DNA from: a virus
Taxonomy: Duplodnaviria > Heunggongvirae > Uroviricota > Caudoviricetes
IMG/VR virus record: IMGVR_UViG_2778261301_000005
DNA: 4,962 nucleotides
Reading direction: 5' to 3' (one strand)
Shown here: positions 1-4,962 of the stretch, piece after piece
Layout of the letters: each line of letters begins with the position of its first letter
Position numbering within the stretch: position 1 is the stretch's first letter
Translations under genes and position numbers: made by a program
The notes under the pieces: model-generated
What the model was told of the DNA's origin: nothing
What the model saw: only the letters and a program-made list of their open reading frames with translations
Database searches by the model: none

Positions 1-310
1 TATCAGAAGTTAGATTGTAATAATTGGTATAAGCTGAAATTGACTTCTGGCATGCTTCAAGAAATTCCTGTGGATTCATTCCTAGTCTTGCTTGCTCTGT
101 GGTCAGAAAACGCTGTAAGAACTCATCTCCGCCAGGCATTTTTGTTGATTCTTGAAATGTTGCCATTTGTTTGATTGTGCCGCACATGCCAGCAAATTTC
201 GAAGTTATCATGAGTTCTTGCAGGCCTTTAAGATCGCCATTATCTGATTTTGGTTTGGCGAAAACTATTGTAGAGAAGAACAATATTAACAAAATAGCGA
301 TACGTTTCAT
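1..310 (-). CDS. Hypothetical secreted protein, 5' portion only (start at 308-310 on minus strand, ORF runs off the left edge, 103 codons visible)
   Basis: Manual minus-strand translation from the ATG (reverse complement of 308-310) gives MKRIAILLILFFSTIVFAKPKSDNGDLKGLQELMITSKFAGMCGTIKQMATFQESTKMPGGDEFLQRFLTTEQARLGMNPQEFLEACQKSISAYTNYYNLTSD with no stop down to position 1. The N-terminus has the shape of a Sec signal peptide (KR, hydrophobic core, VFA-K candidate cleavage site, no lipobox Cys). The ATG overlaps the mnt stop codon (ATGA overlap). An open frame of 310 nt is notable in AT-rich DNA. Absent from the ORF track, presumably because its stop lies outside the window. Confidence 0.55.
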   Translation of the reverse strand, partial: MKRIAILLILFFSTIVFAKPKSDNGDLKGLQELMITSKFAGMCGTIKQMATFQESTKMPGGDEFLQRFLTTEQARLGMNPQEFLEACQKSISAYTNYYNLTSD

Positions 311-558
311 TTTTCACTGTTGCCATGCATAGATTTTAATTTCTCAACCTCATGCTCAAGCTCTATCAACCGCGATGCTATAGTTGCAAGATCTAGTGCT
401 TGAATATGTTTATTTTTTTCAGTCCATGCCTCAAGTGCTGCTACCATCTCAGCATTTAATGAACGAGAATTAGCCTCAGCCAGTTCAATAAGACGTTCCT
501 TTATCTCTACAGGAAGCCTCAGATTCACTTGAGGGTTTTTGTACTTACGATCAGACAT
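307..558 (-). CDS. mnt: Mnt-like ribbon-helix-helix transcriptional repressor (83 aa)
   Basis: ORF-track protein MSDRKYKNPQVNLRLPVEIKERLIELAEANSRSLNAEMVAALEAW... Its N-terminal motif NLRLPVEIKERL...AEANSRSLNAEM closely parallels P22 Mnt (NFRMPMEVREKL...AEANGRSMNSEL, recalled from memory); the C-terminal half is coiled-coil-like, as in the Mnt tetramerisation domain. Same length as P22 Mnt (83 aa), and divergent from an Arc-like gene as in P22 immI. A possible SD (AGGA) lies about 7 nt upstream of the ATG on the minus strand. Confidence 0.85.
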   Translation of the reverse strand: MSDRKYKNPQVNLRLPVEIKERLIELAEANSRSLNAEMVAALEAWTEKNKHIQALDLATIASRLIELEHEVEKLKSMHGNSEK

Positions 559-586
559 CGGCGCATCCTGAATAATTTTTTACCAC

Positions 587-615
587 AGGATATGTAGGTA
601 TCTATTGACTATCAA
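587..615 (-). promoter_or_regulatory. Candidate sigma70 promoter for mnt (minus strand: -35 TTGATA at 610-615, 17-bp spacer, -10 TATCCT at 587-592)
   Basis: Hexamers read by eye on the reverse complement. The -35 is a 5/6 match to TTGACA and the -10 is a weak 4/6 match to TATAAT. The position fits leftward transcription of mnt. Not verified experimentally. Confidence 0.35.
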
Positions 616-625
616 TGCGTACCTA
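595..625. promoter_or_regulatory. Candidate operator: imperfect 31-bp palindrome TAGGTATCTATTGACTATCAATGCGTACCTA centred on 610, with a perfect inner palindrome ATTGA-cta-TCAAT (604-616)
   Basis: Checked by reverse-complementing: the outer 6-bp arms TAGGTA/TACCTA and the inner 5-bp arms ATTGA/TCAAT pair exactly, 11 of 15 pairs overall. The two candidate -35 hexamers (TTGACT on plus, TTGATA on minus) sit back to back inside it. It lies between two genes for RHH repressors. Confidence 0.5.
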
Positions 626-633
626 AATACTAT
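605..633 (+). promoter_or_regulatory. Candidate sigma70 promoter for the arc operon (-35 TTGACT at 605-610, 17-bp spacer, -10 TACTAT at 628-633); Pant-like
   Basis: The -35 is a 5/6 match to TTGACA and the -10 a 4/6 match to TATAAT, with an ideal 17-bp spacer. The predicted start near 640 is about 24 nt upstream of the arc SD (GGAGGA at 654-659). The arrangement mirrors the overlapping divergent Pant/Pmnt promoters of P22 immI. Confidence 0.45.
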
Positions 634-644
634 GTATGCGTACC
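615..644. repeat. Two exact copies of the 9-bp direct repeat ATGCGTACC (615-623 and 636-644), 21 bp centre to centre
   Basis: Read directly from the sequence. The copies flank the candidate arc -10 element, and the 21-bp spacing (two helical turns) puts them on the same DNA face. Candidate binding sites for an RHH repressor (Arc-like or Mnt-like). Confidence 0.45.
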
Positions 645-663
645 ACATACAGCGGAGGATGCA

Positions 664-804
664 ATGAAGGTAAAAACACTGCGTATGCCAGAGAAGCTAG
701 AAAAAATTCTTGAAGAAAAAGCAAAGGAAGAGTGTCGCTCATTCAGCGCAGAAGTAATTAAACGGGTGCTTGACAGCCTGAAGAGAGAGGGGATTACGGT
801 ATGA
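664..804 (+). CDS. arc: Arc-like ribbon-helix-helix repressor (46 aa); not in the supplied ORF track
   Basis: Manual translation: [46 protein letters not shown]. The motif LRMPEKLEKILEEKAKEECRSFSAEVIKRVLDSLKREG aligns position by position with P22 Arc (LRWPREVLDLVRKVAEENGRSVNSEIYQRVMESFKKEG, recalled from memory). A strong SD (GGAGGA at 654-659) lies 4 nt before the ATG at 664. The stop TGA (802-804) overlaps the next ATG (801-803). Confidence 0.85.
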   Translation: MKVKTLRMPEKLEKILEEKAKEECRSFSAEVIKRVLDSLKREGITV

Positions 805-1070
805 AGGTGTCATTGCTTGATCGTTCTTTACAATTTTTGTCTGGCGCAATCATTGTAGTTTGCTTGCTCGTGATTTTTACATCGTTAATCAATATGTATC
901 AATCAGGGGAACGATTGACAAAGACGATAGAGGAAAAAAAATCAGTCTCAAATTACGAAGTATCACATGCACATAACGATTTAGTAGAAAGCCTTGACCG
1001 TATTAACAAGAGGCTTGACGAGACAAATATGCTACTTAAGCAAATTCAAAATGAAGTGGAAAAACGTTGA
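801..1070 (+). CDS. Small hypothetical membrane protein (89 aa): one predicted N-terminal transmembrane helix, then a charged coiled-coil-like tail
   Basis: ORF-track protein; hydrophobic stretch [20 protein letters not shown] (about aa 14-33) followed by a K/E-rich heptad-like tail ([24 protein letters not shown]). Start overlaps the arc stop and its own stop overlaps a TTG at 1067, suggesting an operon. No family recognised. Confidence 0.55.
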
Positions 1071-1132
1071 AGCCCCAACTGCTGGAACAGTCAGGGCTTC
1101 GGTATCAACAAAACTTACGAGGTATTATTGAT

Positions 1133-2023
1133 ATGTCAAGCTTAGCAAAGTCAACTGTAAATTGCACTAATAGCATCATCATTTCTGACGTCAAGATTCA
1201 TATGGATTCAGAGGGGCGTTACTCGCTTAATGACCTCCATGTAGCGTCTGGGAAGGAGGAAAAACATCAGCCAGCTTTCTTCATGCGTAGAAATGAAACT
1301 ATTGAATTGATTAATGAAATTTTTAATTCTGCGGATATGCAGAATAAGAATCCCGTCCTTTCTAAGAAAGGTCGATATGGTGGAACCTACGTGTGCAAGG
1401 AGCTTGTTTACTCCTACGCCATGTGGATTAGCGCAGCCTTTGCGCTGAAGGTTATCCGTGCATATGACGCAATGGTTACTGCCACACAAGAGAGGAAGGC
1501 TATTGGAGGTAAAACTTCAGTAGCTGAACGCACACCGCTACGCGATGCAGTAAACATGCTGGTAGGAAAGAAAGGACTTCGCTATGACGATGCATACAAT
1601 ATGGTTCATCAGCGTTTTGGTATTGACAGCATTGATGAACTTTCAATTGAACAAATCCCGCTTGCCGTAGAGTACATCCACAGGGTAGTGCTTGAAGGCG
1701 AGTTCATCGGCAAACAAGAGAAGAAAACCAACGAGCTTTCTGCAAAAGAAGCAAACAGCCTTGTATGGTTATGGGATTATGCCAACCGCTCTCAGGCATT
1801 ATTCCGCGAATTGTATCCGGCGCTAAAACAAATTCAATCGAACTATTCCGGAAGATGCTACGACTACGGTCATGAGTTCTCGTATATTATCGGAATGGCG
1901 AGAGATGTTTTAATCAATCACACACGAGATGTTGATATTAATGAGCCAGACGGACCAACGAATCTTTCCGCATGGATGAGACTTAAGAATAAAGAATTAC
2001 CTCCTTCAGTACATAACTACTGA
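1133..2023 (+). CDS. KilA-N domain protein with a C-terminal region of unknown family; candidate antirepressor-like or Kil-like protein in the position ant occupies in P22
   Basis: ORF-track frame 1067..2023. The N-terminal region carries the KilA-N signature: [14 protein letters not shown] ... [35 protein letters not shown]. Preferred start is ATG 1133 (in frame, GAGG at 1119-1122 upstream); the alternative is TTG 1067, which overlaps the upstream stop. The C-terminal ~170 aa has no family I can recognise. Confidence 0.75.
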
Positions 2024-2041
2024 CAGATAACCAACGCAACG

Positions 2042-2066
2042 ACCCAGCTTCGGCTGGGTTTTTTTA
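2042..2066 (+). terminator. Rho-independent terminator: 7-bp stem ACCCAGC/GCTGGGT, TTCG loop, then a T7 run
   Basis: Stem 2042-2048 pairs perfectly with 2053-2059, the loop TTCG (2049-2052) is a UUCG-type tetraloop, and a T-run follows at 2059-2065. It sits 19 nt after the KilA-N gene stop (2021-2023), analogous to the terminator after ant in P22. Confidence 0.8.
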
Positions 2067-2123
2067 TGCCCAAAATTCACCGTAGCCATGCTGCGGCGAT
2101 TCCTTGTATCTGGAGCAAATTAA

Positions 2124-4364
2124 ATGACAGATTCAATAAATGCCAATGTTGTAGTGAGTATGCCTTCGCAACTCTTCACTATGGCTCGTTCTTTTAAAGC
2201 CGTAGCCAATGGCAAAATTTATATCGGTAAAATTGACACTGACCCGGTAAATCCTGAAAACCAGATTCAGGTTTATGTGGAGAACGAAGACGGCTCTCAC
2301 GTTCCTGTTTCTCAACCAATCATCATTAACGCTGCTGGCTACCCTGTATATAACGGACAGATTGCTAAGTTCGTTACTGTACAAGGGCATTCTATGGCTG
2401 TTTATGATGCGTACGGTGCTCAGCAGTTCTATTTTTCGAATGTGCTGAAGTATGACCCTGACCAACTCAGGCAAGATCTTGCATCTCAAGGAGGTGTTAA
2501 TCTGGTAAACGGAGCTATCTCACAGGAAGATCTTGTTTTGCAGTCGATCACAAAAATTCCAAGTTATGATAATTCTAACGTAGTCCAGGCGTGGCGCGAT
2601 AGTGTTGCGACCTACGGGTATGTTTACTTCTCTAATCATTCAAAAAATCAGATGGTGTACACCGTACCGTCTACAGCTGCTAACGCTTCTTTCCTTGCGA
2701 ACAGTAAAGTAATCATTGATAAAAATGTCACCCTGAGATTCGACAGTGATCTGTACTCACTGTTTAAATCGTTGCAGTACGAGGGGGATGGTACGTTTGA
2801 ATTTACGCACCTGAACTTTAAAGCAACCGGTGGAGAAGTGGATTATCTGGCTAAGCAGGCTATCCTCAACCGAAACCCTATTCGCATGAAGCGAGTGGAA
2901 TGGTCAGATTGTAAAGTTTATTCCATAAATGGTGACACGTTCTTCTATGAAGGTGAAGTCACCATATCCTCAGATAGCGCAGCTATCTTCCCCTTAACTA
3001 CTGACCGTACAACAGGCCTGTTCGCACCAATAGATATTGGAGAGCATATTTCTGCACATATTCGCATGGAATCTCAGGCCGCCTCAGAAGTTGGGATTGT
3101 TTTGCGATGCTCTGGAGGTTGGATGATGTTCTATGGGGCACCAGGTGCTACACAGTGGTCTTATAGACAGAAACCAATTGGTGGTCCAGTAGCAGAAGGA
3201 ACTCCATTCCCGCTGCCAGGAGGTTTACTGTCGTACGCCCCGGGCAAAGCAACCGTTGGCGTATCACTGCAAGGTAAAAACTGGGCGCAGATAACGATGA
3301 ATGGCGTTGGGATACGTTTGCCCTTTGATACTGCTGATGTAGGGGATGTATACGAAGTTGGGTTTGTTGCACTGACCACGGCATCTGGAGGTTCTGCGCG
3401 TGTAACTGGATTATGCAGCTACACCTCTGATAATGGAGTGCACGGTAAGCCTCCACTTAATATCCTTATCCACGGTGATAGTACAGCTGAGGATTTCATT
3501 TCCGCGTTCAGCTCGTACATTCCGCAATTAATGGATGGAGCGAACGGCCACCGTTCACATAGCATTGTAAACAAGGCAGTTGCCGGACAGACAATGAGGC
3601 AACAGTTAGATCTCCTGAAGGCTCAGGGGCCGGGTGATGCTTACATCGTTATTATGGTTGCCGGAACTAACGAAGGGCAGGCAAACCAAAACGGCGATTA
3701 TATGGCGTCATTGATAGATGAGTTTGTCTTATATTGCAATGGCCTTGGTCGTATCCCTGTTTGGGTTGAGCCGTGGATGTGGTATAGCCAGTCATTTATT
3801 GGAGGGGCTGGCCAGCCATCTTCTAACTACGACGGTGTCGCAGAGTTGCGAGAAGCTGGTAAACGCCAGATGATGAAATATGGCAATAACGTCATTTGTG
3901 TAACAACAACTCACCAGCTCCCGGCCCCATATCCAGAGTATTTCAATACGCAATACGACCCACTTCTGCGTGATGACATTCACCAAAGCCAGTTAGGGTA
4001 TCGTCTGTATGCGGAAATTATCTGCTCTGCCATTATCGACTGGTGGTCGCGTGTTGATTACACGCCAAGAGCAGCTGTTCAATGGTGGGCTGGAACAAAC
4101 GTAACAGTACAGGAACCGTCAAGTTTAACTGCCAATTCAATTAATATTAAACTGGCAGCCACTTCATTTGCGAATGGCAATACTGTTCTAACGCTTCCGA
4201 GATGGTGCAGACCAAAAGTAACCAAAAATGTCCCTGTACCGTTCACTGCTGATGACGTTTCATTTGGCATGGCAATGGCTACCATTAATGCTTCAACAGG
4301 ACAAATATCGATTGAAGGGTCCACAACTACATCTCCAACGTTCTACATAGATGCGACATGGTAG
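2124..4364 (+). CDS. Tailspike protein (746 aa): P22 gp9-type N-terminal head-binding domain fused to a receptor-binding body containing an SGNH/GDSL-type hydrolase (predicted polysaccharide esterase/deacetylase) domain
   Basis: The N-terminal ~115 aa ([12 protein letters not shown]...[38 protein letters not shown]...[17 protein letters not shown]...NVLKYDPDQ) is near-identical in pattern to the P22 tailspike head-binding domain (recalled). SGNH motifs in canonical order: block [14 protein letters not shown] (G451-D452-S453, nt 3474-3482), block II VAGQT (G488), block III GTNE (G514-x-N516, nt 3663-3674), block [17 protein letters not shown] (D617-x-x-H620, nt 3972-3983). SD GGAG at 2112-2115. 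Confidence 0.9.
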
Positions 4365-4370
4365 TAAAAA

Positions 4371-4398
4371 CATGGAGGCAATACGCCTCCATGCTAAT
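4371..4398 (-). terminator. Perfect 9-bp-stem hairpin (CATGGAGGC-aatac-GCCTCCATG); on the minus strand it is followed by a T-run, giving a tI-like terminator for leftward int transcripts, and it may also stop tailspike transcription
   Basis: Stem 4371-4379 pairs with 4385-4393, loop 4380-4384. The plus strand has AAAAA (4366-4370) just 5' of the stem, so the minus-strand transcript has a U-run after the hairpin. On the plus strand no U-run follows (CTAATAAC). It starts 7 nt after the tailspike stop. Confidence 0.5.
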
Positions 4399-4569
4399 AA
4401 CTCAAATGCTCTTAAAATACTCTTAAGGAGATGATCAGCGCTTTTATTAACATCAACCATCTATGTGAGTTATAGGTTAATTATCTCCATGTGATGGCAG
4501 ACAAAACTGAGACAAACAAAGCTTTGTACTGGATTGCAAGGCTTTGTGTCATTCGATAGCTAAGGTGGG
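4398..4569. other. Candidate attP / site-specific recombination region between the convergent tailspike and integrase genes
   Basis: Non-coding and AT-rich, lying immediately 3' of an integrase gene, which is the lambda/P22 position of attP. Contains a perfect 12-bp palindrome ACAAAGCTTTGT (4516-4527), direct repeats CTCTTAA (4409-4415 and 4420-4426) and GCTTTGT (4521-4527 and 4541-4547). The core itself was not identified and no tRNA-like 3' segment was recognised by eye. Confidence 0.3.
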
Positions 4570-4583
4570 TCACTCCACCTTTT
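4562..4583 (+). terminator. Hairpin AAGGTGG-gtcact-CCACCTT followed by TTTT, overlapping the integrase stop codon; possible plus-strand terminator or RNA-processing structure
   Basis: Stem 4562-4568 pairs with 4575-4581, and T's run from 4580 to 4583. The T-run is short and partly inside the stem, so terminator strength is uncertain. Confidence 0.3.
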
Positions 4584-4962
4584 CATCAAGCCAATCAGCC
4601 CACCACTGCATCATTTCTCTGCGCTTATCCAGATACTGAGCATGGTTGTAAATCCCGCGCACAGATCCGCCGTTGGCATGTGCCAGTTGCACTTCAATGG
4701 CGTCAGCAGGCCATTCGTGCTCGTTCATAATTGTGCTGAATTCATGCCTGAATCCGTGACCGCTTTCCAGACCCTCATAGCCGATTTGTTTGATCACAAG
4801 CAATACCGCGTTCTCGCAGATTGGCTTTTTCTTATCGTTGCGCCCGGCAAAAACAAACTCTGATACTGGTTTGGTGATTGAGCTTTGAACCGCCCCGGGA
4901 ATCCTGGAGACTAAACTTCCTGAGAAAGAGGTAAACAGGATGACTAAAAATACTCGTTTTTC
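4570..4962 (-). CDS. int: Tyrosine recombinase / phage integrase, C-terminal part only (5' end beyond the right edge); P4-type C-terminal signature
   Basis: Minus-strand frame open from 4962 down to stop TGA (reverse complement of 4570-4572). The C-terminus GHGFRHEFSTIMNEHEWPADAIEVQLAHANGGSVRGIYNHAQYLDKRREMMQWWADWLDEKVE has the H-x-x-R box, a conserved Tyr region and the MMQWWADYLD-like tail typical of P4-family integrases (recalled). The ORF track lists only the TTG-initiated tail 4570..4803; I extended the frame by hand to the window edge. Confidence 0.8.
   Translation of the reverse strand, partial: EKRVFLVILFTSFSGSLVSRIPGAVQSSITKPVSEFVFAGRNDKKKPICENAVLLVIKQIGYEGLESGHGFRHEFSTIMNEHEWPADAIEVQLAHANGGSVRGIYNHAQYLDKRREMMQWWADWLDEKVE

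Follow-up and report, generated by a model that had tools for sequence, protein, structure and literature searches.

The window, as we call the whole 4962-bp stretch of DNA analysed here, comes from a P22-like prophage, of which it is the immI ("ant moron") end, and the 105-bp gap between its divergent mnt-like and arc-like genes is probably the promoter-operator core of an immI-type antirepressor switch. On comparison with related loci, a 58-bp core inside this gap is under strong purifying selection. This core very likely holds the operators of the Mnt-like and Arc-like repressors. The operators are unlike those of P22, and the arrangement combines two predicted back-to-back promoters, three phased copies of a short repeat and a dyad over the rightward start site (Table 1).

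An earlier note, made from the sequence alone, had placed the gap between two RHH repressor genes, and the Pfam and Rfam matches now identify a complete immI-type module around it. Several defining features of P22-type immI are present: divergent mnt and arc RHH genes, ant downstream in the direction of arc, the sar antisense RNA, and an adjacent tailspike gene. The integrase match at the far end is cut at ~4885 by an IS3-family element, and in relatives a gene for a DNA-transfer (ejection) protein lies upstream. In the mnt-like protein, a coiled-coil-like tail at the C-terminus follows the RHH domain. The best PDB match of this protein is P22 Mnt (1mnt, E 3.4e-5), and its DNA-facing strand, KNPQVNLRLP, corresponds to that of the Arc F10V mutant (PDB 1baz/1bdv). 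The arc-like protein has an RHH domain without the N-terminal arm, so that the strand MKVKTLRMP opens the protein directly; its gene carries a Shine-Dalgarno sequence, GGAGG, at 654-658. When it is aligned to P22 Arc, its best solved relative, T5 falls opposite N11 and R7 opposite R13. PDB entry 9pio, from a ClpXP substrate study, has no bearing on the module.

Table 1. Features of the window and of its promoter-operator region, in order of position
Feature	Position	Strand	Remarks
Small ORF	2-310	-	secreted-looking
mnt-like gene	307-558	-	83 aa; Pfam Arc PF03869, E 2.7e-10; PHROG 795
mnt-arc gap	559-663		105 bp
Inverted repeat ATCCTG / CAGGAT	565-591	-	arms 565-570 and 586-591; base-pairing between the leftward -10 region and AGGA (569-566), the mnt ribosome-binding site
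Leftward (Pmnt-like) -10, TATCCT	592-587	-	predicted; 17-bp spacer after the -35
Conserved promoter-operator core	594-651		58 bp
Repeat copy A, GTAGGTATC	594-602	+	degenerate third copy, in the leftward spacer; consensus xT[AG][GC][GA]TA[TC]C
Palindrome ATTGA-cta-TCAAT	604-616		perfect 5-3-5, arms 604-608 and 612-616; contains both -35 hexamers; candidate site over both promoters
Rightward (Pant-like) -35, TTGACT	605-610	+	predicted
Leftward (Pmnt-like) -35, TTGATA	615-610	-	predicted
Repeat copy B, ATGCGTACC	615-623	+	in the rightward spacer
Rightward (Pant-like) -10, TACTAT	628-633	+	predicted; 17-bp spacer after the -35
Dyad TGTATG-cgtacca-CATACA	633-651		over the rightward start site; contains copy C; absent from the earlier note
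Repeat copy C, ATGCGTACC	636-644	+	over the rightward start, inside the dyad
arc-like gene	664-804	+	46 aa; Pfam Arc PF03869, E 3.7e-8
89-aa ORF	801-1070	+	between arc and sar
sar antisense RNA	1065-1131	-	over the ant ribosome-binding site; Rfam RF00262, 62.5 bits (gathering score 43), E 1.3e-11
ant antirepressor gene	1133-2023	+	switch target; Pfam KilA-N, E 4e-19; P22_AR_C, E 6e-30
Tailspike gene	2124-4364		P22 head-binding domain
Integrase 3' remnant	4570-4803		listed ORF; the DNA match to integrase continues to ~4885

A scan with the Mnt protein, limited to one genome per species, retrieved 10 loci, three of which belong to other types. The seven loci of this module (49-59% Mnt identity) come from Arsenophonus, Phlomobacter, two Xenorhabdus, two Photorhabdus and Chimaeribacter. 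One of them (L011) is cut by a mobile element, and the six intact gaps were compared with the window. In these six loci, from 5 other genera, 49-57 of the 58 core bases are identical to the window (84-98%), whereas the DNA encoding the Mnt RHH domain is 58-64% identical, with third codon positions down to 28-40%; the Mnt strand K[NH]PQVNLRLP is unchanged. Because third positions are near saturation, recent horizontal spread cannot explain the conservation of the core. Across 48 unique sequences, conservation sets in abruptly at 594 and stops at 651.

Other genomes carry the same region. The gap is identical in E. coli MS14384; the core has one change in phage CUS-3 (A600G) and none in E. coli NCCP15648, each with a few changes outside the core, and Salmonella phage SEN22 also carries the core. 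Among 5426 complete E. coli genomes, 146 (~2.7%) carry the gap elements, always whole. No recombinant in which the dyad is parted from either repressor or from the -35 block was seen in 77 viral contigs with the dyad and these 146 E. coli genomes, nor in the module-bearing loci among 15-mer matches, nor among Arc homologues. Since no natural recombinant separates the elements, the assignment of each protein to its site is drawn from position and analogy.

The two promoters had been proposed in the earlier note, and the hexamers of both are indeed where it placed them, with the -35 elements overlapping within the palindrome ATTGA-cta-TCAAT and sharing base 610. Between positions 250 and 1200, a promoter scan gave 6 promoter-like sites for 2.9 +/- 1.6 expected. 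As such sites are not enriched beyond chance, the hexamers alone prove nothing and the support comes from conservation. For both predicted promoters the position is kept across genera. In the leftward -10, positions 592, 591 and 587 are each unchanged in 47 of the 48 unique relatives while 588-590 vary, a TAnnnT pattern characteristic of sigma-70 -10 elements. At the same position as in the window, relatives have TACTAT or TAATAT as their rightward -10. Hence, both promoters as drawn are predicted, with high probability, to be real, their activity being judged from this conservation.

The shared palindrome and the 31-bp imperfect palindrome surrounding it (595-625, 11 of 14 arm positions matching) are both present as the earlier note described, and a repeat search extends the outer one to 18-nt arms (591-608 and 612-629) with 78% complementarity. 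Chance was assessed with 5000 dinucleotide-preserving shuffles of the 105-bp gap. A perfect palindrome with 5-bp arms is unremarkable alone (p~0.55), and the 11/14 and 14/18 palindromes are moderately unusual (p~0.023 and p~0.003, respectively). In loci retrieved without reference to that block, 603-616 is nearly invariant: 612 is T or G, and a G is found at 604 in one locus (L090). This near-invariance, which extends to hexamer positions that usually drift in promoters, hints at an extra constraint. The only common change in the block, T612G, is never compensated at 608, which means that selection on the inner palindrome may act purely on the -35 hexamers. The outer arms TAGGTA/TACCTA are probably a by-product of the near-palindromic GGTAYC found inside each copy of the repeat. 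The nesting of the two palindromes stands as an observation, and the direct repeats fit the data better than the outer inverted arms do, because in loci L019 and L028 the region of copy A reads ATGCGTACCTA, identical to 615-625 of the window.

The two exact 9-bp copies reported to flank the arc -10 were confirmed, 21 bp apart from start to start. In the shuffled gaps, an exact direct repeat of at least 9 bp arises with p~0.017 and one at exactly 21 bp with p~0.0004. With flanking bases, the identity of copies B and C extends to 12 of 14 positions (610-623 against 631-644). The count of two has to be revised: a third, weaker copy (A) lies 21 bp to the left of copy B. Copy A reads GTGCGTACC in Photorhabdus and becomes ATGCGTACC in L019 and L028. 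A GTAYC motif that the earlier note did not mention recurs with a 21-bp phase at 598, 619 and 640. Copies B and C tolerate different changes, G617A in B and G640A in C; within copy B, 618-623 is near-invariant and 617 varies between G and A. The B-C spacing is 20 bp in L019, L028, L044 and L088 and 22 bp in L114. Elsewhere in the window, a search for further copies of the 9-mer gave just one match with 1 mismatch, inside the tailspike gene and within chance.

Over the rightward start site, copy C forms part of a dyad whose 17-bp core, GTATGC-GTACC-ACATAC, occupies 634-650. The dyad pattern has 1 match in the window for 0.04 expected, and it is conserved whether loci are collected by their Mnt protein or by the -35 block. 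Most natural variants retain GTAT-N9-ATAC, and variants with A645G have perfect 7-3-7 arms; several symmetry centres are possible (638.5, 640 and 642). The right arm, 645-651, belongs neither to a promoter nor to a repeat and is as conserved as the rest, which argues for a dyad operator at the start site. No RNA-structure signal was detected at 633-651 (fold z 0.15), and we therefore read the dyad as a DNA site. The minus strand (651-633) was flagged as terminator-like by a scan, and an RNA hairpin or terminator at this place was rejected on the same z-score, on the 3 G-C pairs of the stem and on its weak T tail. No LexA box (CTGT-N8-ACAG, up to one mismatch) is present in 559-663; the spacing of the dyad is TGT-N9-ACA.

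These elements lead us to the following model. Of two back-to-back sigma-70 promoters, the rightward one would transcribe arc, the 89-aa ORF and ant, and the leftward one mnt. The Mnt-like repressor, with its basic N-terminal arm and C-terminal oligomerisation tail, would be made from the leftward promoter in the lysogen and would bind the dyad over the rightward start, silencing ant and leaving its own promoter unblocked. After infection, the armless 46-aa Arc-like repressor would be made from the rightward transcript and would bind around 594-625, at copies A and B, at the 604-616 palindrome or at all of these, thereby covering the two -35 elements and the two spacers and shutting down both promoters. 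The sar RNA would add translational control of ant. By analogy with P22, it is likely that the Mnt-like protein acts at the start-site element, and we lean towards an action of the Arc-like protein at the -35-proximal elements (594-625). A maintenance repressor must silence ant and not itself, and only the start-site element permits this. The same assignment is favoured because a basic arm (DRKYKN) is conserved in Mnt and an RTACC centre in the dyad, while Arc is armless and the centre of the upstream palindrome is occupied by the -35 hexamers. Against it, copies B and C share 9 exact bases, which is odd if they serve different proteins, and the dyad admits more than one symmetry centre. The two-repressor switch that had been proposed, with one site over both promoters and a second set over the arc start, keeps its outline, with conserved candidate elements at both places; the details change, as the copies number three and copy C is part of a dyad.

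A partition built on the sites named in the earlier note assigns the proteins differently: an Mnt-like tetramer would bridge copies B and C, two helical turns apart on either side of the rightward -10, with the weak copy A as an autoregulatory site, and the Arc-like protein would occupy 604-616. The rarity of an exact 9-mer at 21 bp and its extension to 12 of 14 bases fit such bridging; moreover, only the Mnt-like protein has an oligomerisation tail able to span 21 bp, copy A is the least well preserved of the three, which would suit autoregulation through a site of low affinity, and 603-616 is almost invariant even where promoters usually let hexamers drift. However, this partition leaves the conserved 645-651 unexplained, copies B and C vary at different positions (617 and 640), their spacing shifts by one base pair in either direction in the five loci named above, and Mnt tails differ greatly in length and sequence while the layout of the sites is constant. 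We consider it unlikely. An interleaved arrangement, in which one protein reads the three GTAYC boxes (near-palindrome AGGTACCT) and the other reads [CG]TAT-N9-AT[AG]C dyads centred at 610 and 642, three helical turns apart, the perfect start-site dyad being filled first, appears quite improbable. In its favour, copy A of L013 and L089 holds AGGTACCT as a perfect 8-bp palindrome, and CTAT-N9-ATGC (602-618) and GTAT-N9-ATAC (634-650) have a common geometry, the former being made more symmetric by G617A. Yet the dyad pattern carries little information and could be due to chance, and C618 and C639 are invariant, unlike a symmetric AGGTACCT box.

That the repeats and palindromes are not operators at all, and owe their conservation to a terminator, to an RNA fold, to the binding of a host factor (at a LexA box, for example) or to recent horizontal spread, seems very improbable. 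Some antirepressors of other phages are controlled by LexA, and the terminator-like flag on 651-633 would point the same way. But the core stays 84-98% identical beside coding DNA whose third positions are nearly saturated, the RNA folds give z-scores of 0.15 and 0.14, the terminator-like stem has few G-C pairs and a poor T tail, and the gap is devoid of a LexA box within one mismatch.

RNA structure may matter further left, at the inverted repeat in the mnt leader. The RNA of 565-591 folds with -9.1 kcal/mol (z -2.25). Native pairings give -9.4 kcal/mol against -7.4 kcal/mol for cross-lineage ones (permutation p<0.0002, phylogeny not controlled), and the inverted repeat is absent in L012 and L014. 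A joint reading would combine interleaved operators (the three phased GTAYC boxes and two [CG]TAT-N9-AT[AG]C dyads, read differently by the two RHH repressors, possibly with an Mnt tetramer across two helical turns) with a role of the leftward -10 as an anti-Shine-Dalgarno sequence, such that mnt would be translated only from transcripts of its own promoter and not from read-through RNA; we regard this combination as doubtful.

The note had further proposed that the operators differ from those of P22 and imply a distinct specificity, and this is borne out. P22 Oarc (ATGATAGAAGCACTCTACTAT) and Omnt (GGTCCACGGTGGACC) have no match within 3 mismatches in the window. The residues of the DNA-facing strands also differ: Gln/Asn/Arg in the window Mnt (PQVNLRLP) against His6/Asn8/Arg10 in P22 Mnt, and Val/Thr/Arg in the window Arc (KVKTLRMP) against Gln9/Asn11/Arg13 in P22 Arc. 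As neither the operators nor the strand residues of P22 are found here, the window belongs to a familiar kind of switch but to a specificity class other than that of P22. Judged by sequence, this class is common to phage CUS-3 and the ~2.7% of complete E. coli genomes mentioned above.

Comparison with further immI types gives some indication of how such sites are read. Five types (P22, Emek, MS196, 611R6 and an Armatimonadia MAG) have an Arg-Asp pair in the N-terminal arm of Mnt, and their gaps hold a repeated palindromic candidate operator with a CGGT(G) centre. In P22, this element is the known Omnt; in the other four types, the CGGT(G) elements would be Mnt operators only by analogy. EC.P3 Mnt does not have the arm Arg, and CACTTTG is found instead of the CGGT(G) centre. 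A recognition code based on strand residues was tried as a predictor of sites and fails in both the window and EC.P3. RRTAG[AT]-N5 subsites suit P22 Arc and Emek Mnt, which have the Gln/Asn/Arg triad in common, yet no RRTAG[AT] or TAGA-type subsite in Arc geometry exists in the window despite the Gln/Asn/Arg triad of its Mnt. Likewise, EC.P3 Mnt has a Pro/Thr/Arg triad as in some Arc partners, but the motifs are unrelated. When operator positions were compared with the class of the Arc strand (KVKTLRMP, KPSSVRFP or EPVSVRMP), only position 630, in the -10, tracks with it, and this follows phylogeny; the N/H alternative at Mnt residue 8 has no link to positions 617 or 640.

Overall, this module adds to the classic P22 Mnt/Arc switch a second specificity class, which is widespread: it is carried by O104:H4 and UTI89-like strains as well as by several Enterobacterales genera; the established model of the switch is not overturned. 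A literature search found no experimental work on this operator class. Its 58 bp offer a compact target for studying how RHH strands read DNA, since an Mnt that carries the P22 Arc triad evidently uses a different site.

A close known system is phage CUS-3, whose "ant moron" has the same mnt allele, the same gap apart from A600G, and the same 46-aa arc, as do prophages of E. coli UTI89, O104:H4 and others. CUS-3 was described as apparently having no arc (Villafane et al. 2008, PMC2629481), and in its record the gap and arc are annotated only as "boundary sequence"; both genes are now "Arc family DNA-binding protein" in RefSeq. The present analysis corrects the published view of CUS-3-type modules as arc-less. 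CUS-3 also carries a second mnt, of the P22 type, downstream. The arc of CUS-3-type modules and such "orphan" second mnt genes suggest that prophages accumulate Mnt repressors with specificities unlike their own as a means of silencing the antirepressors of incoming phages.

With P22 itself, the window shares the gene order and its place directly before the tailspike gene, as well as a rightward -35 close to consensus and a 17-bp spacer. P22 Mnt reportedly represses Pant only and Arc both promoters, according to Susskind, Sauer and colleagues. The placement of the elements is also alike: in P22 the centre of Oarc falls 10 bp into the Pant spacer, with Omnt over the start, and in the window the GTAC centre of copy B is 10.5 bp into the rightward spacer and the dyad covers the predicted start. 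In contrast, the operator sequences are unrelated. The promoters of the window are back to back, with one shared -35 base and predicted starts ~60 bp apart, whereas in the P22 sequence, as read here, the leftward -10 abuts the rightward -35, with the starts ~48 bp apart. Other differences are that a 9-mer is common to the two start-proximal elements and has a third copy, that the Mnt strand is Gln/Asn/Arg as in P22 Arc, that Arc is armless with 46 aa, and that an 89-aa ORF lies between arc and sar.

NikR-type RHH tetramers bind half-sites GTATGA-N16-TCATAC, two helical turns apart. The likeness is that an RHH tetramer with a separate tetramerisation domain binds half-sites ~21-22 bp apart, as bridging of copies B and C would require; the half-sites of NikR are, however, inverted and not direct, and there is no homology beyond the RHH fold.

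The immI types of Salmonella phage Emek, E. coli phages EC.P3 and 611R6, the E. coli MS 196-1 prophage, Proteus and the Armatimonadia MAG have the same architecture. Their operator-like motifs recur within the spacer or the -10 of the rightward promoter, across its start site, and farther upstream, close to the leftward promoter. The motif sequences of these types differ from that of the window. In MS 196-1, for example, CACGGTGTAG occurs twice, 21 bp apart, with one more copy 36 bp upstream. Near-identical strands in the two repressors go with similar motif copies in MS 196-1 and the Armatimonadia MAG, whereas the two repressors of the window differ from each other in their strands.

Across the immI types that we compared (P22, L003; Emek, L175; an Armatimonadia MAG, L015; E. 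coli MS 196-1, L004; and the loci L173 and L174), the presence of an Arg-Asp pair in the N-terminal arm of Mnt goes with a CGGT(G) centre in the repeated palindromic candidate operator of the mnt-arc gap. The exception is EC.P3, whose Mnt is devoid of the Arg and where CACTTTG stands in place of CGGT(G). In addition, RRTAG[AT] subsites are common to Emek Mnt and P22 Arc, each with Gln/Asn/Arg. The palindrome resembling P22 Omnt is present twice in the Armatimonadia MAG, an unexpected host range.

Features of the window and of the loci compared with it
Feature	Locus	Position	Strand	Remarks
~104-aa protein gene	window	2-310	-	downstream of mnt; 4-base overlap with mnt stop
89-aa ORF	window	801-1070	+	between arc and sar/ant; overlaps arc stop
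Tailspike	window	2124-4364	+	P22 head-binding domain, residues 4-114
IntS-like integrase	window	4570-4962 region		3' remnant only; integrase homology stops ~4885
46-aa arc gene and next ORF	CUS-3 (L001)	2772-3253		unannotated; record label 'bsq2; boundary sequence'
Orphan mnt	CUS-3 (L001)	2224-2472		P22-type Mnt
Orphan mnt	E. coli MS 196-1 (L004)	1466-1717		window-type Mnt
Candidate operator palindrome	P22			AGGTCC-ACGGT-GGACCT
Candidate operator palindrome	Emek			AGTAGT-ACGGT-ACTATC
Candidate operator palindrome	Armatimonadia MAG			GGGACC-ACGGT-GGTCC
Lineage-specific pairing arms of the mnt leader, examples				CCTACTC/GAGTAGG; CTTAATCT/AGATTAAG

In the minus-strand RNA of window positions 565-591, the Shine-Dalgarno/start region of mnt is complementary to the region of the leftward -10, where the pairing arm consists of TATCCT and the spacer preceding it. 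The pairing sequences differ by lineage yet match within each (L008, L010, L077, L085 and L087 among the compared loci, and the window; kinship was ignored), and this complementarity was not found in L012 and L014. A transcript begun at the predicted leftward promoter would be missing the 5' arm, and the hairpin could thus block mnt translation solely on read-through RNA.

Upstream of 1501 in Xenorhabdus sp. PB62.4 (L011), a mobile element breaks the control region directly after CAATGCGTA. This element carries a DDE-type transposase fragment. The locus retains mnt, the predicted mnt promoter and copy A, the repeat copy in its spacer, while arc and ant were lost through the mobile element.

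Some prophages have an additional, "orphan" mnt that differs in specificity from the prophage's own mnt and lies downstream of it. The matching operator is absent near the orphan genes of CUS-3 and MS 196-1. The latter is a lambdoid prophage whose own immI type differs from that of the window, and its homology to the window ends at ~585, just short of the -10. The orphan mnt genes look as if these prophages had gathered immunity to foreign antirepressor modules. CUS-3 was described in 2008 as apparently without arc (PMC2629481); the arc gene is present there, as a tblastn match with 95.7% identity.

At the right end of the window, an IS3-family element starts at ~4885, where integrase homology stops, and its transposase begins at 4939. 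We take the sequence starting with TGAACCGCCCCGGG to be an IS629/IS1203-type end. Since the integrase is a 3' remnant cut by this element, the prophage is probably defective. No match covering more than 68% of 250-1200 was found in any complete E. coli genome of the collection; the window is therefore a mosaic, absent as such from that collection.

The tailspike is matched over its full length by PHROG 17606 (unknown function). GDS and similar motifs lie in its C-terminal part, which also gives a below-threshold match to GDSL/SGNH hydrolases (E 0.0013, 19.6 bits versus a cut-off of 32.9). The receptor-destroying domain may be of esterase type, not glycosidase type.

The ~104-aa protein has a signal-peptide-like N-terminus and belongs to PHROG 19844 (unknown function). 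The lysogen probably expresses its gene together with mnt, which makes this gene a candidate for lysogenic conversion or exclusion. The 89-aa ORF, a member of PHROG 27312 (unknown function), combines a hydrophobic N-terminal segment with a coiled-coil-like tail. An identical ORF is present in phage EC.P3. P22 and E. coli MS14384 lack it, and unrelated ORFs occupy its place in CUS-3, 611R6 and Emek.

Follow-up and report, generated by a model that had tools for sequence, protein, structure and literature searches.

The stretch of viral DNA analysed here (4,962 nucleotides, called the window below) very probably carries a complete immunity-I operon of the P22 type, the "ant moron" of a P22-like, E. 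coli-type prophage, in which a mosaic ant gene is preceded by an independent cassette, ORF89. The immunity I region of P22 (mnt, arc, sar, ant) is said to go back to Sauer et al. 1983. Villafane et al. 2008 gave the name "ant moron" to the stretch that separates gene 16 from the tailspike gene; they distinguished ten types of it in sixteen genomes and described it as hypervariable (PMC2629481). Three arrangements place the window in this group: divergent Arc-family repressor genes flank a shared promoter region, sar lies opposite the ribosome-binding site of ant, and ant is directly followed by a terminator and then by the tailspike gene. Judged from the sequence, all the parts of P22 immI are present, because sar was found between ORF89 and ant. 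The features are as follows.

2-310, minus strand: 103-codon open reading frame (six-frame ORF list), its start overlapping the mnt stop
307-558, minus strand: mnt-type ribbon-helix-helix repressor gene, 83 aa (Pfam Arc PF03869, E 2.7e-10; position and orientation of P22 mnt)
559-663: putative divergent promoter/operator region, 105 bp (consensus scan and repeat search)
664-804, plus strand: arc-type repressor gene, 46 aa, apparently a heteroimmune allele (Pfam Arc, E 3.7e-8)
801-1070, plus strand: ORF89, 89 codons (phrog_27312, ATGA overlap, transmembrane segment, AlphaFold2 helix), followed by a 62-bp spacer before the ant ATG at 1133
1131-1065, minus strand: sar antisense RNA gene (Rfam RF00262), including the terminator hairpin at 1100-1069
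1139-1147, minus strand: candidate extended -10 of Psar, TGC-TAAGCT, inside ant codons 3-5
1133-2023, plus strand: ant, 296 aa, with KilA-N at residues 19-114 (nt 1187-1474) and a P22-type C-terminal half at residues 127-296, containing P22_AR_C at residues 196-268 (nt 1718-1936)
2041-2060, plus strand: intrinsic terminator (hairpin and T-run) after ant (terminator search)
2124-4364, plus strand: tailspike gene, 746 codons (Pfam Head_binding, E 2.5e-65; P22 head-binding domain)
4570-4803, minus strand: integrase remnant, 77 codons
From about 4886: end of an IS3-family (IS629-like) element

Much of this layout had been recognised in the original prediction, made from the letters alone. Its divergent mnt/arc pair stands, both proteins matching Pfam Arc, as does its terminator ahead of the tailspike gene, found at 2041-2060 and annotated at the equivalent place in Emek and epsilon34; the tailspike has the P22 head-binding domain. 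The 89-aa single-pass membrane protein is borne out by a hydrophobic stretch at residues 12-30 and a single AlphaFold2 helix, and the KilA-N-domain protein by a match to PF04383 (residues 19-114, E 4e-19). The tailspike gene marks the right boundary of the ant moron. The window as a whole is found in no complete E. coli genome, the best match covering 65% of it; 1194 E. coli genomes match some part of a query spanning 560-2123. Because the integrase is cut by the IS element, which truncates it, the setting of this particular copy may be a decaying prophage.

In P22, Mnt represses Pant in lysogens and Arc shuts it off soon after infection. A summary of this double repression is available (PMC2629481). 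In the window, a consensus scan of the region between the two repressor genes gives a candidate Pant, TTGACT-17-TACTAT, at 605-633 on the plus strand and a candidate Pmnt, TTGATA-17-TATCCT, at 615-587 on the minus strand, two sigma-70-like divergent promoters overlapping at 587-633. A repeat search adds two inverted repeats, 591-608/612-629 and 633-638/646-651, as candidate operators. The sequence of this operator region is unlike the P22 operators, with no recognisable similarity, and the beta-strand residues of Arc differ from those of P22 Arc: with arc and mnt alleles and operators all different, this immI would be heteroimmune with respect to P22. Because the operators are not recognisably P22-like, we infer control of Pant by Arc and Mnt from position alone. 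Working as their P22 counterparts do, Pant, beside mnt, would transcribe arc, then orf89, then ant; in a lysogen Mnt would hold it off, by analogy with P22, and Arc would close it minutes after infection. The terminator search found no plus-strand terminator between arc and ant, which agrees with the earlier proposal that the two genes after arc are transcribed from its promoter, a matter of prediction here as well.

The spacer between ORF89 and ant is the sar locus. Rfam RF00262 matches it with 62.5 bits against a gathering threshold of 43 (E 1.3e-11), all model positions from 1 to 68 being covered, and a minus-strand terminator is called at its hairpin, GAAGCCC...GGGCTTC. This hairpin is essentially identical in P22, Emek and EC.P3, only two loop positions out of 32 nt being different. 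The RNA is predicted to fold into the two-hairpin shape of P22 sar, with a 5' hairpin that differs in sequence, and the fold energies of the two RNAs are -30.4 and -30.2 kcal/mol, with z about -6 for both (-6.1 for the RNA of the window). By RNA-seq coordinates, the 5' end of P22 sar coincides with the start codon of ant (PMC13397905). Codons 3-5 of both P22-type and Bro-N-type ants contain an extended -10, TGC-TATACT; the KilA-N type has TGC-TAAGCT at the equivalent position, likewise 38 nt away from the hairpin, and the hairpin together with the first ant codons carrying TGCTAxxCT is kept across all Ant types. The conserved position of this candidate Psar in the KilA-N type argues that the swap of the N-terminal domain starts just downstream of the sar promoter, leaving the antisense unit preserved. 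Made leftward from a promoter in the first ant codons, the 67-nt sar would pair with the ribosome-binding site of ant and block translation of Ant. As a candidate -10, TAAGCT is weaker than the TATACT of P22.

Between arc and sar lies ORF89. Its start overlaps the arc stop as ATGA and is preceded by a Shine-Dalgarno sequence, GGGGA. The product has a single strong hydrophobic segment (residues 12-30, mean Kyte-Doolittle 2.79), and its AlphaFold2 model is one helix from residue 5 to residue 88 (pLDDT 81): it is predicted to cross the inner membrane once and to end in a long helical tail. The flanking charges leave its membrane topology ambiguous. ORF89 has a PHROG family of its own, phrog_27312, of unknown function (E 6.5e-61), and it is rare, being present in 14 of 5426 complete E. 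coli genomes, in 2 of 50,697 phage records and in 6 metagenome loci; there is no relative in 185,579 species representative genomes. A search of 5.8 billion proteins returned only close relatives and fragments, together with a few truncated or chimeric predicted proteins, and an exhaustive HMMER search of 1.84 billion representatives gave only 4 matches, one of them a new and divergent homologue. The latter, P0009 (83 aa; 48% identity by HMMER, 46% in the alignment), sits in the arc-X-ant slot of another P22-like phage, and no relative was detectable outside the arc-sar slot. All 14 of the full-length DNA copies retrieved are intact, and close variants show 7 synonymous changes and 1 non-synonymous change. 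Compared with a 91% homologue (L131) pN/pS is 0.31, and dN/dS is 0.52 against the divergent one (L125), while the transmembrane segment and a membrane-adjacent SGERLT.TIE motif are invariant among the homologues. By this pattern of substitution and conservation, ORF89 is a genuine protein-coding gene under purifying selection. An internal promoter-like match at 915-942 is not clearly conserved in homologues and was not adopted.

What such a protein might do has to be approached through its position and the timing that this implies. Searches of PADLOC (at E <= 1) and NCBIfam gave 0 matches; in Pfam, DUF1664 and DUF948 reach about 16 bits, below their cut-offs of 35-37; a PDB profile search returned only non-significant coiled-coil matches (E >= 0.017), and Foldseek found no match to the model in BFVD, a lone helix giving meaningless fold matches. 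In view of the ATGA overlap, translation of orf89 would be coupled to that of arc. With no plus-strand terminator from arc to ant and with Pant controlled as in P22, a short early burst is expected: ORF89 would appear when Pant fires, early in infection or on loss of Mnt, possibly also by late read-through, and a resting lysogen would not make it. Such timing speaks against an exclusion gene of the classical kind, expressed from a prophage, and favours a function in the newly infected cell. Our best guess, held with low confidence, is that ORF89 acts briefly at the membrane of a cell that has just been infected.

T4 Imm is a small early membrane protein that blocks entry of the DNA of a second phage. 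The most likely version of our guess, by analogy and still rather doubtful, is that ORF89 may act in the same way, transiently and at the inner membrane. A kil-type or otherwise toxic membrane protein directed at the host (an inhibitor of division or of membrane integrity, for example), or an abortive-infection effector, would be nearly as likely as an exclusion factor, and nothing separates the two. This second reading, unlikely in itself, agrees with a small single-pass membrane protein ending in a helical tail, with a promoter tightly shut in lysogens, as a harmful product would need, and with a rarity (14/5426 genomes) that fits an accessory function. Against it, ORF89 resembles no known toxin, holin, Kil or defence protein, and hhalign found no profile similarity to E. 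coli FtsB, a protein with the same layout of a transmembrane segment followed by a coiled coil (probability 0.15%, given as 0.1 in the summary row; E 0.39, over 7 aligned columns). An FtsB/FtsL-like protein was rejected.

The gene that follows is where the original prediction went astray. It had stated that the gene after arc was not a P22-type Ant, ant having been replaced, and that the C-terminal ~170 aa of the KilA-N protein could not be assigned. A single Pfam scan finds KilA-N (PF04383) at residues 19-114 (E 4.3e-19) and P22_AR_C (PF10548) at residues 196-268 (E 6e-30). BLASTP aligns residues 127-296 with residues 131-300 of P22 Ant (147/170 identities, 86%), and at the DNA level positions 1652-2092 of the window are 90.9% identical to P22 ant. 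The N-terminal ~125 aa are the only part that differs in type from P22 Ant: P22_AR_N (PF10547), which the Ants of P22 and CUS-3 do match, has no Pfam match here, KilA-N standing in its place, and ANT/KilAC (PF03374) is absent among the Pfam matches at E <= 0.1. The start was set at ATG 1133, with GAGG nine bases upstream, in preference to the mechanically listed TTG 1067, which was rejected. A PDB sequence search with Ant gave nothing significant, and its single-sequence AlphaFold2 model was unusable (pLDDT 39.8).

By its domains and alignments, this protein is a domain-swapped homologue of P22 Ant rather than a full-length orthologue. The Ants of P22 and CUS-3 combine P22_AR_N with P22_AR_C, and that of EC.P3 combines Bro-N with P22_AR_C. 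Among 110 ant genes adjoining the conserved hairpin, 70 have P22_AR_N, 31 Bro-N and 8 KilA-N, with 1 unclassed, and the C-terminal half is common to all but one of them. KilA-N is one of at least three interchangeable N-terminal modules of a mosaic protein; in E. coli it is found in 34 complete genomes. Bro-N, KilA-N and P22_AR domains have been grouped in a domain-swapping "Bro network", with Iyer et al. 2002 cited (PMC10111431). Selection on both halves of ant is strongly purifying, with a pN/pS of 0.07 against Emek (0.13 for the N-terminal part, 0.05 for the C-terminal part) and of 0.19 against P22 for the C-terminal half.

By analogy, Ant most likely acts like P22 Ant, binding and inactivating the primary (C2-type) repressor. 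Could the fusion of KilA-N to P22_AR_C have changed job, and now regulate transcription or kill the host instead of acting as an antirepressor? Many phages have KilA-N relatives that carry the label of DNA-binding protein or transcriptional regulator (phrog_129), and the annotators of Emek, whose Ant is nearly the same protein (293/296 identical, 99%) and is annotated "ant: antirepressor", had doubts about its function, since the record marks the gene "(Defective?)". The name given by the NCBI pipeline to the E. coli copies is "P22AR C-terminal domain-containing protein". Yet both halves are under the purifying selection just described (pN/pS 0.13 and 0.05), and arc, mnt, sar and the terminator are all retained, as in the control apparatus of P22, which makes a change of job improbable.

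The relationship between ORF89 and Ant was examined in a survey of the arc-sar slot that brought together 120 viral contigs with the hairpin, reference loci and the window, 125 loci in all. In 62 of them the gene that runs up to the hairpin is that of Arc; it is ORF89 in 8, a small CxxC...CxxC zinc-finger-like protein in 26 (one of which matches Pfam zf-C4_ClpX, 4e-11), the Emek orf73 type in 7 and an 80-aa type in 2, 20 loci having no called gene. In this survey, ORF89 is partnered by a Bro-N Ant in 3 loci, a KilA-N Ant in 2 and a P22_AR_N Ant in 2. It also occurs with three DNA-binding types of Arc, always through an arc ending in ..DSLKREG(I/V).V, and shows no linkage to the neighbouring 103-aa ORF. 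KilA-N Ants, for their part, are also seen immediately after Arc, or after cargo of the zinc-finger or orf73 kind. Found with three types of Ant N-terminus and three types of Arc, ORF89 therefore moves independently of the Ant N-domain, as a moron cassette in its own right that extends from the last arc codons to the sar hairpin; between these two points the cassette recombined in. ORF89 is not a functional partner of the KilA-N domain, because it occurs with all three types of Ant N-domain.

None of the genes carried in the slot has a functional annotation in the records examined, and the copies of ORF89 in EC.P3 and in E. coli prophages are annotated as hypothetical protein only. A broader proposal can be offered tentatively. 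The slot may be a dedicated cargo site of P22-like phages for interchangeable small genes, each expressed alongside Arc during the short pulse of immediate-early transcription from Pant. ORF89 would then be a membrane effector that had escaped notice, and might, for example, act in exclusion, block division or modulate a membrane protease. If this were true, ORF89 would influence the outcome of infection or the choice between lysis and lysogeny.

The original prediction had seen the two proteins as one functional module, a new two-gene cargo that would have replaced ant and in which the membrane protein and the KilA-N protein would act jointly, under immI control, in an alternative form of antirepression, in a kil function or in abortive infection. 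Both genes do follow arc on a single strand, and no plus-strand terminator intervenes; the N-terminal domain does resemble that of P1 KilA (38.7% identity), and one related record (SJ46) describes P1 kilA as coding for a putative host-killing protein. However, the C-terminal 170 aa belong to P22 Ant, sar and its target site are kept in front of ant, ORF89 is as frequent with P22_AR_N and Bro-N Ants as with KilA-N Ants, KilA-N Ants also occur right after Arc or after zinc-finger or orf73 cargo, and in complete E. coli genomes the KilA-N module (34) outnumbers ORF89 (14). As the parts assort independently, ORF89 occurring with P22_AR_N, Bro-N and KilA-N Ants alike, the module is largely refuted and the idea now seems very improbable. 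The prediction had named what would weigh against it: a large protein that proved to be an Ant, and an ORF89 absent or disrupted in close relatives. The Ant homology was found (99% to Emek Ant) and ORF89 is absent from most relatives, but it is never disrupted among the full-length DNA copies retrieved.

It is hardly credible, finally, that ORF89 is a frame left open by chance in filler DNA that separates arc from the sar terminator: it is an ORFan, with 4 HMMER matches in 1.84 billion representatives and none in 185,579 species representative genomes, but all 14 DNA copies are intact with mostly synonymous substitutions, a 46-48% homologue keeps the frame, the transmembrane segment, the SGERLT.TIE motif and the slot, and the gene has a Shine-Dalgarno sequence, an ATGA overlap with arc and its own PHROG family.

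The window is then one more mosaic of a known region: its arc and mnt alleles are heteroimmune, its ant allele is of the known KilA-N type, and its moron is rare and hypothetical. In this reading of a P22-type operon, immI is built of exchangeable parts, with joints at the 3' end of arc, at the sar hairpin and promoter, and at an Ant boundary near residue 126. The sar element stays intact across three Ant N-domains, and this suggests that the C-terminal half and its antisense control form the constant core, while the slot upstream of sar gathers unrelated tiny genes, ORF89 and ClpX zinc-finger-like proteins among them. All this changes phage biology little, and leaves a single uncharacterised part, the rare ORF89.

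How does this region compare with known systems? The most distant parallel is T4 Imm and its kin. No sequence or profile similarity to ORF89 was found for these proteins; they are, however, small and membrane-anchored as ORF89 is, and predicted expression immediately after infection would be a common trait. P1 KilA shares the KilA-N domain with Ant (38.7% over about 110 aa) but ends in KilAC/ANT where Ant has P22_AR_C, and its context and regulation differ. Escherichia phage EC.P3 (PQ657771) encodes an identical ORF89 protein, located after arc as here, yet the N-terminal domain of its Ant is Bro-N. About 14 E. coli prophages, such as that of APEC O2-211, have ORF89 DNA 98.6-100% identical to that of the window, again in the slot after arc. 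Emek (vB_SemP_Emek; AFM54341, JQ806763) differs in its arc and mnt alleles and in having an unrelated ORF of 73 aa between arc and sar, whereas its Ant (99%, 293/296), combining KilA-N with P22_AR_C, its sar hairpin and its terminator are as in the window. With respect to P22 immI itself, the window has other arc and mnt alleles and operators, KilA-N in place of P22_AR_N, an extra 89-codon gene between arc and sar, and, instead of sieA, a 103-aa secreted-type ORF beside mnt. By contrast, the gene order and orientation, the divergent ribbon-helix-helix repressors, the sar terminator hairpin (2 loop differences in 32 nt), the C-terminal half of Ant (86%) and the terminator followed by the tailspike gene are those of P22.

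The slot between arc and sar, held in this immI region by ORF89 (the gene of an 89-aa single-pass membrane protein), carries different small genes elsewhere among P22-like phages, as seen in viral contigs carrying the sar hairpin (L005-L124), where the position directly upstream of that hairpin was read. At 26 loci of these contigs the occupant is a ClpX C4 zinc-finger-like protein of 60-74 aa, one of which matches PF06689 (4e-11), and further occupants are of a 73-aa type, as in Salmonella phage vB_SemP_Emek, and of an 80-aa type. Under control of Pant, the promoter of the arc operon, a free ClpX zinc-finger domain could have ClpXP substrate choice as its target.

Two elements may bear on the expression of ant, downstream of ORF89:

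1065-1131 (-), sar antisense RNA gene between ORF89 and ant (Rfam RF00262, 62.5 bits)
915-942 (+), sigma-70-like match TTGACA-16-AAAAAT (10/12) within ORF89, directed toward ant

The sar gene, which the original prediction did not list, extends with its 3' tail into the end of ORF89, across that gene's final codon and stop codon. The -35 of the sigma-70-like match lies in the conserved GERLT codons of ORF89; its -10 is not clearly conserved in two homologues, one divergent (L125) and one 91% identical (L131). Were this match active, ant transcription would be independent of Arc and Mnt, with only sar restraining it.

Beyond ant, the window contains:

2124-4364 (+), tailspike gene, with a P22 head-binding domain (residues 4-114)
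4570-4803 (-), integrase remnant, C-terminal 77 aa, within 4570-4962
from ATG 4939, transposase ORF of an IS3-family (IS629-like) element

No glycanase is recognisable in the tailspike, which has in its stead an SGNH/GDSL-esterase-like part with motifs HGDSTAE and DDIH, scoring just 19.6 bits against Pfam Lipase_GDSL_2, under the cut-off; the protein may deacetylate O-antigen. The intS-like sequence stops at about 4885, where the IS element starts, and excision of the prophage is probably no longer possible.

At the other end of immI, comparison with P22 involves the following features:

2-310 (-), 103-aa ORF (phrog_19844), N-terminus signal-peptide-like (MKRIAILLILFFSTIVFA...)
598-618 and 619-639, 21-nt direct repeat
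591-608 and 612-629, 18-nt imperfect inverted repeat
633-651, 6-7-6 palindrome, TGTATG-N7-CATACA

The start of the 103-aa ORF overlaps the mnt stop (ATGA), so a lysogen would transcribe it together with mnt; in other loci, this ORF and ORF89 are not linked. In P22, roughly this position is held by sieA and orf59. The three repeats, all in the promoter region (591-651), occupy a position equivalent to that of P22 Oarc and Omnt, yet their sequences are unrelated, which implies an immI specificity different from that of P22.

Follow-up and report, generated by a model that had tools for sequence, protein, structure and literature searches.

The window analysed here, a 4,962-nucleotide stretch that is the whole of contig NOMP01000100.1 in the draft E. 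coli assembly GCA_002518645.1, carries the right end of a P22-like prophage. A first-pass annotation had flagged nt 2480-3450, corresponding to aa 119-443 of a 746-aa protein, as a central tailspike region with no family that could be placed. Our main reading, to which we give a probability of about 65%, is that this is a P22-like prophage tailspike in which the beta-helix glycanase body has been replaced by a 627-aa esterase-type receptor-binding cassette recognising and deacetylating the O88 O-antigen.

The features of the window are collected in Table 1. In complete genomes, the same gene arrangement adjoins tRNA-Arg/yfdC. Positions 307-1070 form an immI-like switch region, in which start and stop codons overlap where the 89-aa ORF meets arc on one side and the antirepressor gene on the other. 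The antirepressor starts at TTG 1067 in the ORF list and at 1133 in the recorded gene call, the latter giving a protein of 296 aa.

Table 1. Features of the window, predicted domains of the tailspike, and acyltransferase (AT3-SGNH) genes at related loci. Coordinates refer to the window unless a locus is named.
Feature	Coordinates	Strand	Basis or remark
Arc/Mnt-type repressor	307-558	-	
Arc-like ORF, 46 aa	664-804	+	
89-aa ORF, hydrophobic N-terminus, without family	801-1070	+	
KilA-N/P22AR_C antirepressor	1067/1133-2023		
Tailspike, 746 aa	2124-4364	+	
P22-type head-binding (virion attachment) domain, aa 1-115	2124-2468	+	Pfam PF09008; Sf6 (7sg7) and P22 N-termini
Flexible linker, aa 116-138	2469-2537	+	pLDDT 34-49 (model residues 1-20); disordered
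D1, compact alpha/beta subdomain, aa ~139-239	2538-2840	+	AlphaFold2 secondary structure, pLDDT 85-95
D2, predicted concanavalin A-like lectin/glucanase beta-sandwich, aa ~250-437	2871-3434	+	Predicted structure
Gly/Pro-rich stretch in D2, aa 338-367	3135-3224	+	Composition, model
SGNH/GDSL esterase domain, aa ~445-643	3456-4052	+	Motifs, predicted fold
Predicted C-terminal beta-sandwich, aa 660-746	4101-4361	+	Eight strands, pLDDT 93-97
Integrase gene, 3' part	4570-4962	-	
AT3-SGNH gene	L005:6877-8664, L004:6871-9299, L031:5864-9382	-	
AT3-SGNH gene, IMG/VR loci			L014-L016, L018, L021-L025

At the level of sequence families, the first-pass annotation was correct in finding no home for the central region. 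A Pfam search of the 746-aa protein returned only the head-binding domain (PF09008, aa 4-114, E 2.5e-65), which aligns with the N-terminal structures of P22 and Sf6, and a sub-threshold Lipase_GDSL_2 match; nothing was found in aa 120-440, either in this protein or in 16 family members scanned one by one (no match at E<=1). PDB sequence matches to P22, Sf6 and other tailspikes end at aa 116-122, in agreement with the earlier remark that the region does not resemble the P22 beta-helix, and aa 120-746 alone gave no match to PDB sequences at E<=10. A profile of the central region built from 16 sequences produced only marginal PDB matches, to the beta-clamp (E 0.0014) and to the TRIM25 SPRY domain (E 0.13), and the sole PHROGs placement of the whole protein is phrog_17606, annotated as 'unknown function'. 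The central region is nevertheless kept across homologues down to 25-30% identity, which indicates a real folded module rather than a linker.

An AlphaFold2 monomer model of aa 120-746 (pLDDT 89.2, pTM 0.85) resolves this module. In the model, the flagged region is made up of two predicted domains, D1 and D2, separated by a short low-confidence hinge, and the predicted order along the chain is head-binding domain, linker, D1 alpha/beta neck, D2 concanavalin A (ConA)-like sandwich, SGNH esterase and C-terminal beta-sandwich. The varied N-terminal adaptors of homologues join the body within the linker. The structural check that had been suggested for aa 120-440 thus returned a ConA-like sandwich and a compact D1; a beta-helix or pectate-lyase body was rejected, since neither sequence nor structure gave such a match.

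D1 has no Pfam match, and in PHROGs it matches its own family only. The borderline beta-clamp match of the central-region profile (E 0.0014) falls over D1 and corresponds to domain II of the sliding clamp (6dj8). In a distant homologue, P0094, the beginning of PF12708 (pectate-lyase-like) is matched very weakly (E 0.0065) close to the position equivalent to D1, and D1 itself contains a 'helix then YGYVYF strand' motif, which may resemble a beta-helix N-cap. Both fold searches with the central model matched mostly D2, and neither assigned D1. At the other end of the protein, where a trimerisation or binding module of ~110 aa had been suggested, about 100 aa follow the SGNH domain and include a confidently predicted beta-sandwich, possibly the distal tip or a trimerisation domain. 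Two proteins match it weakly: 9nxp from Pseudomonas phage Pa223 (E 0.021) and, in its C-terminus, the phrog_3639 minor tail protein (E 0.0025).

The predicted D2 is a curved two-sheet beta-sandwich like those of ConA-like structures. Its closest structural neighbours, at 6-15% identity, are the DUF1080 protein 3mep, C-terminal accessory domains of GH43 enzymes, CBM66 (4b1m) and galectins, that is, carbohydrate-binding or carbohydrate-enzyme accessory domains. D2 shares the ConA-like fold with these proteins, not membership in their families: in searches of 16 members against Pfam and of the profile against the PDB, it lies outside the named sequence families CBM66, DUF1080, Laminin_G_3, galectin, GH16 and PL7. 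Polar and aromatic residues conserved across its own family are D271, E307, H312, R328, W345, K350, S370, Y371, N393, E411 and Y433, with K350, S370 and Y371, near the Gly/Pro-rich stretch, being 94-100% conserved. This stretch, which the first-pass annotation had pointed out, is indeed present (43% Gly plus Pro, compared with 13.7% in the whole protein). A collagen-like or disordered linker was considered for it and rejected, since in the model it forms a strand (model residues 225-232) followed by a long ordered loop inside D2, at high confidence (pLDDT 90-97, model blocks 22-26).

The lectin-type ConA-like fold predicted for D2 supports the earlier suggestion of a carbohydrate-binding or substrate-positioning domain, and we propose D2 as an O-antigen binding or positioning module, carbohydrate binding by D2 being what its modelled fold suggests. 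This fold is a generic one, adopted by enzymes (GH16, PL7) and by protein-binding SPRY domains as well, so that the fold alone is insufficient proof of glycan binding.

Directly downstream, the predicted model shows the three-layer alpha/beta/alpha fold of SGNH enzymes. The predicted catalytic residues are Ser453 (in GDS, nt 3474-3482) and Asp617/His620 (in DDIHQ, from nt 3972), with Gly488 and Asn516 forming the putative oxyanion hole. In an alignment of 47 homologues, GDS 451-453 is invariant, and G488, N516 (GTNE), D617 and H620 are at least 90% conserved. The Lipase_GDSL_2 match (aa 451-628) stays below the gathering score of PF13472 (19.6 bits, cut-off 32.9), which the more distant members P0085 and P0090 pass (52.6 bits). 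By analogy with characterised esterase spikes, this domain would be a deacetylase, and the group removed would presumably be an O-acetyl of the O-antigen.

Searching with aa 120-746 found 81 proteins, in which the 627-aa body is kept whole on different adaptors, including PF09008, PF18668 (TSP1/gp66 N-domain), PF03906 (T7 fibre N-domain), PF12571 (tail-collar) and Calx-beta. SGNH is the best conserved part (~60% identity in distant members, compared with 25-45% for the central and C-terminal parts). The central region by itself is rare: phmmer, run exhaustively with this region against 1.84 billion representative proteins, gave only 27 clusters. Of ten central-region matches scanned against Pfam, nine are true homologues, eight of which have a Pfam SGNH/GDSL domain directly downstream; in P0082 the SGNH domain is placed by length and match position only. 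The Calx-beta repeat protein P0087 was rejected as a homologue, its matches being repeated ones to the Gly/Pro loop only, and so was P0092, judged by the same repeated-match pattern. Among the full-length or near-full-length homologues checked, the central region never occurs without SGNH, which excludes an independent mobile CBM; with 27 clusters only, it is a rare obligate companion of this SGNH clade. A scan of GTDB species-representative genomes found no relatives, and a scan of IMG/VR found 19 loci.

Closely related proteins differ from the window protein in a domain-wise manner. In P0025, another P22-type spike, 66 of the 98 differences fall in aa 264-439 (D2), where ~38% of positions differ (66/176), and 16 in aa 706-739 of the C-terminal sandwich, which is thus partly hypervariable; only five fall in aa 440-705, which are ~98% identical. 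P0017, built on another adaptor, shows 73 differences, 53 of them in aa 121-234 (D1) and just three in aa 235-478. These clusters place recombination breakpoints at the predicted domain boundaries. Judged from these alignments, D1 goes with the adaptor side, and the exchangeable receptor unit is D2-SGNH-C-terminus. The replacement of one D2 allele by another is the pattern that would be expected for a specificity-bearing surface, short of proof.

The cassette also occurs outside E. coli at 29-90% identity, in Enterobacter (P0014), Shewanella baltica (P0066/P0071), Pseudescherichia vulneris (P0073) and Aeromonas phage phiA047 (L001). The 90% identity of the Enterobacter copy suggests that it was transferred between genera recently, or else that its host has an O88-like O-antigen. 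In Escherichia phage vB_EcoM_ESCO9 (OM386654.1; L002:2820-3177), an ORF annotated as 'endo-N-acetylneuraminidase' and the DNA just after it are a relic of this receptor-binding protein: a piece like aa 130-158 (59% identity) and the last 59 aa (93% identical) remain, and what lay between has been deleted.

Which polysaccharide the spike might recognise is indicated by its hosts. The body (nt 2520-4364) was found by megablast in 12 of 5,426 complete E. coli genomes at nucleotide identities of at least 84%, and a sensitive blastn search added a thirteenth carrier, XJ55 (72% identity). In the carrier SRY149, the wzx and wzy genes of the O-antigen cluster bear the annotation 'O88 family'. The O88 wzy, at identities of at least 99%, is present in only 25 genomes (0.46%), which include all 13 carriers. 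For the 12 megablast carriers, before XJ55 was added, the hypergeometric P is 4e-30, or 2e-25 with the three clonal SRY strains collapsed. Three carrier lineages have been serotyped in the literature, as O88:H8, O88:H31 and O88:K+:H16, NADC1036 being recorded as O88:K+. The carriers have three different prophage backbones: a P22-like one at argW, one near yfgI whose lysis genes encode a holin and a GH19 enzyme, and a siphovirus with TipJ. With the body on three backbones, the association with O88 is not one of simple vertical inheritance. The NADC1036 assembly contains the same 800-aa SGNH tail protein twice, on the chromosome next to yfgI (NZ_CP076264.1, 2791565-2793967) and on a separate 38.7-kb record (NZ_CP076267.1, 2014-3666), possibly a phage-plasmid or a prophage that has excised and circularised.

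Such an exclusive distribution suggests that the receptor is the O88 O-antigen rather than a conserved polymer like colanic acid or ECA. Since the E. coli carriers are all O88, the protein is most likely an O88 O-antigen-specific deacetylating tailspike; the presence of the prophages in O88 hosts is an association, short of proof of the receptor. The divergent D2 alleles of XJ55 (72% nucleotide identity) and HN257 (84%) are still found in O88 hosts, and D2 variation therefore does not map simply onto serogroup.

Acetylation is a recurrent theme around this gene. The O88 cluster contains two hexapeptide-type acetyltransferase genes, manB/manC, and dTDP-sugar genes that we take to be consistent with 6-deoxytalose. 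In many relatives, a gene for an AT3 (Acyl_transf_3) plus SGNH acyltransferase lies directly after the spike gene in convergent orientation, and is fused (595 aa), split or, in XJ55, disrupted by IS5. Seven of the 13 E. coli carriers have this gene, as do about 10 of the 19 IMG/VR loci, with non-P22 backbones among them. The prophage of the window is without it, having only 205 bp (4365-4569) between the stop codons of the spike and integrase genes. An esterase spike beside an acetyltransferase suggests an 'erase/write' pairing of acetyl groups on the same O-antigen. In its full form, which we consider speculative and on balance improbable, the two would be a matched pair acting on the O88 O-antigen and travelling jointly between unrelated backbones: an acetyl mark written by the prophage would block superinfection, the spike would erase an acetyl mark for entry, and the hypervariable D2 alleles would read different acetylation states. 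If so, the arms race would be over O-acetyl patterns within one serogroup, and not over serogroups.

In the mechanism that we favour, the spike, presumably trimeric, would recognise the E. coli O88 O-antigen, and D2, as a lectin-type sandwich packed beside the esterase, would bind or position the polysaccharide chain. The SGNH domain, using Ser453/Asp617/His620 and the oxyanion residues Gly488/Asn516, would strip O-acetyl groups while leaving the backbone uncut, and successive rounds of binding and deacetylation would lead the virion to the outer membrane, as described for G7C gp63.1. Two alternatives concern D2. It could be mainly a structural scaffold or spacer, as trimer core or SGNH platform, with no ligand role of its own and specificity residing in the SGNH cleft and the C-terminal sandwich. 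We think this unlikely, because a purely structural core should be conserved above all other parts, whereas D2 is the segment swapped between spikes that are ~98% identical elsewhere; moreover, its structural neighbours are carbohydrate-related, and its polar and aromatic set from D271 to E411 is conserved family-wide. D2 could also be an enzyme in its own right, a glycanase or lyase that uses the ConA-like fold as GH16 and PL7 do, making the spike a bifunctional depolymerase and esterase. The fold would accommodate such an enzyme, but the best structural matches (3mep, GH43 C-terminal accessory domains, CBM66 and galectins) are non-catalytic, and Pfam and PDB searches gave no sequence match to any glycoside hydrolase or lyase. 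GH16 or PL7 identity was rejected, the GH16 ExDxxE and PL7 signature motifs being absent from D2, and we regard a catalytic D2 as very improbable.

A further alternative concerns the target. SGNH enzymes are promiscuous towards esters (lipases, PAF acetylhydrolases and sialate esterases are among them), colanic acid is acetylated by WcaB and WcaF, and NADC1036 has a K antigen on record, so the substrate could be another acetylated surface polymer (K antigen, colanic acid or ECA) or a lipid, with only an indirect association with O88. However, a polymer shared throughout E. coli, as colanic acid and ECA are, cannot account for the finding of all 13 carriers in a serogroup making up 0.46% of genomes, on three backbones and with at least three H types, and we regard a target of this kind as very improbable. 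P22-like phage tailspikes characteristically use the O-antigen (PMC10408124), as in our preferred reading of an O88-directed spike.

The findings bear on several points. Receptor-binding proteins that act as esterases have only recently been recognised as an alternative to depolymerases, few of them being characterised, and here is a P22-type tailspike with no beta-helix at all. The domain map covers a rare family so far labelled 'unknown function', and E. coli O88 is a concrete receptor candidate that could be of use in serogroup-specific detection or phage engineering. Near-identical spikes differing only in the lectin-fold domain offer a natural experiment on its role in specificity, and the frequent O-acetyltransferase neighbour suggests that acetyl marks on the O-antigen are the contested feature.

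The tailspikes of P22, Sf6 and HK620 (gp9 family) share a homologous head-binding domain with the present protein (E 1e-48 to 7e-65), the same genome position between the immI/ant region and the integrase gene, and the O-antigen as presumed receptor. Their body is a right-handed beta-helix endoglycosidase, in contrast to the predicted lectin-fold, SGNH and beta-sandwich domains found here, and membership in the P22 tailspike family is through the adaptor domain only. The closest functional parallel is G7C gp63.1, an O-antigen deacetylase required for infection, which does not cut the backbone and probably acts processively (PMC10743462); by this analogy, the present spike most likely works by removing O-acetyl groups from the O88 O-antigen. 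The SGNH likeness to gp63.1 (PDB 4QNL) is at the level of fold only, with no sequence homology (no PDB match at E<=10), and gp63.1 contains nothing closely like D1 or D2. A beta-sandwich likewise stands beside SGNH in CE2 (2wao/2waa), YxiM (2o14), PbeAcXE (7tog) and Ape1 (4k3u), but these carbohydrate esterases are soluble and of bacterial or fungal origin rather than parts of a virion, and the alignments of ~180-208 residues cover essentially the SGNH domain, any likeness of their sandwiches to D2 lying outside the alignment.

SGNH receptor-binding proteins of Klebsiella prophages and of Acinetobacter and Pectobacterium phages form a widespread class, some being active on pNP-acetate or polysaccharide (PMC13123978, PMC9569702, PMC11058221), and those of the Klebsiella prophages are active esterases (PMC13123978). 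Possum gp66 has a receptor-binding-like C-terminal domain after SGNH (PMC9569702), and some Acinetobacter siphophages have ConA-like and SGNH domains in adjacent fibre proteins (PMC11058221). These proteins belong to other sequence families and use other adaptors, whereas the present spike has both domains, ConA-like and SGNH, in a single polypeptide joined to a P22 head-binding domain. The concept of an esterase spike is established; set against it, this protein is a proposed deacetylating form with a fused lectin-fold domain on a P22 adaptor, and offers specific leads in the O88 assignment, the domain-swap alleles and the esterase/acetyltransferase neighbourhood.
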